IMG/VR virus record: IMGVR_UViG_3300021389_000010
Coordinates: 1-64,000 of that record
Source of the DNA: a virus
Direction: 5' to 3' (one strand)
Length of the DNA stretch: 64,000 nt
Position numbers and translations under genes: made by a program. Numbering within the stretch: position 1 is the stretch's first letter; each line of letters starts with the position of its first letter. Below the pieces are notes generated by a model. That model worked only from the letters and a program-made list of their open reading frames with translations. It did no database searches and had not been told where the DNA came from. Positions 1 through 64,000 of the stretch are shown in pieces.

Positions 1-2
1 CC

Positions 3-965
3 CAGGCTCAAACTGACCTCTTTAAAAACGTAAGTTATAGTCAACCTACTATTGTAAGTAGAAAAGGAGATAACAATGTATACACTGTAGAGTCTCTTGC
101 TATAGGTCCAAACGGAGAAAAGTTAGTGTCTCTTCGTTTTAATCAAGAAGTTGCTGGAAAGAAAAAGACTGTAAGAACTATTGTTGATTTTGAGGATATC
201 AAAAATGAAGGAATCAAAGGAGGACAAAAAGCAGTAGACAGAATAAGTAGTGACCTTGAAGGTATGTCAGCATACTGGACAGAGAATATCTTCCCTACGA
301 AGAACCAAGTTTCTTCTGTCACAGAAGAGCAGGTTATTATGCCTGTTGCGCAGGGCGCAATTGGAGGAATACCGTCAAGAATGACAGGAATAGATGGAGA
401 GGGAATACCTACTAAAACACCTGTTGAAGAAGCGTCATTAGTTTTACCAGAGGGATTAGACCTTGGTGGCATCATGACCAGAAATGATGCCAGTAGAGTT
501 GCTCTGGATTTAGCAGAACGAAAATACATAGAAGAAAACTTTGGTGGTCAAAAAGAGTGGGATCGTTTATTGGGTTCTGCAAAAGGTAGGTTAGCAAAAC
601 CCTTTACGGAGTTAATACTTTCTGATGAGCGTTCAGGTTTTAATAGGAAGAAACAGGCGGAAGCCAATAAAGATAAAGAAGAAAAAGAAACCGAAGAGAA
701 TCAAATTAGGCTTGGCGCCTATGACAATGCTGAGTTTGAAGTGATGGGGATGACAGGATTTGATCGTCTTAGTCCAGAAGGTAAAGCGAATGCGATAGGT
801 AAATATCAAGATGAATTAGTAAAAAGGCTACAAGAAAAATATGAGCGTGGTTCTCTGCCTCGTGGTCAAAGACTGGGTATTGCTATAGGCGACATAGTTA
901 AAGATGAAATGCGTGATAATTTTGCTGACTCAGAGTTTATAGATGAGAAATTCTTTGTTGATTAA
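3..965 (+). CDS. Internal virion protein, 5'-truncated by the window edge; paralog of 59421..61118
   Basis: Frame is open from base 3. SQPTIVSRKGDNNVYTVESLAIGPNGEKLVSLRFNQEVAGKKKTVRTIVD aligns with TQPMYRDVNGNQNYIESIGIDQDGKMIAIIRTNQSV...VARTVVD of 59421..61118, and both genes sit directly upstream of a giant gene. Confidence 0.75.
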   Translation, partial: QAQTDLFKNVSYSQPTIVSRKGDNNVYTVESLAIGPNGEKLVSLRFNQEVAGKKKTVRTIVDFEDIKNEGIKGGQKAVDRISSDLEGMSAYWTENIFPTKNQVSSVTEEQVIMPVAQGAIGGIPSRMTGIDGEGIPTKTPVEEASLVLPEGLDLGGIMTRNDASRVALDLAERKYIEENFGGQKEWDRLLGSAKGRLAKPFTELILSDERSGFNRKKQAEANKDKEEKETEENQIRLGAYDNAEFEVMGMTGFDRLSPEGKANAIGKYQDELVKRLQEKYERGSLPRGQRLGIAIGDIVKDEMRDNFADSEFIDEKFFVD

Positions 966-978
966 TTAATATATATAA

Positions 979-3900
979 ATGGAAGATCAAGACTTACTAT
1001 CAGTATTGCAAACGGCTTACGATCGTGGTGTTACACTGGAGCAAATTCAACAGGCTCTAAATGATGATCCTAATGTAGAACAGGGTGCATTACAAGTTGC
1101 AGAAGATTTCTTTTTAAAAAAAAAAGACTCTTCCGAAGGTTCACAGGCAGGAGATCTCGTGGTATCAGAATCAGAATCGGTTCAAGATACTATGGCATCT
1201 CCTTCTACAGCAGTCGACTCTAACTCTGGATTTCTTTTACAGGAAGGTCTTACATCTTTATCAGATGCATACGATCGTGGTGTAAATCTTTCTCAAATTG
1301 AGCAAGAGTTTCAGGACGACCCTGAATTCGTAACCTTAGCAAAGGACTACTATAAAACTTTAGACTCTCGTGTATGGGATGATCCACGCGAAGAAGGCAT
1401 GGGTATTATCATTGATGATAATCCTAACATGCTTGGTCGCCTATGGAATAGAGGTGCGGCTTCAGGACGCCTTGCTGCTGAAATAGCAAAGGGTGAGGCA
1501 ACCGGATACATGAATTGGGAGAATATCGCCTACCTAAATAGTATCATGCAACGAGACGGAGTAAAGAAAACAGGTGAGGAAAACCCTGTTTTTGATTTTG
1601 CTGGTGATGTAATTCGTGCTATACCTGAATCTTTAATATCAATGGCAACTGGAATAGAGGCTGGTCTTGCTGGAGCAGCGACTGGAGCCGGTACTGGAGC
1701 AGGAGTAGGATCTGTTGTGCCAGGGATAGGAACAGCGGTTGGTGCAGGTACTGGTGCTGTCTCTGGTTTCTTTGGCGCATCATCTTTAGCAATTGAGTAT
1801 GCTCACTCTTTGATGGACGTTATCCGTGAAGAAGGTGTGAATGTTACAGACGGTGATCAATTAGCATTTGCATTTGAGGATGAAGAACTCATGGATCGTG
1901 CTCGCGAGAAAGGACTGAAGAGGGGTATTCCTATTGCAGTATTCGATGCTATTTCAGGTGGTGTTGGTGGTAAGGTTGGTACAACCGTTGTAAAAAACAT
2001 ATCAAAATCAGCAACAAACAGAGCCGCTAAGATTTTAGCAGCAGAAACATTAACTCAAGGTGCACTTGGTGCTGGTGGAGAACTGTCTGGGCAGTTGGTT
2101 GCAGGTGAAAAGATACGTCCTCGTGACATTGCTCTTGAAGCATTTGCTGAGTTAGGTCCTGCTGCTCCTGTGATGGCATACAACCTTGCGGGTCGTATAA
2201 ACGCTACTCCAGGAGAGTTAAAGTATGCTGACAACATAAAGGCTAAGGAGAAGCAAAGCGATGTAGTAGAGGCCAGCAATGCGGTAGATGCTATACCGGA
2301 GATGTCTAAACTAAATACAGAGATAGAAGAACTTGAGGCTGTAACACCAGTAGATAAAAATGAAGCCCGTGTTAAGAAACAAAAACTTAGAGAACTTAGA
2401 GATAAGAAGTATGATCTAAAGGCTGACCTTTCTGAGAACTACTTAGCCCTTGATGAAGAAACTCGAAATCAAGTAAAGGCAAAGTTGGCTATGGTAATGG
2501 TCAACGACGAAACAATCTCTGCTCAAGGAGCCAACCCTGAACTTTCAAATGTTCTACGTGAAGAAAATAAAAAACTAAAGGCTGAGATTAAAGAAACAAT
2601 AACCGGAAAAACAACAAGCAATGATCAAGCAAGTGGGCAAGAAGTACAGGGTGACATCGAAGCAAGGCAAGAACTTGGGGACGTACCCGACACTGAAGGA
2701 AGCGCAACGCCGGTTACAGTTAGTGGAATACTTCAAGCGCGTGAAGAAGAAGGGCAAACGCAAGGAGAATTAATTGAAGGGGAAGCAACTGAGCGCTCAT
2801 CATCTTTCTTAAATATAAAAGATAGAGATGGTCAAAGCCTTAATCTTTATGACCCTAATGATGCTGCTGCTTTACGTCGTGCTTTAGATGAGGGTGAGTT
2901 CAGAGCCGGGGAAAGAGAGTATTTAGAAAATATGATTCTTGCTTCAGAGTCATATCGCAAGTCAATTCCCGAAGCAAAGATGTTTGTTATTGGCTTCGGT
3001 AGAGAGGGGTATCAAAATGCACTTGAACGTACTGGATTTGGAAGAGACAAGCCAGGACAAAGAAGTGCTGGTATGACTGCTCGTGATAGGGGGCAAAAAA
3101 ATGTAGGTAGAATAGCATTAGAAGTACCAGTGGAAAGTTCTCTTTATGGCGAGGCTCAAGGCCGTGGACCAGGTGAGAAGTTTACGGGGATTCAAACAGC
3201 GTATCATGAAATCTTTCACAATGTTTTAAATCAACATTTTGGGGAGAACCTATCTGATTACAATCAGTTAAGAAAGTTAGTGATTCGACAACTCGCAGAG
3301 TCAGATGTAAAGCAATTAAATGATTTTGCAAAAAGATACGCAGATGCAGATGATGTTACTGGTACACTACCTTCTGAGGAGTTCATGGTTCAGTTGTCTG
3401 GACTTCTTGCAAATAAGAATATTAAGTTTGCTCCTTCTTTTTTAGAACAACTTAAAGCCTTTATAGGTAAGATTATTCAAAAGGTTACAGGAGGACGTGT
3501 CAAGTTTCAAGAATTAAACGATGCTGTTCTTGCTCAAGATCTTGCCAACTATTTAAAAGGAACGACTGAGGCTATGCGTCTTGGTGCTGATGTTAGAGAA
3601 GTTTCACAGCCTGCTTCTTTAAGAACAGAGCGTTTCCAAAGAACAAGGCAAGACGTAAGGTTTGGGCCTGATGGTGAAGTAGTTAGTCTTACTGAAGCAC
3701 GAAATGCTGCGAGTCTACCTGATCCTGAAAACTATAACCGAACACTTGATCCTGTAGAAAAACTTTTAAAAAGTATAAAGGACAAGACAAGCAGTGCTAC
3801 AAGAGCATTAGAAAAAAAATTAAACACTGGTCTTAGAAAAGTTAGAGGAGAGGTTCTGTCTGCGATGGAATTCAAACAGTCTGCTAACATACCATATCTA

Positions 3901-6900
3901 AAGAACCTTGCCAATAGACTTAAAAGTGTCAGAAAGATTACTGATAAGATGACACCAGAACAGCGTGATGAAGTCTATGAGGCTTCAGATGCATTCTTGT
4001 TTGGTGAAGATCAGAAGACCAGGGACGAAGGGATTGCAAGATTAAAAGAGATTAATGAGACACTTGCTCAGGAAGTAAGTATCATGAAACAAATCAGAGA
4101 TTTTTACCAGGGACAGTTTGAGTCTGACCCTATGTTTGATATACTCCCTGATGAGTTGATAGATATCATAAAAGATAATTCCCAGTTCTATGGCACCACA
4201 ACTTATCGTGCGTTTACCGATCCTGATTTTAAGTTTGATAGTGAGTTAGGGAAAGCGGCAGAGCAGGTAATGGTACTGGAAGCCTTGGAAGATAAGTTTA
4301 TAGAGTTAACCGATCAATTAACTCTTGCTCCAGAAGGGATGAAAGTCTTGGCTGAAATGCGGGAAATGAAACTTGATCCGCGTAAACCAGATGATGTTAA
4401 AAAATATGTAGAGGCTAAGAAGAAGTCCTTAAACAAGGGGATAAAAGATATTTCCAAAGAGGGTAACACCTCGGCGGTTGTAACAGCGACAGATAACCTT
4501 AAAGCATTTTCTGAAAAAGATTTATCTCAGATACAAGAAGAAATAGATGCAGCATTTCTTGCTGAAAAAATACAAGCGCAAAATTTACGTTGGGATACAG
4601 ACGAAGGACTTTTCGCTTATATAGACAAAGTTGAAGCCCCTGCAATTCAGGCTCAGGTAAGAAAATACATCAAAGACATACAGATAACGTCTCGTCAAAA
4701 CATTAACAATGCTGACAATGGTTTTGTTAAAGACACCAGTTTAGGTGGCCTCAGAGTGCCTACTAAATCCTTTAAGGGTAAGCAGGATCTACCGGTTGAA
4801 TTAAGAACATTCTTAGGTGAGGAAAGAAATCCATTTATAAAGTTTACTACCACTGTAAACAACTTAGCCAATATCTATGGGCAGTATGGATTAGTTTCAA
4901 GAGTAAACAAGGCGGGGCAAAACGCAGGCACAGGTGACATAATTGTTACTAAGGCTATTGCTGATGCGATCATGAATGGAATCTATTTGTTAGATGCTAA
5001 AGGAGATACGTTGCCGGTATTCATGAATGACATCAATGAGGTCTCTGCACGAGCGCAAAAAGAACTGATATATTTGGCAGAAGGCTTGGGCTTAAAAAGA
5101 AGAGACGAGTCGCTTACAGATTTCTATGACAGAATAGGAATTGAGTATAAAGAAAAAGACTACCAAACTAAAGTAATGTTTGTCGAGGGTAAAGTCGACA
5201 AGGTAATTGAGCCAACTAATTTTAATGAGTTCCAAAAATTAAGTGATGCTATAGAGATTTACTTTAGAGAAAACTATACATCAGTTCAAGATAATAACTC
5301 ACCTCTTAAAGGTCAGTCTATTAATAATGATTTTGTAGAAGCGTTAAAGATGACGCCACTGTATGCTGCGAAGAACCAGGGTATGCGAATCTACTATGGT
5401 ATCCTATTGCAGATGCGTAGAACACGGGTACTCTATAACCTGCCTACCTGGAGAAAGAACATCATGGGTGGTTGGTATTTCCTGGGGCTTAATGGAATAC
5501 TTCCTATTGGTGAAAACTTAGGTGGCTATAATATTATAAAGGATCTAAGAACACGATTAAAGAAAATGAAAGATGGGGAATATACTGATCCCCAAATACA
5601 AGAGCACTTTGAGACAGCGGCTAAGTACGGACTATTTGGTAGTTCTATTAGCCTGGCTATGTTTGACAACATCAATAATTCTTTCTATTCTCAGATGAGT
5701 GGAGAGAACCCCAATAAAGCATGGGGCTGGATGAAACAAAAATCAAAAGACTTAGCATATCAGTACGGTGCGATAGATGACTATACTAAATTAGTAGGCT
5801 TCCTTGCTAAGAGAGAAAACTTTGCGAAGCGTTTAGCCTCTAACCCAGAAGGCAAACCATTCAGTGAGTTAAATCCTCAAGAGCAAAACGAAGTAAACGA
5901 GATGACAGCGGAGAGAATAAAACAAAACTTCCCGACGATGTCACGTATACACCCTGCTTTCAGGGGTCTTATGCAGAGTCCTTTTGGGGATTTCCTTTCG
6001 TTTAGACTGGAGTCGTTCCGTAGTTTTCTTGCTGTATACCAAAATGCAGTAAGTGATATAAGAGAGGGTGCAACTAATGAAAGTTTAACACCATCGCAAA
6101 AGAAAGCATACATCCTTGACGGTACGAAAGCATTGGTTACTGGATCAGCACTGGCAGGTATGTCTGCTGTTGGTTACACAATGATTGGTGAACTTGTTCG
6201 CAGTCTCACGGGGAAAGAAGATGAAGATGAGCAAGAATTAGCAGCAACAGCAAGAGGTGTTAACATGATACTCCCCCCGTGGATGCAGGGCGCTAACATT
6301 GTCCCTATTGAAATGAATAAGAATGGTGAGATTCGTTTTGTAAACATGAGTTCAGAAGATCCTTACGATGAGATACAGGGATTGATATATGGTCGTGACG
6401 GAATAAATAGGCTCACTCAAATCAATGAGATACTGTCAGACTTTAAAGATCCTAACATGGCGGTTAAACTTGTGTTTAATTTAGCCAAAGGAGAAAACCA
6501 ATACGGACAACCGATAAGAAACAGCGATGATCTAAACTGGTTTTACAGACACTTGATCCCTTCTTCTTACTTAGACTGGGATAAGACGACTGGCACCTAT
6601 GTTTTAAAAGAAGTATTTATACCACCGAACATTGCTTTTATTGAGCGTACTCTAAGAAAGAGAGCAAAGGAAATACAAGATGCAGAAAAAGAAGGGCGTG
6701 ATCCAGAGTTAGAACCTTTGAATGCACTTCAATTGGGTACTAATATATTCTTTAGAGACTACCCAGTTAATATCGCCAGTCAATTTGGTTGGAATCTCAA
6801 AGACAAAAACTTTAGAGAGAAGTGGGAAGATATTCCTGAAAGTAGAAGAACTGTACGCAAGGCGCATCTCGATGAGGTTAAGCAGGCTTATCAGTATGGG

Positions 6901-7029
6901 GTGACTTATGGTGAGGCAAAAGACAACTATGATCTTATTGATAAGTTTGAGAATCAAGTGCGTAGGAAGTTCGGTCGTAGCCCAGCAGAATTAGATTACA
7001 TCCTGTATGACATGGAGTTACCAGATTAA
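979..7029 (+). CDS. Giant (2016 aa) internal virion/ejection protein with glycine-zipper membrane segment and zincin-like HExxH domain
   Basis: Long ORF with a duplicated N-terminal AYDRGV repeat, a Gly/Ala-rich hydrophobic stretch and TAYHEIFH...SEEFMVQL. Its paralog follows the tail genes. Confidence 0.7.
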   Translation: MEDQDLLSVLQTAYDRGVTLEQIQQALNDDPNVEQGALQVAEDFFLKKKDSSEGSQAGDLVVSESESVQDTMASPSTAVDSNSGFLLQEGLTSLSDAYDRGVNLSQIEQEFQDDPEFVTLAKDYYKTLDSRVWDDPREEGMGIIIDDNPNMLGRLWNRGAASGRLAAEIAKGEATGYMNWENIAYLNSIMQRDGVKKTGEENPVFDFAGDVIRAIPESLISMATGIEAGLAGAATGAGTGAGVGSVVPGIGTAVGAGTGAVSGFFGASSLAIEYAHSLMDVIREEGVNVTDGDQLAFAFEDEELMDRAREKGLKRGIPIAVFDAISGGVGGKVGTTVVKNISKSATNRAAKILAAETLTQGALGAGGELSGQLVAGEKIRPRDIALEAFAELGPAAPVMAYNLAGRINATPGELKYADNIKAKEKQSDVVEASNAVDAIPEMSKLNTEIEELEAVTPVDKNEARVKKQKLRELRDKKYDLKADLSENYLALDEETRNQVKAKLAMVMVNDETISAQGANPELSNVLREENKKLKAEIKETITGKTTSNDQASGQEVQGDIEARQELGDVPDTEGSATPVTVSGILQAREEEGQTQGELIEGEATERSSSFLNIKDRDGQSLNLYDPNDAAALRRALDEGEFRAGEREYLENMILASESYRKSIPEAKMFVIGFGREGYQNALERTGFGRDKPGQRSAGMTARDRGQKNVGRIALEVPVESSLYGEAQGRGPGEKFTGIQTAYHEIFHNVLNQHFGENLSDYNQLRKLVIRQLAESDVKQLNDFAKRYADADDVTGTLPSEEFMVQLSGLLANKNIKFAPSFLEQLKAFIGKIIQKVTGGRVKFQELNDAVLAQDLANYLKGTTEAMRLGADVREVSQPASLRTERFQRTRQDVRFGPDGEVVSLTEARNAASLPDPENYNRTLDPVEKLLKSIKDKTSSATRALEKKLNTGLRKVRGEVLSAMEFKQSANIPYLKNLANRLKSVRKITDKMTPEQRDEVYEASDAFLFGEDQKTRDEGIARLKEINETLAQEVSIMKQIRDFYQGQFESDPMFDILPDELIDIIKDNSQFYGTTTYRAFTDPDFKFDSELGKAAEQVMVLEALEDKFIELTDQLTLAPEGMKVLAEMREMKLDPRKPDDVKKYVEAKKKSLNKGIKDISKEGNTSAVVTATDNLKAFSEKDLSQIQEEIDAAFLAEKIQAQNLRWDTDEGLFAYIDKVEAPAIQAQVRKYIKDIQITSRQNINNADNGFVKDTSLGGLRVPTKSFKGKQDLPVELRTFLGEERNPFIKFTTTVNNLANIYGQYGLVSRVNKAGQNAGTGDIIVTKAIADAIMNGIYLLDAKGDTLPVFMNDINEVSARAQKELIYLAEGLGLKRRDESLTDFYDRIGIEYKEKDYQTKVMFVEGKVDKVIEPTNFNEFQKLSDAIEIYFRENYTSVQDNNSPLKGQSINNDFVEALKMTPLYAAKNQGMRIYYGILLQMRRTRVLYNLPTWRKNIMGGWYFLGLNGILPIGENLGGYNIIKDLRTRLKKMKDGEYTDPQIQEHFETAAKYGLFGSSISLAMFDNINNSFYSQMSGENPNKAWGWMKQKSKDLAYQYGAIDDYTKLVGFLAKRENFAKRLASNPEGKPFSELNPQEQNEVNEMTAERIKQNFPTMSRIHPAFRGLMQSPFGDFLSFRLESFRSFLAVYQNAVSDIREGATNESLTPSQKKAYILDGTKALVTGSALAGMSAVGYTMIGELVRSLTGKEDEDEQELAATARGVNMILPPWMQGANIVPIEMNKNGEIRFVNMSSEDPYDEIQGLIYGRDGINRLTQINEILSDFKDPNMAVKLVFNLAKGENQYGQPIRNSDDLNWFYRHLIPSSYLDWDKTTGTYVLKEVFIPPNIAFIERTLRKRAKEIQDAEKEGRDPELEPLNALQLGTNIFFRDYPVNIASQFGWNLKDKNFREKWEDIPESRRTVRKAHLDEVKQAYQYGVTYGEAKDNYDLIDKFENQVRRKFGRSPAELDYILYDMELPD
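1111..1223 (+). other. Putative programmed -1 frameshift/slippage site (T5A10) and 32-codon transframe extension
   Basis: TTT TTA AAA AAA AAA GAC. The -1 frame reads RLFRRFTGRRSRGIRIRIGSRYYGISFYSSRL* and is conserved in the paralog at 61237-61344. Confidence 0.7.
2621..2773 (+). CDS. Nested +1-frame small basic protein (50 aa) inside 979..7029
   Basis: MIKQVGKKYRVTSKQGKNLGTYPTLKEAQRRLQLVEYFKRVKKKGKRKEN with an A-rich leader; 31/45 identical to nested ORF 62769..62906. Confidence 0.75.
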   Translation: MIKQVGKKYRVTSKQGKNLGTYPTLKEAQRRLQLVEYFKRVKKKGKRKEN

Positions 7030-7059
7030 CTCAGCCTTCGCGAATAACAATCAGAATCT

Positions 7060-7067
7060 TATTTTTG
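7060..7067 (+). promoter_or_regulatory. Bacteroidota-type -7 promoter box (TATTTTTG)
   Basis: Matches TAnnTTTG; 4-nt spacer before ATG 7072. Confidence 0.55.
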
Positions 7068-7071
7068 TATA

Positions 7072-7305
7072 ATGAAGTGGAAACAAATATTTAAGGACAG
7101 CAACGACTGGAACGAGAAGAGTATTCTTGGTGCAATTTCTTTTGCTGTAATGGTTTTGGTAATGGCTCTTGACCTTATCACTGGTGCGTTCGGAAAAGAT
7201 TTAGTAATCAATGAAGGTGTCTACAACTCTTTTGTGTACGTCACAATTGGCTGTTTTGGAATTGCTGGATTAGAAAAATTTTCTAAGTCCGGTGGCGATA
7301 AATAA
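7072..7305 (+). CDS. Small two-TM membrane protein, possible holin
   Basis: 77 aa with two hydrophobic helices and charged termini. Confidence 0.5.
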   Translation: MKWKQIFKDSNDWNEKSILGAISFAVMVLVMALDLITGAFGKDLVINEGVYNSFVYVTIGCFGIAGLEKFSKSGGDK

Positions 7306-7573
7306 AGAGATATCAGAAGACACGGTAGTAGGTCTATCACTAAAGACCGTTGGTATGATTATCGGCGGGGCAGTAATAGTTAGTCTGGGATACTTTGACC
7401 TAAAGGCTGAGGTACAGGATGCAAAAGAATTACCAGCACCTGTTATTGGCCGAACAGAGTATGACTTAAAAGATGAGTTGATACGGACCACGATCATGAA
7501 CACCAAGTCGGATGTTGATGACATCAAAAAGCAATTAGACAAAATAGAAGAGCGCCTCTTCGAGATGAAATGA
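7292..7573 (+). CDS. Small membrane protein with C-terminal coiled coil
   Basis: One TM segment followed by a heptad-like tail; overlaps both neighbours. Confidence 0.55.
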   Translation: MAINKEISEDTVVGLSLKTVGMIIGGAVIVSLGYFDLKAEVQDAKELPAPVIGRTEYDLKDELIRTTIMNTKSDVDDIKKQLDKIEERLFEMK

Positions 7574-7902
7574 AAAAGGTTGCACTCGCCATAGCATTCA
7601 CCTTACTGTGTGCCTTCAAGGTGCCGACCAGGGGATTGGTGGTAGTGCATTATAACGCTGAGTTTAATTCAACCAACAGCGTACCATTAAAAAAAATAAG
7701 TGATGCCCGTGTTATCAACGCATGGATAGACGAGACTGATGTAAAAGAATACGGGAAGATAAAATCTGTTCCTACCATAGTCCTTTACCAAAATGGTGAG
7801 GAGATACAGCGGTGGGAGCCAGGTCTTTCATTAAACCTTTCCGTAACACATAAGGATATACAGGAGAGTATTGATGAACTAACCGGCGCAATCAAATTCT
7901 AA
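7570..7902 (+). CDS. Exported thioredoxin-fold protein lacking CxxC
   Basis: Signal peptide; VVVHYNAEFN replaces the F-x-A-x-W-C-x-x-C site; IKSVPTIVLYQNGEEI is a typical cis-Pro region. Confidence 0.6.
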   Translation: MKKVALAIAFTLLCAFKVPTRGLVVVHYNAEFNSTNSVPLKKISDARVINAWIDETDVKEYGKIKSVPTIVLYQNGEEIQRWEPGLSLNLSVTHKDIQESIDELTGAIKF

Positions 7903-8981
7903 TGAGAAACATACTGATTACTTTTTTCTTAATGAGTTCTATGTTGCTGCACGCTCAAAAAATTGGGGGTGTATTTAAGTATGCTACTGTTTACACAAGT
8001 GCATTCGCTTCATCACCTATGCCTGCTCAAAAAGAATACTTCGTTACTCAGGGCGGAGAACTTCAAGACATTACAATTGAGAATCCATTCGACTACAAAG
8101 CAACTATTGGTATACGTAGGGTTGCTCGGTATGACTATGAGAACAGACAGAACAGGTTCTATGACGGACAAACAGAGTCTACAACAGCGTTGTCTGCTAC
8201 AGTTGGTTCTGTGAAGGGACTTGAATACCTTGCTCAGTACGACGTGGGTCGTCAGCAAGGGTCAGCATACGTAAACCAAAGATACTTCCTTAGATACCTT
8301 GCTAAATACTTTATGGTAAAGGGCGAGTACTATAGTCAAGGGCTTGTTGATTTGAATTATACGCAAGTAGAATCAAGACTAAGATTACATATAGGTGAGT
8401 TAGATTTTTCAGCAGGTGTTGCCGGGCGTTTACACAGGTCATATGGATATAATCCAATAGCAGACTTCTTAGCACACAACCCTTGGTGGGACTTAGTACG
8501 CAACATGGGTTATGAAGACGTCTACTATGGCATTGATTACGACAATGATGATGAGATAGATAACGGCGACTGGTTCTGGTTAGACCCAGAAGGGGAGAAG
8601 GTTGCTGATACCGATGAAGACTTCCGCAGATATATCTACCCTGGTATCGTAAATGAATTCAACAAACTTAGCATAGATAGTGTTGGTCTTATTCAGTCTG
8701 TGTCTGCGATAATTGGGGTAGACTATTATCACTATGAGGATGACTTTTGGATACACTCTTGGTTAAACATTCTTCCTTACCACATGCACGTAGGTGACAA
8801 AGAAGAGTTTTCTTATAGCAACTACGTAGATGGGAATCAATGGGTTGACTACAGTACAGGTCTTGTCTTTGGATGGAAACCAGGAAAGCGTTGGGGCTTT
8901 TTTACAGAGGTCGAGTACATGAAGTATTGGGACAGAAATATATTCAACCTAAGAGCGGGTGTTAACTATCAGTTGAGATAA
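7902..8981 (+). CDS. Putative outer-membrane beta-barrel protein
   Basis: Signal peptide, alternating aromatic strands, C-terminal FNLRAGVNYQL and an acidic DYDNDDEID loop. Confidence 0.5.
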   Translation: MRNILITFFLMSSMLLHAQKIGGVFKYATVYTSAFASSPMPAQKEYFVTQGGELQDITIENPFDYKATIGIRRVARYDYENRQNRFYDGQTESTTALSATVGSVKGLEYLAQYDVGRQQGSAYVNQRYFLRYLAKYFMVKGEYYSQGLVDLNYTQVESRLRLHIGELDFSAGVAGRLHRSYGYNPIADFLAHNPWWDLVRNMGYEDVYYGIDYDNDDEIDNGDWFWLDPEGEKVADTDEDFRRYIYPGIVNEFNKLSIDSVGLIQSVSAIIGVDYYHYEDDFWIHSWLNILPYHMHVGDKEEFSYSNYVDGNQWVDYSTGLVFGWKPGKRWGFFTEVEYMKYWDRNIFNLRAGVNYQLR

Positions 8982-9398
8982 ATGAAATGGCTATCCTTAT
9001 TAATAATAGTGCTATCATTGAGCAGTTGCAGCGCGCAGTGGCACCTAAGAAAAGCAATCAAGAAAGACCCCAGCGTACTAAGGAAAGACACGGTTGTTGT
9101 TACGGATACGATTGTAACTGCACCGGTCTCGGTGCGTGATACCATAACTCTTCAACAGCGGGACACCATTACCATCACTAAGGATAGACTTAAGGTTAAC
9201 ATCGTGCGTTCGTTTGACACCATTATGGTAGACGCAATTTGCGAAAGTGATACTATTGTACAGGTGATAGAAGTACCTGTCCCGTCCATCGTTATGAAGG
9301 ACAGCGACAGGTGGTACAACAAGGTTTACAAGTTTTCTTTTTACTTACTGTTGCTTCTTCTATCTGTGCTTTTCTTACGTAAGAAATTAATCTCCTGA
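8982..9398 (+). CDS. Lipoprotein with C-terminal TM helix, candidate unimolecular spanin
   Basis: Lipobox LSSC, beta-rich DT(I/V) repeats, C-terminal hydrophobic helix and basic tail. Confidence 0.55.
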   Translation: MKWLSLLIIVLSLSSCSAQWHLRKAIKKDPSVLRKDTVVVTDTIVTAPVSVRDTITLQQRDTITITKDRLKVNIVRSFDTIMVDAICESDTIVQVIEVPVPSIVMKDSDRWYNKVYKFSFYLLLLLLSVLFLRKKLIS

Positions 9399-9497
9399 TC
9401 AGGAGCCACACGCTTCGCAGTCTTCCGGGTTTAAGGTGTTACAAGTCGGTTGTTCAGCCGATTCAAGTTCTGCTACGAATTTGTCGAAGTCTTCCAT
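9399..9497 (-). CDS. 32-aa Cys peptide resembling the C-terminal tail of ribonucleotide reductase alpha subunit
   Basis: MEDFDKFVAELESAEQPTCNTLNPEDCEACGS*; upstream TATCTTCG box at 9545-9552 on the minus strand. Confidence 0.6.
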   Translation of the reverse strand: MEDFDKFVAELESAEQPTCNTLNPEDCEACGS

Positions 9498-9562
9498 AAT
9501 GAGCGATAAATAATTGTTTGTAACCCACGAAATTGTGGGAGCATCGAAGATACAAAACGTAT

Positions 9563-10072
9563 CTATAGAGGTTTCATTTCGTAATAGGGTGAGTATGCGT
9601 GCCTTACATCCCAGAGCCTTACATCGTCGGGTGTGAAATCGGCAAATAGATATTCGTCTGGTGATGTAAACAAGATGAAGAGTACTATGTCGGACTCTTC
9701 TTTATCCATCGCTCTCTTGTTAGCCTTGAATGTTTTCTCACAAGTCTTTACACTAAGTCCGTACTTAATCTTTGTTGACTCTACTATAATGTCTGGGTCA
9801 TCAGTAACATTCTTTGTTTCTTTTAACAGCGTAGACACTGTATATCTAGTTACCTCTGGTGTAACCTCAAAGTAATGACGGATAAGCAACTCACCAAGTA
9901 TGCCTATGTACTCTGTGTAATACTCTCTTGATACTTCTCCCAATAATACTGATTGCTTTGTACCCTTTCTCTGTTTGTGAGTACCCTTATACCTTCTGCG
10001 ATTAGCATCAATCCTTCTTAACGTAAGGTCATTGGCATATTCTTTTAGGTATGATGGGATCTGGTCTTTCAT
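9563..10072 (-). CDS. Putative PD-(D/E)xK nuclease-fold protein
   Basis: GILGE...PDII...SVKT motif order. Confidence 0.45.
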   Translation of the reverse strand: MKDQIPSYLKEYANDLTLRRIDANRRRYKGTHKQRKGTKQSVLLGEVSREYYTEYIGILGELLIRHYFEVTPEVTRYTVSTLLKETKNVTDDPDIIVESTKIKYGLSVKTCEKTFKANKRAMDKEESDIVLFILFTSPDEYLFADFTPDDVRLWDVRHAYSPYYEMKPL

Positions 10073-11034
10073 GAGAGTCCTTCAAGCCGCAGTTTATTTA
10101 TGGTAGACAAATCATAATGCTCTTTACAATACTCGTAAAGATTCTTACCAAGCCTCATAGCCTTGGGTAATGTCATGCCCTCTACGGCCTCCTTCCATTC
10201 TTGTGGTGTGTCACACAGGATGCCTGTCTCTCCGTGCTTTATAACCTCCTTATATGGCGTTACGTTTGATGCTATGATTGCAGTACGAGTGAACCCTGCT
10301 TCAACTACTTTTAATTCAGACTTGCTTTTGTTGAACTTGGAGTCCTTCAAGGGGCTAAGGGAGACATCGAAGAACTTGTACAACTTAGCGTACTGAGTAA
10401 TATCCACAGGGTTCATTCTATACTTTGCTTTTAACTTTTCTGGATAGTCCATCAGACCCATGCAATATAACTCATGGTCTTCAAACGTCATACCCATCTG
10501 CTCTAAATCTTTTTGATGTCCATTGGCTCCGAGATATCCAAAGCGAACCTTGTAGTCTTTAGGCATATCCTTTTCCCAATCAATCCATTGCTCCTCCTTT
10601 TGATGTATGGTATTCGGTATCACCCGGTATACAGCGGAAGGGTTTATGTCTTTCATTATCTCTACAAGAAACGCAGAGGGACTCCAAATCTCATCGGCTA
10701 TGAGTATACTCGCCTTGATATCTTTTGACTGATGGTTCTTGTAGTATTCGTAAGCAGGATTATCCTTTGGTAGTTTCCAATAGTCATCGTTGTCTAATAT
10801 AAGTTTGACATCATTGTCTACCAGATACTGCTTGAATGCTTTATGATTGGAGACGCTAAACCTTCTTGACCCTACAAGGTTCTTGACCTTTGAAAGGTCG
10901 AACTCTTTAAGGTCATTAAAGTTTTCTATAAAGTGTATCTCCAGATCCTCCTCTTCCTTAAGTCTAAGGAAGGGTGTCATTAGCCGGTGATAGTTGATAC
11001 CATTTAGGCCGTCAAGATAAATCAGCGTCATCAT
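10069..11034 (-). CDS. GT-B (GT4-like) glycosyltransferase
   Basis: DNDDYW; PLKDSKFNKSKSELKVVEAG...IASNVTPY signature. Confidence 0.8.
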   Translation of the reverse strand: MMTLIYLDGLNGINYHRLMTPFLRLKEEEDLEIHFIENFNDLKEFDLSKVKNLVGSRRFSVSNHKAFKQYLVDNDVKLILDNDDYWKLPKDNPAYEYYKNHQSKDIKASILIADEIWSPSAFLVEIMKDINPSAVYRVIPNTIHQKEEQWIDWEKDMPKDYKVRFGYLGANGHQKDLEQMGMTFEDHELYCMGLMDYPEKLKAKYRMNPVDITQYAKLYKFFDVSLSPLKDSKFNKSKSELKVVEAGFTRTAIIASNVTPYKEVIKHGETGILCDTPQEWKEAVEGMTLPKAMRLGKNLYEYCKEHYDLSTINKLRLEGLS

Positions 11035-11236
11035 AATGCTCTAACAATGCGGCTCTTATTAAATCAAATTCTGTATCTATGCTTCTCTTATGCTTTCGTA
11101 TGGTGTTATGCAGACGTTCAGCATCGGTACGAGCCTCACCACTGTTTGTGTGTAGGTCTTCGTACAACTCTATGGCTGCTTCCTGCATTCTTGCAGTCGC
11201 CAGGAAATAAACTTTACTTAATAGTTTCGTATCCAT
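11012..11236 (-). CDS. Hypothetical protein
   Basis: Fills the gap in a tightly packed operon. Confidence 0.6.
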   Translation of the reverse strand: MDTKLLSKVYFLATARMQEAAIELYEDLHTNSGEARTDAERLHNTIRKHKRSIDTEFDLIRAALLEHYDDADLS

Positions 11237-11588
11237 GCGCTTTTATTTTTGCTACAAAGGTGTCCTTGGCCACCGTCCCGTCGTAATGCGTAGACTGTGA
11301 TGTGAAAAATCTAGGACTATCGTCATCAATATAACCATTGTTTCGTAGATAATCAGCAAGAAATTTACTGCAACAAATAGCGTTATCAACATCATAACGG
11401 CAATTGTAGTAAACATGAATAGACATAGACTCCATGTGCCACTTATCAAATCCTTCAAGAACCTTTTGGATTTTTTCCCAGTAAGTTTTTTTGTACTTTG
11501 AGCGTACCGCGTAATGCCTCCCACTGTAAAATTGATTAAGCGAAGGCGGCTTTGGTAACTCCAATTTGATTTCGGTGACTTCATCCAC
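11214..11588 (-). CDS. RusA-like Holliday junction resolvase
   Basis: LPKPPSLN start, DVDN, D-x-L and IDDDS acidic motifs. Confidence 0.7.
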   Translation of the reverse strand: MDEVTEIKLELPKPPSLNQFYSGRHYAVRSKYKKTYWEKIQKVLEGFDKWHMESMSIHVYYNCRYDVDNAICCSKFLADYLRNNGYIDDDSPRFFTSQSTHYDGTVAKDTFVAKIKAHGYETIK

Positions 11589-11591
11589 CCT

Positions 11592-13382
11592 CTAATATAA
11601 GTCTAAACTACTGTTCTTGTACGCTAAAGGAGTAAAACTTTTTTCACTACTACCAAGATTCCTAAAACCTGTACGTGAACTATTGATTTCAAGAACCACA
11701 GGATCATCCCAAGGTGTGGGTTGACCACCGGTCTCTTGGTTACGTTGTTTACGCACATGAATCTCTGTACGTTGGCGTATATCGTAGTCGTTTGACTGCG
11801 TTTTTCTATGAAATGTGAGGAAAGAATCGGCCCTATTCACGAACTTACCGCCGCCCTCAGTCATAGCAGCACTCGGTGCTACAGGCAATCCATCGGGGCC
11901 TTTAATTCTTTGAGCCTCAGTAACCGAGTGGGTGTTCAGCCACACTGCCATGTTGTTGTTGACACTAAAGGTGAGTAGTTCTGATGCGGCCTCGTAGTGA
12001 TACTCATGAGAAGATAGTTGAGCGTTCTTTGATATGGTTGTCTTCAATGAGTTGTAAGGGTCAATCAGTATACCATCATAAGGCTCTTGTCGTATAAGTT
12101 TCTCAGCGAATACTATAAGGTCGGTGTAACTATACACTTGATTGTTATTTATAATCGTAAAATGTTTGTTCACCCACTTGTATGCGGCTACTCTTTCCTC
12201 ATAGTGCATGTCACTAACAGGTACATCAACTAAGAACTCCATAAGCCTCATCTTAACAGCGGCAGTTCTGTTCTCGGAAGAATATATAATCCATCTCCAA
12301 TTGTGTAGTACAGATGCTGTCACCATTAGATACAAGGCCATTGTAGTCTTACCTACATTACTGTGACCATTGATAATAGTAAACTCTTTCTTAAACAAGT
12401 AGTACTTATCTAGGTTTGTTAGCCCGGTGGTAAGTCCCTTCTCTATCTTACCTGTTGCGAAATCATTTATCCATTCCAGATCAGTGGCATCCGAAGATAT
12501 AAAAGACATGTCTCCATCGTTGATACGGAACTCTCTTTTAATCTTGTTCTCGTCATCAATAATCTCACGGATAGGCATGGTCTTACCCTGGTTGATGCCG
12601 TCACCCATAGTCTTACGTGCTAGGTCTATGTCTTGTACATCTCTACGTACAAGTTCACGCTCCATAACACGCAGTGCTTCGTCCTCTTCCATCCTTCCTG
12701 CGGCGATGTATCCACCACACAATATGGAAGCACGTAAAAGCGTACGATGTTTATCTCCATCATCAGCCTTGCGTATCATGTGTACTACAATATCTAACTT
12801 CTCGTAGTCGGTGTATGCCTCACGCTGTACTACCTCTTGATGCTCACTGCCTTCTGAAAGCATTAGCCCAAACACATGAGGGTCTTCATTACTTACAAGG
12901 TCTGGGTCATAACTTTCAAAGCAAGCACGCGAAAGATTTATTCCAGAAGGGTCAACCTCTAGTCCATATGTTCTATCGAAGTAGGCTTGCAACGCACGGA
13001 AGTGATCACGGTGTCTCTCGGGATTTGTAACCTGTACAAGTGCTTTCAATCCGTCTCCACTCGGAGACGTCCAACAGGCACGTATGTAATCATCGGTGCC
13101 AAGTAATGACTTGTAATCCTCTACATCTATATGGTCAAAGTCCAATACTATTATACCGCTATGCCCCAGGATCTGGCTGTCTCTTCTGCCTTCAAATACA
13201 CCAGAGAACAGTGCGATAGGCAGGGTTTTCTTTACATCCTTATTGCCTGCTCTAACTTGCTCGACCTTGGCTTGACTTTTTCCTTCACGTATACGTGTGA
13301 GGGATTCATCTAGTGTTGTGTAATGTGGGTTATCTATATCCGTTACAGACGGAAACATTGTGATTGTCTCACTTGAACTCAT
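11592..13382 (-). CDS. Primase-helicase: BT4734/VirE-N-like domain fused to a DnaB-like SF4 helicase
   Basis: KKTLP...FSG, LDFDH and SPSGDGLK in the N-terminus; Walker A GHSNVGKT and Walker B LIDPY. Confidence 0.8.
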   Translation of the reverse strand: MSSSETITMFPSVTDIDNPHYTTLDESLTRIREGKSQAKVEQVRAGNKDVKKTLPIALFSGVFEGRRDSQILGHSGIIVLDFDHIDVEDYKSLLGTDDYIRACWTSPSGDGLKALVQVTNPERHRDHFRALQAYFDRTYGLEVDPSGINLSRACFESYDPDLVSNEDPHVFGLMLSEGSEHQEVVQREAYTDYEKLDIVVHMIRKADDGDKHRTLLRASILCGGYIAAGRMEEDEALRVMERELVRRDVQDIDLARKTMGDGINQGKTMPIREIIDDENKIKREFRINDGDMSFISSDATDLEWINDFATGKIEKGLTTGLTNLDKYYLFKKEFTIINGHSNVGKTTMALYLMVTASVLHNWRWIIYSSENRTAAVKMRLMEFLVDVPVSDMHYEERVAAYKWVNKHFTIINNNQVYSYTDLIVFAEKLIRQEPYDGILIDPYNSLKTTISKNAQLSSHEYHYEAASELLTFSVNNNMAVWLNTHSVTEAQRIKGPDGLPVAPSAAMTEGGGKFVNRADSFLTFHRKTQSNDYDIRQRTEIHVRKQRNQETGGQPTPWDDPVVLEINSSRTGFRNLGSSEKSFTPLAYKNSSLDLY

Positions 13383-13665
13383 TGTCGTAGTCTTTTTCTT
13401 TGTGAATCTCTGAGTACCCTACTATCTCTTTGCTATTGATTTTGTATACTCTGAAGTTTAGTTTCTTGGCTGTAAGTTTTGTAAGGCCCTCTAAAAATTC
13501 TAATGCTTTCTTATCCTTATTCAAACCCTTAAGGTCTTTCGCTCTGCTCACACACTCTAGCCCTTTCCATTTATTGGTATACATTTTTTTGCCACGCTTG
13601 GTCTGCCATATAATGTCTACATTATAGTAGTGTATAGGTTGCTTCTCACTTAAGTCCCATTCCAT
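13369..13665 (-). CDS. Hypothetical basic protein
   Basis: Overlaps both neighbours in the operon. Confidence 0.6.
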   Translation of the reverse strand: MEWDLSEKQPIHYYNVDIIWQTKRGKKMYTNKWKGLECVSRAKDLKGLNKDKKALEFLEGLTKLTAKKLNFRVYKINSKEIVGYSEIHKEKDYDNEFK

Positions 13666-14284
13666 ATGCTATCCTGTCGTTGTACATTTTTATGTCATCT
13701 TCATACAAGATTTCAAAAACCTTCTTGGCCTCATCGCCTAGACTCCAGATCTTAGAGTTGGTAGCATTAGTTTTAAACAGCGGAATGGTTTCTCCAATGC
13801 GCTCACAAACATACTGCCAATCCTCCTCGATGTTTTCAACCACGCCTAGCCACATGTCATCTTCCATCCATTCAACCTGCTGATACTTAAGGTAGGGCTT
13901 ACTCCAGAACTTGTCAAAGAAATGAAACTGCATGAGCATATCCCTTGTTATTATTTTGTCTTCCGGGGCAGGGAAGTTGCCTGTCTCGTCAAACACCCAC
14001 GCAACACTGGGGTTATTCCTGTAGTGGTAATCGCAGTTGTATACATAGTGTGATATAAATCTTCTCTCCGGATTTCTGACAAACCCAAACTTAAAGTACT
14101 CGTTCCACCTATCTTCACCGGCTATCTTTTTGATAGTAGCCATTGTCTCGTGACCAAATGGTGGACTATTATTATCCATGACCATTGCCTCTGGGTCTAG
14201 TTTAAGCAGTGCTTCCTCCATTGAGGTGCTTGCGTTCTTCGGAATCTTTACGAAGATGAACTTAAATTTGTCTGATATAATCAT
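13646..14284 (-). CDS. Sulfotransferase (carbohydrate sulfotransferase-like)
   Basis: 5'-PSB motif FVKIPKNASTS and 3'-PB motif FVRNPERRFIS. Confidence 0.8.
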   Translation of the reverse strand: MIISDKFKFIFVKIPKNASTSMEEALLKLDPEAMVMDNNSPPFGHETMATIKKIAGEDRWNEYFKFGFVRNPERRFISHYVYNCDYHYRNNPSVAWVFDETGNFPAPEDKIITRDMLMQFHFFDKFWSKPYLKYQQVEWMEDDMWLGVVENIEEDWQYVCERIGETIPLFKTNATNSKIWSLGDEAKKVFEILYEDDIKMYNDRIAYGMGLK

Positions 14285-14730
14285 ACCTTGGTTACATTTA
14301 CTATTTCATATTTATCTAACGTCTCAGTGTTGTTGGTGTATAATACTACTCGGTACACTAGGGACTTATTCTTCTCACGTGTGTGGGCAAGCGCCTGATC
14401 CAGGATAACTGAACCCTCTTCATACTTGCTTACATACAAGGGGTTAATAGGCTTACCATTGCTGAACACATCCATGTTCTTGTTATGCACCCTTAGACCT
14501 GCTATCACGGTACTGTGGTGTCTATTAAATACACTGCCCATATAGGACATGGTAAGTCTTGTGTTCTCTTTTAGATAAGCCCATATCATCTGCCTAGTTT
14601 CCACTAACTCTCTATCCCTTCTGCTCATTGTTAAACTTTCCTTGTGTGCTCGGTTAATCTTCGAGAACACAGAGGTCGCTAGGGTTATAGCGTTCTGCTC
14701 TATGCTTCTTTCTATTTGATACTCAGTCAT
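14281..14730 (-). CDS. DnaA C-terminal-like HTH protein
   Basis: RELVETRQMIWAYL...MGSVFNRHHSTVI resembles the DnaA domain IV signature RDHSTV. Confidence 0.7.
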   Translation of the reverse strand: MTEYQIERSIEQNAITLATSVFSKINRAHKESLTMSRRDRELVETRQMIWAYLKENTRLTMSYMGSVFNRHHSTVIAGLRVHNKNMDVFSNGKPINPLYVSKYEEGSVILDQALAHTREKNKSLVYRVVLYTNNTETLDKYEIVNVTKV

Positions 14731-14954
14731 ATTAGTTTTTCATTTCTCAAGTAACTAATAGAGGATGAGTCCAACTCAATGTTGTTGAGCATCCATGTAA
14801 TGTATGACCTAGGTACATCTTTGAGCGATTGACCTTTGTAGCGACCAACCAATAACCGCCCATCACTTCTTCTGAATGGTTGCAGTTTCTTCATTGGTAT
14901 CGCATTATTATTGAGAGAGGTATTGTTCATCTCTCTTAGTTGAGACTTATTCAT
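14727..14954 (-). CDS. Small protein with a G(K/R)YKG...VP..Y..W motif (DUF3820-like)
   Basis: GRYKGQSLKDVPRSYITWM. Confidence 0.55.
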   Translation of the reverse strand: MNKSQLREMNNTSLNNNAIPMKKLQPFRRSDGRLLVGRYKGQSLKDVPRSYITWMLNNIELDSSSISYLRNEKLI

Positions 14955-15181
14955 TACTTGTCAATTATAATTCGTTTGTAATACTCTGGCACTAGCCTTT
15001 TGATTTCCCTGTACAGCACAGCCTCTGCTTCCTTAAGTTCCTTCTTTGTTCTTTTATCACCCTTACCTTTAGTACCAAACGAAGTGTGCAGTGTCGCTAA
15101 TTTCTCTAACTGCTCATCCACTTGCGCGCGTACAAGAGTGCACATGTTGGCGCGATACGCGCTCTTACATATCTTGTCCAT
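14954..15181 (-). CDS. Hypothetical protein
   Basis: Stop/start overlaps with both neighbours. Confidence 0.6.
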   Translation of the reverse strand: MDKICKSAYRANMCTLVRAQVDEQLEKLATLHTSFGTKGKGDKRTKKELKEAEAVLYREIKRLVPEYYKRIIIDK

Positions 15182-15819
15182 TATTCTTTCAGATTAAATT
15201 CGAAATGATTCTTGAAGGGATCTCTGCTAGAACTGGTGCGCATGTCTATAGCATACACGTCATCAAACTCTTGATAGACTAGGTACTCTCTGCTCTCAAG
15301 TAATTCCCTCATGGATGCCCATCCATTTGCAACGTGCTTGTGCTCTGCCTTAATCAGTTTGGGTCGCAACGCACCCTCGTATGCAACTTGATTAAGGATA
15401 ACCAAGTCATGCCCTTCGGTGTCGATTTTTAAGAAGTCGATCTGGCTTATACCAGACTCCTTTATCATGTCGTCATAGGTAATTGATTCAACTAACCTTG
15501 ACTCCACTAGGTTCTTGTTGCCCTTGAGAGTGTACTCAGAGAACGAACTCATGCCCGCAAAGTCTCTGTCTTTTTCAATGACAGACTGCTTGAATACATC
15601 CATCTGTCTTGAGCCTCTACTCACATCAATCGCGCAGTTCATGTACGTTACACCATCGTGCTTCTCTAAGTTGTTTAGGTACTCTTGTACCGGCTCAATG
15701 ATAACTCCTGTCCACCCATTCTTACCTAGGTCATTCAGTGTGTTAAAATCACAACTACCTATCTCAACAAAACATTTAGTAGCACTCATGAAGCGTCTCT
15801 GATTTGTGATAGTACTCAT
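15181..15819 (-). CDS. FkbM-family SAM methyltransferase
   Basis: FVEIGSCD, IEP and IDFLKIDTEGHD motifs; start may be 15819 or 15789. Confidence 0.8.
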   Translation of the reverse strand: MSTITNQRRFMSATKCFVEIGSCDFNTLNDLGKNGWTGVIIEPVQEYLNNLEKHDGVTYMNCAIDVSRGSRQMDVFKQSVIEKDRDFAGMSSFSEYTLKGNKNLVESRLVESITYDDMIKESGISQIDFLKIDTEGHDLVILNQVAYEGALRPKLIKAEHKHVANGWASMRELLESREYLVYQEFDDVYAIDMRTSSSRDPFKNHFEFNLKE

Positions 15820-16231
15820 CGGGTGCAAAATATATGTAAGGCAACAGCGTTTCACCTTCGGGTGTGACCGCCCCTCGTCTCTTTCTTTTATACCAATCGG
15901 GGTGTCCTTCTAACATATCCAATTGTTTAAGTTCATCCTCCGATACTAAGTATAGTTCTACATCTACGTTGAATCCAACACCAGGCTTCTCTACGAGAAA
16001 GGGTAGTCCTGATCCATGTACTACCATAGGGTATTGTCTCTCTGTCTTTGCATTCGAAACGTATACAGCATTGCTTAGTAGTATGTTGTTACCAAAGCCA
16101 CGCTTCAGTGTACCGTATACAGCGATTAGAATATCACGCAGTTCTTCGTTATCACTTCCTTGTACCACCACTCTACGTCCTCCTTCTGCTTCGCGCTGAA
16201 GATTGGGTTTATTCCTTTGTTTAGTTGCCAT
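15776..16231 (-). CDS. Gamma-glutamylcyclotransferase (AIG2-like)
   Basis: AVYGTLKRG and LDMLEGHP..Y.R motifs; start uncertain. Confidence 0.8.
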   Translation of the reverse strand: MATKQRNKPNLQREAEGGRRVVVQGSDNEELRDILIAVYGTLKRGFGNNILLSNAVYVSNAKTERQYPMVVHGSGLPFLVEKPGVGFNVDVELYLVSEDELKQLDMLEGHPDWYKRKRRGAVTPEGETLLPYIYFAPDEYYHKSETLHECY

Positions 16232-16323
16232 CTTTTTTTTCGTCTATTGTATTTAATGTTATAAGTGCGCACACTGTGTTGACCACCAGCCGTCTTTCTT
16301 TTATCTCCAAAGTTTCCATTCAT
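16126..16323 (-). CDS. Hypothetical basic protein
   Basis: 65-aa ORF downstream of a structured intergenic element. Confidence 0.45.
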   Translation of the reverse strand: MNGNFGDKRKTAGGQHSVRTYNIKYNRRKKRWQLNKGINPIFSAKQKEDVEWWYKEVITKNCVIF

Positions 16324-16336
16324 AATGTAAAGTATT

Positions 16337-16402
16337 AATGCAGGGAGGGGCCCTTGAACAGGGGAGTTTTGCTTAACATGATTGAATCCCCTCCCTTACA
16401 TT
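16337..16402 (-). other. Structured RNA element (long stem with inner hairpin) after the SSB-like gene
   Basis: AAUGUA-A-GGGAGGGG pairs with CCCCUCCC-UGCAUU; a G-U pair favours the minus strand; inner hairpin CCCU-GUUCA-AGGG. Confidence 0.5.
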
Positions 16403-16408
16403 AGTAAT

Positions 16409-16690
16409 TTAGAACGGCAATCCGTCGTTGCCTTGAGCCACTGCTTTAGCGGCTTGGCTTTGAGTGTTCGCTCCCCCGTTTGCACGTGGGTTGAACACAC
16501 TCGTGAATGCAGTTCCGTCGGTCTTAATGATGAAGTCCACGTTCACATTACCTGCGCCCGTTAGATACTTCTTCATCTCATCCAACTGATCTTCCTTGAA
16601 AGAGATGTTGTACTTGACAACACCACTATCAAACTCTTTGCGTTCGCCTACATATCCCATGTAAACTCCCTTGCTTTGTTGTTGTGACAT
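16409..16690 (-). CDS. Single-stranded DNA-binding protein-like
   Basis: Flexible tail ending DGLPF; follows exonuclease and annealing genes. Start refined to MSQQQ. Confidence 0.6.
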   Translation of the reverse strand: MSQQQSKGVYMGYVGERKEFDSGVVKYNISFKEDQLDEMKKYLTGAGNVNVDFIIKTDGTAFTSVFNPRANGGANTQSQAAKAVAQGNDGLPF

Positions 16691-16703
16691 AGCAATTGAT
16701 TGA

Positions 16704-17483
16704 TTAAATTTCCCCTTGTAAAAAGAACGTAGTCGATGGCTTGTCATTCTCATAATGTTCCTTGATTATGCTCAAGGCACGAGCCACTTTACGTCTACCA
16801 GAGTCAAGGGTTTCCTCTGATGCTTTATATACTGCTGGTAAATACGGGTATGCTTTCTCCTGCACTACCCAATAGAAATCCTTTACTCCGAATGCGTGTG
16901 TGTATAGGAATGCTTGTATGTCGTATCCGAATACACGTACATCTCTCGGGAATCCCTTCACGCTACGAGAAGACTTACTGTCTGCTATGAATCCTTTGCC
17001 GAGGCAGTCAAGGAAACCGCGGAAGGGAACTACCTCCCCGCCAATTTCAAGTTCTTGTAAGAACTCTACTTGATAGTCGCCATCTAGGTATATGTTCAGC
17101 ACCTTCGATTCATCGAGCCTTGTTATCATGTCGATGCATTGTTGGTAGTCCTCTATAGATACAACAGTCTTGTCTTTTGCTTTTGTTTTTTCTTCAGCCT
17201 TCCATTCCTTGTACACTTTCGTGACACGAGGGTTCTTGCCTCCGACTTCTTTGATAATCTCAGTGTCATCCATGACGTGAAACTGATTGTCAAACTTGTG
17301 AGGCTCAAACAAAAGACAATCGTAAGCACTCCCAAAAGTGAGTGCCTCCGATTCCTTACGCAACTTGCCTTGCATATATAATTCAAACAGCGCAATGTCT
17401 TGCAGTGCATGCTTGATTGAAGAGTACGATAGGTACTTCTTTCCTGTCTTCTTTACTAAAGACTCAAACCATCCATGAGTCAT
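16704..17483 (-). CDS. RecE/ExoVIII-like PD-(D/E)xK exonuclease
   Basis: LSYSSIK, FGSAYD, GFLD...IADSKS and YDIQAFLY motifs. Confidence 0.75.
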   Translation of the reverse strand: MTHGWFESLVKKTGKKYLSYSSIKHALQDIALFELYMQGKLRKESEALTFGSAYDCLLFEPHKFDNQFHVMDDTEIIKEVGGKNPRVTKVYKEWKAEEKTKAKDKTVVSIEDYQQCIDMITRLDESKVLNIYLDGDYQVEFLQELEIGGEVVPFRGFLDCLGKGFIADSKSSRSVKGFPRDVRVFGYDIQAFLYTHAFGVKDFYWVVQEKAYPYLPAVYKASEETLDSGRRKVARALSIIKEHYENDKPSTTFFLQGEI

Positions 17484-18016
17484 ACTAACTTCTCTAACTT
17501 AGAAATCTGAGAAGCAGTCATGGTGCCTTTGTATTTGTCTTGTATCGCAGTGAAGCGTGTGTTACGATCAGGCTTGTTCTTACCTGCCTTGATGTACTCC
17601 ACTGACTTCTTGAATATCTCGTTGAGACTTTCCTTACTTTTGGGTGCAGGCTCCCCTTCCTTAGCGATTGCCATGCCTACCTCATCAGCCGTAGCGATTG
17701 ATGTCTCTATCCCTATACCTAAGAACCCAAGGGCTCTACCTACAGCGGACGTTTCACAATTCTCTACGTATGAGGTTTGATTGATTCGAGAGGAACTCTT
17801 GTCCTCTTGCGCCATACCTTGAGCCACTACGTTTCCGTCAGCGTTTGATATGGTTGCTTGTATGACACATGACTCTGGATCCAGGTGTAGCACCTGTGTT
17901 TCCAATGAGAAATTTTTGTACTCTGATAGAGTACGGAATGCAATGACACGTTGATTAACCTCAACGTACTGCTTGCCTTTGATGTTCGTTGTTTTGAACT
18001 GATAAGTGTTAGACAT
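17480..18016 (-). CDS. Rad52/Sak-like single-strand annealing protein
   Basis: IKGKQYVEVNQRV...ENCETSAVGRAL. Start refined to MSNTYQ, downstream of a TAAATTTG box at 18037-18044. Confidence 0.7.
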   Translation of the reverse strand: MSNTYQFKTTNIKGKQYVEVNQRVIAFRTLSEYKNFSLETQVLHLDPESCVIQATISNADGNVVAQGMAQEDKSSSRINQTSYVENCETSAVGRALGFLGIGIETSIATADEVGMAIAKEGEPAPKSKESLNEIFKKSVEYIKAGKNKPDRNTRFTAIQDKYKGTMTASQISKLEKLV

Positions 18017-18070
18017 AGTATAAAATTTAATTGATTCAAATTTACAGTATCCACATTTAACTAACAAATG

Positions 18071-18316
18071 TTACACTGTTTTTTTTTTCAACGGCTCAAG
18101 ATCTGGAAGTCTCCACTCAATATCCCACCTGTTGATGAGCCGGAATATTGTGCGGGGTGTTACCCCTAGTTCCTTGGATGCCTCCTTAACATTCTGGTGC
18201 TTGCACAATGCGTACCTTACCATTATCCTCCAATGTCTCTCGATGTTCAAGTCCTCTTGGGGGTACTTCATTCCCTCTACTTCTTTGTAGAGTGTCCATT
18301 CTTTCTTTCTTGCCAT
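18071..18316 (-). CDS. Fis-type HTH protein
   Basis: AL...NVKEASKELGVTPRTIFRLI; start uncertain. Confidence 0.65.
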   Translation of the reverse strand: MARKKEWTLYKEVEGMKYPQEDLNIERHWRIMVRYALCKHQNVKEASKELGVTPRTIFRLINRWDIEWRLPDLEPLKKKTV

Positions 18317-18633
18317 CTTCTGTACATGTTTGCAGCCCACGCTCTGCGTTGAGCGGGGTGTTTGTAGATAGGGCGTAGCCTTGCCATTGCTATGCGCATA
18401 AATTGTTTCATCCTTTTCATTGCTGTTCTCCTTTACCGGTTAGATACATAAACAAGACAGCAAGCATAAGTGTAAGTACAATTAGTGTTTTCATTTCTCT
18501 TTGGTGTTAAAGGTTATATGTGTGTACGTATAATGTGAAGGTTTACCCTTATTTTGTATGTTTAAACGTACAATTTTACCCTTAATTTGTGACAATTTAA
18601 GGTTCATCGTTGTGAGGATTTGCGATTCGCGAA

Positions 18634-18819
18634 TCACATTCGTATTAACCTAAGTCTACGTTGGTACTTGCGTATCAACATCGCTGAGTTTGTTAGTTGA
18701 TGTTGAATGTCAGTCGACCAACCAAACCTACTCGCATGTAGGGTAAGGTTGATCTGATCCAACTCAAGCATACGCAGGTATGCCTCAGTTCTTTTTATGT
18801 GTTTGCGTTTACGGAACAT
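18634..18819 (-). CDS. Hypothetical protein
   Basis: Small ORF in a run of short early genes. Confidence 0.5.
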   Translation of the reverse strand: MFRKRKHIKRTEAYLRMLELDQINLTLHASRFGWSTDIQHQLTNSAMLIRKYQRRLRLIRM

Positions 18820-18956
18820 GTTAGTATCCGAATAAAGTGTTGAGCCCCTTGATAATCACGTAGAAGAACGTGAAGATTGGGCCGTAAATAAATACATAAG
18901 CAAGCAACTCCATTACTAATGAAGGCTTCTTTCTCGGTTGAAATTCTTTGGGTGTC

Positions 18957-19604
18957 TTAGGCATAAGTCAATTCATTTAATTTTAATATTTCTAAACATA
19001 AGTCATGCGGTATCTTACTCCGCTCATGGTTGTTGGCTCTCCCTTGAGTGCCTGTTTGTGACCCTCTTGGTGCAGGCTCATGACAAGGCGCACCATTCTT
19101 ACACATAGGGCGTGGGTTCCAACGCAAGTCGTTAGTCCATATGTCGGTTGGCTTCATACGTGTGTCTCCATACTGGCAGTACGTTACCGTGTGCCGTATC
19201 GGATGACGCTTCATGAAGTCCATCTTGCGTAGCATACCACGAGGGTTCTCAATGTAGTACACAAGGTTAGGATTCAACAGTGTAAAGTAGTGTATCAACT
19301 CATGAACTTTGTCCATAATCTTGTCACTCTTTACAGCGAAATCTGACGTAGGTTCTTGTCCATTGCGGTGGTGTCTTACACCTGCAATACTATACGATGT
19401 ACACGGGGGTGATGCCCAGATCACATCGGGTACCCATAGATTCTTAGTGAATCCATGCACTTCTGCTACATCAAAGTCCAGGATGTCAACAACGTAGTCG
19501 ATACCACCAAACTGTTTGATGTCACTTGAGAATACATTCATCCCAAGTTCTTCTGCGGCTTTGCCCACTGAACGTGAGCCAGCAAATAATTCTAATACTT
19601 TCAT
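18957..19604 (-). CDS. C5-cytosine DNA methyltransferase
   Basis: LELFAGS, ASPPC and IENP motifs. Confidence 0.85.
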   Translation of the reverse strand: MKVLELFAGSRSVGKAAEELGMNVFSSDIKQFGGIDYVVDILDFDVAEVHGFTKNLWVPDVIWASPPCTSYSIAGVRHHRNGQEPTSDFAVKSDKIMDKVHELIHYFTLLNPNLVYYIENPRGMLRKMDFMKRHPIRHTVTYCQYGDTRMKPTDIWTNDLRWNPRPMCKNGAPCHEPAPRGSQTGTQGRANNHERSKIPHDLCLEILKLNELTYA

Positions 19605-19622
19605 AAGGCAAGTTGTATTTAG

Positions 19623-19916
19623 TTATCTGTACTCTATCTTCCACACCTTCACGGTGCCTTCGTTAATCATATCGAACACGCTATCCCAATCATTAGCATC
19701 CATTGCCCACTCAAGGTCATCCTTGTGGTGTGGTATTCCAAAGTTGCTGAATGCATAGCCACCCGTACGGATTACGAAATCTCCATCGTCGTTCTTACTC
19801 GCTATCCATCTGTACTTGTTGTCGCACATCACGGACACCAAGTCAATCTTGATTTGACGTATCGAATCCGGTACTCTTAGTGTAGGTGGGTAGTCCACCA
19901 ATTGTCTATAAGTCAT
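19623..19916 (-). CDS. Hypothetical protein
   Basis: ORF in the early operon. Confidence 0.6.
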   Translation of the reverse strand: MTYRQLVDYPPTLRVPDSIRQIKIDLVSVMCDNKYRWIASKNDDGDFVIRTGGYAFSNFGIPHHKDDLEWAMDANDWDSVFDMINEGTVKVWKIEYR

Positions 19917-20060
19917 ACTCTTGTTTATTAAATTCTACTTCTGCTTTGGCAAGCACCTCAAGTGCCTGATCTAATTGTATACGTATGTAGGTACTGTGTA
20001 GAAGCGCGGCGGTATCCCGCGCCTCTTCCACAATACGTACCGCTTTACGGAACTCATTCA

Positions 20061-20642
20061 TTATCCACCACGTTTAGAAGTTAAACGCTCAATGAAACTA
20101 AGTTTGTCACGACTTAGCCCGGTGTTCTTTAAGCCACTAAGACTTTGGTTCACATCATCACTCACCTCATCTGCAAGAGATTGTAGTTCACTTAGTGGTA
20201 CCTCCTCTATCTCAATTTGAGATTGTAGAGTAGACTCAAGGCCTCTGAATGCAACGAACTCATCGAGTTCAGTCACCTTACGGATAGCCATAGCCAACAG
20301 CGGGTCGGTGCTGTCATTGGATATGAACTCACGCAGTAATTGTTTCGCTTGATTTGCATCAAGTGCTTCAATCTCCACGCTATCCAGGATCGCAGGGGTG
20401 TTGGGTACTACCGCTCGCTTGAGTACTCGTGAGTCCTCTGCGATAGGTGTAATAGTTGTGAGGGTAGGTAGGTTCCTTCCTCTACCACAAAATTCTACGA
20501 ACGCTAAACGCGCATCCTCGTAGTCTTTTGCGAAGACTGTAAAGTAAGATAGCATTGTCTCACCCGCAGGTGCTACTCGGTCAATACTCTTACTGCCTTC
20601 ACCCAAGTAAGGATTGGGTACGGTTACTGCAAATACTTTCAT
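20061..20642 (-). CDS. Hypothetical protein
   Basis: Start refined to MKVF because the leader is shared with the GATase gene. Confidence 0.6.
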   Translation of the reverse strand: MKVFAVTVPNPYLGEGSKSIDRVAPAGETMLSYFTVFAKDYEDARLAFVEFCGRGRNLPTLTTITPIAEDSRVLKRAVVPNTPAILDSVEIEALDANQAKQLLREFISNDSTDPLLAMAIRKVTELDEFVAFRGLESTLQSQIEIEEVPLSELQSLADEVSDDVNQSLSGLKNTGLSRDKLSFIERLTSKRGG

Positions 20643-20680
20643 AAGCATAGTTGTGCGGTGTTATCCTCTTGCACTCTTGA
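20640..20680 (-). repeat. Conserved 5' leader element, copy 1
   Basis: AAGAGTGC-AAGA-GG-ATAACA-CC-GCACAACTATGCTT-ATG; near-identical to the copy at 22288. Confidence 0.75.
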
Positions 20681-20867
20681 GTTTGGTTGTTACTAAATCA
20701 TCTATGTCGCTCATCGCTAATTCGATTTCATGGGGTTGCGACCCACCATCTTCTATCTCCATCATACATAGGTCAAAGAAGTCATGCACCTCATCCGTAA
20801 GATCTGGGTGCTTGGCCACGATGTCCTTGCAGTATGTAATAAAGTTATCTATCATCCTGTCATCCAT
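20661..20867 (-). CDS. Hypothetical acidic protein
   Basis: ORF in the early operon. Confidence 0.55.
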   Translation of the reverse strand: MDDRMIDNFITYCKDIVAKHPDLTDEVHDFFDLCMMEIEDGGSQPHEIELAMSDIDDLVTTKLKSARG

Positions 20868-20868
20868 T

Positions 20869-21108
20869 TTAAACTGTGTAAATAGTTTCCGTTACGCCTG
20901 TCTTGTAGTCATAAAACATGGCGGCACCTCCATCATTCCCTTCATCATCGCACTGCAATATCAATTGCGTGTCGTCTTGGAATATCAATACGAGTGGGTT
21001 CTTGTACCACATTAAATCGTTCATCTCTGAATCTTCCAATCTTCTTACCGCTTTTACGGTCTTGTTCTCCAGCATTTCGCCGAATTTTTTTATGTGTTTC
21101 TTATCCAT
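20869..21108 (-). CDS. Hypothetical protein
   Basis: DDEGNDGGA motif; packed operon. Confidence 0.6.
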   Translation of the reverse strand: MDKKHIKKFGEMLENKTVKAVRRLEDSEMNDLMWYKNPLVLIFQDDTQLILQCDDEGNDGGAAMFYDYKTGVTETIYTV

Positions 21109-21178
21109 ATCTCATGTGTATAAGGTTACTAATCCGTTAATCATTTCCAAATGTGTCTCGCAAATTGAGACTAAATAC

Positions 21179-21409
21179 TTACTCAACTCTATCGTTTATA
21201 ATTTTATCAATACTATCTCGTAACTCTTTAGAGAGCAGTTCGGTAGGCAAGTACACAAGGTTACCCTCGTGGTCATACATACTCACCTCCAGATCTTCCA
21301 CCTCATGTTCGGTGTAAGGTGGCGTGTCGTATGTACCTTCATCTCGGTACACAGCAACAGTGGCCACCACGTTCAACGTGTTGTCTTTGTATTCTAATTC
21401 AAATTCCAT
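21179..21409 (-). CDS. Hypothetical acidic protein
   Basis: Start overlaps the GATase stop codon. Confidence 0.6.
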   Translation of the reverse strand: MEFELEYKDNTLNVVATVAVYRDEGTYDTPPYTEHEVEDLEVSMYDHEGNLVYLPTELLSKELRDSIDKIINDRVE

Positions 21410-22290
21410 TACGCTATATCTTTAAGGTCATCACCCTCGTAGCCACACTCAAGGCTTGTCCATAATTCCATGACCTCATCGACTGCATCGAGTTGGTATG
21501 CACTACAATTCATACACTCTGCGTTGAAGTTTATCTTCGTGTTTTGTGTGCCACATCCTACGCAGTCATACGTTCCTTGCAGTGGTGCTTCAGTGTCGTA
21601 TGCTATGTCATCTAACTCATCGGTAGTAGTTACACCAAAGGATGCGTTCCAAGAATCCACATCGGCCTTGTCATCATCCCAATCGTAGGTGTACTGGCTC
21701 GATCCTGTGACGGCTGTGCTTCCGTAGTATCGTACGGCACGTGAATGGCTGTCGTTACTGAACCAATTGTCACCAATCCATGAGCCTGCACCCTCATTGA
21801 ATATGCGGTACAACCCCTCGTTGTCCATGAACACCACCTTACTTGAGCCACCCAAGTATGTGAAGATTGCATCCTCGATAAAGGGGTTGTCGAGCATCTC
21901 AATATCTACGTTGGGTATGGTGCCCACAAGTTCTGCGAACTCGGCAGTGTCACTCTTGTCCTTAGTTCCGAACCCCGAAATAACACCGTTGTGTATGAGT
22001 CCAAGTGTAGGTGTCACAGCGAATGGGTGTAGGTACTCGTCACTCATACCGTGTGTAGCGATACGGAAGTGCAAGAGCATGGGCTTGTCACCCACATCGG
22101 AAGTCTTGAGTTCGCGGTAACGCTCAAGGAATTTGTCAAACGAGTTGCCCCCCTTGTTAGGGAACTTCTCGATACACAACAAGCCATCCATGATGTAGAG
22201 CATACCGGCCCCATCATCGTTGTTGTTCCAACAGTTCTTTAGTTTTTTCTTAGGTAACATCTTACCATCATTCATAATTGCAATACACAT
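21409..22290 (-). CDS. Class II (Ntn) glutamine amidotransferase
   Basis: Start MCIAI gives the N-terminal Cys nucleophile; N.DGAG, HFRIATHG, HPF, HNG and SDT motifs. Confidence 0.85.
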   Translation of the reverse strand: MCIAIMNDGKMLPKKKLKNCWNNNDDGAGMLYIMDGLLCIEKFPNKGGNSFDKFLERYRELKTSDVGDKPMLLHFRIATHGMSDEYLHPFAVTPTLGLIHNGVISGFGTKDKSDTAEFAELVGTIPNVDIEMLDNPFIEDAIFTYLGGSSKVVFMDNEGLYRIFNEGAGSWIGDNWFSNDSHSRAVRYYGSTAVTGSSQYTYDWDDDKADVDSWNASFGVTTTDELDDIAYDTEAPLQGTYDCVGCGTQNTKINFNAECMNCSAYQLDAVDEVMELWTSLECGYEGDDLKDIA

Positions 22291-22340
22291 AAGCATAGTT
22301 GTGCGGTTATATCCCATCGCACTCTTCGGTTTCGGTTATA
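22288..22340 (-). repeat. Conserved 5' leader element, copy 2
   Basis: AAGAGTGC-GATG-GG-ATATAA-CC-GCACAACTATGCTT-ATG. Confidence 0.75.
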
Positions 22341-22343
22341 TAA

Positions 22344-23720
22344 TTATTTTTGTTCTTCAAGAAGTTTATCCATCGCCTCCAAAGTAGGTTGCGCATCAGT
22401 CACGTAGTTCATACCGAACTTGTCTCGCAGTCTATCCACCGCCTCACTTGAGTACGACACGATAGTACGTGGGTCTACCTTGCGGTTCTTCAATCTACGC
22501 ACAGCACTCTTGTAGAATACACCTACACCATCAGCACTAAAATTGAATGAACCGTACAAGTCATCGGCAAACTGAGCGTATAGGCTCACTACCTTCAGCA
22601 CTTGGTCATTCGAGTACACCTTACGCAAGTGAATACCCAATGCACTCTTAGGATTGAGCATCATAGTAATCAATTGCAACGGCTTGATGTTCTCGTTAGC
22701 ACACATAATACGCATCAGATCCCTACGCCATAGCAGGTTGGTCACGTTCTTGAACGCAGGTGGTAAGCGGAACTCAATGTATCTACTTTGAATGTTGACC
22801 GCTGAATACTTGCCGGCACGCTTGTAGTTGTCCGGCTTACGTTGTATTTGCGAGTAGTGGTTAGTAATCCGGTGTCTCCATATAGTTAGAAACAACGGCA
22901 CGAATGCTTGAATCGAATCGAAAAATTCCTCACCCGATATACCGCGCTTACCTACATTGATGTGTCCACCACAATTACTGCCGTAGTCAGCGTTGATATG
23001 GTCACGAAGTATTCGGCCCTCCAAAGCACTGTCTAACAGCGGGTCATTCAAGTCATAGATTGGACTGACTAATTCAAAGCCGGTCTCATCGCATAGGCTA
23101 CTATCCGACTCGCGGCACCACCCTGTCTCATCCACAGCATCCAAGTCCCACGTATCTAACGGGTCATCATCTTCCTTCTCGACCTCGAAGCCGATTGTGT
23201 ACACAGTGTCACGTGAAGTGAAGTCCCTGCGAAACCCACTATGGTATTCATGCAGTTGGCGGTCATTCTCCTCTTGAAGTCGGTACTCCTCATTGCGCTC
23301 ACTCCAAAAGATATTCGAACCACAATCATCAATGTGGTACGTGCCCCCATCTTCCTCGCAGTACAGCGTGTCATCTGTCCAACACCACCCGCCTTCGTAC
23401 ATACTGTACGACCCATCTATGTAGGAAACACTGCACTCATTGTCGTAGTCTGGCCACCATATCTTGTCACCACACACAAGTGTTTTTACATCTGACACGT
23501 ACTCGTCATTAAGTATGGTGACTCTATTGAAACCCCCATCGTGGTGCAACATAGGTCTATCACACATCGCTTCTCGAGCAAACTCTCCCTCGTACTCGCT
23601 CGGTGCTGTAAGCATTAAGCAGTCATCTAAATTCTCGACTTCGCCGTTAAAACAAACGACTTGTCCATCTTTCAATTCATCCATAGGCATATGTTTATGT
23701 GCATCATTAGCCCTGCACAT
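22344..23720 (-). CDS. Putative amidoligase (COOH-NH2 ligase) with Cys/acidic N-terminal region
   Basis: GFEVE, DSSL, GFELVSP, CGGHIN and IEFR motifs; true start may be 23684 or 23690. Confidence 0.75.
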   Translation of the reverse strand: MCRANDAHKHMPMDELKDGQVVCFNGEVENLDDCLMLTAPSEYEGEFAREAMCDRPMLHHDGGFNRVTILNDEYVSDVKTLVCGDKIWWPDYDNECSVSYIDGSYSMYEGGWCWTDDTLYCEEDGGTYHIDDCGSNIFWSERNEEYRLQEENDRQLHEYHSGFRRDFTSRDTVYTIGFEVEKEDDDPLDTWDLDAVDETGWCRESDSSLCDETGFELVSPIYDLNDPLLDSALEGRILRDHINADYGSNCGGHINVGKRGISGEEFFDSIQAFVPLFLTIWRHRITNHYSQIQRKPDNYKRAGKYSAVNIQSRYIEFRLPPAFKNVTNLLWRRDLMRIMCANENIKPLQLITMMLNPKSALGIHLRKVYSNDQVLKVVSLYAQFADDLYGSFNFSADGVGVFYKSAVRRLKNRKVDPRTIVSYSSEAVDRLRDKFGMNYVTDAQPTLEAMDKLLEEQK

Positions 23721-23731
23721 TTAGGCTTAGG

Positions 23732-23841
23732 GGACTGCATGGGACTCGAACCCATAGTACACCCAAACACCACGTTATAAACCAAAACCAAAAGACTTGG
23801 TGCTTGTGTAGCAGTCCGTTTATAGTGTGGTCTCCACTACC
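23732..23841 (-). ncRNA. tRNA-like structured RNA, copy 1
   Basis: 7-bp stem GGACUGC/GCAGUCC, T-arm AUGGG-UUCGAGU-CCCAU, long central helix and an upstream GUGG-AGA-CCAC hairpin. Confidence 0.7.
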
Positions 23842-23853
23842 AAATCATCCCTA

Positions 23854-23900
23854 CAAACATAGGGTAACTATCTGACAATCAGCGTTAAAGAAATGTTAAA
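23854..23900 (-). promoter_or_regulatory. Early promoter TATGTTTG with upstream TTTAAC(A/G) direct repeats
   Basis: Box at 23854-23861; repeats at 23883-23889 and 23894-23900 (11-bp period). Confidence 0.65.
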
Positions 23901-23920
23901 ACTCATTCTCAACCTTCGGT

Positions 23921-24079
23921 TCAACGTATGAGCGATCGGATAATACCTACGTCTACCGTACCGTACTTGTCATGTACCTTACATAGGTACGCCCAAGCCT
24001 CGCGTATTTCCTTCTCGCTCCCTCTCCTTCTGCCGGTGTGTATAGCAACAGCCCGGCTCAGTCTTTGTAACTCATTCAT
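23921..24079 (-). CDS. Small hypothetical protein (52 aa)
   Basis: MNELQRLSRAVAIHTGRRRGSEKEIREAWAYLCKVHDKYGTVDVGIIRSLIR, downstream of RNA element copy 2. Confidence 0.5.
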   Translation of the reverse strand: MNELQRLSRAVAIHTGRRRGSEKEIREAWAYLCKVHDKYGTVDVGIIRSLIR

Positions 24080-24100
24080 GCTCATTCACATTTGTTTAGG

Positions 24101-24192
24101 GGACTACGAGTGTCTCGCTCACTCAGTGCAACAGGGGCATAGGTATCCCCTTTGCAGGTAGTCCGTTGTAGGTGTGGTCACCACCATCCAAA
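24101..24192 (-). ncRNA. tRNA-like structured RNA, copy 2
   Basis: GGACUAC/GUAGUCC stem, GAGUG-AGCGAGA-CACUC arm, central UGCAAAGGGG/CCCCU-G-UUGCA helix and an upstream GUGG-UGA-CCAC hairpin. Confidence 0.7.
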
Positions 24193-24202
24193 AAGTACAG
24201 TT

Positions 24203-24424
24203 CTATTTCCGCTTTGCCCTACGGGTTTCACGTTGGGCTTGTGCCCTGTATACCTTGCGGTCAATCCGGTCAGCGTACATGTTTTCAAGTGCATCGGCTT
24301 TCATCTTACCCCGAACCTTGCGCTTACTTGCACTTGCAGTCTTACCGCCCAGAGTCGGTGCGCTCACCACTCGGACTACGTACTCATAGCCCTTGTGGTT
24401 GCGTTGTGTTGCGAAATTCCCCAT
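24203..24424 (-). CDS. Hypothetical basic protein
   Basis: Start overlaps the stop of 24424..24660. Confidence 0.55.
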   Translation of the reverse strand: MGNFATQRNHKGYEYVVRVVSAPTLGGKTASASKRKVRGKMKADALENMYADRIDRKVYRAQAQRETRRAKRK

Positions 24425-24660
24425 TACACATTTGTGTTTTGAGGGGCAACAAACATATCGAAGTTGCCTTGCACAAGTAAGCGGAACTGCGGGTCACGGA
24501 CACTCTTGTAGGCACCAGCCAGTAGGTCTGTGTAGAAGCCGAACGATGCGAAGGCTTCGGTGTTGATGAAATCTTCGAACAGGTTTTCGATGAAGTCACG
24601 CCCCATTGTGCTTTCGAGGGCTTGCAATTGTGTGGTTGTGTTGGGTGTTGTGTTGTCCAT
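24424..24660 (-). CDS. Hypothetical protein, first gene of the early arm
   Basis: A-rich leader ending TTGCCTT-ATG. Confidence 0.6.
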   Translation of the reverse strand: MDNTTPNTTTQLQALESTMGRDFIENLFEDFINTEAFASFGFYTDLLAGAYKSVRDPQFRLLVQGNFDMFVAPQNTNV

Positions 24661-25021
24661 AAGGCAATCGTTTTTAGTTTTCGGTTATCGTTTCAACACC
24701 ACAAACAACCAACAAGATTTTTTAATAATATCACAACAAAATGTTAAAATCCCTGCGCATTATGCCCACCAATTTTCCTGCGTACATACAGGATCAGGCG
24801 TCGCGCGATGCTGCTTCACGCGTAAGGGAAGGGTCGAGTCAGTCCATCCCGTGATGAGCAAGTCCATGACTTGCGAAGGCGTGTGTGTATGTATGTGTAC
24901 GCGCGTCACTCGCGCGCATAGCACGAAGGAATGGTTCACATTTGAGATTTCGCATTCTAAGGGGGTGTGGTGCTTCTCGAATGGAGTCCGAGGTATGGGA
25001 GGTAGGGGATTGCCGAGATAG

Positions 25022-25067
25022 TATAGAGATATCCCCCTACCACTACGTAGTAGGGGGTATATCTATA
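25022..25067. repeat. Imperfect inverted repeat
   Basis: TATAGAGATATCCCCCTAC ... GTAGGGGGTATATCTATA. Confidence 0.7.
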
Positions 25068-25102
25068 GAAAATAATTGACAAATCCAAATGAAAAAACAC
25101 GC

Positions 25103-25144
25103 TTTAACAAAACTTTAACAGCACGTTTTAACAAGGCTTTAACA
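25103..25144 (+). repeat. Four TTTAACA direct repeats
   Basis: At 25103, 25114, 25127 and 25138 (spacing 11/13/11). Confidence 0.8.
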
Positions 25145-25393
25145 GAAAATTTTTGTATTCATGTGTGTAGGCGTATGTGTGCGCAGGCAGGGGCGCAGGC
25201 GTGCCCGAGCGCAGGCGTGCAGGCGCGAGTGTGTATGTATGTACAGGTGCGCGTGTGTGTGCGTATGTGTGTGCGCGCGTGCATGGGTTGATTCTTCCCA
25301 CCCTTTTATATATCAACCCCCTACCGAGCGTGTACATGTGAGCGCATACAGGATCTGGCGTGCGCATAATGCACACGTAAGATAGAAACACAC

Positions 25394-25440
25394 TTTAACA
25401 AGGCGTTAACACTTTACAGCGAAATAACCCCCTATGTTTG
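25394..25440 (+). promoter_or_regulatory. Promoter TATGTTTG with two upstream TTAACA repeats
   Basis: Repeats at 25394 and 25405; box at 25433-25440. Confidence 0.7.
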
Positions 25441-25463
25441 CGGTGTAACCAAAACGAAATACG

Positions 25464-25889
25464 ATGAAAAATTACAACGACAGAACGATTGAACTACTAC
25501 GTAGGGACATGGAAGCCTTCGACAAGCAAGTGCGTGACTGCGTAGTGTACATGTACGACTCGATTGTGAACCACGAAGTGAATGCAATTACTAAAGACTA
25601 CCTACCGGTAGTTAAACTGATTGAAATTGTCAATGAAGTTGCCGATGCGCTCGACCTTGTGCATGATGTGTGCAAGGTGACCCATGAGCACCTGTGTCAC
25701 ATGAGCCTAGTGTACTCGTACTGCGACTTTGCACATGGCCATGATACACGAATGGAAGTTGTTTGTGAACTGATTGGAACAATACTCACTGATGAGGTAG
25801 AAATGTCCACTCGTTCGATTTACAGCCCTACATTCGAAGTTCTCGATGAAGGCTCACACTTGCAGGTGTACACAGAACACATGGACTGA
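25464..25889 (+). CDS. Isolated hypothetical acidic protein
   Basis: Own promoter, A-rich leader and terminator. Confidence 0.7.
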   Translation: MKNYNDRTIELLRRDMEAFDKQVRDCVVYMYDSIVNHEVNAITKDYLPVVKLIEIVNEVADALDLVHDVCKVTHEHLCHMSLVYSYCDFAHGHDTRMEVVCELIGTILTDEVEMSTRSIYSPTFEVLDEGSHLQVYTEHMD

Positions 25890-25909
25890 GCCTACATGAT
25901 GCACACACG

Positions 25910-25939
25910 AAGCCCCGCCATTGAGCGGGGTTTTTTTTT
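25910..25939 (+). terminator. Intrinsic terminator
   Basis: CCCCGC-CATTGA-GCGGGG followed by T9. Confidence 0.85.
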
Positions 25940-26790
25940 GCCCCAATCGAAAAACAACCGTTGCGCGGGGGCATTATGCGCGAGGGGATCAGGCGCGCTC
26001 AGACCTGCGCGAGCGTGCATACATATGGGCCTATGCGTTACACATATACGCGAGGCTATTTTAAGCCGTTCTAAGGGCTTTTCTCCTCTTGGGTGGTGTG
26101 TTGGTATTGTTGGCGGTAATGGATTCGCTAGGCGTTCTCTTGGGGTGGTCAGTGTGCCTCCAATGGTGGGGCGTGGGGTTGTGGTTTCCTTGTGGGGTTG
26201 TGTATGGGCGTGATTTGTTCCCCCCCTCATATGTACGGGGGGCGGGTGGGGGCTGTACGGGTCACCCATGGGGGCGTGTGTGTACTACGTGTGTGCACAT
26301 AGGCGTGCCGGTGTACGTACGTGCTCGCGTAGGTGCGCTCGTGCTCGTGCACAAACGCCCAAACCTGTGCGCGTGTTCGCTTGTATGCATGCCCCCCCGT
26401 TCGTGCGGATGCGTTCGGGTGCGCGCGCGCTGGCGTCCATATAATATATTATCCCCACCAGAAACATTTCTCAGCAATTTTTACGGATCAGGAGTAATGG
26501 CCCGTGTTGTTTCAACTGATGTGCCGAATCGATACCCCCATAACAAAACACCCCCCGATAAACGGAGGGTATTTCTTGTCGCTGTAATACGCGAAGCATG
26601 CGAAAAATTTGAGCAAATTAGGGGCCCTTTGAAACTTTCTACTGTCTTGTTGTGTTCTGAGTTTCTTCTTTAGTCGTTTTGAATCCACTTACGCTGTTGC
26701 TGTGGATTAATAACTTTGTGACCCATAAGTCGTAAGACGGTGGAAAGGTACAAGAAAAAAATGATAAAGTCAATAGTAGTAAATACCCAA

Positions 26791-27222
26791 TCAGTACATA
26801 ATTTTAAATCCTACGTGTAAGTAGTTTAACTCTCTGTTGATTTGTAGTATGCTTGCTGATGCGTAAAGACGCTTATACAAACGAAGGTCTGCACCAACAC
26901 GACCAATGATTAGACCCGGATCAAGATTCAGTTTATAAGCAGGCCCACCATATATTATTAATTGATGGATAACATACTCATACTGTAAGAAAGAATAGGT
27001 TGCTCCGTGATGACCTTGGCCCATTGCTAGAACACCAATAAACATATTATCATATCCTAACTCCGCAACAACTCCCGTAGCGTGAAGACAAGCAACATAA
27101 CCAAGTCCTACAGACTTAGGAGCATTGTGTTTAATATGTTTAATCTTATGATAAGGACTGCACTCTTGACCCTTACCCAAGGTCGTCAGCAATATCAGTA
27201 TCAATAGAATCTTTATCTTCAT
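26791..27222 (-). CDS. Exported beta-strand-rich protein, possibly a small outer-membrane barrel
   Basis: Signal peptide MKIKILLILILL; amphipathic strands ending YLHVGFKIMY. Confidence 0.5.
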   Translation of the reverse strand: MKIKILLILILLTTLGKGQECSPYHKIKHIKHNAPKSVGLGYVACLHATGVVAELGYDNMFIGVLAMGQGHHGATYSFLQYEYVIHQLIIYGGPAYKLNLDPGLIIGRVGADLRLYKRLYASASILQINRELNYLHVGFKIMY

Positions 27223-27674
27223 TAAGCAAAGTCCTCGTATGTAATCCAAACATCTTTGCCGTCAAGCAGTTCGTTGGCTACCTTGGGATACATGTGTTGG
27301 TATGCATATGTGCTTTTGCCTATGAAGCCTTTCATGTCTGATGAGTTACCTACTAACAAGCAACCCGCTGTATGCTCATCTGTGTTTCCAATATGTATTA
27401 GGATGTATTCAAATCCTGGTACGTCGCGTACCCATAACATACCCTTATGCATATTAGGGAACTTGTCTGAGTATCTACTATGGTGACCACCTACGGTACG
27501 CAGGGTAATACGATATGTACCTGCTGGGATCCTGGTTTCACCCATAACCTTCTCGTCACGATGTTCGTCTTCTAATGTAAAGCAGAGGAACTCTCTACCT
27601 TCTTTGCTCTCTAGGTACAGTGCTCCAAGAGTGAAGTCGTCTTGGCTGTACATTCTTATTACACGTAGTTCCAT
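27222..27674 (-). CDS. DUF5675-like protein, putative cell-wall peptidase/endolysin
   Basis: TLG.L, TLE, IPAGTY and ILIH.GN...T.GCLLVG motifs. Confidence 0.7.
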   Translation of the reverse strand: MELRVIRMYSQDDFTLGALYLESKEGREFLCFTLEDEHRDEKVMGETRIPAGTYRITLRTVGGHHSRYSDKFPNMHKGMLWVRDVPGFEYILIHIGNTDEHTAGCLLVGNSSDMKGFIGKSTYAYQHMYPKVANELLDGKDVWITYEDFA

Positions 27675-27679
27675 AAGGG

Positions 27680-27696
27680 TAAAGATAGTATATTTG
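27680..27696. promoter_or_regulatory. Back-to-back promoter boxes (TATCTTTA on minus, TATATTTG on plus)
   Basis: Each box lies 4-5 nt from a divergent ATG (27674, 27701). Confidence 0.6.
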
Positions 27697-27700
27697 TAAT

Positions 27701-27835
27701 ATGAAATATAGAACAGGAGACCCCAAGAAAAAGAAGAAGGCCAAGGTGCGTGGTGTCGATGTAGACAAACTACCAGAGGGACGCATCAAGGAGTACGATA
27801 CACCTTTCCCCTTCCGTAAACGCAAGAAGAAATGA
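27701..27835 (+). CDS. Small basic protein (44 aa)
   Basis: MKYRTGDPKKKKKAKVRG...FRKRKKK; ATGA overlap with the next gene. Confidence 0.6.
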   Translation: MKYRTGDPKKKKKAKVRGVDVDKLPEGRIKEYDTPFPFRKRKKK

Positions 27836-28041
27836 AACTAAAGAAGACAAACAAGAGCGTTAAGGTAAAAGCACCAGAGGGATACCACTGGATGACAGAG
27901 GGTGGACGCCACTTTCTAATGAAGGGCGACTATAAGCCACACAAGGGAGCATCACCAGAGGCGCCATTCAGACTGGTAACCCACGATAAAGGGAAGAGCA
28001 GTCCTGCTATGGATGCTGCTCGGAAGGCGAAGAAAGGTTAA
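27832..28041 (+). CDS. Small basic protein
   Basis: VKAPEGYHWM motif; Lys-rich. Confidence 0.65.
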   Translation: MKLKKTNKSVKVKAPEGYHWMTEGGRHFLMKGDYKPHKGASPEAPFRLVTHDKGKSSPAMDAARKAKKG

Positions 28042-28471
28042 ACGGTTCTTCACCCCTCATCTTTCTATATAGGCGGGCCACATTGAGCCTGCCTTTTTGT
28101 GTCAAGGCATACCGTACCCTGTAATTCATCTTGGTTTCATCTCTAAAGAAATGGTCTTCCATATTTTGGCTCGGTGTGAGTTTATCGAAGTGCTTGTATA
28201 TCCATCCCTTCTTCATTAATGGATACACGTATCTATCCGCTAACTTCTTATGGCTTCTATTCATAGTCTCTGAAACATAGGATATCGTCCAAAACTCCAG
28301 GTCATAGATAAAGAAAAGTAAATCCACCTCAGCCTTTCCCAGATCCATGTTATCCTTCGCATCCCTGTAAAGGAAATGTAGGTTCTTCATACCGTTCTCC
28401 TGGATATACTTCTTGTCTATCTTCGAGAACTCTCTAAACTTCTTCTTTCGGCTTACAGTACTTTTGGGCAT
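28007..28471 (-). CDS. Winged-helix (MarR-like) regulator
   Basis: Start refined to MPKS; PLMKKGWI...YALTQKGR wing motif. Confidence 0.6.
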   Translation of the reverse strand: MPKSTVSRKKKFREFSKIDKKYIQENGMKNLHFLYRDAKDNMDLGKAEVDLLFFIYDLEFWTISYVSETMNRSHKKLADRYVYPLMKKGWIYKHFDKLTPSQNMEDHFFRDETKMNYRVRYALTQKGRLNVARLYRKMRGEEPFNLSSPSEQHP

Positions 28472-28502
28472 ATCAGTATCTTTGTTAGGTAAAAGTAATA
28501 CT

Positions 28503-29471
28503 ATGGCATCACTTAGTGGAAATAAAATAAAGGATACGTTTGACAAGTTACTCAAACTTGAGTCAGCGCAACTCTCAGCATCAGAACAAGTAGTAGAAGA
28601 CGGGGCTGGAAACAACAGTGCGCTCAAACTTTCTACCGACACACTCGAGACTACGGGTGAATTAAAGATATCTGGAACACCCTCTACCTCTACCAGCATT
28701 ACCAAGGCGCTTATGCTTAGTACATCTGGAGTAGTAGTTACCCGTGACCTCAACACAAACCCAATTGGAACCGCATCTATTACAGCGAATACTCCTCTGT
28801 CAGCAACAGGGAGCACGGTTGAACTACAAGATGCAGGAAACTTAGGGCAGATTACATCTCCCGCTAATGCAGACAAATACTTAATCTGGGATGAAACTGC
28901 TAGTGCCTATAAATACATAGAGCAAGTAGACCTAGTGAACTCAGTCTCTACTCAAGTAGTTGGCCAGGGTCTTGAAACTTTATATGCAAGACCACAGAGT
29001 AGTAACGCTGTACCCACAGTCCTCAACGCTGTGCAGTTCGCAGAAATATTTGGAGACTCTAGTGCTACAGGATCAGTAACAGCAGCAACATCATCTGTAA
29101 TTTTTGGTTCAGCCAATACTTACATGAGTATTCCAGAAACAGGTATTTCTGACCCTAGAGATAATATCTTAATCAACGAGAAGCAAGGATTCTTTCAGTT
29201 GACCGCATCTATAGAGGTTACCTCTACAGCAAACACAGATGTTACTTTCGATATCTATGACTATAGCGCTAGTTTAAAACTCGCAGAAACCTTCAGAACT
29301 GTAAAGAACGGTGAGACTTATCACTTGGAGTTCAACGTATTATGGTACAGCGACGGACTAGCAGGATACAAGATTCAACTCAGAGGGTTTGCAGGAAGCA
29401 GCGGGGTGGTATACAGCGCTGACAACTCACATCTTGAAGTAAGATTCCTGGGAACAAACACATCTTTCTAA
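28503..29471 (+). CDS. Virion structural/fibre-like protein
   Basis: Start refined to MASLSGNKIKDTF; Ser/Thr-rich with a beta-rich C-terminus; TATCTTTG box at 28477-28484. Confidence 0.6.
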   Translation: MASLSGNKIKDTFDKLLKLESAQLSASEQVVEDGAGNNSALKLSTDTLETTGELKISGTPSTSTSITKALMLSTSGVVVTRDLNTNPIGTASITANTPLSATGSTVELQDAGNLGQITSPANADKYLIWDETASAYKYIEQVDLVNSVSTQVVGQGLETLYARPQSSNAVPTVLNAVQFAEIFGDSSATGSVTAATSSVIFGSANTYMSIPETGISDPRDNILINEKQGFFQLTASIEVTSTANTDVTFDIYDYSASLKLAETFRTVKNGETYHLEFNVLWYSDGLAGYKIQLRGFAGSSGVVYSADNSHLEVRFLGTNTSF

Positions 29472-29773
29472 TGAACTATAAGCAGAGATACGAGGCATTC
29501 CAACTCATAAGGCTTAAACTAGGGGAGATAGAAGAGATAATGGAAGTATATGGAGGAAAGACGCAGTACCTGTCTATGTATTGCTTTGGAATCTTTGTAC
29601 CAGAGTCAGATCAGGAAGAGGAGAAGTACGAGATGATGACAGGGATGCATATGGCTGCACCAGACGAATACGATTTAATGATAGAAACTGTAGACGAAGT
29701 TTTTGAAACACACATCAACGATGAAGAGGATGAGGGTGATTCAAGTAAAATAGACTACTGGCTAAATAAATAG
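29471..29773 (+). CDS. Hypothetical acidic protein
   Basis: Coupled to the previous stop. Confidence 0.65.
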   Translation: MNYKQRYEAFQLIRLKLGEIEEIMEVYGGKTQYLSMYCFGIFVPESDQEEEKYEMMTGMHMAAPDEYDLMIETVDEVFETHINDEEDEGDSSKIDYWLNK

Positions 29774-29774
29774 A

Positions 29775-30014
29775 ATGGAACTTATTAGAAAAATCATCAT
29801 CGGGACTAACCCGAAAGATGCTATGGCTTATTATGTGGGCCAAAGAGCAGGCGATTCAGTTATTGATTCAATCATACAGGACGAAAGATGTTTTGTTAAA
29901 TACGGAATAAGGCGTTACCTTGTGTACATCTACAACAAAGACGAGGGAACGATGCTTTGGAAGACCGTAGATAACATGCCTGTATTAATTGAACATGACT
30001 GCGAATTCTTATGA
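29775..30014 (+). CDS. Hypothetical protein (IRKI.IG...AM.Y.VGQ type)
   Basis: Packed operon upstream of terminase. Confidence 0.65.
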   Translation: MELIRKIIIGTNPKDAMAYYVGQRAGDSVIDSIIQDERCFVKYGIRRYLVYIYNKDEGTMLWKTVDNMPVLIEHDCEFL

Positions 30015-30559
30015 TTGTAATTGACAACTTTATCAAAGACCCTTCCTTTATCAAACAACTAGAGGATAACAAAGACTACCTCTTTGGAGATAACGGATCT
30101 TATCACTGGTGGAACGGATGGTGGAACTCATCAGACGATACTATCAAAAAACAACTAATCTCGTATATCTGGAGAGACTATCCACTATACCCTTCAGTAA
30201 ACCTAGACGGCTTTGAGTATTGGACAGGCCAGTTCGGGGAAGGCATGCCTAATGCAAGTCTTGGTATGCACCTGGATAAAGATGAGGCACTCTGGAAAAG
30301 CACTGGGGAGATATCATCTCCGATTGTAGGTACTGTATTCTACCCTGTAGAGATGGATATCGACGGAGGATACCTTGAAGTGTTTTCTAATGGCCCAGAG
30401 AAACAGCCGGAGCGCATACGTGCAAAACACAATAGGCTAATCATATTTGATGCAGGAGGAACACACCACAGAGTTACAGAGGTAACACGAGGTACCAGAT
30501 CTGCTATTGCAATCAACCTTTGGGACAAGAAACCAACAGGAGAACTCAAGGAGGAATGA
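30011..30559 (+). CDS. 2OG-Fe(II) dioxygenase (prolyl-hydroxylase-like)
   Basis: HxD (HLD), GG.L, NRLIIFD, H.V and R motifs. Confidence 0.8.
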   Translation: MIVIDNFIKDPSFIKQLEDNKDYLFGDNGSYHWWNGWWNSSDDTIKKQLISYIWRDYPLYPSVNLDGFEYWTGQFGEGMPNASLGMHLDKDEALWKSTGEISSPIVGTVFYPVEMDIDGGYLEVFSNGPEKQPERIRAKHNRLIIFDAGGTHHRVTEVTRGTRSAIAINLWDKKPTGELKEE

Positions 30560-31212
30560 GATCCCTCTATCACTTTTTAGTACGTGTACCTAAAGTAACC
30601 AAGGACACCATGGAGGTCAACGGTGAAGAAATGTATCTCGACACCAAGTTTGACGAGTTCAAACACAGAACCATGGAAGGCGAGGTGGTTGCTCTACCAG
30701 CCAAGTTTGATACCAATGTTAAGGTAGGAGACACTATGTATTTCCATCACCACGTTGTGCTTGGTGGTAACCACATGATGATGAACGAGGAAACAGTTCA
30801 GTTAGAAGAAACTAAGAAGCGTGGTCAATTCATAGACCCAGACGACGACGTATACGTTGTACACTATGGAGGTAACTTAGATCCTATATCCTGTCAAGCC
30901 TACGCGTATAAATGCCAGGACACAGGAGAGATAGAGTTGATTAGTGACTGGATATTCATTACTCCAGAACCAGAGGAAGAGCAAGAGGAAACGATAAAGA
31001 GTGACATCATCGAACTCATACCCAAGGCTAACCCGCCAAAAGAAAAGAAAGGTTACATCAGATGGTCTTCACCTAAGTTGAAGGAACTAGAATTAAACCC
31101 TGGAGACAAGGTGCTGATCAGGAAGAACTCGTCCTATGAGATGGAGGTGAATGGAGAGAAGTTATGGAGAACCTATTTACAATCAATTCATGGCAAGATC
31201 AAAGAAGTATAA
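30556..31212 (+). CDS. Tandem GroES-like co-chaperonin
   Basis: GEVVALP...VKVGDTMYF and a second unit DWIFITP...LNPGDKVLI...YEMEVNGEKL; start refined to 30556. Confidence 0.7.
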   Translation: MRSLYHFLVRVPKVTKDTMEVNGEEMYLDTKFDEFKHRTMEGEVVALPAKFDTNVKVGDTMYFHHHVVLGGNHMMMNEETVQLEETKKRGQFIDPDDDVYVVHYGGNLDPISCQAYAYKCQDTGEIELISDWIFITPEPEEEQEETIKSDIIELIPKANPPKEKKGYIRWSSPKLKELELNPGDKVLIRKNSSYEMEVNGEKLWRTYLQSIHGKIKEV

Positions 31213-31483
31213 CAACATAGATACCGCTGTAAACCTAATGCAGGCGATGCAGATTGCAATAGAGAATATGATACAGGAAATACAAAAGCCTGTAGACCAG
31301 GAACTTAGTGGCTCCCAAAGAAAAGCCGAGTTGCAATCTATAAAACAAACAGCGGTAGATGCTAAAGAACTTATTGTTGAAAGAGAAAGACTCGAACAAC
31401 TTATCAGAGGTCTTAAGAAAGACGGAGAAATTAAAGAGGAAAGAGATTACTCGGGAGGATTCGCAGAGCAATACTCAAAGTAA
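31190..31483 (+). CDS. Helical protein upstream of TerL, possible small terminase subunit
   Basis: Position and coiled-coil character; start refined to MARS. Confidence 0.45.
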   Translation: MARSKKYNNIDTAVNLMQAMQIAIENMIQEIQKPVDQELSGSQRKAELQSIKQTAVDAKELIVERERLEQLIRGLKKDGEIKEERDYSGGFAEQYSK

Positions 31484-31511
31484 TCAAGTCTTCATATACT
31501 GGGATTACTAA

Positions 31512-33611
31512 ATGGCAGGACTCGTAGAGATAGAAGGTGATACCGTAGTCAACATATGTCCTGACAAAACCCAGGGAAAAGTCAGGCTATGCTTTGACTT
31601 ACCCATACAGTTACCAAAGCGGCCTCGCAAAAAGGACATACTATTTCACGACAAGCCAAAGGAAGAACAGCACTGGCAACGCACACCATTACCAGACGAA
31701 CTCAAAAGAGTAAAGTCTATGGAAGAGTGGATGTCTATGCCGGAGTCGTTTAGAAACAAACACACCCCCTACATTAGTGAAGAATACAAGAGACGCAGAA
31801 ATGGAGTATGGTTTTACAACAACGGGGTACCTACCTATATTACCGGAAACCACTACTTTTTCTTACAGTGGTGTAAGATTGATATCGGATACCCATCCTA
31901 CCTTGATTTTCAAAGAGAACTATTCGTACACCTTGACGCTTGCGTAGCAGACCCGAGATGTGTTGGACAGGTATATGTAAAGTGTCGTAGATCTGGATAC
32001 ACAAACATGTCGGCATCAGTGCTTGTAAACGAAGGAACACAGGTTAAAGAGAAACTACTGGGCATCATGTCTAAGACAGGTACCGATGCACAGGAAAATA
32101 TATTCATGAAGAAGGTGGTGCCTATATATAAGTCATTGCCTTTTTTCTTTAAACCTATTCAAGATGGTACTACCAATCCCAGAATGGAACTCGCCTTTCG
32201 TGAGCCATCAAAAAGAATTACCAAAAAGAACAAAACCTCATCAAGAGGTGAGGCTCTTAATACAATTATTAACTGGAAGAACACAACCAACAATGCCTAT
32301 GATGGTGAGAAACTACACATCTTGTATTTGGATGAGGCTGGTAAGTGGGAAAAAGGTAATGATATACGAGAAGCATGGCGAATACAAAGAACTTGTTTGC
32401 TTGTAGGTAGAAAGATTGTAGGTAAAGCATTGGTAGGAAGCACTGTTAATCCCCTAGACAGAGGAGGTCGGCAGTATAGAGAACTGTACTACGCAAGTAA
32501 TGTAAATGACAGAAATGAAAACGGTAGAACAAAGAGTGGTTTGTATGGGTGTTTTATACCAGCATACGATGCCTTGGAAGGTTTCTTCGACAAACATGGC
32601 ATGCCAGTCGTTGAGGATTTAGAAAAAAATATTATAGGACTAGAGGGTGAGTATATAAGCCTAGGTTCAAAGACTTACTTAAAGAATGAAAGAAAAGGTT
32701 TATCTGGAGACTCTTACGAACTAAACGAGGTTATACGCCAGTTCCCTTTTACAGAAGCCGAAGCGTTTAGAGATAGTGCAAAGGCATCTCTGTTTAACGT
32801 ACAAAAGATATACGAACAGGTAGAGTACAACGAGGATTTGTTCCCGAACCCTGTGGTTGTAGGAAACTTTGTTTGGGCGCTAGGGCAGAAGGATACAGAG
32901 GTAGTGTTTAGTCCTGATCCTAACGGAAGATGGAGGGTAGCATGGATGCCACCTGTAGAGTTAAGGAATAAAAAGAAACCAGAGAACGCCTGGTTAGGAT
33001 GTGCTGGAGTAGATAGTTATGATATAGATGCAACAGTGGATGGGAGAGGATCTAAAGGTGCTTGTCATTTCTTTAACAAATTCAACCTTGAGTACCCATC
33101 GAATATGTTTGTAGCAGAGTACGCTTCAAGACCACCATTAGCAAAGATTTTTTATGAAGACATATTAATGGCATCCAAGTTTTATGGGTACCCTGTTTTG
33201 ATTGAGAATAACAAATACGGAATCGCAAGACACTTTGAATCAAGAGGTTATGACCACTTCTTGCTAGACAGACCGGCTCACCTTACATCGAATTACGGCA
33301 GCAAAACAAAAACTAAAGGTATACCATCCAACTCACAAGACGTCATACAAGCGCACGCACAGGCTATAGAATCTTTTATACACGCGAACGTCGGTCTAAA
33401 CGAGCAGACACTAGAGTACGGAAAGATGTACTTCGAGAGAACCCTAGAGGACTGGGTAAACTTTAAGATAGACGATCGTACAAAATATGACCTTTCTATA
33501 TCAAGCGGACTAGCCCTTCTTGCGGCTCAAGGTCATAGGCCCGAAAAGCCAAAATCAGATTTCAATAGTAAGCAGTTCTTCCGTAAAGGTCAGATAATTA
33601 TACGAAAATAA
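31512..33611 (+). CDS. terL: Terminase large subunit
   Basis: KCRRSGYT Walker A-like, LYLDEAGK Walker B, GVDSYD nuclease and IENN motifs; directly upstream of the portal. Confidence 0.9.
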   Translation: MAGLVEIEGDTVVNICPDKTQGKVRLCFDLPIQLPKRPRKKDILFHDKPKEEQHWQRTPLPDELKRVKSMEEWMSMPESFRNKHTPYISEEYKRRRNGVWFYNNGVPTYITGNHYFFLQWCKIDIGYPSYLDFQRELFVHLDACVADPRCVGQVYVKCRRSGYTNMSASVLVNEGTQVKEKLLGIMSKTGTDAQENIFMKKVVPIYKSLPFFFKPIQDGTTNPRMELAFREPSKRITKKNKTSSRGEALNTIINWKNTTNNAYDGEKLHILYLDEAGKWEKGNDIREAWRIQRTCLLVGRKIVGKALVGSTVNPLDRGGRQYRELYYASNVNDRNENGRTKSGLYGCFIPAYDALEGFFDKHGMPVVEDLEKNIIGLEGEYISLGSKTYLKNERKGLSGDSYELNEVIRQFPFTEAEAFRDSAKASLFNVQKIYEQVEYNEDLFPNPVVVGNFVWALGQKDTEVVFSPDPNGRWRVAWMPPVELRNKKKPENAWLGCAGVDSYDIDATVDGRGSKGACHFFNKFNLEYPSNMFVAEYASRPPLAKIFYEDILMASKFYGYPVLIENNKYGIARHFESRGYDHFLLDRPAHLTSNYGSKTKTKGIPSNSQDVIQAHAQAIESFIHANVGLNEQTLEYGKMYFERTLEDWVNFKIDDRTKYDLSISSGLALLAAQGHRPEKPKSDFNSKQFFRKGQIIIRK

Positions 33612-33646
33612 TAAGAGGTATATTTGCAACAGTAGCAATCTAAAGT

Positions 33647-36079
33647 ATGGACAACGAATACACAAATGGACAATCCTCATTTCCAGATCCTTTATCTGGT
33701 GTTGAGGAGAAGATGTCTAAGCAATATGGTCTGCAATATGCAAAGGCTATGTTTGCGCAATGGATTGGAAGTGACTATCAAAACTCATTGTATGGAAGAC
33801 GCAACAGCGAAATGGAACGCTGTAGAGATTATGCGCAAGGAACACAAGACACATCTATCTATCGTCAGATATTAAACTCTCTCGACAACAACAATGGTGA
33901 TGGAACATTGATGACGCTAGACTATACGCCAGTTCCTATTATACCTAAGTTTGTTAAGATTGTTGTAAACAAAATTCTTTCAAAAGAACCATACCCTCAG
34001 ATTGAGGCCATTGACCCCCTTTCAAGAACAGAGAAGGATAAGAAGAAAAACGCTACCGTCTTGCGTATCGAGAATCGAGATATGATTGAGGAAGCGAAGT
34101 CACTAGGCCTGCGTGTTAAACAAGACCCTGGACAACTACCAGACACACCAGAAGAAACTGAGATATTCTTAGACACAAACATTAAGACGGACGCAGAAAT
34201 CTCTGCTCAGATTGCTACTGAGATGACATTGAAGTGGAATGACTTTAATCAATCTATATACCGTCGCTGTGTTGAAGACCTAGCAACTCTTGGTATGGGT
34301 GTTGCTAAAAGAAGCAATGACCCCAACTATGGAATCAACGAGGAGTATGTTGACCCAAAGAAATTTATACACAACTATACAGACGACCCAACATTCTCTG
34401 ACCTAACCTATGCTGGTCATTTTAAGTACATAACAATCATGGACTTAAAGCGCATTGCTGGTAACCAGTTTACAGAGCAAGAGTATGAGGAGATTGCTAA
34501 GACTGTAATGAACAAGTATGGGAACAACCCTACTCAGTTCTCTACAACAGGATCTGGTTACGACAGACCCGGTACAAGATATCGCCAAGGATATGATGAG
34601 TACAAGATAGAGGTAATGGACTTTGAGTTTATGTCTGTTGATGATATCATATACGAGAAGAAAGAGTCGGCATACGGAAACATAGGTTTCTATTTTAAAG
34701 GAAACGAATATAACGCACCTCAGCAATCTGTATACAACAGAGAAGCAATATACATGAAGAACGCTACGGTATATGGCGGTACTTACATTGTGGGTACAGA
34801 GAAGTTGTATAACTACGGGCCAAAGAAAAATATACCTAAGAACGTACATGATATTTCACGTGCTCGTTTATCATATAGTATTGTAGCAACTAACATCCGT
34901 GGGATGATACCTAAGTCAATGGTATCCTCTGTTATAGGGTTTGCTGACATGCTCCAGATTACACACTTGAAACTTCAGCAATCTATTGCTAAAGCAAAAC
35001 CAGATGGACTCATCATTGATATTGAAGGGTTAGAGAACGTACAACTAGGACGCGGTGGTGAACTACAGCCATTAGAGATTCAAGACATCTACGAACAAAC
35101 TGGTGTGTTCTATTACCGTAGCAAGAATCCAGAGGGAGGTTTTCAAAACCCACCCGTCAGAGAGATAGGTAATAATATTAGAAACATACAAGAACTTGTT
35201 TCTCTTTACAATCACTACCTACGAATGATAAGAGATGCCACTGGTATCAATGAGGTTATGGATGGAACCACTCCGAAAGGAGAAGCCTTAGTAGGTGTAA
35301 ACCAAATGGCAGTGCAGGCTGGAAATAACGCTATATACGACATCACTAATGCCGCGATGGTTCTTTACCAAAAGGTGTGTGACGATATTGTTCGCTGTCT
35401 ACAGGTAATACCACCAGATAGTATATTGTATAAAGTATATACAAATGCCGTGGGAGAAACCAATATGGCTGTGCTTAGTTCTTTTGATAACCTATCTATG
35501 TACAACTTCGGCGTGGTGGTTGTTACTGAGATGAACGAAATGGACAAGCAATACCTAGAACAAAACATACAGATTGCTCTTGGACAAAAAGAAATTGACC
35601 TTGAAGATGCGATTGCCATTCGTCAGATTAAAGACGTGGAACAAGCAGAGAGACTCTTGGTGGTTCGCAGAAAGAAAAGAATCAAACAACAACAAGAGAT
35701 GATGGCGCAGCAGGCTCAGATTCAGTCTCAATCAAATCAGCAAGCCTCACAGGTAGCCGCTCAAATGGAGATGCAGAAAAAGCAACTCGAAGCCCAAATC
35801 GAAGCACAGCGGATTCAATTAGAGACGGAAGCCAAAGCGCAACTCATACAACTAGAGTATCAGTTCAAAATTCAAATCGAACAACTTAAAGGAGAGTATG
35901 GCGTAGTTGAGCAACAAGTGGAAAGCGGAGTTCGTATGCAGGCTGATGCTGAATCAGAAAATCGTAAAGATCAGAGAATAGATAAACAAGCGTTGGCTCA
36001 AAGTAAACTGATTGCTCAACGCCAAGGCGAACGCCCACCTCTTAGTGAGGATATAGTAACCAACCTAACAATATCATAA
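33647..36079 (+). CDS. Portal protein
   Basis: 810 aa following TerL; IIPKFV.IV and TGINE..DG motifs; Gln-rich C-terminal coiled coil; TATATTTG box at 33619-33626. Confidence 0.85.
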   Translation: MDNEYTNGQSSFPDPLSGVEEKMSKQYGLQYAKAMFAQWIGSDYQNSLYGRRNSEMERCRDYAQGTQDTSIYRQILNSLDNNNGDGTLMTLDYTPVPIIPKFVKIVVNKILSKEPYPQIEAIDPLSRTEKDKKKNATVLRIENRDMIEEAKSLGLRVKQDPGQLPDTPEETEIFLDTNIKTDAEISAQIATEMTLKWNDFNQSIYRRCVEDLATLGMGVAKRSNDPNYGINEEYVDPKKFIHNYTDDPTFSDLTYAGHFKYITIMDLKRIAGNQFTEQEYEEIAKTVMNKYGNNPTQFSTTGSGYDRPGTRYRQGYDEYKIEVMDFEFMSVDDIIYEKKESAYGNIGFYFKGNEYNAPQQSVYNREAIYMKNATVYGGTYIVGTEKLYNYGPKKNIPKNVHDISRARLSYSIVATNIRGMIPKSMVSSVIGFADMLQITHLKLQQSIAKAKPDGLIIDIEGLENVQLGRGGELQPLEIQDIYEQTGVFYYRSKNPEGGFQNPPVREIGNNIRNIQELVSLYNHYLRMIRDATGINEVMDGTTPKGEALVGVNQMAVQAGNNAIYDITNAAMVLYQKVCDDIVRCLQVIPPDSILYKVYTNAVGETNMAVLSSFDNLSMYNFGVVVVTEMNEMDKQYLEQNIQIALGQKEIDLEDAIAIRQIKDVEQAERLLVVRRKKRIKQQQEMMAQQAQIQSQSNQQASQVAAQMEMQKKQLEAQIEAQRIQLETEAKAQLIQLEYQFKIQIEQLKGEYGVVEQQVESGVRMQADAESENRKDQRIDKQALAQSKLIAQRQGERPPLSEDIVTNLTIS

Positions 36080-36080
36080 G

Positions 36081-36479
36081 ATGTCTTGCTCCTGCTCAAC
36101 AAGCCAATGTTCCTGTGGAGACCCCACAAACGTAAATTTGAATAACGCTGCACAAGTAAATATATGTGCCCGTCGCGGTGATACTTTTCAATTAGACGCC
36201 CAAGTAAAGGACTCTGATGGAACGGCATTAGACCTAACACTGTACACGTATAAAATGGAAGTCAGAGAGTATGATGACGGCCCATTAATTATACCTAGTA
36301 CAGACATAACAATTAGCGGCACCAATGTTGGTGCTTTAACTATTTCTATTTCCGCTACAGATATGCAGGTAGAGCCCGGTACTTATGTGTACGGCCTGCA
36401 GGCTACACTGATTTCAGACTCTAGTGTAGACACATGGTTCTATGGAACCTTTGATGTAGTGCAGGATATAGTGCAATAA
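36081..36479 (+). CDS. Ig-like fibre adaptor (BppU N-terminal-like)
   Basis: RGDTF...DLT.Y...GTYVYGLQ...G.F.V pattern; Cys-rich N-terminus. Confidence 0.55.
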   Translation: MSCSCSTSQCSCGDPTNVNLNNAAQVNICARRGDTFQLDAQVKDSDGTALDLTLYTYKMEVREYDDGPLIIPSTDITISGTNVGALTISISATDMQVEPGTYVYGLQATLISDSSVDTWFYGTFDVVQDIVQ

Positions 36480-36492
36480 CAAAACAAAACCA

Positions 36493-41862
<5,370 letters not shown>

Positions 41863-41868
41863 ACAAGC

Positions 41869-42780
41869 ATGGCCCTAGGAACAACCAACATTTCTATTAG
41901 AGATATCTACACAGAGATGGGGAAGGCTGATAGCGCTAATCAGTCATTAGCCGAATTACGCTTTGGGGTAAACGATATTTACAATCAGTCTTTTGCTACT
42001 ACCGATACTGCGACGAACATAAAAATTGACCCGTTCAAGAGTTATGATAGTTTGGGTATGAAGTTTAGGTATCATCCTCCAAACGAGTATGAAACCTATA
42101 GAGATACTTCTACAACTCTTCTTGGGCCAGGACTATCTTTAAATAATAATGGAACAAGCACGGGTGACAATACAGGCGTGTTGTCTTTCGATGGGTCAAA
42201 TGATTTCTCATACTTTGACGGCGTAGGTAGTGGAACAGCATATAAACAAAATCCAAGCGGGTACGCAACGATTTGCTTTTGGATAAAAGTAGAATCACTC
42301 CCTTCTAACAATACAAACTTTCTTACAACAGATGCCACGGGTCAAGGGAACAACAGTCCCTACAAAGGATTCCACTTTAACTTAAGACCCGATGGACAGA
42401 TTCGTCCGGTGCGCGGTGATGGTACGGGTTCGGGTTCGGGAGATCGCCGTAGTTTTGGTACATCCTGGACATTGCAAACAGGAAGATGGCAGTTGTGTGC
42501 GTTTATATTATCTAACAGCGTCAACTCAGCGAGCAGTTCAACAAACTGGGCTTATACTTTTTACAACGGAGGACAAGCAAGCGGAATGACTTTCTTAAGC
42601 GGATCAGGAGGAGCAATGTCATTCGATAGCGGAAGCGGTTCTGTTGATGCGTTGTATTTGTCTATGGGTCAAAACTCAAGATATTTCAATGGACAGATTG
42701 GTCACATGTGGGTTTTTGATGAAGCCCTATCTGAGGAAGACATTACCACTCTTAATGAATCCACTTTATCATATTACTAA
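41869..42780 (+). CDS. LamG/ConA-like lectin-fold fibre tip protein
   Basis: LSFDGSND, TICFWIK, GRWQ and FNGQIG.MWVFD.ALS motifs. Confidence 0.7.
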   Translation: MALGTTNISIRDIYTEMGKADSANQSLAELRFGVNDIYNQSFATTDTATNIKIDPFKSYDSLGMKFRYHPPNEYETYRDTSTTLLGPGLSLNNNGTSTGDNTGVLSFDGSNDFSYFDGVGSGTAYKQNPSGYATICFWIKVESLPSNNTNFLTTDATGQGNNSPYKGFHFNLRPDGQIRPVRGDGTGSGSGDRRSFGTSWTLQTGRWQLCAFILSNSVNSASSSTNWAYTFYNGGQASGMTFLSGSGGAMSFDSGSGSVDALYLSMGQNSRYFNGQIGHMWVFDEALSEEDITTLNESTLSYY

Positions 42781-42977
42781 TGACACGAGACGAGTTTATT
42801 TCTGGTACAGTATTCAAGTTCGAAGAGGGCGATACCGATTCCTATCACTACGACGGTCATGGGCTCGTGGGCGATGTTCCTTATGTATTGGTTTCAACTG
42901 GAGATGAGGCGATTACCATTCAAATAAAGGAAGAGGAACAAAACATTTTATACTCTACATTAGACAAGGTGGGTTAG
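42780..42977 (+). CDS. Small hypothetical protein
   Basis: Coupled to the previous stop. Confidence 0.55.
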   Translation: MTRDEFISGTVFKFEEGDTDSYHYDGHGLVGDVPYVLVSTGDEAITIQIKEEEQNILYSTLDKVG

Positions 42978-43010
42978 ATGTTGTATCTTGAGTGATACAA
43001 ATTTAATTCA

Positions 43011-43574
43011 ATGGACATTAAAACTTATGTCGTAGATGACTTCTATGATAATGTGGATGACGTTCGGAACTTTGCGCTTGAACAATCGTTTGACCAAAAG
43101 GGAAACTACCCTGGTGCCAGAACAAAGTCGTTCTCTACAGATAGCACAAAGGCTACAATCGAATGTATAGTCAGCCCTCTGCACGGCCCTATAACCTATT
43201 GGTCAGATCAGGGTTACAATGCAGCATTCCAAATAACAACAGCGAAAGACAGGTCTTGGATTCACTATGATGGTGGAACCCAATGGGCTGGCGTGTTGTA
43301 TCTAACACCAGATGCACCATTGTCTGGAGGCACTGGATTCTATAAACATAAAGCAACAGGGCTTCTAGAGCCGGCTACGCCTGGTGAAGATGCAGCGTGG
43401 GATAACCAGGCGCAGGATGTGACTAAATGGGAATTAGCAAGTAGCATTGGTAACGTATACAACAGATTAATACTCTACAAGGGTAGTTTGTTTCATACCT
43501 CCATGGATTACTTTGGTAATGACCTTTATACGGGTAGGTTGTTTCAAACATTCTTTTTTAATACACAACGATGA
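43011..43574 (+). CDS. 2OG-Fe(II) dioxygenase-fold protein
   Basis: VVDDFY, WIHYD, AGVLYL, GT.FY, NRLILY...H and RL.Q.FF motifs. Confidence 0.75.
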   Translation: MDIKTYVVDDFYDNVDDVRNFALEQSFDQKGNYPGARTKSFSTDSTKATIECIVSPLHGPITYWSDQGYNAAFQITTAKDRSWIHYDGGTQWAGVLYLTPDAPLSGGTGFYKHKATGLLEPATPGEDAAWDNQAQDVTKWELASSIGNVYNRLILYKGSLFHTSMDYFGNDLYTGRLFQTFFFNTQR

Positions 43575-45883
43575 AAATAGTAATACACGCAGGATACTAC
43601 GCTGAACCATGGGACTCAAACACAGAGGGATTGGGAGGCACAGAACAATGTATAGCGAATCTAGCCAAGCAGTTTGCCGCTGTTGCGAATAACTCGGTAT
43701 ACGTTGTAGGTATGGTAAAAGAACGACACGACAAATACCTTGGTGGTGGAGATGTATACTATACACCTCTAGAGAATGTAAGCGATGTTGGAACTCCAGA
43801 TGTTTTAATAGGTGTGGCTTATCTACATTACTTAAAATATTATGACGTAGGCCCAGAAACTAAAAAGATATTTTGGCTACACAACGAACTCCCTTACTAC
43901 TGGTATCAAGGTGAGCGCATGACGGATAACGACATACAGCGGGCTTACAATGAAACAGAGGTGATTGTCTGTGTAACGAACTGGCATAAAGAAGTTTTCT
44001 CTATTCAAGAGAAGGCTGTGATACACCCAGATAAAATCAAGGTTATAGGCAATGGTATAAGTGTAAGCAATGTCGCGCCAGTTTCTAAGAAAGAGCCAGG
44101 ATCTTATGTATACACCTCGCATCCAGAAAGAGGGTTAGACAGAGTTCTAGATGACTGGGAACTTAAGTATTCAACAGGCTCAAATAAACTTCACATATCT
44201 ACACCTTCTTATGGATTGAAGTATTATGAAAAGCATTTCGCAGAGCGTGTAGAGCAAATGCAAAACGTAATCTATCACGGTAACCTTTCTGTAACAAAAC
44301 TGTACGCACTATTGTCGCAAATGGAAACCTGGTATTACCCAACAGAATACAATGAAACATTTTGTATTACTGCGTTAGAGATGTTAGCACACAAGGTTCT
44401 TCCGGTTGCAAACCCAATCGCTGGACTAGAGGAAACGCTCAATGGATTTAACAAAGAGATACAAGACTGGACAGCGGTAGAGAAGTATATACAGACCAAA
44501 GACTGGGGTAAGGTAAAAGAGGAATGGTATGGCCTTATAGAAAACATACCTTCACTTACTGCAAAGGACTCTATTGATTACTCTAATCTAGAGAACACAC
44601 CTCCCCTTCCTTTTGTAGACATGACGTACATCATTACCCTCCATCCCGAGAAGGAGCAAGAACTACGTAATCGATTTATGGAGTTTGGAATGATGAGTCC
44701 TGTAACGATATTCCATGGAACCAATGGGCATACCGGGGAGAACATGCCTACTGACTACGAGGTTTGTAATCATTGGAAAATAGATGGTCATAAAAATAAA
44801 TGGTGGGACAGAAATGTTTTGCCGGGAGAAGCAGGCACATCTCTTTCTCATTGGAGATTATGGAAGGATGCTTATGAAAAGGGTTATGAGAAGATACTAA
44901 TCTTAGAAGATGACTTTGAGGTAACAAGGAAGTTTAACAAAGAGGAATTGGAGACAGACTATGATTGGACTCTGTTCTACCTGTCTTGTAATTTTGTTGA
45001 GAAGCCAGAGGTTCTTTCTGAGAATCATGTAAAGCCAAAACTAACTTACTGTACTCACTCTTATATACTTACCCGTGAGGGAATACGCTTGTTGCTAGAG
45101 CAAAACTTTAATCATTACATATTTCCTATTGACGAGTTTGTTAGTGCAACATTTACAGAACATCCTAGAGGTGATCTGGGATACATCACTAGAGATACAC
45201 GCGCTATTGCATTAGCAAAAAACAAGCACATGTTTAAACAAAAAGACCAGGAATCTATGGGACACAATGTATTTGATTATACGAAGAGTTTTTTGAGAAA
45301 CATACCTTACGATGAGTTCGTGGAAAAGTTCTTGACATACAGCGCAAAGTTGAAGAAGTTTGACTTGATAGTAGATGAGCCTATACCGGACGTCTTTACG
45401 TTTCCGTTATTCACAGAGGAGTTTTGTGACTTAGTAATCAAAGAGGCAAATGCTTCTGGAAAGTGGACGAAGGACAGACACGAATATTATCCCGCTACAG
45501 ATATGCTGATTAGTGAACTAGGCTTGCACTGGTACTATGAAAGAATACTAAAAGAATATGTGTACCCGGCAGCAATACATTTATGGCAACTAAGTGGTAA
45601 GGGATGGAATGTAATGAATACTGAAACCTTTATTATAAAATACGAAGAGTCTGTACAAGGACATCTTGACCTGCATCACGATGCTGCAGACATATCTTGT
45701 GTGCTTGCTCTTAACGACGGGTATGAAGGAGGAGGAACTTATTTTAGTAGACAGAGTGCCCTGCATAAAGGGAAGGTTGGACACATAGCGATTCACCCAT
45801 CTCAAGTCACACACCTTCATGGAGCAAGACCTGTGGTTAAGGGAGAGCGATATGTACAGGTATCGTTTTGTAAAAGGCCATAG
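43571..45883 (+). CDS. Three-domain enzyme: GT4-like + GT25 (collagen galactosyltransferase-like) + PLOD-like lysyl hydroxylase
   Basis: YTSHPERGL and ETFCITALE; GEAGTSLSH..LW, ILEDD and PIDEF...HP; DVFTFPLFTEEFCD, HHD and THLHGARPV..GERY..VSF. Confidence 0.85.
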   Translation: MKIVIHAGYYAEPWDSNTEGLGGTEQCIANLAKQFAAVANNSVYVVGMVKERHDKYLGGGDVYYTPLENVSDVGTPDVLIGVAYLHYLKYYDVGPETKKIFWLHNELPYYWYQGERMTDNDIQRAYNETEVIVCVTNWHKEVFSIQEKAVIHPDKIKVIGNGISVSNVAPVSKKEPGSYVYTSHPERGLDRVLDDWELKYSTGSNKLHISTPSYGLKYYEKHFAERVEQMQNVIYHGNLSVTKLYALLSQMETWYYPTEYNETFCITALEMLAHKVLPVANPIAGLEETLNGFNKEIQDWTAVEKYIQTKDWGKVKEEWYGLIENIPSLTAKDSIDYSNLENTPPLPFVDMTYIITLHPEKEQELRNRFMEFGMMSPVTIFHGTNGHTGENMPTDYEVCNHWKIDGHKNKWWDRNVLPGEAGTSLSHWRLWKDAYEKGYEKILILEDDFEVTRKFNKEELETDYDWTLFYLSCNFVEKPEVLSENHVKPKLTYCTHSYILTREGIRLLLEQNFNHYIFPIDEFVSATFTEHPRGDLGYITRDTRAIALAKNKHMFKQKDQESMGHNVFDYTKSFLRNIPYDEFVEKFLTYSAKLKKFDLIVDEPIPDVFTFPLFTEEFCDLVIKEANASGKWTKDRHEYYPATDMLISELGLHWYYERILKEYVYPAAIHLWQLSGKGWNVMNTETFIIKYEESVQGHLDLHHDAADISCVLALNDGYEGGGTYFSRQSALHKGKVGHIAIHPSQVTHLHGARPVVKGERYVQVSFCKRP

Positions 45884-46044
45884 TATGAGACACTTTATAG
45901 ACCTAACGACAGAGCAATTAAGGTTGCTTTATATACTAATACCATCGCACCACATGGAAAGCGAAAAGGTTATGGAGATAGTAAAGAAACTCGAGACCCA
46001 CCTCGCTGTACCTGGGGTCAAACGATAATGCTTATATTTGCTCT

Positions 46045-46338
46045 ATGGCAAAAAGTAAGTATGCAAATTTTCTAAAGCGTCACGGTTTAAAAGGATTTAA
46101 CAAGCCTAAGCGCACACCAGATCACTCTAAGAAATCTCATGTTGTTGCGGCCAAAGAAGGAGATAAGGTTAAACTTATACGCTTCGGAGAGCAAGGGGCA
46201 TCAACAGCGGGCAAGCCAAAGTCTGGTGAGTCTGACAGAATGAAGAAGAAACGTGCATCATTTAAAGCGCGTCATGCTAAGAACATTAAGAAAGGAAAGA
46301 TGTCTGCCGCTTACTGGGCTAATAAAGTAAAGTGGTGA
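46045..46338 (+). CDS. Small basic protein
   Basis: K.IRFG.QG...SF.ARH...SAAYWA..VKW; TATATTTG box at 46033-46040. Confidence 0.7.
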   Translation: MAKSKYANFLKRHGLKGFNKPKRTPDHSKKSHVVAAKEGDKVKLIRFGEQGASTAGKPKSGESDRMKKKRASFKARHAKNIKKGKMSAAYWANKVKW

Positions 46339-46535
46339 TGGTAAAGAAGTATAGAAAAGGAGGCAAGTCCAAAGTAAACGAGGCGGGTAATTACACTAAG
46401 CCTTCTATGCGTAAGCGTATATTCAATAGGATAAAAGCAGGAACCAAAGGAGGTAATGCAGGGCAGTGGTCTGCACGTAAAGCACAAATGTTAGCCAAAG
46501 CATACAAGGCAGCAGGAGGTGGATACAAAAACTAA
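46338..46535 (+). CDS. Small basic protein (DUF5872-like N-half)
   Basis: YTKP..R...KGG..GQWSARKAQ...YK..GGGY. Confidence 0.65.
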   Translation: MVKKYRKGGKSKVNEAGNYTKPSMRKRIFNRIKAGTKGGNAGQWSARKAQMLAKAYKAAGGGYKN

Positions 46536-46774
46536 TGGCGCTTAAGAAATCACAAGAGTCCTTAAAGAAATGGACAAAGCAAAAGTGGAGAACCTCTGAC
46601 GGAAGTAAGTCGGAAGGGAAGAAGCGCTATCTACCAGACGCTGCATGGAAGGCGTTGTCACCAGCAGAGAAAGCCGCAACCAATAAAGCGAAAGCAGAGG
46701 GTAATAAAAAGGGAAAGCAATTCGTTGCTCAACCAGATAAAATTAAGAAGAAGGTAAAGAAGTACCGATCATAA
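46535..46774 (+). CDS. Small basic protein (DUF5872-like C-half)
   Basis: SQ.SLKKWT.Q.W.T...RYLP..AW..LS. Confidence 0.65.
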   Translation: MALKKSQESLKKWTKQKWRTSDGSKSEGKKRYLPDAAWKALSPAEKAATNKAKAEGNKKGKQFVAQPDKIKKKVKKYRS

Positions 46775-47308
46775 CTCCTCTATAGGAACAGGGCTTCTAA
46801 ACTTGTGACCCTCTTGATGTCTCTTTAGATTTTTCTCAAACGGATATTGTATTGACCGAAACCATAGTCCGAACGGCCCTGTTTTATAATGCTTTCTGTT
46901 TCCCTCTGGAGCACTACTGTTACTAAAGTAGTTTGTTATTTCATAAGACATTTCTTCTATATATGTTCCGTCCCACTTATCTATACCACCACAGTTCAGT
47001 ACACAATTATCTATAGTTTCCTTTAACTGTATGTCTATGTATATGCCGTGAGTAAAACCAATGGCGCATATTTTCCACATTAAATCGTAAGCCTCTTTAC
47101 TAGGCGTCCCTATTAGTGCTATATCGATATCCCATGTAAGCCAACCCTCTAAAGCACCCCCTAGGACATACGCTTTATATTCTCCCAGGTCTAACTTTTT
47201 TATATCATTGACGGTAGAGACAAACAACGGATCTTCAGTACCCTCTATGGAGTACCATCCTTTGCGCGTAAACGGGCCATATTCTATAGTAACATCTGCG
47301 TAACTCAC
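46769..47308 (-). CDS. Putative pol-beta-superfamily nucleotidyltransferase
   Basis: YVLGG......T.DID and a later IDI; probable GTG start after a TAAGTTTA box at 47314-47321. Confidence 0.5.
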   Translation of the reverse strand: MSYADVTIEYGPFTRKGWYSIEGTEDPLFVSTVNDIKKLDLGEYKAYVLGGALEGWLTWDIDIALIGTPSKEAYDLMWKICAIGFTHGIYIDIQLKETIDNCVLNCGGIDKWDGTYIEEMSYEITNYFSNSSAPEGNRKHYKTGPFGLWFRSIQYPFEKNLKRHQEGHKFRSPVPIEEL

Positions 47309-47361
47309 TTTAGTAAACTTACAAAACATTACTTAAATTTGCCTTACAAACACATAGTATT

Positions 47362-47949
47362 ATGAATGACAGAATGAAAGAGATGTACAAAAGCGGTGGC
47401 TTACTAAAGGCGCTTTTAAAGGATCCGTCTCAAAGAAAGATGGCTGCCGATATGCTTGCATCTAACAGCGACTCTGTTGTAGATGGTAATGCCGGTAGAG
47501 GCGGCACTAAAAAATATGTTGCCGGAGGCTCAGTAGAAGAGCGCATCAAAACAATGCTTGGCGCACCAGCAGGGTTTAATCCTGGGGCTAAAGACCAATA
47601 CGCTATGGGAGGCGTAATGAAGTACCGCATGGGTGGTAATATGCCTGGTGAAGACGAAGATGTCATTACTGAAATGGATCTCGACAGAATACAAGATTCT
47701 ACAAGTGGAAACTTTGAGTATGCCGGACAAGACTTTTTAGAGCAGCGTGAAGAAGATATTGAAGACGCTGGAAAACTCTTAAAGTTCTTTGCTGTCAAAG
47801 AAGCGGCACGCCTGTTAGACGCAGAAGGTATCAGCCCACGTGGTATGCGACCAGAGGAACTTTTAAATGCGGCTCGTAAAAAAGGATTGAACCCCATGAC
47901 AGCGGCAAAAGATTTGTTTGACAGAGAAATTGACAGACGCAGAATGTAA
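47362..47949 (+). CDS. Hypothetical protein with YxxGG repeats
   Basis: YKSGG, YVAGG, YAMGG and YRMGG; TAAATTTG box at 47334-47341. Confidence 0.7.
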   Translation: MNDRMKEMYKSGGLLKALLKDPSQRKMAADMLASNSDSVVDGNAGRGGTKKYVAGGSVEERIKTMLGAPAGFNPGAKDQYAMGGVMKYRMGGNMPGEDEDVITEMDLDRIQDSTSGNFEYAGQDFLEQREEDIEDAGKLLKFFAVKEAARLLDAEGISPRGMRPEELLNAARKKGLNPMTAAKDLFDREIDRRRM

Positions 47950-47971
47950 TATCTGTGTTACAATGATGAAT

Positions 47972-48000
47972 AAAAAAAGGGGGCCGTTAAGCCCCCTTCT
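47972..48000. terminator. Terminator between convergent genes
   Basis: A7-GGGGGC-CGTTAA-GCCCCC-TTCTT. Confidence 0.75.
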
Positions 48001-48005
48001 TCGTT

Positions 48006-48299
48006 TTATATTCTAGAGATAGTAGTTGTCTCTCTTCGTCCGTACCAAACGTGGTAGGAGATTCTCCACTTTTTGTGATAGAAGATTCTACTGTGTCCAT
48101 TCAAATCTTCTACAATCCTGTGCGGTTGTGCTAACTGCATCTCTGTAGGTAGGTCAACATAGTCGATGTGAACAATGGTGTCTCCAGGAAATGGGATTGA
48201 CAATTCGTACTCGTATCCTGCTGCTAAATCGAGGATACTTTCTTGTGCATTTGCTGCTACTCCAGTAAGGAGTAATAGGCTCATAATTAAATGTTTCAT
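48006..48299 (-). CDS. Small exported protein
   Basis: Signal peptide ending ANA-Q. Confidence 0.65.
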   Translation of the reverse strand: MKHLIMSLLLLTGVAANAQESILDLAAGYEYELSIPFPGDTIVHIDYVDLPTEMQLAQPHRIVEDLNGHSRIFYHKKWRISYHVWYGRRETTTISRI

Positions 48300-48379
48300 A
48301 ATAAATCGGTTAAAATTTCACTGCAGTAAACATAGTAATTCCTTTTTAACTTTGCAACAATCAGTTAAATTTTTTTGAA

Positions 48380-49537
48380 ATGAACAGTGTAGAATCAAAC
48401 ATGGAGCAGCAAATCAAAGACGCTGGCTTTAGTATCTCGGATACGATGCCAGGTGGAGATAACTCTGCACCACAAGAAGCGCAGCCACAGGAGGCGCAAC
48501 CAGAACAACCGCAGGCCGAACAGCCACCGGTTGAGAAACAAACAGCGCCCGAGCCGAGCGCACCAGTAGCAAATGCAGAACCTGCACCCGCTGCTCAAGA
48601 GGTTCAACAAGAAACCGCTCCCGTACAGGAGTCCACACCAGACCCTGTACAGCAAGAGCAAAGTTCTTTTAATGAGGATTTATCAGCACTCGAAACTTTC
48701 TTTGGTGCTCTGAGCGAAACGCAAACAGAGACTCCACAGCAGGTAGACAGTACTGAATCAATAACTGCAACAGAAATCGACCCACGAATTCAAGTTATTG
48801 CTGACTTCGTTGAGAAGACTGGACGTTCACCAGAAGATTGGTTCCGCTACCAGGCATTAGATCCATCCGAAATGGATGATCGCACTGCGATGCGTGTACA
48901 AATGGCAAGTGAATATCCATCATTGGCAAACGACGAGATTGATTTACTAATCAACTCTAAGTATAAGACCGATGACTCAATGTATAACGACGAAGAAGTA
49001 AGACTTGCAAACCTGCAGTTGAAGATTGATGCAGAGAAGGCGCGCAACAGTATTGGTGAACTCCGTAATGATTACACCACACCTGCTGTGCAGGCTTCTA
49101 CACCAGCCGAAGAGGAACCAAATCCCTTCGATGATTCTTGGCTCAATGCGAATCAAAGATCACTTAGTGAATTAAGCGAAATTGCTTTTGATTTACCAGG
49201 TGGTAAAGGATTCAACTTTGGGGTACCGCAAGATTATCGAAACGAACTTGGTAAATCTAACAGCGACATGACTTCGTATTTCGATAAGTATGTTGGAAGT
49301 GAAGGTCAATGGGATCACGACTTGTGGAACATGCATAGAACAGTGACAGACAATCTGCCACAAATTCTAAACAGCATTTACTCACAAGGTCTTAGTGATG
49401 GTCAGCGTACCATCGTTGAGAAGGCTGCTAACATAGACCCGCAACAACCGCAGGCTAATCCTAATATGAGTCAACAGGACTCGCTAACACAACAAGTACT
49501 TGATGCGTTAGGACGTCCGCAAATGTTTTTAAAATAA
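48380..49537 (+). CDS. Putative scaffolding/capsid assembly protein
   Basis: Acidic with a Pro/Gln-rich N-terminus, directly upstream of MCP; TAACTTTG box at 48347-48354. Confidence 0.6.
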   Translation: MNSVESNMEQQIKDAGFSISDTMPGGDNSAPQEAQPQEAQPEQPQAEQPPVEKQTAPEPSAPVANAEPAPAAQEVQQETAPVQESTPDPVQQEQSSFNEDLSALETFFGALSETQTETPQQVDSTESITATEIDPRIQVIADFVEKTGRSPEDWFRYQALDPSEMDDRTAMRVQMASEYPSLANDEIDLLINSKYKTDDSMYNDEEVRLANLQLKIDAEKARNSIGELRNDYTTPAVQASTPAEEEPNPFDDSWLNANQRSLSELSEIAFDLPGGKGFNFGVPQDYRNELGKSNSDMTSYFDKYVGSEGQWDHDLWNMHRTVTDNLPQILNSIYSQGLSDGQRTIVEKAANIDPQQPQANPNMSQQDSLTQQVLDALGRPQMFLK

Positions 49538-49558
49538 CTGCTATAAAAAAATATTATC

Positions 49559-50944
49559 ATGGCAAATTCGTACCCTCCGGTATTTAACGACAACAAAGCA
49601 GCGGTATTCCGTCGCCTTGACCCAGCGAAGTACACTTCGTTGGCTGATTTCATTGACGAAATCAACGCACCAGATAACCGTGACCAATTGGTTAAGACCT
49701 ATGGTTACCAGCAAATCTCTGGTGGACTTACAGGTTTCTTAAGTCTTACAGGTGCAGTACGCGCAAGCGGAACTGCTGACGCTGTACAGTACTGGGAAGA
49801 AACTCGTCTACACTCTTACGCTTCAGTTAACTTGGCAGCAACAGCGGCATCAGCGGCTACTACCTTGACTTTAACTAAAGCAACAAGTGATGCTAACGTA
49901 TTGCGTTTGAACGACGTTGTATTATGGAACGGCAAAGAGCGTGGTATCGTAACTGCTATCTCTCCAACAGGTGAGATTGGTCACGCTGCTACTGCTTCTT
50001 ACACTGTTGAGATTCTAAGTGGCAACATCGGTGCAACTGCAGCGACTGGTGCTTACAACCTTCCAGTAATCGGTAACTTGTTCGCTCAAGGATCTGATCA
50101 GAACGCTGGTTACCTAGAGTCAAACGTAATCAAGCGTACAAACTCTTACAACATTATCAAGGAAGTATTCAAGGTTACAGGTTCTCAAGCAACTAACATT
50201 GGTTGGGTTAACGTAGGTAACGGCGACTACCGCTGGTACGTAAAAGGAGAAATGGACACTCGTGCTCGTTTCCTCGACAAGCGTGAAATGATGTTGTTGC
50301 TAGGTGAGACAATCACCAATACATTGACAACTACAAACATCGGTGGCAACCCAACAGCGGGTGAAGGTTACTTCGCTGCTATCGAAGACCGTGGTATTGT
50401 ACAAGATGGTGAAATCACTACGTTCACTCAAATGGACACGTTGATTGAAACACTAGACCAGCAAGGTGCTGCTCCAGAGTACGCTATGTACGTAAACTCT
50501 TCTCAAGCATTAGAGATTGACGACATGGTTGCTTCATTAAATGGTGCTGCAGGTTTCACTAACGTAACCACTGGTATCGGTGCATTCGGTGGACGTGGAT
50601 CAGAACTTGGTTTCGACTCATTCAAGCGTGGTGGATACACATTCCACAAGCACTCTTGGAAATTGTTGAACGAACCAACACTATTAGGTTCTGCGAACGC
50701 ACACTACTTGGGAGCAATGATTCCGTTAACAACTGTTGTTGATCCTAAGACAGGCGATCGTGCTGCTGCTTTGGAGTTAAACTACAAAGACACTAACGGT
50801 TACTCTCGCGAAATGGAGCACTGGATGACAGGTTCTATCTTAGGTGTAAACAACACCAACGAAGATAGCCTTCAGTTCAACTACCGTTCTGAGTGTGCAT
50901 TGGTTACTCGTGCAGCAAACCAACACATCCTTATCACTGCATAA
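49559..50944 (+). CDS. Major capsid protein
   Basis: 461 aa, strongly biased codon usage, QYWEE..L and N...IIKE...V.GS motifs; followed by a terminator. Confidence 0.8.
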   Translation: MANSYPPVFNDNKAAVFRRLDPAKYTSLADFIDEINAPDNRDQLVKTYGYQQISGGLTGFLSLTGAVRASGTADAVQYWEETRLHSYASVNLAATAASAATTLTLTKATSDANVLRLNDVVLWNGKERGIVTAISPTGEIGHAATASYTVEILSGNIGATAATGAYNLPVIGNLFAQGSDQNAGYLESNVIKRTNSYNIIKEVFKVTGSQATNIGWVNVGNGDYRWYVKGEMDTRARFLDKREMMLLLGETITNTLTTTNIGGNPTAGEGYFAAIEDRGIVQDGEITTFTQMDTLIETLDQQGAAPEYAMYVNSSQALEIDDMVASLNGAAGFTNVTTGIGAFGGRGSELGFDSFKRGGYTFHKHSWKLLNEPTLLGSANAHYLGAMIPLTTVVDPKTGDRAAALELNYKDTNGYSREMEHWMTGSILGVNNTNEDSLQFNYRSECALVTRAANQHILITA

Positions 50945-50958
50945 GGAGAACAAACATC

Positions 50959-50988
50959 GGAGGGGGGCGTTGCCCCTCTCCTTTTTTT
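50959..50988 (+). terminator. Intrinsic terminator after MCP
   Basis: GGAGGGGGGC-GTT-GCCCCTCTCC followed by T7. Confidence 0.8.
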
Positions 50989-51008
50989 AATTATTTAATT
51001 CTATTAAA

Positions 51009-51809
51009 ATGGCAACACAAGCAAAGGCTGCACCTGCGGCAAATAAAAAGACTGCGCCCAAGAAGGGTTACAGCGCTATCAAAAAAACCCCTACCGCTCC
51101 ATCACAGAAGGTGTACGAGATTATCAAAGGTGGAGGTATCATATTCAAACTAAGAACAGAGGCAACAGTATTCGACGCAGAGTCAAACACTGTGCGTGCT
51201 ATTAGATACTGCCCAGGGGAGTCTAGTATTTATAAGGAAGAACAAAGCCCAAGTGCTAGACGTTCTCATATTGCTTTCAATAACGGATTACTTGCGGTGA
51301 ACGTGTCACAACCAAACCTCATGGAGTTCTTAGACAAGCACCCAAGCAATGTGGCTAATGGTGGTAACAAATTCAAACTTGTCGACAACAGCACAGACTC
51401 TGAAGAACAAGTAGAGCAAGAATTTTTAACACACGATGCTATTGCGTTGGTTCGCAATAAAGACTCTGATGAGATTTTATCGGTAGCGATTGCCCTTGGC
51501 ATCAACATCGAGCAGAAGATGATTGAGATTCGTCGTGAGTTACTGAGAGAGGCTAAAACAAACCCCGCTCAGTTTATATCAATGTTCGATGACCCACGTG
51601 TAAAAGTACGTTCCGCTGTTATTCAAGGATCAGACTTCCAGATTTTGGCAGCAAAGCCAGACGGAGTATATTGGTTTGACAGCGGCAGATTAATTCTATC
51701 AGTTCCTGCAGGGCAGGATCCTGTAGATATTATGGTTCGTTTCTGTCTCACTGAGAAAGGCGTTCCGGTTTACGAAGAACTCCTTTCTAGATTAGAAAAA
51801 CTTTCGTAA
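51009..51809 (+). CDS. Protein downstream of MCP, function unknown
   Basis: IRYC.GE.SIY..EQ and F.NG.L.V motifs. Confidence 0.7.
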   Translation: MATQAKAAPAANKKTAPKKGYSAIKKTPTAPSQKVYEIIKGGGIIFKLRTEATVFDAESNTVRAIRYCPGESSIYKEEQSPSARRSHIAFNNGLLAVNVSQPNLMEFLDKHPSNVANGGNKFKLVDNSTDSEEQVEQEFLTHDAIALVRNKDSDEILSVAIALGINIEQKMIEIRRELLREAKTNPAQFISMFDDPRVKVRSAVIQGSDFQILAAKPDGVYWFDSGRLILSVPAGQDPVDIMVRFCLTEKGVPVYEELLSRLEKLS

Positions 51810-51890
51810 GTTTGTCTTATCTCAGTACATAGGCATAGTAATGAGAATCGGTTAATGCAAGAAAGGGGGCCCCGTAAGGCCCCCTTTTTT
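51807..51890 (+). ncRNA. Candidate ~70-nt antisense sRNA with its own promoter box and terminator
   Basis: TAAGTTTG at 51807-51814; hairpin UCUCA-G-UAC[AUAGGCAUA]GUA-A-UGAGA; terminator GGGGGCC/GGCCCCC-T6 at 51865-51890. Confidence 0.55.
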
Positions 51891-51922
51891 ATTCGTATAT
51901 TTGCTACAAAGCCTCAAGGCAT

Positions 51923-52675
51923 ATGGCAAGTGTAGAAAGAGTATATAAAGCAGTAAAAGATATAGCGAACAAAGACCAGAGAGGGTTTATAACTCCCTCT
52001 ATATTTAATCAGTTCGCAGGTGTGGCACAGATGAATCTGTTCAACAGATTGTTTGATGATATATCAATGGCAAACAGAATGCGCCGCATGGCTATTGATG
52101 GCCCGCGTCAGTTTGCCTTCTCAAAAAAAGTAGAGGAAGACCTATCGACCTTCGCTAAGAAGGTTGAATTAACCCTTTCGAGCGGAACGGTTGCTAAACC
52201 AAGTGACTTTGCACGTGTCATATCTATATCAACTATAGGGAAAAAGATTCTCGGTGTACAGAAGCAGTCACTAGTATCTCTTGTATACAATGAAGACCAC
52301 ATTGACAGAATACTTAACAGCGATTTATCAGCACCCTCTGATGACGCTCCTGTCGCTCTAATAGCAAACGACATAGAGGTATTTCCAAATGTGAATACGA
52401 GCATCGCTAAGATTAACTTAAGATATTACAAAGTACCACAAGGCATTCTTCCAGACACTGGTGCAAAGACATCACAGTCCCCTAAGTTTGGTTATACTTC
52501 ATCTGTTGCTGGTGTAGAGATTTATTCTTCAGCCAATAGTGTGGACTTTGAATTACCAGAGCAGTACTTCACTGAACTCGTCAACGAGATACTTACACTT
52601 GCTGGTGTAAATTTACGTGACAGCGATGTGTACAACTACGGCTCTTCAGAAACCACTAAAGACGAAAGTAGATAA
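51923..52675 (+). CDS. Tail tubular/adaptor-like protein
   Basis: NKDQRGFITP..FN..A..AQ and S.DFELP motifs; position after capsid genes; TATATTTG box at 51896-51903. Confidence 0.65.
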   Translation: MASVERVYKAVKDIANKDQRGFITPSIFNQFAGVAQMNLFNRLFDDISMANRMRRMAIDGPRQFAFSKKVEEDLSTFAKKVELTLSSGTVAKPSDFARVISISTIGKKILGVQKQSLVSLVYNEDHIDRILNSDLSAPSDDAPVALIANDIEVFPNVNTSIAKINLRYYKVPQGILPDTGAKTSQSPKFGYTSSVAGVEIYSSANSVDFELPEQYFTELVNEILTLAGVNLRDSDVYNYGSSETTKDESR

Positions 52676-53418
52676 TGAGCCAGGCATACGTTACAGTAGA
52701 TAAAGTAATCAACGATTACATCATGAGTGTGGATATGGATGACTACGGGTCAGCCGCATCTGATTATATGTTACGTCAATACGCGTTGCGAGGCATACGT
52801 GAATTTGGATTTGACATGTCTCATAATATTAAGACAACTCTGTTGGACGTAAACCAATCGCTAGGCACAGTTGATTTACCCTCTGACTTCGTGGAGATGG
52901 TTAAGATTGGTCAACTTGGAAACGATGGGTTGGTGTATGTGTTTGCAGAAAACCCCAACATGAACATACTACCAGATCAACCCGCTGATGCTATTCCAGA
53001 TTATCTACTTGGTTTTGACTCCTATGTTTTTAGAAACTTTTTATATGAGAATACAATGGGTCGCCTCTACGGTCTTGGCGGTGGTCAAGGTGCTGGTGAG
53101 TACAGAATTAACTGGGAAGAATGTCGGATAGAGATATCACTTGTATCTAATACAACACAAGTTGTTCTTGAGTATATATCAGATGCAGCCAAATGCGACA
53201 ATCCTTGCGTCCCTGTTTTTGCGGAGCAAGCATTACGCGCATATGTTTACTACCACACAATACAACGCAAGGCCAGCGTACCGGCTAACGAGAAACAGCG
53301 GGCACGTGCAGAATACTATAATGAAAGACGCCTGGCTAACGCAAGGCTCAAGTCCTTTAATAAGTTTGATGCATTGAGCGTTACCCGCAGAAACTTCAAA
53401 CTAAGCCCTAAAGCGTAA
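52675..53418 (+). CDS. Tail tubular/ring protein
   Basis: LPSDFV..VKIG and VVLEYISD motifs; position. Confidence 0.6.
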   Translation: MSQAYVTVDKVINDYIMSVDMDDYGSAASDYMLRQYALRGIREFGFDMSHNIKTTLLDVNQSLGTVDLPSDFVEMVKIGQLGNDGLVYVFAENPNMNILPDQPADAIPDYLLGFDSYVFRNFLYENTMGRLYGLGGGQGAGEYRINWEECRIEISLVSNTTQVVLEYISDAAKCDNPCVPVFAEQALRAYVYYHTIQRKASVPANEKQRARAEYYNERRLANARLKSFNKFDALSVTRRNFKLSPKA

Positions 53419-53421
53419 TAG

Positions 53422-56400
53422 ATGGCTTCTATAGATAAACTACTTCCTCGCTCTCTAAACAAAGATGATGATGAGCGTCTAGTTACCCGAGTGGAAATGA
53501 CGGATGCGCAAAACATTCGTGTGTCTATCGACGCCGACGGTGAGGCGCTTGTGTTAAAAAACTCATGGGGTAACACACATCGTTCAGCAAGTATTGAAAA
53601 CGGCTCAATGCCCTCGGGTACAAATCTCACTATCGGTAGTGTCGGTGATGATTCCGCAGCACAGGTGTATTATTTTGTTTGGAACAGCAACCAGAATCAT
53701 ACGATACTTCGCTATGACCAGAACGCCAAGAAGACATACCTAGTTTATGAAGACTCCGTTCTTAATTTTACTGAGGATGGTTTCGTGTATGCGTCTATAG
53801 TTGAGATGTCAAACAGAGATATCTTGCTTTACTTTAATGATGGACAGACGGCGCCTAAGAAAATAAACGCTACCCTAGCAGAACAAAGTATATCTGGAGC
53901 AGGAGGGTATCCTGGCACTTTCTCTAACGGGACAACTCAACAACGCAGAAACTACATCACTGTAGCAAAGCAGCCTCCATTACTTCCTCCAACAACAGTA
54001 TTCAACAATAATCCAGATTATCCTCAGAACGACATATTCGAAAAGAACTTTCAGTTTGCGTATCAATACGAGTACTATGACGGAGAGGAAACAGCGTTAA
54101 GCCCATACTCTGAACTGGCTATATCTAAGTCCCAATTGAAAGACGGATTCATAGATGCTGGTGCAAGAAATTATTGGAACGAAATAAAAATTACGGTAAC
54201 AAACTCAGAACTTGATGTAAAGAACATTAACATTTACGCAAGACAGGGTGATAAGGACAGCGCGTTTTTCTTGATAGAAAGCATACCTAATGTGCACGGA
54301 TCAGGAACACAGGTTCGCACATTCCGTAACGACTCTAACTATAAAGGCTTGTCCGCTATAGTCCAGGATAATACATACTCAAATGTACCTCAGCGTGCAG
54401 ATAGCCAAGCGATGTCGCAGGGCCGTTTGTTCTACGGGGGATACACAGATGGTTATCCAAACACAGGTACAGGTGGAATGACAGCGGTGCCTAATTACTA
54501 TAATAAACCAAACACTTTTAACATACCTATAGAGAAGTATGATGCTTTCCAAAATCAATTCTCTGTAGACTTTGCAAACATACCGTCAGTCATATCTGAG
54601 GATAGTTCTCTTTTGCTTTCCTTCTCCTGGCAGGACGGGCCTGTTGTTATTAGGAACAACGAAGGCAACAACAAGGATTACAATTTTACAAGTTTTGCTC
54701 CAGGAATACGGGTTTACGACAATGAAACCGGAGGTACCTCGCAAAATCTTTCTAAAGCAACTGAACTTAAGGCGTTAGCAGGAATACGTTACTTAAACGA
54801 TGGCAATATAAACCAAGCAGCAGTAGACCTAGATGGTGGATTTTTGAACAGCCCGCCTGTTGTAACCTTTATTGCTCAAAAAGGAACGTCAGACAGTACT
54901 GAAAAAACCATAGCCATACGTAAAATTGTAGGGGGTATAAAGGTTGTGAGTAGCGGCGTGCAGGTAAGGGAAATTATCAAAGTAAAAAAAGGTACAACCC
55001 AGGCTCAAGTAAAGGCGCTAGTTAGGGAAACTATTGAGGGGTTATATCCAATACAGTTTACTCCACAAAACGGAGAGGCTGGATTTAGTAATTTATTTAC
55101 AGGTGGACAGACCACATTTACGGACGAATCAGCAGCGTTTAAAGGAACAGGAAACGCTTGGATAAGAAGAGTAGATACAGGTTTCCCTGTGCCCACTAAA
55201 GACTACTATGGCGTAACCATGAATCATGTTACCTTCAAGGTAGACAAGTTGGTTTTTGGAACACGTGAGTCTCAAATTATAAACGGCGATCAGGTAGTCT
55301 CTCAGTTTGATGTGTTAGAAAGAAACATAGATGGATTTACTAACGACATTGATTTTACCGGAAGAGTGCAAAACTTAGCCGGAGAATGGGTGCAAATTAC
55401 CAACCCTCAGACTCAAAGAAAATTTTTCACTGTAGACAGGGTTGGCTCCTCGGTCAATCCAGGCGGCTGCTTCCTTATTGATGAGGACGAAATGGACGGC
55501 TATCGCTGCTTTAAATCTGGTTCTAGCCATGAGTTTGGGCTTTTGTTTTTTGACGACAAAGGAAGACCAGCCGGTGTTCAGCCCTTAGACAATGAGGTTT
55601 TTATAGAGCACACAAACAATCGCTCAGACGAGAACTCCCTTGATGGAAGAGCAGATATAGTTGTTCGGTTTGATGACACCTTTACTTGTCCCGACTGGGC
55701 TGAACGATACAGTATAGTTTATGCAGGACAGGGGTCTATAGTAAACAAAGTACAGTACTCAATAGGAGGTGCCTATATTGCGTTAAATGACGCAGACGCT
55801 GGTTCGTTTGGCTCCTCGCAAAACATATACCTTTCTCTAGGTACATTACAGAGTAGAGCGAATTCATACGACAATCAAACTGGAGCGTTAATTAACTACG
55901 GATTCGCAGAGGGTGACCGAATCAGAATAGTTAGGTATGGTGACGACTTAAAAGAAACGTCAACCTGGAAGGTCGCTAAGACCGTCACGCTTATTGCAGA
56001 TCCTGCAACAAACCCTCTTCTAGACAGAAGTTCTAAGGCCGCTATACAAAACACAACAGGAGACTTCCTTGTTATAGAGGACAACAATACACAAGAGTGG
56101 AACACAACGAGCATACTAAAAGGGGTTTCAAAATGGAACAACAAGTGTGTGATAGAAATATACAGAGAGTCTGGTGCGTTTGAGGAAACATTCTATTACG
56201 AAATAGGAGAGAACCTTGCTGTAGACAACCGTAGATTACCCCAGACTCAACGTACAGGCACATTGTTAAGCGTCAAGGTCGAGTCAGTATCCGCTGGTAC
56301 ACCAAACACTGTTGTTGCTGAAGTAGATAAAAGAGTTTTTAAGGGGGATTTTATAGAAATCCCTGGCGGGGCTGTAATCAAGGTAGGCAATGTTATTTTC

Positions 56401-58446
56401 AATGACGATACAACTTATCCTTTTAAACTTTACGGAGAAGTACAGTCTGGGACATTTAATCCTACCACTGTCTACAGCATGGCCGTAACCAACCCAGGGT
56501 CTGTTGTTCAGTTTAGCCAGGGCGACTCGTACTTTAGATTGCGCACACTGTTTTACGGAAGCGCACCACGAAAGGGTGATGTATGGAGAAACATGGCGCA
56601 AGCCTATTCTCAGAATGCGATTGTTGACTTTGTAGAAGACCCACGGGTGAGTGACTTTTATAAATCAAACTACACATCGTTAGGTAAACCTTTCCCATAT
56701 CTCCCAACAGCGACCACCTTAAAAAGGTTTGGCTCTATTACTTATTCAGAGCCGTTTGCATTTGAGAACACACGACTTGGCTTATCTTCTTTTAATCTTA
56801 CCGAGTTAAACTACAAAGACCTGTCATACGATTACGGTTCCATAAAATCTTTAGTACCATACGATGAGTTCTTGTACGTAATACATGAGCGAAGAGCAGG
56901 TATAGTACCCGTAAGAAGAAACATATTAACAGCGAACGATGGAGAATCTTTGACTGCTACTAATATGATACTCGGCCCGGTGAAATACTATGTCGGAGAA
57001 TACGGGTGTAACAATAACCCGGAGTCCGTGTCGTGGTACAGAGGGTATGTGTTCTTTGTTGACGCTAAGGCGGGCAAGGTTGCTCGTATAAACTTCCAGA
57101 GTGGACTAGATCTAATCAGTGAGCAACTGGTAGACAACTTCTTTAAAAACAAAATGTTCTCGGCTAACCCATCTGCTAAAAACAGAAAGTATATAGCAGG
57201 AGTAGACCGCGAAAACTATGAGTACATCATTAGTTCACCCGCTTTGTTCTCGAGCACCATTTCAATAGATGATTCGTGTAGTGGCACAACCGCAACTGGA
57301 CTTGGTAAAACAAACGAGGACGGCAATCTAATCAACGTGAGCGCTGTGTATGATGACTCACTAACCTTTGATTGGAATACATACGCTGTAAACTGGGAAT
57401 GTGCTGAACAGGAATGGCAGGACGCAGGTAAAGGATTGTTGCTTATCGACACCTTGACTAACAACCCTATCGTAGGACTGTCTGAGGATCAATCTCCGAG
57501 CATTACTGGCGTGACTACAAGCATACCTATATTAATTACCTCATCGGCTTACCAGGCGTATCATACAGGGAGATACGATCAGGTTACTGGTGTGGTAACT
57601 CCCGATAGTGCAGGTCAATCTTCTTTAACTATAAGCAATACATCAGAGACTCTTGCAGAGTTCACTATAGCCTATGATGTAAAGTCTGATTACTGGAGCA
57701 CAAGATATTCTTATCAAGCAGAAAATATAATAGGTCTTTCCGACAGGTTATACACCTTTAAAAACGGCGGTATATATGAGCATAATCCAGATGCTACCCG
57801 TAATACATTCTATGGTGTTGCAGGAGATAGTATTGTAGAGTGTATTTCTAACTTCAATCCATCTATGGTCAAGGTCTACGAAGCGGTAAGCCTTGAGGGT
57901 GACAATAAAGATTGGAGTGTAACACTAACTAATGTTGACCAAACAAGCACGATTGCTACTTCTATATGGGAGGAGAAAGAAGGGTTTTACTACGCACCCT
58001 TACACCAGGACTCAACTAACAATGTGTCTTATACAGCAACAGCAAATATTAGTTCCATTAGCGGAACGTCTGAGGTCTTTGGCTTAGGGTCTGCGGCATC
58101 TATTGCTACAGATAAGATAACATTTAAGAACGCAATTAACAGTATAGGATTTCCGCTGGGTGTAACAACAGCATTATTTAAAGTTAGCGGGGCCAATCTG
58201 GTACCACTAAATCTATATGCCACAGCCCTTGATGGAGAGAAAGTATTACAGTGTAACGGAACCGTAAGTGGTGTTACTGCTAATGATGAGATTGTATTGA
58301 TTGCTAATTCTGCTATTGAAGGTGACTCTTTGCGAGACTATTACTTGAAGGGCAGGTTTGTAAACTCCACAACCTCAAAGCATGAGTTGTATGCTATAAA
58401 CTTTATATACACTAAGTCCAATTTACACAACCAGCAAGGGCAATAG
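53422..58446 (+). CDS. Tail nozzle/stabilization protein
   Basis: 1674 aa; LNKDDDERLV...AQNIR start, FQFAYQY.Y.DGE and YG..NNPES motifs. Confidence 0.7.
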   Translation: MASIDKLLPRSLNKDDDERLVTRVEMTDAQNIRVSIDADGEALVLKNSWGNTHRSASIENGSMPSGTNLTIGSVGDDSAAQVYYFVWNSNQNHTILRYDQNAKKTYLVYEDSVLNFTEDGFVYASIVEMSNRDILLYFNDGQTAPKKINATLAEQSISGAGGYPGTFSNGTTQQRRNYITVAKQPPLLPPTTVFNNNPDYPQNDIFEKNFQFAYQYEYYDGEETALSPYSELAISKSQLKDGFIDAGARNYWNEIKITVTNSELDVKNINIYARQGDKDSAFFLIESIPNVHGSGTQVRTFRNDSNYKGLSAIVQDNTYSNVPQRADSQAMSQGRLFYGGYTDGYPNTGTGGMTAVPNYYNKPNTFNIPIEKYDAFQNQFSVDFANIPSVISEDSSLLLSFSWQDGPVVIRNNEGNNKDYNFTSFAPGIRVYDNETGGTSQNLSKATELKALAGIRYLNDGNINQAAVDLDGGFLNSPPVVTFIAQKGTSDSTEKTIAIRKIVGGIKVVSSGVQVREIIKVKKGTTQAQVKALVRETIEGLYPIQFTPQNGEAGFSNLFTGGQTTFTDESAAFKGTGNAWIRRVDTGFPVPTKDYYGVTMNHVTFKVDKLVFGTRESQIINGDQVVSQFDVLERNIDGFTNDIDFTGRVQNLAGEWVQITNPQTQRKFFTVDRVGSSVNPGGCFLIDEDEMDGYRCFKSGSSHEFGLLFFDDKGRPAGVQPLDNEVFIEHTNNRSDENSLDGRADIVVRFDDTFTCPDWAERYSIVYAGQGSIVNKVQYSIGGAYIALNDADAGSFGSSQNIYLSLGTLQSRANSYDNQTGALINYGFAEGDRIRIVRYGDDLKETSTWKVAKTVTLIADPATNPLLDRSSKAAIQNTTGDFLVIEDNNTQEWNTTSILKGVSKWNNKCVIEIYRESGAFEETFYYEIGENLAVDNRRLPQTQRTGTLLSVKVESVSAGTPNTVVAEVDKRVFKGDFIEIPGGAVIKVGNVIFNDDTTYPFKLYGEVQSGTFNPTTVYSMAVTNPGSVVQFSQGDSYFRLRTLFYGSAPRKGDVWRNMAQAYSQNAIVDFVEDPRVSDFYKSNYTSLGKPFPYLPTATTLKRFGSITYSEPFAFENTRLGLSSFNLTELNYKDLSYDYGSIKSLVPYDEFLYVIHERRAGIVPVRRNILTANDGESLTATNMILGPVKYYVGEYGCNNNPESVSWYRGYVFFVDAKAGKVARINFQSGLDLISEQLVDNFFKNKMFSANPSAKNRKYIAGVDRENYEYIISSPALFSSTISIDDSCSGTTATGLGKTNEDGNLINVSAVYDDSLTFDWNTYAVNWECAEQEWQDAGKGLLLIDTLTNNPIVGLSEDQSPSITGVTTSIPILITSSAYQAYHTGRYDQVTGVVTPDSAGQSSLTISNTSETLAEFTIAYDVKSDYWSTRYSYQAENIIGLSDRLYTFKNGGIYEHNPDATRNTFYGVAGDSIVECISNFNPSMVKVYEAVSLEGDNKDWSVTLTNVDQTSTIATSIWEEKEGFYYAPLHQDSTNNVSYTATANISSISGTSEVFGLGSAASIATDKITFKNAINSIGFPLGVTTALFKVSGANLVPLNLYATALDGEKVLQCNGTVSGVTANDEIVLIANSAIEGDSLRDYYLKGRFVNSTTSKHELYAINFIYTKSNLHNQQGQ

Positions 58447-58467
58447 TATTATCAGTATTTTTGTATT

Positions 58468-59421
58468 ATGAAAAAGATGAAAAATTATTTTGTAGGAGGC
58501 CTAATAAATGTAGCGGCAGGGCTCGGTACAGCAGCATACGGTGCGTATCAAGAGCGTCAAGCCAAAAAGAAAATGGCACAGGCAGACGAAGCAGCCACTG
58601 GCCCAATCAGATCACAAGCGGCACGCCAAAGAATTGCACGTCAAACAAGTGATGCTCAAGCGGGTGTGGATTCAGCATTACGCGCACAGGCTACAGCGGC
58701 AGACCGTTTAGCATCACAGGGTGGCGCTCGTGCTCTTCAGTCAGCAACACCTGGCTTAATGAGAGCAACAGAATTAGCCTCGAATCGTGCTATTAACAGC
58801 GTCCCTACGCTTGACGAAACATCTTTAACCGCAGGTCAAAACCAGCAGGCCCGTCTTAACTTAAACAGGCTTAGTCGTGCAGCAGATGCAGCAAGACAAA
58901 CAACTATAGGTGGTGTATCAACTGCAATCCAAGGTGGGGCAGAAATTCTTGGCTCGGTTGCAAAAACTGGATTTAAAAAGAAGAAGCCAGAAGCATTGGA
59001 ACTACCTGCTACTAATCCTGTTGCCCCGAAGACAGATGCTTTAACCGCTATGTCTAACGCTGCTCTGCAGGGAACACAGCAAGGGCTTATAGATTTTACT
59101 AAACAGACCAAGGCAGATAAAGCAGCATCTTTCAATATACTGGAGGATGAATCAAATGTTATCACCGATGAAATGGTTGATGAACTAGATGCTATCAGAC
59201 CAATGGAAGAAGGTGGTATTCAGAAAACACCAGGAGAGTTCTCGCATGATGACAATCCTATAGATATCGTTCAAGAGGGAGCAAAAATCGGGGAGATGAC
59301 TGGAGGAGAATACATATTTAACCCAGAGCAGGCTGAAGAAATGCGTAAACTTTCTAAGGCAGGAGATACCGAACTACACGAATTCGTTCGTAACTTACTA
59401 AACAAAGAACAATTTAAATAA
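58468..59421 (+). CDS. Small internal virion (ejection) protein
   Basis: Ala/Gln-rich helices with hydrophobic Gly/Ala segments; TATTTTTG box at 58456-58463. Confidence 0.6.
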   Translation: MKKMKNYFVGGLINVAAGLGTAAYGAYQERQAKKKMAQADEAATGPIRSQAARQRIARQTSDAQAGVDSALRAQATAADRLASQGGARALQSATPGLMRATELASNRAINSVPTLDETSLTAGQNQQARLNLNRLSRAADAARQTTIGGVSTAIQGGAEILGSVAKTGFKKKKPEALELPATNPVAPKTDALTAMSNAALQGTQQGLIDFTKQTKADKAASFNILEDESNVITDEMVDELDAIRPMEEGGIQKTPGEFSHDDNPIDIVQEGAKIGEMTGGEYIFNPEQAEEMRKLSKAGDTELHEFVRNLLNKEQFK

Positions 59422-61118
59422 TGGCTGATACATCCACATTCATGGCGGTGGGCCAGGTACCACAAGTAGATTATGGTGCGGTGTACAGAAACGCCAAGGC
59501 CCGTCGCGAGTTAGAAGAAGAGAAGAAACTACAATACCTTAACCAGTTCCAACAGGAACGTGGTGCTTTCACTACGGGTATGCAGGATGAACTGCAAGCA
59601 GAGTGGGATGCTATTGAATCCGACCTGGATCAGGGAGATATGTCTCTTGAGGCAAAGGCCCGAAGACAGCGGCTGTATAATAACTACAAGCAACACGCTG
59701 CCGATGCTCTTGAATACGCAAACACTGTTAATGATTTAGAGGCATCTATACTAGCAGACCCAAATGCATACAATGACCCTGCTGATTTAATGTCTCAATT
59801 AGAAGATGCACGTAATGTACAGGTGAGTGCTCAAAACATAGGTTTAGTAGCGGGTGAATTACCATCACTAAATGAGTTCCGAAGATTTTCTTTGCCAGAG
59901 ATTGCTCCTAACGCAGCAGCAGGCATGATACTGGAGAACTTGAAAACCTCTGGTGGTATCAATAACTTCTACGACATGAGTGGATCTGGAGAGATTGACC
60001 CAGATTCAGTAGCCTCCAGTGTTACCGCATGGTTCAATAGTAATTCTCTGTCACAACAAGAAGAAGACCAGGCCATTGCATACGTACTCCACCAACTCGG
60101 TGGTTTAAACGGTTCTATGGATGACCTTTCTAAAATTAGAAACCTATCAGATGAAGAGCGTGAAGGATACATAGGTCAGTACGCGCAGTATGTTACTGGT
60201 TCTTTGCAAAATATGTTGGCTGAAGATATAACAACAGAGCGGGAGAAGCGTCAAGCGGAACTCTCTGACTACAGAACCAAATCAAGAATACAAGCAGAAG
60301 AATCGAGGGCAGCGTCGAACGCTTCTGGGTACAGTGGATTTGTTGTAGAGGCTGGTGATTTACAATACATGCCACCTATTACTCCAGACGCCAATGGAAA
60401 TGTTTTAAAAACTAGTGACCCAGAATTGGCTAACGCTAACATGGCAATTCACGCGAGTATAGAGGGCACACAACCTATGTACAGAGACGTGAATGGTAAT
60501 CAAAATTATATCGAGAGCATTGGTATAGACCAAGACGGGAAGATGATTGCTATTATTAGAACTAATCAGTCAGTAAAGAACAGGAGTAATAAAACTGAAA
60601 CTCACGTTGCTAGAACAGTGGTAGACGCATCTGAAATACCGTTGAATGGATTGAGTAACGCCAAGCAAGCAGATAAGATTCGTCAGACATACAACAATAT
60701 GCTACCTATGTGGTCGGCAAACTTTGCGGGTCGTGAGCCACAGCAAAACTTCCAGGGAGATATAAATGTCCTTGGTGAAATGGAAGTCGAGACAAGCGAA
60801 ACAGGCGTAATGCAAGGCCCTGCTGCTCCCAAGGGTGTCGGGACATCCGACCAAGGTACAATGGCAGGTCAGTTTGTACGTCCACAAGGTTCTACTGCAG
60901 AGCCTACAATTGAAATCACAGTAGACGAGTGGAGTGACATGAGCAAGCCAGCACAGCGGAACTTCATCATGGATGAAGCAGTAAATCGTAACAGCGAGAC
61001 AGTTGAACTCAATGGTCGTCAACGCAGAAAATGGGACACGATGACACCTACTGAGCGTAAAAACGAATTGGCTAAAGTTCGCAATGAATTAAGACTACAA
61101 TTGAAAATTGATATTTAA
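59421..61118 (+). CDS. Internal virion protein
   Basis: 565 aa between ejection-type genes; paralog of 3..965. Confidence 0.65.
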   Translation: MADTSTFMAVGQVPQVDYGAVYRNAKARRELEEEKKLQYLNQFQQERGAFTTGMQDELQAEWDAIESDLDQGDMSLEAKARRQRLYNNYKQHAADALEYANTVNDLEASILADPNAYNDPADLMSQLEDARNVQVSAQNIGLVAGELPSLNEFRRFSLPEIAPNAAAGMILENLKTSGGINNFYDMSGSGEIDPDSVASSVTAWFNSNSLSQQEEDQAIAYVLHQLGGLNGSMDDLSKIRNLSDEEREGYIGQYAQYVTGSLQNMLAEDITTEREKRQAELSDYRTKSRIQAEESRAASNASGYSGFVVEAGDLQYMPPITPDANGNVLKTSDPELANANMAIHASIEGTQPMYRDVNGNQNYIESIGIDQDGKMIAIIRTNQSVKNRSNKTETHVARTVVDASEIPLNGLSNAKQADKIRQTYNNMLPMWSANFAGREPQQNFQGDINVLGEMEVETSETGVMQGPAAPKGVGTSDQGTMAGQFVRPQGSTAEPTIEITVDEWSDMSKPAQRNFIMDEAVNRNSETVELNGRQRRKWDTMTPTERKNELAKVRNELRLQLKIDI

Positions 61119-64000
61119 TGGAAGACGAGCAGTTATTAGAAGCACTTGAGTCCGCGTACAATAGAGGGGTAACCCTTGAGCAGATGCAGGGTAAACTTAG
61201 CGATGACGCAATGGTTGTCGCACAAGATTTCTTTTCAAAAAAAAAAGATGGTACCGAAGATTCTCAGATCGCCAGTCCTTCGGTATCAGCATCAGAGCCT
61301 TCGGTAAACGGTACGGTATCTCTATCTACTCGACTCGACTCTGATTCAAAGGCGGTTTCTTCTGGTTTGTTAGATGCTGTAAAGTCAGCACAGGAACGCG
61401 GTGTTACCCTTGAGCAAATGCAGGGTAAGTTGTCTGATGACGCGTACAATTTAGCCAGTCAATACTACAAAACCATAGAGTCTCAACGTCCTGTTAATCG
61501 CAAGATGAAAGACCACTGGTTAATCATTGACGATAACCCAAGTGAGTTAGGTAGATTGTGGAATCGCGCTGTATCTGGTGGTATTCTTGCTAACGAAATA
61601 CAAGAGGCAGAAATCACAGGGGTGATGGACTACGAAAAGATAGCCTACCTCAACAACATAGTTCAAAGAGACGCACCAAAAGAAGAAGACTACCTATACG
61701 ACACCGATAATCCTGTAGGTAGTTTTGTGCTTGATGTAATACGCACTATACCAGAGTCATTAATCTCTATGGCTACTGCGTATGAGACTGGTGTCAGAGG
61801 TGCAGCGGCAGGTGCTGGTGTAGGTGCAGGAGTAGGCTCTGTTATTCCCGGTGCAGGTACAGCGGCAGGTGCAACTACTGGTGCTATAGCAGGATACTTT
61901 GGTGGAACATCATTGGCTCTTGAGTATGGTCATTCTATTATGGATGTACTTCGTGAGGAGGGCGTAGACGTCACTTCTCCAGATCAACTAAGGGAAGCAT
62001 CACGTGACCAAAGAATAATGTCTAAGGCACGAGAGAAAGGCCTCAAGCGTGGTATCCCTATCGCGGTATTCGATGCTATATCGGGGGGTACTGCGGGTAA
62101 AGTAGGTAACGTACTCGTAAAATCTGTAGGTAAATCAGCGACAAACAGAGCCATGAAGGTGGCTGCGGCAGAAACCTTGGTTCAAGCAGGGCTTGGGGGT
62201 ACTGGTGAGTTTGCGGGACAGGTAATATCGGGTGAGGAAATCAGACCAAGAGACATAGCACTCGAGGCATTCGCTGAGTTAGGCCCAGCAGCACCCGTAA
62301 TGGCCTACAATCTTGCAGGTCGCATCGGTAAAACACCTGGTGAATTATCATACATAGACTGGGCAAAAGAACAGGATCAGAAGAAACTCTCTGTAGCCAA
62401 TGAGATATCTTTTGTGGCTAACAATGGGGAGATTGCATCTATAGATAATGAGATTCAAAAACTTAGAGAGTCTAAGAAGAAAGACCCAACCACAAAGAAA
62501 GCCGTAGACGCTAAACTACAGCGACTAAAACAAGAAAAGTACAGCCTACTTAGAGAAACCTCTGAGAGAGTTATGAAACTAGAGGGGGTACAAGAAGAAA
62601 TAGCAGACCAGTTAACGCGTGACCTTAATGCAGCAGCGGCAGTATTAAAGGAAGGTAATATTACTGCGGAAGAAAAGGCTGCTATCGAAGAAGAGATGGA
62701 GCAGTCAGCCAAAGAGTTAGACCAGTTGCTGTCGGGCCAAACAGAAGAGCAAACACAAGCGCAACCAGATGATAAAAAAGTTAAGCCCGAAGAAGTACCA
62801 GGTGCAGAGCAAGTCGGGGAAGAACTTGGGGACGTACCCAAGTCGGAAACAAGCAGAGCGAAGGCTCAAATTAGTGGAATACTTCAAGCACGCCAAGAAG
62901 AAGTAGGTAGAAAATCAAGAAGTAAAAGTGTAGCCGACGCGCTGACTGATTTTAAATACAACAGAGACAGGAAGAAAGGAGTTTTCTTTAACCTGTTTGA
63001 TAAGAACGACGCGGGTGCATTGCGAACAATGCTGGAGGAAGGAAAATATAGCGACGGTAAAAGGATACCTATAAAAGAACAGCGGATACTAAGCAAACTT
63101 GTGTTAGCAAGTGAGGCCTACAGACTTTTGAATCCAGACTCTAAAGATTTCAATGTAGGGTTTGGAAGAAAGGGTTTCTACGCAGCGGGTAAAGCGGCTG
63201 GCTTTAAAAAAGCAGATTTAAAAAATGCTGCTGGTATAACCTCTGGTAGAGTAGGCACTAAAGACGCTCCTATTATAGTGTCTATACCATCCGCAGATGA
63301 ATCCCTATCTCAGAGAGGTAAGGTAGATAGATATACAGCAGAAGGCACTGCGTATCATGAGGTTTACCACAAGATATTCTCAAAGTTTTTTAACGACAGA
63401 CCTATTGACTTCAATCAGTTTAGGAAACTTGTGATTCGTAGGTTAAGCGAGAGCAATGTCAAGGAGTTAAATGCTTTTGCGGAGCGATACATGGAGCGTG
63501 AGGATGGAGAATCTGCTGGTGCTTACAAGTCAGAGGAATTTATGGTTCAACTTGGTGGCTTACTCGGTAGTGAAAGAATTGTTTTTGAAGCATCTTTTCT
63601 CGAGGAACTCAAAGCGTTTTTAAATGGTGTCGTAAGTAAGATAACAGGCAATCGTGTACAGATATTTGAAGAGGCTGGTCTGGCTAAAGATATTTCTGAG
63701 TACATGAAAGGAATGAGTAAGGCTGTACGTGCTGGTGCAGACATCAGTCAAGTACCTATGGCCGAATCCTTGCAGACAGAACGCTTTCAAAGAGAGCGAC
63801 CAACGACTACGGAAAAAACAGAGAAGGACGAGTACGGGTTTGAAAAGCCTACGGGCGAGATGGATGTAGAGCCAAGTAAAAACGTGGCAGGTATACCAGA
63901 TCCAGAGAACTACGACAAGACCTTTGATCCTCTAGAAAAACTAACCGGAATTCTAGGCCCTAAACTAAACGCATTAGCAAAGAAACTCGAGAAGGTTCTT
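61118..64000 (+). CDS. Giant internal virion protein, 3'-truncated by the window edge; paralog of 979..7029 (absent from the ORF track)
   Basis: ATG overlaps the TAA at 61118. Contains MEDEQLLEALESAYNRGVTLEQ, AREKGLKRGIPIAVFDAISGG, TAYHEVYH and SEEFMVQL. Confidence 0.85.
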   Translation, partial: MEDEQLLEALESAYNRGVTLEQMQGKLSDDAMVVAQDFFSKKKDGTEDSQIASPSVSASEPSVNGTVSLSTRLDSDSKAVSSGLLDAVKSAQERGVTLEQMQGKLSDDAYNLASQYYKTIESQRPVNRKMKDHWLIIDDNPSELGRLWNRAVSGGILANEIQEAEITGVMDYEKIAYLNNIVQRDAPKEEDYLYDTDNPVGSFVLDVIRTIPESLISMATAYETGVRGAAAGAGVGAGVGSVIPGAGTAAGATTGAIAGYFGGTSLALEYGHSIMDVLREEGVDVTSPDQLREASRDQRIMSKAREKGLKRGIPIAVFDAISGGTAGKVGNVLVKSVGKSATNRAMKVAAAETLVQAGLGGTGEFAGQVISGEEIRPRDIALEAFAELGPAAPVMAYNLAGRIGKTPGELSYIDWAKEQDQKKLSVANEISFVANNGEIASIDNEIQKLRESKKKDPTTKKAVDAKLQRLKQEKYSLLRETSERVMKLEGVQEEIADQLTRDLNAAAAVLKEGNITAEEKAAIEEEMEQSAKELDQLLSGQTEEQTQAQPDDKKVKPEEVPGAEQVGEELGDVPKSETSRAKAQISGILQARQEEVGRKSRSKSVADALTDFKYNRDRKKGVFFNLFDKNDAGALRTMLEEGKYSDGKRIPIKEQRILSKLVLASEAYRLLNPDSKDFNVGFGRKGFYAAGKAAGFKKADLKNAAGITSGRVGTKDAPIIVSIPSADESLSQRGKVDRYTAEGTAYHEVYHKIFSKFFNDRPIDFNQFRKLVIRRLSESNVKELNAFAERYMEREDGESAGAYKSEEFMVQLGGLLGSERIVFEASFLEELKAFLNGVVSKITGNRVQIFEEAGLAKDISEYMKGMSKAVRAGADISQVPMAESLQTERFQRERPTTTEKTEKDEYGFEKPTGEMDVEPSKNVAGIPDPENYDKTFDPLEKLTGILGPKLNALAKKLEKVL
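61232..61344 (+). other. Putative -1 frameshift/slippage site (A10) and 32-codon extension
   Basis: TTT TCA AAA AAA AAA GAT; the -1 frame reads RWYRRFSDRQSFGISIRAFGKRYGISIYSTRL*. Confidence 0.7.
62769..62906 (+). CDS. Nested +1-frame small basic protein (45 aa)
   Basis: MIKKLSPKKYQVQSKSGKNLGTYPSRKQAERRLKLVEYFKHAKKK; homolog of 2621..2773. Confidence 0.75.
   Translation: MIKKLSPKKYQVQSKSGKNLGTYPSRKQAERRLKLVEYFKHAKKK

What the first reader, a model, noticed from the sequence alone, without database searches (positions are those of the whole stretch)
23732..24192. Two covarying tRNA-like three-way-junction RNAs in early transcripts
Seen on the minus strand: both copies have a GUGG-(A/U)GA-CCAC hairpin, then AAC, a 7-bp acceptor-like stem (GGACUGC/GCAGUCC vs GGACUAC/GUAGUCC, a compensatory change), a variable central helix, CU, a 5-bp/7-nt T-like arm (AUGGG-UUCGAGU-CCCAU vs GAGUG-AGCGAGA-CACUC, different sequences but both paired) and CCUAA. 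There is no D-arm, anticodon arm or CCA. Copy 1 starts right after a promoter. Established: acceptor+T-arm mimics are RNase P/Z substrates, and phage P1 C4 and P4 CI RNAs are processed tRNA-like regulators. Inference: an RNA family acting as processing signal, scaffold for swappable guide loops, or decoy for tRNA-targeting defences.
Basis: partly seen in the sequence, partly recalled or inferred. Interest (0 to 1): 0.75.

Follow-up and report, generated by a model that had tools for sequence, protein, structure and literature searches.

The report
tRNA-like cut signals in phage early RNA
Two small RNA folds that copy the top half of a tRNA sit between the early genes of an uncultured aquatic phage and probably tell host tRNA-trimming enzymes where to cut the message, and each follows a near-invariant hairpin shared by many related phages.

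Summary
Both elements are real: copy 1 at 23732-23817(-) and copy 2 at 24101-24164(-). Each has a 7-bp closing stem, a 5-bp/7-nt T-like arm, one long central arm and a CCUAA tail. Relatives in viral and metagenome contigs keep the fold through compensatory changes. Rfam has no match. ARAGORN's tRNA-Gln call for copy 1 does not recur in relatives.

Covariation supports N-GUG[GNGACCA]CAC-N'. This hairpin belongs to a separate, near-invariant leader, hairpin-NNNAAC-GGAC. The leader occurs in over 100 aquatic phage contigs, is at chance level in prokaryote genomes, and usually lies just downstream of a small basic protein gene with an arginine-rich C-terminus.

After the same leader, other lineages carry a true tRNA-Tyr or a twister-sister ribozyme. 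My best reading (about 0.5) is t-element-like cut-here signals for RNase P/Z that also release stable small RNAs. No RNA ends could be mapped.

An overlapping window of this genome already noted these elements, and the scan has AI notes of tRNA-like cut signals in other phages.

The parts
23732..23817 (-). Copy 1, tRNA-like RNA of 86 nt. Acceptor-like stem 23811-23817 pairs with 23732-23738. The central arm is 23758-23810, the CU linker 23756-23757, and the T arm 23739-23755.
   Evidence: Sequence; fold; parse of 22 relatives; model R1 hit of 106.1 bits, E 3.4e-22; covariation.
23772..23798 (-). Apical loop of copy 1 carrying UUGGUUUUGGUU. A UUGGU repeat is kept in relatives whose stems differ.
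   Evidence: Alignment A2 and parse. TTGGT is enriched downstream of the leader: 23 of 54 instances against 7.1 +/- 2.5 in shuffles.
23739..23755 (-). T arm of copy 1, AUGGG-UUCGAGU-CCCAU, with a canonical T-loop sequence (it fits GGTTCRANYCC).
   Evidence: The motif as used by Forner et al. 2007 (PMC1920247, passages read). T stem 100% paired, with 4 of 5 pairs changed on both sides.
23727..23731 (-). 3' tail CCUAA of copy 1: discriminator C followed by CUAA.
   Evidence: In relatives the tail is N-C-N-A-A, and it is CCA in L003 and L040.
23818..23838 (-). Leader element before copy 1. The hairpin A-GUG[GAGACCA]CAC-U is at 23824-23838 and the linker AUAAAC at 23818-23823. The conserved GGAC that follows doubles as the first four acceptor bases.
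24101..24164 (-). Copy 2, tRNA-like RNA of 64 nt. Acceptor-like stem 24158-24164 pairs with 24101-24107. The central arm is 24127-24156 and the T-like arm 24108-24124 (loop AGCGAGA, not a T-loop consensus).
   Evidence: MAFFT alignment A7 of 13 distinct relatives. 99.3% of cells paired, and 6 of 21 pairs changed on both sides. R1 scores it 33.0 bits, E 1.1e-4.
24134..24150 (-). Hairpin GGGG-AUACCUAUG-CCCC at the tip of copy 2's central arm. Similar hairpins follow the first leader in lineages that lack the tRNA-like frame.
   Evidence: The stem covaries between GGGG/CCCC and AAGG/CCUU.
24096..24100 (-). 3' tail CCUAA of copy 2.
24165..24185 (-). Leader element before copy 2: hairpin G-GUG[GUGACCA]CAC-C at 24171-24185, then UACAAC.
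24203..24424 (-). Gene of a 73-aa basic protein with the conserved C-terminus RAxxQRxxRRAKR. Its stop codon lies 18 nt before the leader.
   Evidence: Alignment A4. The family lies just upstream of the leader in 115 of 154 upstream ORFs and in 109 of 129 loci. No Pfam, PHROG or PDB relative was found.
23921..24085 (-). 54-aa ORF between the two elements. It belongs to the same family as the 64-aa ORF that follows the true tRNA-Tyr in L015, L017 and L028.
   Evidence: cluster of 37 ORFs.
23697..23720 (-). Hairpin AUGUGCA-N10-UGCACAU between copy 1 and the next gene. It is kept in distant relatives.
22344..23690 (-). First large gene after copy 1, about 448 aa, weakly amidoligase-like. It follows a copy-1-type element in relatives.
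   Evidence: Synteny in 16 loci. 8 of 30 homologues match Pfam Amidoligase_2, best E 5.5e-4, and the window's own protein does not match.
23849..23864 (-). Hairpin CCCUA-UGUUUG-UAGGG upstream of the copy 1 leader.

Best explanation
The window comes from an uncultured phage of about 60 kb. Its terminase is closest to those of Flavobacterium, Maribacter, Cellulophaga and crAss-like phages. Between its early-region genes it encodes two RNAs that imitate the acceptor/T-arm half of a tRNA, with a single long arm in place of the D and anticodon arms.

I propose that they work like the t-elements of plant mitochondria. The early RNA is transcribed as a long message. Host RNase P cuts at G1, between 23818 and 23817 and between 24165 and 24164. 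RNase Z or an equivalent enzyme cuts after the discriminator. This would separate the message of the small basic protein, the 54-aa ORF and the amidoligase-like gene. It would also release stable species of 86 and 64 nt, perhaps CCA-tailed.

The conserved apical loops, (UUGGU)n in copy 1 and GGGG-AUACCUAUG-CCCC in copy 2, probably give the released RNAs a second job that is still unknown.

The hairpin ahead of each copy is a separate leader element, N-GUG[GNGACCA]CAC-N' NNNAAC GGAC. It most likely acts in the RNA, possibly as the binding site of the arginine-rich protein encoded just upstream.

Shown here: the fold, its conservation and covariation, the leader and its linkage to that gene, and the interchange with a tRNA or a ribozyme. 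Inferred: every cleavage, the order of events, and any binding.
For: 1. Fold and covariation.
- Model R1 gave 53 hits in 98 sources and 33 hits in 61 sources.
- On the 33 distinct rows of A3, 92.0% of cells pair, against 67.1% in shuffles.
- 21 of 24 pairs change on both sides. The covariation score is 0.562, against 0.174 in shuffles (0 of 500 reach it) and at most 0.125 for slid partners.
- For copy 2 alone, on a MAFFT alignment not fitted to the structure: 99.3% paired, 6 of 21 pairs changed on both sides, score 0.236 against 0.130 (0 of 500).
- Leaderless members have quite different acceptor stems: GGGCAUC, GGAUGUG, GGGUUGC, GGGGCAC.

2. tRNA-processing determinants.
- The elements have a 7-bp acceptor stacked directly on a 5-bp T stem, and G1-C72 and G2-C71 are invariant.
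- Copy 1 has a canonical T loop.
- Chen et al. [quoted passage not shown] 3. Positional equivalence.
- In L015, L017 and L028 the leader and the AUACCUAUG hairpin are followed by a true tRNA-Tyr.
- That tRNA is followed by an ORF of the same family as the one after window copy 2.
- In L026 and L039 the second leader is followed by a twister-sister ribozyme of 37.9 and 38.4 bits (gathering score 34).
- A pistol ribozyme of 70.2 bits sits in the early region of L095.

4. Known precedent. Forner et al. 2007 (PMC1920247, passages read) mapped RNA ends at t-elements.

5. Presence in RNA libraries. Contigs of four studies cover the elements.
Against: - No RNA end, strand or abundance could be read, because all four runs laid are contigs.
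- One contig from a DNase-treated RNA library runs unbroken from the basic-protein gene through the leader and copy 2 into the next ORF (X3, 24075-24214 plus loose ends). If it is RNA, it is an uncut precursor.
- DNA carry-over in these libraries is not excluded.
- Copy 2's T-like loop (AGCGAGA, CUCGUGA or UUCGUGA) is not a T-loop consensus.
- In the L036 lineage the copy-2 slot has lost the closing stem and T-like arm but keeps the hairpin. The tRNA-like frame is therefore dispensable there.
- The conserved loops are not explained by a pure cut signal.
- The base before G1 is C. As I recall it, bacterial RNase P prefers U there.
- The A3 alignment was fitted to the model, which favours pairing. 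It also includes two true tRNAs (L056, L017) that I did not remove.
Confidence: 0.5

Rival explanations
1. The leader is a single-strand (DNA-hairpin) promoter for an unrecognised phage or virion RNA polymerase, in the manner of coliphage N4. Transcription would start at the G of GGAC, so the two RNAs would be primary transcripts with a paired 5' end and would need no RNase P.
For: - The motif is near-invariant over about 24 nt, while its flanks and the neighbouring proteins diverge to 30-40% identity.
- There are only two copies per genome, in the same orientation, at the head of the early block.
- A GC-rich hairpin often ends 3-12 nt upstream of the motif, like a terminator.
- In several RNA classes the closing stem begins exactly at GGAC.
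- The stem covaries while the loop is fixed. As I recall them, N4 promoters behave the same way.
- The motif is absent from prokaryote genomes.
Against: - No T7-like RNA polymerase domain was found in the record. The control genomes did not ring either, so this is weak evidence.
- No DxDxD motif occurs in the ORFs of over 900 aa, apart from one in a tail-fibre protein.
- RNA-library contigs of three runs include the motif and sequence upstream of it.
- The closing pair shows U-G in 3 distinct rows and C-A in 1 on the sense strand. This leans towards a fold of the sense strand rather than of the template strand.
- In L015-type and L027-type loci the acceptor starts 5-7 nt after GGAC.
Confidence: 0.2
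2. The structures are uncut cis-regulatory parts of the early message. The arginine-rich protein would bind the leader hairpin, as lambda N binds boxB. That would change transcription (antitermination) or translation of the genes downstream, and the tRNA-like folds would be roadblocks, terminators or operators.
For: - The gene of the arginine-rich protein ends 10-100 nt before the first leader in 109 of 129 loci.
- Its only conserved part is the C-terminal RAxxQRxxRRAKR.
- The hairpin has a covarying stem and a fixed GNGA-containing loop.
- There are two sites per genome in the early block.
- An apparently uncut contig spans copy 2.
- Copy 1 and the hairpin after it always abut the start of the amidoligase-like gene.
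Against: - The protein has no detectable homology to N or to any known family.
- The likeness to the lambda N arginine-rich motif is recalled, not tested.
- No U-tract terminators follow the elements.
- Adjacency could simply reflect operon order.
- This reading does not explain why a real tRNA or a self-cleaving ribozyme can occupy the same slot.
Confidence: 0.2
3. The tRNA-like frame serves only for maturation, and the main role is trans-acting antisense control, as in phage P4 CI RNA and P1 C4 RNA. The (UUGGU)n loop of copy 1 would pair with AACCRAAAC sites in the leaders of early genes.
For: - The leader of the gene starting at 22317 holds UAUAACCGAAACCGAAGAG. It pairs with the copy 1 loop at -19.7 kcal/mol, and only 0.4% of 500 shuffled leaders do as well.
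- A paralogous leader at 20649-20700 holds AACCAAACUCAAGAG.
- Both leaders are kept in relatives.
- The loop sequence is conserved while its stem covaries.
Against: - Genome-wide, the 22355 site ranks only 14th. Shuffled loops reach -18 to -28 kcal/mol somewhere on the strand.
- The other four cognate pairs are weak (p 0.04-0.18), and cognate pairs are not better than non-cognate ones.
- The two leaders are paralogues, so they count as one observation.
- No antisense site was found for the copy 2 loop.
Confidence: 0.12
4. The RNAs are decoys or sponges for host tRNA-binding factors, such as tRNA-targeting defence nucleases, CCA-adding enzyme, modification enzymes or EF-Tu.
For: Only the shape points this way: an acceptor/T-arm minihelix with a canonical T loop in copy 1.
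Against: - There is no anticodon loop for anticodon nucleases to recognise.
- The acceptor sequences differ widely between lineages, so no single tRNA identity is being copied.
- Nothing in the neighbourhood points to such a factor.
Confidence: 0.06
5. The elements are decaying tRNA genes without function.
For: ARAGORN calls copy 1 tRNA-Gln, and a true tRNA occupies the slot in one lineage.
Against: - Pairing is maintained by compensatory changes in all four helices.
- The apical loops are conserved.
- No RF00005 hit appears even at E 10.
- ARAGORN makes no such call at any of the 14 scanned loci that hold a copy-1-type element.
Confidence: 0.02

Closest known systems
t-elements of plant mitochondria and the tRNA-punctuation principle (Forner et al. 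2007, PMC1920247; passages read)
   Same: Both are non-decoding tRNA-like folds with an acceptor stem and a pseudouridine-type arm, lying between coding regions of long transcripts. They are interchangeable with real tRNAs at such positions and are thought to direct RNase P and RNase Z.
   Different: The present elements are in a phage of bacteria, not an organelle. They have a single long arm with conserved loop motifs. Each is preceded by a fixed leader hairpin. No ends have been mapped.
Phage P4 CI RNA and P1/P7 C4 RNA
   Same: Both are small stable RNAs cut out of the leader of an early phage operon, with tRNA-like paired ends matured by RNase P and loops that act on the same operon.
   Different: No convincing complementary target was found here. 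Those RNAs have no T arm of tRNA type as far as I recall. There is no sequence or Rfam relation.
Bacterial YrlA / Y RNAs (Chen et al. 2014, PMC4201824; passages read)
   Same: Both are ncRNAs with a tRNA-like module. The M. smegmatis YrlA, which has a 7-bp acceptor, is cut by RNase P and receives CCA.
   Different: There is no Ro60/TROVE gene and no RF02553 match. The elements have no D-arm mimic and no Ro-binding helix.
tRNA-like domain of tmRNA
   Same: Both have an acceptor stem and a T arm, with a long helix leaving the junction where the anticodon arm would be.
   Different: The third pair is A3-U70, not G3-U70. There is no tag reading frame and no pseudoknots. ARAGORN finds no tmRNA. The only RF00023 signal is 16.6 bits against a gathering score of 47, and it is on a relative.
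Lambda N protein with its boxB/nut RNA site (recalled), as a comparison for the leader plus the small basic protein
   Same: Both pair a small basic protein carrying an arginine-rich helix-like motif with a short RNA hairpin that has a purine-rich GNRA-like loop. Both have two copies in early transcripts.
   Different: Here the motif is C-terminal and the gene lies upstream of the site. There is no detectable homology. Neither binding nor antitermination has been tested.
Twister-sister and pistol self-cleaving ribozymes (Rfam RF02681, RF02679)
   Same: They occupy the same or nearby slots in the early region of sister phages, which suggests the shared purpose of cutting the RNA.
   Different: The window's elements do not match these families. 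They would rely on host enzymes rather than on self-cleavage.

Membership tests
Canonical tRNA (cloverleaf, Rfam RF00005) | A 7-bp acceptor stem stacked on a 5-bp T stem with a 7-nt T loop | tested here: met
   The copy 1 loop UUCGAGU is canonical. The copy 2 loop AGCGAGA is not.
Canonical tRNA (cloverleaf, Rfam RF00005) | A D arm and an anticodon arm with a 7-nt anticodon loop, and a match to the tRNA model | tested here: not met
   One long arm replaces both. No RF00005 match appears up to E 10 in 23600-24300. ARAGORN calls only the window's copy 1 and none of the 14 scanned loci that hold a copy-1-type element. In turn, true tRNAs score only 22.5 and 25.2 bits on model R1.
Canonical tRNA (cloverleaf, Rfam RF00005) | A 3' CCA end and aminoacylation | not testable with these tools
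   The window encodes C-CUA-A. L003 and L040 encode C-CCA-A. Addition after transcription cannot be seen.
tmRNA | G3-U70 alanine identity, a tag reading frame, and a match to RF00023 | tested here: not met
   The third pair is A3-U70. ARAGORN finds no tmRNA. The only RF00023 signal is 16.6 bits (gathering score 47), on L019.
YrlA / bacterial Y RNA | A match to RF02553 and a neighbouring Ro60 (TROVE) gene | tested here: not met
   The TROVE control rang in 2 of 14 control genomes.
t-element-like processing signal (a functional class) | A non-decoding tRNA-like fold between coding regions of one transcription unit | tested here: met
t-element-like processing signal (a functional class) | The slot can be filled by a real tRNA or another RNA-cutting device | tested here: met
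   tRNA-Tyr in L015, L017 and L028. Twister-sister in L026 and L039.
t-element-like processing signal (a functional class) | RNA termini coincide with the ends of the element | not testable with these tools
   Only contigs of RNA libraries were available. One contig spans copy 2 uncut.
P4 CI / P1 C4-type processed antisense RNA | A loop complementary to sites in the same operon | tested here: inconclusive
   One leader pairs at -19.7 kcal/mol (p 0.004 against shuffled leaders). That is not exceptional genome-wide, and cognate pairs are not favoured. Nothing was found for copy 2.
Lambda N / nut-type protein-RNA pair (for the leader) | An RNA hairpin with a structure-constrained stem and a fixed loop in early transcripts | tested here: met
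   98.1% paired, 3 of 4 pairs changed on both sides, score 0.332 against 0.071. The motif lies inside RNA-library contigs.
Lambda N / nut-type protein-RNA pair (for the leader) | A small protein with an arginine-rich motif that binds the hairpin and confers antitermination | not testable with these tools
   The arginine-rich C-terminus and the tight linkage are shown. There is no homology to any family. Binding is untested.
N4-type DNA-hairpin promoter (for the leader) | A phage-borne single-subunit RNA polymerase, with transcripts that start downstream of the hairpin | tested here: inconclusive
   PF00940 was not found, but its control rang nowhere. RNA-library contigs include the hairpin, but they cannot show starts.

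The most novel reading that the evidence does not exclude
A large clade of aquatic, probably Bacteroidota-infecting, phages shares an undescribed early-RNA control module. An invariant 28-nt leader hairpin is recognised by a dedicated small protein through a C-terminal arginine-rich motif. The leader is coupled to an interchangeable RNA-cutting cassette: a true tRNA, a tRNA-like three-way junction, or a twister-sister ribozyme. The tRNA-like cassettes have in addition become scaffolds that deliver conserved loops, (UUGGU)n and AUACCUAUG, as stable small RNAs. The (UUGGU)n loop may dock on the GACCA of the leader loop.
Probability: 0.3. Interest if true: 0.85.

Novelty: new variant of a known kind. 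Interest (0 to 1): 0.66.

Why it matters
If the reading holds, phages of abundant aquatic bacteria punctuate their early messages with borrowed tRNA shapes. They would swap these freely with real tRNAs and self-cleaving ribozymes. That would make these slots a natural experiment in RNA-processing design.

The family is missing from Rfam and is mis-called or missed by tRNA finders, so it affects phage annotation.

The leader hairpin and its linked arginine-rich protein are a compact, testable candidate for a new protein-RNA switch, or a new promoter type. Early gene control in this phage group is essentially unknown. For the crAss-like phage phi14:2, the bioRxiv version 10.1101/2020.03.07.982082 (passages read) reports no common early promoter motif and two unexplained abundant early non-coding RNAs.

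Tried and rejected
- Known RNA families. The window scan at gathering scores gave 0 matches. A permissive scan of 23600-24300 gave 3 unrelated matches at E of 4.4 or more. The commonest other RNA class after the leader (L016 type) also matched nothing meaningful.
- Cultured phages. There was no DNA match to the 521-nt region. A 35-nt leader query found only four chance-level Lactococcus phage hits at E 1.
- First leader pattern. It was typed with one base too many and found nothing, not even the window's own copies.
- Literature. A search for the motif letters found 2 unrelated papers. Searches for tRNA-like phage ncRNAs and for Flavobacterium or Cellulophaga phage early control (listings only except as cited) showed no description of these elements. 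That covers only this library.
- Antisense targets. The result is inconclusive for copy 1 and negative for copy 2.
- Intermediate 'mini tRNA-like' form in L025 and L027. Minimum-free-energy folds did not reproduce it, so I dropped it.
- RNA polymerase. PF00940 gave no hit, but its control rang nowhere. The 2016-aa and 1674-aa proteins had no PDB relatives.
- Host-type promoter. TANNTTTG is at chance frequency in the window.
- RNA-run coverage. Parts of 23400-24500 without cover in the four runs, and the small word shares of the 12 RNA runs, are not evidence of anything.
With A5 it confirmed only 2 of 50 candidate stretches, and both were already held. The ESM Atlas gave nothing.
- Rows left out. 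L004, L010 and L012, and L023, L029, L032, L041, L056, L083, L117, L128, L136 and L140, were treated as chance hits. They are GC-rich coding-looking contexts with no family features, and I excluded them from the leader statistics. Of the 36 new loci, I added only L181, L185, L199 and L208 to A6, chosen by flanking family features. L175 (pairs kept) and L173, L180, L186 and L202 (a pair broken) were left out as of unclear membership. The rest looked like chance hits.
Full report
**What the window is**

The window is the first 64 kb of an 82,425-bp IMG/VR virus record. The last 21 kb of the record repeats the first 21 kb in diverged form, with the same gene order and similar gene lengths. The true genome is therefore about 60 kb. 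The assembly runs past one genome length into a second strain.

The window's terminase and portal match PHROG head-and-packaging families and its primase-helicase a PHROG DNA/RNA-metabolism family. The terminase is 40-49% identical to those of an uncultured Caudoviricetes record, Maribacter phage Panino and Flavobacterium 'elemo' phages. More distant hits are to Cellulophaga and crAss-like phages.

The finding lies in a block of minus-strand genes that runs down to the replication genes.

**The observation**

- Copy 1 (G1 = 23817) is GGACUGC, a 53-nt central arm, CU, AUGGG-UUCGAGU-CCCAU, GCAGUCC, CCUAA.
- Copy 2 (G1 = 24164) is GGACUAC, a 31-nt central arm, CU, GAGUG-AGCGAGA-CACUC, GUAGUCC, CCUAA.

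Each folds into the three-way junction on its own, with z-scores of -2.25 and -2.33. A mechanical scan of the whole record for the same architecture plus CCTAA finds these two and one more, at record position 80750-80829(-) in the second-strain part, and nothing else.

**Relatives and covariation**

An exact pattern for the two acceptor strands and the tail found 13 viral contigs, 10 of which are true relatives. I built a covariance model (R1) from 16 copy-1-type sequences. It found 53 matches in 98 sources and 33 in 61 sources.
- Copy-1-type elements score E 1e-22 to 4e-15.
- Copy 2 and its relatives score 29-36 bits.
- A third sub-type (L015-like) scores 30-34 bits.
- Members without any leader also appear: L019:12238-12326, the third element of this record, L025:3295-3375 and L027:2220-2302.

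On the 33 distinct rows, 92.0% of cells pair against 67.1% in shuffles. 21 of 24 pairs change on both sides. The covariation score is 0.562, against 0.174 in shuffles (0 of 500 reach it) and at most 0.125 when partners are slid. This alignment is fitted to the model, and it includes two real tRNAs that I did not remove.

For copy 2 I used a plain MAFFT alignment of 13 distinct sequences. It gives 99.3% paired, 6 of 21 pairs changed on both sides (1 in the acceptor, 3 in the central arm, 2 in the T-like arm), and a score of 0.236 against 0.130 (0 of 500).

Acceptor stems range over GGACUGC, GGACUGA, GGGCAUC, GGAUGUG, GGGUUGC, GGGGCAC and GGGGUGU, each with a matching 3' strand. The fold is real and under selection.

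**Not a tRNA or any catalogued family**

Rfam gives nothing at gathering scores. Around the elements, even at E 10, it gives nothing but noise.

ARAGORN calls copy 1 a tRNA-Gln of 88 nt. It makes no call at any of the 14 scanned loci that carry a copy-1-type element. One of those differs from the window by a single base. In the same run it correctly finds a tRNA-Tyr in three loci.

True tRNAs score only 22.5 and 25.2 bits on R1. There is no TROVE gene and no YrlA match. The only tmRNA signal is far below threshold.

**The 5' hairpin re-read**

The stretch ahead of both copies (GTGG-N-GACCACAC-N4-AAC-GG) proved to be far more widespread than the tRNA-like RNAs.
- That gives 203 instances, 132 of them unique, in the loci then held.
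- In 1.05 Mb of these loci it is almost invariant: 198 exact copies, and only 11 with one to three mismatches.
- It is at or below chance in 596 Gb of prokaryote genomes. There are 8 hits in assorted phyla, and my arithmetic for 18 fixed bases expects about 17.
- It is absent from cultured phage records.

What follows the motif differs by lineage: copy-1-type RNAs, copy-2-type RNAs, long closing-stem RNAs (L021 type), and a common class of unknown kind (L016 type).

Among 57 non-redundant instances, the base before GTG pairs with the base after CAC in 55 (AT 36, CG 8, GC 5, TG 5, TA 1). Shuffles give 30.8 +/- 3.0.

A relaxed scan added four family members whose inner stem pairs changed on both sides (L181, L199, L185, L208). 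On 61 sequences the register N-GUG[GNGACCA]CAC-N' is 98.1% paired, with 3 of 4 pairs changed on both sides and a score of 0.332 against 0.071. I chose the four by their flanks, not by their pairing. Five unclear hits were left out, and I name them in the report.

**A linked protein**

The ORF that ends just before the first leader belongs to one family in 115 of 154 cases. It does so in 109 of 129 loci that have enough upstream sequence, ending 10-100 nt before the motif. In the window it is the 73-aa ORF at 24203-24424.

Its N-terminal part is variable, and only the C-terminal RAxxQRxxRRAKR is conserved. It matches nothing in Pfam, PHROGs, PDB sequences or the ESM Atlas. 199 relatives exist in metagenomes.

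The motif reminds me of the arginine-rich RNA-binding peptides of lambdoid N proteins. That is recall, not a test.

**Why I favour 'cut here'**

In L015, L017 and L028 the first leader and an AUACCUAUG hairpin are followed by a genuine tRNA-Tyr. The ORF after that tRNA is of the same family as the 54-aa ORF after window copy 2. Window copy 2 therefore looks like that hairpin set into a bare acceptor/T-arm frame.

In L026 and L039 the second leader is followed, about 36 nt on, by a twister-sister ribozyme above Rfam's gathering score. That is 2 of the 21 records that could be searched. L095 has a pistol ribozyme before its next early gene.

A real tRNA, a tRNA look-alike and a self-cleaving ribozyme share one property: each causes the RNA to be cut at a fixed place.

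An acceptor stem of 7 bp stacked on a T arm is what RNase P, RNase Z and the CCA-adding enzyme read. Chen et al. [quoted passage not shown] Forner et al. 2007 mapped mRNA ends at plant mitochondrial t-elements.

**RNA data**

Twelve runs labelled RNA hold 5-10% of the sampled words of 23400-24500. Laying four of them, from four studies, shows contigs over several stretches:
- copy 1 with its leader (X1, 23656-23850);
- copy 2 with its leader (X3, 24075-24214; X6, 24076-24214);
- the gene of the small protein (X6, 24203-24352);
- a 90%-identical relative (X2, 23492-24067).

These are contigs. They show neither strand, ends nor level, and DNA carry-over is possible.

They do place the leader inside RNA-library sequence, and one contig spans copy 2 uncut. 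This leans against a transcription start at GGAC and shows at most that precursor exists.

**Loops**

The copy 1 loop keeps UUGGU repeats in all sub-types. TTGGT is enriched after the leader: 23 of 54 instances against 7.1 +/- 2.5.

Two earlier notes suggested AACC(G)AAAC sites in shared early-gene leaders as targets. I found the sites. One pairs well (-19.7 kcal/mol, p 0.004 against shuffled leaders). The energy is unremarkable genome-wide, and cognate pairs are not favoured.

The copy 2 loop has no antisense site. It resembles the start-codon context of early genes, but I did not test that.

UGGUY is also complementary to the GACCA of the leader loop. In L026, however, the UUGG forms helix P1 of the ribozyme. 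This remains an idea only.

**Comparison and verdict**

In mechanism the closest things are t-elements and tRNA punctuation, followed by the P4 CI and P1 C4 RNAs (recalled). The elements are not members of the tRNA, tmRNA or YrlA families, because defining features were tested and not met.

I rate the family as a new variant of a known kind. The leader with its linked protein may be something newer. Whether the leader acts as RNA (my preference, about 0.6) or as a single-strand promoter (about 0.2) is open. I found no paper describing either element within the library searched.

Other agents of this scan have reached 'cut-here' readings for tRNA-like modules in other phages. Those are unchecked AI notes, and I do not count them as support.

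Noticed in passing
record positions 61118-82425 (window 61118-64000 and beyond) compared with window 979-22300: The record runs past one genome length. Its end repeats its start with the same gene order but diverged sequence and some different genes. The true genome is therefore about 60 kb, and the assembly joins two strains.
   Followed up: partly
record 80750-80829(-), outside the window; locus L162:16750-16829: A third tRNA-like element. It has a different acceptor (GGGCAUC/GAUGCCC), a UUCGUGA loop, UUGGUUUGGUUUUGGUU in the apical loop, the same CCUAA tail and no leader motif. Model R1 scores it 42.2 bits.
   Followed up: yes
window 20649-20700(-) and 22318-22345(-): Two unrelated early genes share a leader of about 45 nt: AACCRAAAC..GAGUGC-[loop with GGAUA]-GCAC-AACUAUGCUUAUG. 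It is kept in relatives and may be a common translational operator.
   Followed up: partly
window 22344-23690(-): The first large early gene is a divergent amidoligase-like protein. 8 of 30 homologues match Pfam Amidoligase_2 weakly, and the conserved motifs include GFEVEKED, DGSL, CGGHIN and EFRI. It always lies directly behind a copy-1-type RNA and a hairpin.
   Followed up: partly
L026:2973-3038(-), and the record of L039: A twister-sister ribozyme above the Rfam gathering score lies about 36 nt after the second leader motif.
   Followed up: yes
L095:765-827(+): A pistol ribozyme (70.2 bits) lies between a hairpin with a T-run terminator and the next early ORF, 570 nt downstream of the leader.
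   Followed up: partly
L016:2500-2660(-), also L018, L037, L065, L078, L208 and others: The commonest RNA class after the leader matches no Rfam family. Its outline is GGACG..GUGCA..UUGGUCUAU-hairpin-AUAGGUUUAGG-hairpin-GCUCAAAC. It shares the CGCUCAAAC end with the twister-sister of L026.
   Followed up: partly
about 3-25 nt upstream of the leader in many loci, e.g. L016, L021, L037, L050: A GC-rich tetraloop-type hairpin ends a few bases before the leader, often preceded by ACATAT right after the stop codon of the small protein gene. Its role is unknown (terminator, stabiliser or part of the site).
   Followed up: no
window 23989(-) and 24145(-): UACCUAUG occurs in the copy 2 loop and again inside the 54-aa ORF, within a perfect 6-bp hairpin (GUACCU-AUGU-AAGGUAC). 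Early genes often start in a ..CCUAUG or ..CUUAUG context.
   Followed up: partly
central arm of copy 1, window 23762-23763(-): A 3'-side bulge (GG, AGG, CGG or AG) is kept five base pairs from the junction in all copy-1 sub-types while the flanking helices covary. It could dock on the T loop as D-loop G18-G19 does in tRNA. This is inference only.
   Followed up: no

Follow-up and report, generated by a model that had tools for sequence, protein, structure and literature searches.

Does the short interval between two late genes of a phage genome encode a small RNA and, if it does, on which genes would that RNA act? The window in which this question arises is a stretch of 64,000 nt, positions 1 to 64,000 of IMG/VR record IMGVR_UViG_3300021389_000010, and the interval would lie in the late structural block of a podophage of about 60 kb and Flavobacteriia type. 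A first-pass annotation, made from the sequence of the window, had proposed a late RNA antisense to the start regions of several early genes. The core idea of a trans-acting small RNA is partly supported by the sequence comparisons given here, with a different main target. It is probable that the interval holds a small-RNA gene whose own promoter overlaps the end of the upstream gene and whose terminator serves both, and that this RNA represses the start of an early gene in trans.

No DNA similarity to deposited phages was found. The relatives of the capsid protein comprise 85 records, all below 60% identity (68 Flavobacterium, 15 Cellulophaga, 1 Maribacter and 1 unclassified).

Organization of the locus

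The features of the locus and of its predicted targets are listed in Table 1. The -7 box overlaps the TAA stop codon of the 266-aa late gene (51807-51809) and fits TAnnTTTG, which we take to be the Bacteroidota -7 consensus. About 45 nt, containing a small hairpin, separate this box from the single terminator present between the 266-aa gene and the next gene. This order of box, hairpin-containing spacer, terminator and separate promoter for the following gene is as the first-pass annotation had described it. An 81-nt stretch of the locus folds at -28.6 kcal/mol (z = -4.46), which was matched by none of 200 shuffles.

Table 1. Coordinates of the locus and of the predicted pairing sites in the window
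Feature	Position	Strand	Details
Upstream late gene, 266 aa, phrog_34748	51009-51809	+	Adjoins major capsid gene 49559-50944
Promoter-like -7 box TAAGTTTG	51807-51814	+	Fits TAnnTTTG
Predicted small RNA, ~73 nt	51819-51891	+	Start from box spacing, end from terminator U run
5' hairpin, stems 51820-51828 and 51838-51846, loop AUAGGCAUA 51829-51837	51820-51846	+	Predicted by folding
Putative seed 1 GUACAUAGGCAUAGU, core CAUAGGCAUAG	51825-51839	+	Core unchanged in 12/12 variants
Putative seed 2 AAUCGGUUAA	51846-51855	+	UCGGUUA unchanged in 12/12 variants
Intrinsic terminator, common to upstream gene	51859-51890	+	13-bp G+C-rich stem and U run
Separate -7 box TATATTTG for next late gene (ATG 51923)	51896-51903	+	Kept in relative at 42% protein identity
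Start site, 193-aa gene 20061-20642	20640-20651	-	12 pairs including 1 G-U, -14.8
Start site, class-II amidotransferase-like gene 21409-22290 (begins Met-Cys)	22285-22299	-	15 contiguous pairs including 3 G-U, -16.2 kcal/mol
Main predicted target UAUGCCUAUG, on ATG 23690-23688 of amidoligase-like gene 22344-23690	23682-23691	-	10 perfect pairs, -13.2
tRNA-Gln 23730-23817 and early -7 box TATGTTTG 23854-23861	23730-23861	-	Head of the early operon with the targets
Leader site UUAACCGAUUU of small signal-peptide gene 48006-48299	48303-48313	-	AAUCGGUUAA perfect match at 48304-48313

At the level of motifs the locus has a putative promoter of its own, a conserved TAnnTTTG box followed by a variable spacer, and it has a 3' intrinsic terminator. 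The overlap of the box with the upstream stop codon and the terminator common to both place the predicted RNA among the 3'-end-derived small RNAs. The module is single-copy and, with its short seed, is encoded 28 kb away from its main target. It is not a cis-encoded antisense gene of the OOP or sar type; the opposite strand has no conserved gene, and its targets are found elsewhere, at 20-24 kb and 48 kb.

Rfam gave 0 matches at the gathering score over both strands of the whole window. A sigma-70-type scanner listed neither the 51807 box nor the 51859-51890 terminator, and its promoter consensus is unsuited to this host group. The runs listed for the phage number 24, and 14 DNA runs contain half or more of the sampled words. 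The contigs from four RNA runs (X15-X18) fall on parts of the capsid gene and on parts of later genes, with none over 51044-52139.

Conservation of the module

The module alignment comprises 36 sequences that reduce to 13 variants, in 12 of which the box, the foot of the hairpin, the loop CAUAGGCAUAG and UCGGUUA are kept. Module identity to the window is 74-84%, while the third codon positions of the flanking genes reach just 43-64%. Purifying selection on the module is evident from this alignment. The TAnnTTTG box occurs in 12/12 module variants with TTTG invariant, the next 3-4 nt varying and invariant bases following again. It is present also in G012 and in G016-G019, and in G019 it takes the extended form GTATATTTGC of late promoters. 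TAnnTTTG boxes cluster ahead of genes: 19 of the 52 copies in the genome unit are intergenic, against an intergenic share of 6.7%.

Among the 12 variants, six of the nine pairs of hairpin 51820-51846 are invariant and one has an A-U/G-U change; no compensatory pair change was found in them. A change from C-G to U-A at one pair was read by eye in the G012 hairpin. Two pairs of the terminator are altered on both sides among the variants. Box, body and terminator are present at the locus in 7 of 15 related records, with three unrelated body sequences; the lineages were delimited by eye from the module sequences. Records that have neither box nor body show nothing comparable in pairing. A discrete, selectively conserved non-coding module on the + strand, with a promoter-like box and a terminator, is thus supported.

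The main predicted target

The first-pass annotation had the start of a 'GATase' gene as its lead target. The best supported site is instead 23682-23691, which it had ranked third, on the start codon of an amidoligase-like gene that is the first gene after the early promoter and the tRNA. The block TATGCCTATGGAT at this site is identical in 9 sequences and in L077. Co-variation of seed and leader in relatives, which had been suggested as a check, is clear for this one of the listed sites.

The P values for the amidoligase-like 5' region are based on 1000 dinucleotide shuffles, using the best helix within the same genome. In the window the helix is of 10 bp (-13.2, P 0.026) and the gene ranks 3rd of 73 gene starts. 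It ranks 1st of 47 in G006 (12 bp, -15.5, P 0.001), 1st of 80 both in G016 (14 bp, -19.6, P 0.001) and in G017 (13 bp, -18.3, P 0.007), and 1st of 66 in G019 (16 bp, -18.4, 0/1000 shuffles). The amidoligase-like gene is therefore the best match of the module among all gene starts in four records, with all three versions of the module represented. P is at most 0.026 in 5/7 module-bearing records and 2/7 fail: the gene ranks 8th of 84 in G018 (P 0.23) and 49th of 74 in G012 (P 0.82), where loop and gene start are both altered without compensation. Energies run from 0 to -12.8 when module and gene are taken from different lineages and from -13.2 to -19.6 when both belong to one lineage. Among 150 natural windows of the same length, 6, 4, 3, 1 and 2 rank the gene first in the window, G006, G016, G017 and G019, respectively, and 1, 1, 0, 0 and 1 reach the observed energy.

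The gene under test was chosen from the lineage of the window and G006, so that only the G016-G018 and G019 lineages are clean replications. The target in G016 is a true ortholog (39% identity over 403 aa, E 6e-88). Since the loop is invariant within the window lineage, base-by-base compensation is not seen there. Seed-target complementarity is thus above chance and evolutionarily maintained in three lineages, with different seeds and the same orthologous start. Complementarity that is kept despite entirely different partner sequences is the signature of a trans-acting base-pairing RNA, and such an RNA is supported by these comparisons. The second seed also matches genes of small signal-peptide proteins in lineages 1 and 2; BLASTP between these proteins gives E 0.2-0.3, and a second co-varying target is therefore only a candidate.

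The names of the target genes come from their homologs. Three of 15 homologs of the amidoligase-like family match Amidoligase_2, weakly (best E 5.5e-4). The protein of the window itself has no Amidoligase_2 match, and a profile search of solved structures with this target gave no match. The class-II amidotransferase-like gene comes after it in the early operon. Its 'GATase' label found no direct match in Pfam, PHROG, NCBIfam or PDB, but is upheld by homologs that carry the JGI name 'predicted glutamine amidotransferase' with PF13230 or PF13522.

Predicted pairing with other genes of the window

Every pairing listed in the first-pass annotation is present in the sequence. The sites at 20640-20651 and 22285-22299 have a 45-nt leader in common. 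Interrupted matches of the module occur at the 19604 and 24658 starts, and UAACCG is found at 22304-22309 and 24682-24687. The 48303-48313 site is kept in G002, G005, G006 and G012. Several of the other matches are lineage-specific or drift in relatives: the 22285-22299 site drifts, drift of target sites is seen in L017, L022 and G006 copy b, and in G006 the leader of the 20640 type pairs with a different part of the module.

Genome-wide prediction against shuffles yields a start-codon enrichment in the window that is only marginal. With three starts corrected, P is 0.005 and 0.016 in one pair of estimates, and 0.005-0.05 overall; the three moved start codons are all candidate targets, and the enrichment depends on moving them. 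P is 0.12-0.23 with automatic gene calls and 0.10-0.30 with wider windows and the paralog collapsed. Gapped duplex energies (RNAduplex) give P 0.08-0.26 and do not set the module apart from shuffles, and the ungapped helices used here were chosen after this result had been seen. The gene calls are crude, being the longest ATG ORFs, and the helix energies have no accessibility term. Enrichment at gene starts is seen also in two relatives. In G016, P is 0.003 with shuffles and 0.037 with natural windows as the reference; in G006 the top-5 sum was beaten by 0/500 shuffles, with P 0.009 against natural windows. For the proposed regulon of many genes, complementarity to minus-strand early gene starts stands, but its multi-target significance in the window is borderline.

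De novo k-mer enrichment in leaders is dominated by words containing ATG, and the complements of the module among them are only ACTATG (4/30 minus-strand genes) and TACTATG (3/30). Helices that equal or better those at gene starts occur elsewhere, for example at 9899-9912 on the + strand (-20.5). Two identities with the module on the minus strand, of 14 nt at 9912-9899 and of 13 nt at 46859-46847, are taken as chance because they include positions that vary among the module variants. A match at 48327-48339, added by the scan to those annotated before, is probably promoter DNA of the 48299 gene, upstream of its transcript.

Such helices away from gene starts, which are many, would fit a module that is a mere structured 3' UTR of the upstream late mRNA, with a stabilising hairpin and a terminator. 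Its complementarity would then be due to chance, helped by the two CAU triplets of the loop. The statistics of the window, borderline or non-significant without the start correction, fit this as well, as does the absence of main-target pairing in G012 and G018. Likewise, the locus of G001-type phages holds a hairpin that is equal in length but unrelated, and it shows neither box nor enrichment (P 0.29-0.60). A stabilising hairpin, however, needs neither an invariant 9-nt loop nor an invariant linker. A passive 3' UTR is considered unlikely: it agrees neither with the + strand box kept across lineages nor with one early gene ranking first in three lineages whose modules are unrelated.

The strand of the module bears on two further explanations. 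Neither the reverse complement nor the reversed module gave any match at or below -11, and G-U pairs are possible only for a + strand RNA against sense mRNA. As DNA repeats the same helices would contain mismatches, which argues against the two loci being DNA-level partners, whether as recombination or inversion repeats or as two sites of one DNA-binding regulator. Conservation of both sites at the DNA level, and the position of the module 45-75 bp ahead of a late promoter that is itself strongly conserved, would suit such partners, yet no motif of this kind precedes the other late promoters of the TATATTTGC type. The repeats are also just 10-16 bp long, and the sites fall exactly on start codons or leaders. 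A partnership of this kind is very unlikely.

The first-pass annotation itself had raised the other explanation, that the segment is a relic minus-strand leader. It would then be a decayed and functionless copy of the leader and start of an early gene, reading ATG CCT ATG TAC TGA. The minus strand does have TAACCGA, 12 nt and TGCCTATG, where the leader of the 24658 gene has TAACCGA, 14 nt and TGCCTTATG. An nhmmer profile of the 45-nt leader (E up to 10) found two copies per genome and none at 51.8 kb, so that the locus has no homologous leader copy by this search. The minus strand has no -7 box, and the mini-ORF is not kept, with 4 codons in the window and 14 in variant 2. Other lineages place different bodies behind the same + strand box, and the G-U pairs work for a + strand RNA alone. 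An inverted duplication may explain the origin of the segment but not its conservation, and for a module under purifying selection a relic is hardly credible.

Proposed mode of action

The trans-acting RNA favoured here would be about 73 nt long and would derive either from the -7 box on the stop codon or from the 3' end of the upstream late mRNA. Two invariant pieces of it, the loop CAUAGGCAUAG of the hairpin and the linker UCGGUUA, would be exposed as single strands. These may pair in trans, over 28 kb, with the region around the start codon of the amidoligase-like gene, the first in the early operon to encode a protein. In the window lineage the RNA may also bind a few more minus-strand genes, at their starts or in their leaders. 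Because translation initiation in the host group does without Shine-Dalgarno pairing and needs an unstructured start region, a duplex on the AUG should block it. The early cistrons would be shut off in this way once late transcription runs. To our knowledge, this host group (Flavobacteriia-type) lacks Hfq. We infer that the RNA is produced, that it is produced late and that it represses by pairing.

A real RNA that pairs with phage mRNAs could instead activate them or guide their cleavage, or could mainly target host mRNAs. The early leaders have conserved hairpins just upstream of the sites, and in G016 and G017 the leader holds a motif of the window type, GCCUAUGA, paired in cis with UCAUAGGC. 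The site in G019 lies off the AUG, at -31 to -16. The helix nevertheless covers or abuts the start codon in 5/7 module-bearing records (significant in only 4), and this geometry is the usual one for repression. The ranking of sites covers phage gene starts, and within it the early gene of the phage outranks every other. A role other than silencing of the phage's own genes is rather unlikely.

Comparison with known systems

In enterobacteria, 3'-end-derived small RNAs of the DapZ and MicL type are transcribed from a promoter of their own that lies within the upstream gene or at its end, and they share the terminator of that gene. The predicted RNA resembles them in its box on the upstream stop codon, in the one terminator that would serve both mRNA and small RNA, and in a short conserved seed aimed in trans at translation starts. 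It differs in being encoded by a phage, in its host group, inferred to be of the Flavobacteriia type, and in its target, the phage's own early operon. The whole seed of the phage module is, moreover, replaced between lineages.

P22 sar, P1/P7 c4 and P4 CI RNA are classical phage antisense regulators. Lambda OOP, named in a recent preprint (bioRxiv 10.1101/2024.10.31.621285), is another. In these cases, as in the one proposed, a small phage RNA pairs with a phage mRNA and a developmental step is controlled. The genes of OOP and sar face their target on the other strand and c4 shares an operon with its target, whereas the predicted RNA gene lies 28 kb off, in the late block. Unlike in the OOP and sar arrangement, the predicted RNA is not a copy of the target region. 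Systems of the OOP, sar and c4 type also serve the lysogeny and immunity decisions of temperate phages.

T4 RegA is a protein that represses the translation of many early mRNAs. The logic is the same: once the early phase is over, several early cistrons are silenced at their AUG regions. The effector is a protein there and would be an RNA here, so that the likeness is functional only.

Lambda LPR2 and 6S RNA are late-operon small RNAs found by RIL-seq, and are Hfq-dependent in E. coli (bioRxiv 10.1101/2024.10.31.621285). In the accessible text, 6S has one target in the lambda early operon, LPR2 may sponge the early-operon RNA PreS, and the authors left the roles of both undetermined. The predicted RNA would likewise be a late-operon RNA with an early-operon partner. 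Unlike for this RNA, no conserved co-variation of seed and target is reported for LPR2 and 6S in that text.

LUZ24-like podophages have a gene pair for an amidoligase and a class-II glutamine amidotransferase in their early modules (PMC3890496). The proposed targets have the same order within the early block, amidoligase-like first and Gn_AT_II-like second, although the Amidoligase_2 match of the target family is weak. The accessible sections of that paper describe no RNA control of the pair. Word searches of the literature, partly of abstracts, did not turn up any small RNA described from a phage of Flavobacteriia or Bacteroidota.

Biological significance

The timing of gene expression in lytic phages is usually put down to promoters, to sigma or polymerase switches and to a few protein repressors. 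Few trans-acting small RNAs with which a phage acts on its own genes are known, and almost all come from E. coli-type systems. It is plausible, if held with clearly less confidence than the RNA of the window itself, that a family of aquatic Flavobacteriia-type podophages has a fast-evolving small-RNA gene at a fixed place in the capsid block. Its seed would be replaced wholesale, always tracking the 5' end of the same early gene, and the early-to-late shut-off would be made by RNA, the first trans-acting phage small RNA for its host phylum.

If this is true, the phylum, which lacks Shine-Dalgarno pairing and is not known to have Hfq, would gain an RNA regulator of a kind not described for its phages. 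A group of environmental Bacteroidota phages would use RNA to switch off an early enzyme pair. The module would be a natural case of rapid co-evolution of seed and target, with three independent solutions. It would also provide a compact and portable pair of repressor and target for hosts with few genetic tools. The amidoligase-like and amidotransferase-like pair would be pointed to as one that is needed early and whose making is stopped later, which may represent the shut-off of an early modification or takeover module.

The module and its genome setting

The contig of which the window forms the first 64 kb is 82,425 nt long, or approximately 1.37 genome units, the unit being approximately 60 kb. 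Positions 61118–82425, beyond the window, duplicate window positions 1–22000 at 66–86% identity. The contig therefore appears to be either two related strains joined or a concatemer assembly artefact, since its last ~21 kb repeat its first 22 kb. The nearest deposited phages, with Flavobacterium, Cellulophaga and Maribacter hosts, are distant relatives at the protein level only. TAnnTTTG boxes, which we take to be the -7 element of Bacteroidota promoters, stand ahead of genes in the window; the term '-7' is in use in literature on Flavobacterium and Bacteroides. Proteins encoded by the minus-strand block at 9.5–27.7 kb include an exonuclease, a primase/helicase and a DNA methyltransferase, which makes it the early or replication block.

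The module lies in the plus-strand structural block, two genes past the major capsid gene. The first-pass annotation had described here a promoter box, about 45 nt with a hairpin, a terminator and a separate box for the next gene, and had listed complementarities to early genes; all of these parts are present and every complementarity exists at the length given. The capsid gene is followed directly by a strong terminator, and the 266-aa gene has no -7 box ahead of it, so that it would need read-through. An RNA contig from run X17 stops at 50979.

Features of the module and of its candidate targets
Feature	Position	Strand	Description
Module	51807–51890	+	Single copy
-7 box TAAGTTTG		+	Overlaps stop codon of 266-aa gene
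Small hairpin, 9-nt loop AUAGGCAUA		+	Within ~45 nt downstream of box TAAGTTTG
Linker AAUCGGUUAA		+	Single-stranded, 3' of small hairpin
Strong terminator		+	3' of linker
Box TATATTTG		+	Separate, for next gene, 3' of terminator
Capsid gene terminator	50959–50984		Precedes 266-aa gene
266-aa late gene	51009–51809	+	Precedes module
Early operon box	23854–23861		Start of operon
tRNA-Gln and leader hairpin UGUGCA...UGCACA	23692–23817	-	Hairpin behind tRNA-Gln, abuts target start codon
Amidoligase-like gene	22344–23690	-	Main predicted target, site 23682–23691
Amidotransferase-like gene	21409–22290	-	Begins Met-Cys
193-aa gene	20061–20642	-	Third cistron
45-nt leader, two copies	22288–22332, 20640–20684	-	GAGTGC...GGATAACACCGCACAACTATGCTTATG
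Small signal-peptide gene	48006–48299	-	Leader matches linker
Exact repeats of module, 14 and 13 nt	9899–9912, 46847–46859	-	Inside two genes

All viral and metagenome sequences with conserved flanks were collected irrespective of the intervening sequence, giving 36 sequences and 13 variants. The module is kept in 12 of these, in which TTTG, the initial ATCTC, the loop CATAGGCATAG and TCGGTTA never change; the 3–4 nt behind the box and the spacer ahead of the terminator vary. The other variant (G001 type) carries 50 unrelated nt of equal length in its place, without the box. Identity to the window is 74–84% for the module, against 43–64% for third codon positions of the flanking genes. The small hairpin is too conserved for compensation to be visible (6 of its 9 pairs never vary, and another is A-U in 1 variant and G-U in 11). 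The terminator has two compensated pairs. The module has no match in Rfam.

Complementarity within the window

Within the window alone, complementarity to gene starts exceeds chance only marginally. For ungapped helices at 70–73 gene starts, against 400 dinucleotide shuffles, the best helix has P 0.045 and the next ranks P ~0.01–0.03. Ranks 1 and 2 are the two copies of one 45-nt leader, and with this paralog collapsed P is 0.10–0.30 against 600 natural windows. Gapped duplex energies give P 0.08–0.26, and helices of comparable strength are also found outside gene starts. Automatic gene calls give P 0.12–0.23. Three start codons were then reassigned to the sites judged most likely correct, the Met-Cys start in the amidotransferase-like gene and a conserved ATG in each of two other genes. 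With these, the top-five sum had P 0.005 (shuffles) and P 0.016 (natural windows), with 4 matches at or below -11 kcal/mol versus about one expected; this correction favours the hypothesis, because each reassigned start is itself a candidate target. The exact minus-strand repeats of module sequence span bases that are variable among the module variants.

Pairing in related phages

The relative G006, at ~75% identity, carries both the module and the target loci. With automatic gene calls it has 5 matches at or below -11 versus 0.7 expected, and its top-five sum was exceeded by none of 500 shuffles (P 0.009 against natural windows). As a strand control, the module was also run reversed and as its reverse complement, and neither produced matches of this kind. 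The top match is at the start of the ortholog of the amidoligase-like gene, a protein with 36.5% identity over 353 aa by tblastn and 55% in the best blastp segment. Despite this protein divergence, the block TATGCCTATGGAT at this start is identical in 9 of 9 aligned sequences. At the G006 193-aa gene leader the loop match is lost, and 12 bp pair with a different part of the module instead.

More distant relatives were found through an alignment of amidotransferase homologs, and in 15 records the locus 3' of the 266-aa gene was compared with the 5' region of the amidoligase-like ortholog. Box, body and terminator are present in 7 of the 15, with three unrelated body sequences and one diverged form of the first.

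Best helix between each body and the start region of the early target gene
Record	Body	Helix	Location	P	Rank among gene starts
Window	1	10 bp	On AUG	0.026	3/73
G006	1	12 bp	On AUG	0.001	1/47
G012	1, diverged	None		0.82	49/74
G016	2	14 bp, from predicted 5' end of RNA	Across AUG	0.001	1/80
G017	2	13 bp	Immediately upstream of AUG	0.007	1/80
G018	2	9 bp	Immediately upstream of AUG	0.225	8/84
G019	3	16 bp	-31 to -16	0/1000 shuffles	1/66

The G016 target is a clear ortholog of the window gene; a second paralog of the target in G019 gave P 0.56. Cross-lineage module-gene pairs have energies of 0 to -12.8 kcal/mol, compared with -13.2 to -19.6 within lineages. The target gene start is not generally 'sticky': among natural windows the target came first in 1–6 of 150, and the observed energy was attained in 0–1 of 150. 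No similar signal was seen in records lacking box and body (terminator only, or a G001-type hairpin), which gave P 0.03–0.49, no helix, or had no such gene. Because the hypothesis arose from the first lineage, each of the other two serves as an independent replication; their joint chance probability, from the natural-window rank-first frequencies, is of the order of 5e-4. From these comparisons, the module probably specifies a trans-pairing RNA directed at the start of the amidoligase-like gene. The proposal of the first-pass annotation is partly supported, with the main target shifting to this start from that of the amidotransferase-like gene.

The early operon and its leaders

Behind its box the early operon begins with tRNA-Gln, followed by the amidoligase-like and amidotransferase-like genes, which adjoin, then the 193-aa gene and a methyltransferase. 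The amidoligase-like assignment is weak, PF12224 being matched by 3 of 15 homologs (best E 5.5e-4); the amidotransferase-like gene, of class II, has homologs bearing PF13230 or PF13522. LUZ24-like phages likewise have an annotated amidoligase and amidotransferase pair in their early modules (PMC3890496). In the window lineage the loop is also complementary to two further cistron starts, those of the amidotransferase-like gene and the 193-aa gene.

The hairpin abutting the target start codon co-varies, being GUGUGUA...UACACAC in G006 and in the sequence L021. The first ATG of the target ORF (23720) is not conserved. The 45-nt intercistronic leader has exactly two copies per genome and hardly changes among relatives, even where the protein of the downstream gene is only 66% identical. 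The module is no copy of this leader, as a leader profile search (nhmmer, E up to 10) had no match there. In G016 and G017 (sequences L168 and L176) the amidoligase-like leader contains the window-type motif GCCUAUGA, which base-pairs in cis with its complement UCAUAGGC to form a local hairpin; UCAUAGGC has the same bases as the loop of the putative small RNA in the window.

The linker site in the small signal-peptide gene leader is kept in the relatives G002, G005, G006 and G012. The second seed of the module matches minus-strand leaders of such genes in two lineages (G016 43991–44308 and G017 22789–23115, oriented, as well as the window). The matching sequence is UUAACCGAUU in the window lineage, while G016 and G017 have ACCAACC ahead of the ATG; orthology of these genes between the lineages was not demonstrated. 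At 24566–25021 the crude gene caller took a plus-strand ORF; a minus-strand gene (MDNTTPNTT...) with its start at 24658 bears both leader motifs, UAACCGA and UGCCUUAUG, and has an equivalent in G006.

Proposed function and related systems

On the simplest interpretation, the putative small RNA would be made from the stop-codon box, or released as the 3' terminus of the late transcript. Its trans partner would be the region around the start of the early operon's first protein-coding gene. Bacteroidota mRNAs are described as lacking Shine-Dalgarno sequences, with structure around the start tuning initiation (PMC6847099). A duplex on the AUG should therefore repress, and repression by pairing is a plausible inference. 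Late timing is also plausible, the suggestion coming from just the position and the G019 box, which matches the extended late-promoter form GTATATTTGC exactly.

Closest in build are mRNA 3'-end-derived small RNAs with their own internal promoter. Phage antisense regulators are alike in role and T4 RegA in function only, whereas OOP and sar are cis-encoded and the module RNA would not be. For lambda, small RNAs encoded in a late operon are reported to have partners from early operons, in an account that leaves their roles undetermined (bioRxiv 10.1101/2024.10.31.621285). Because related systems are known, the idea is a variation on a known theme and not a new category. To our knowledge no RNA regulator has been described in this phage group, in which the co-variation of seed and target makes a specific and cheap experiment feasible.
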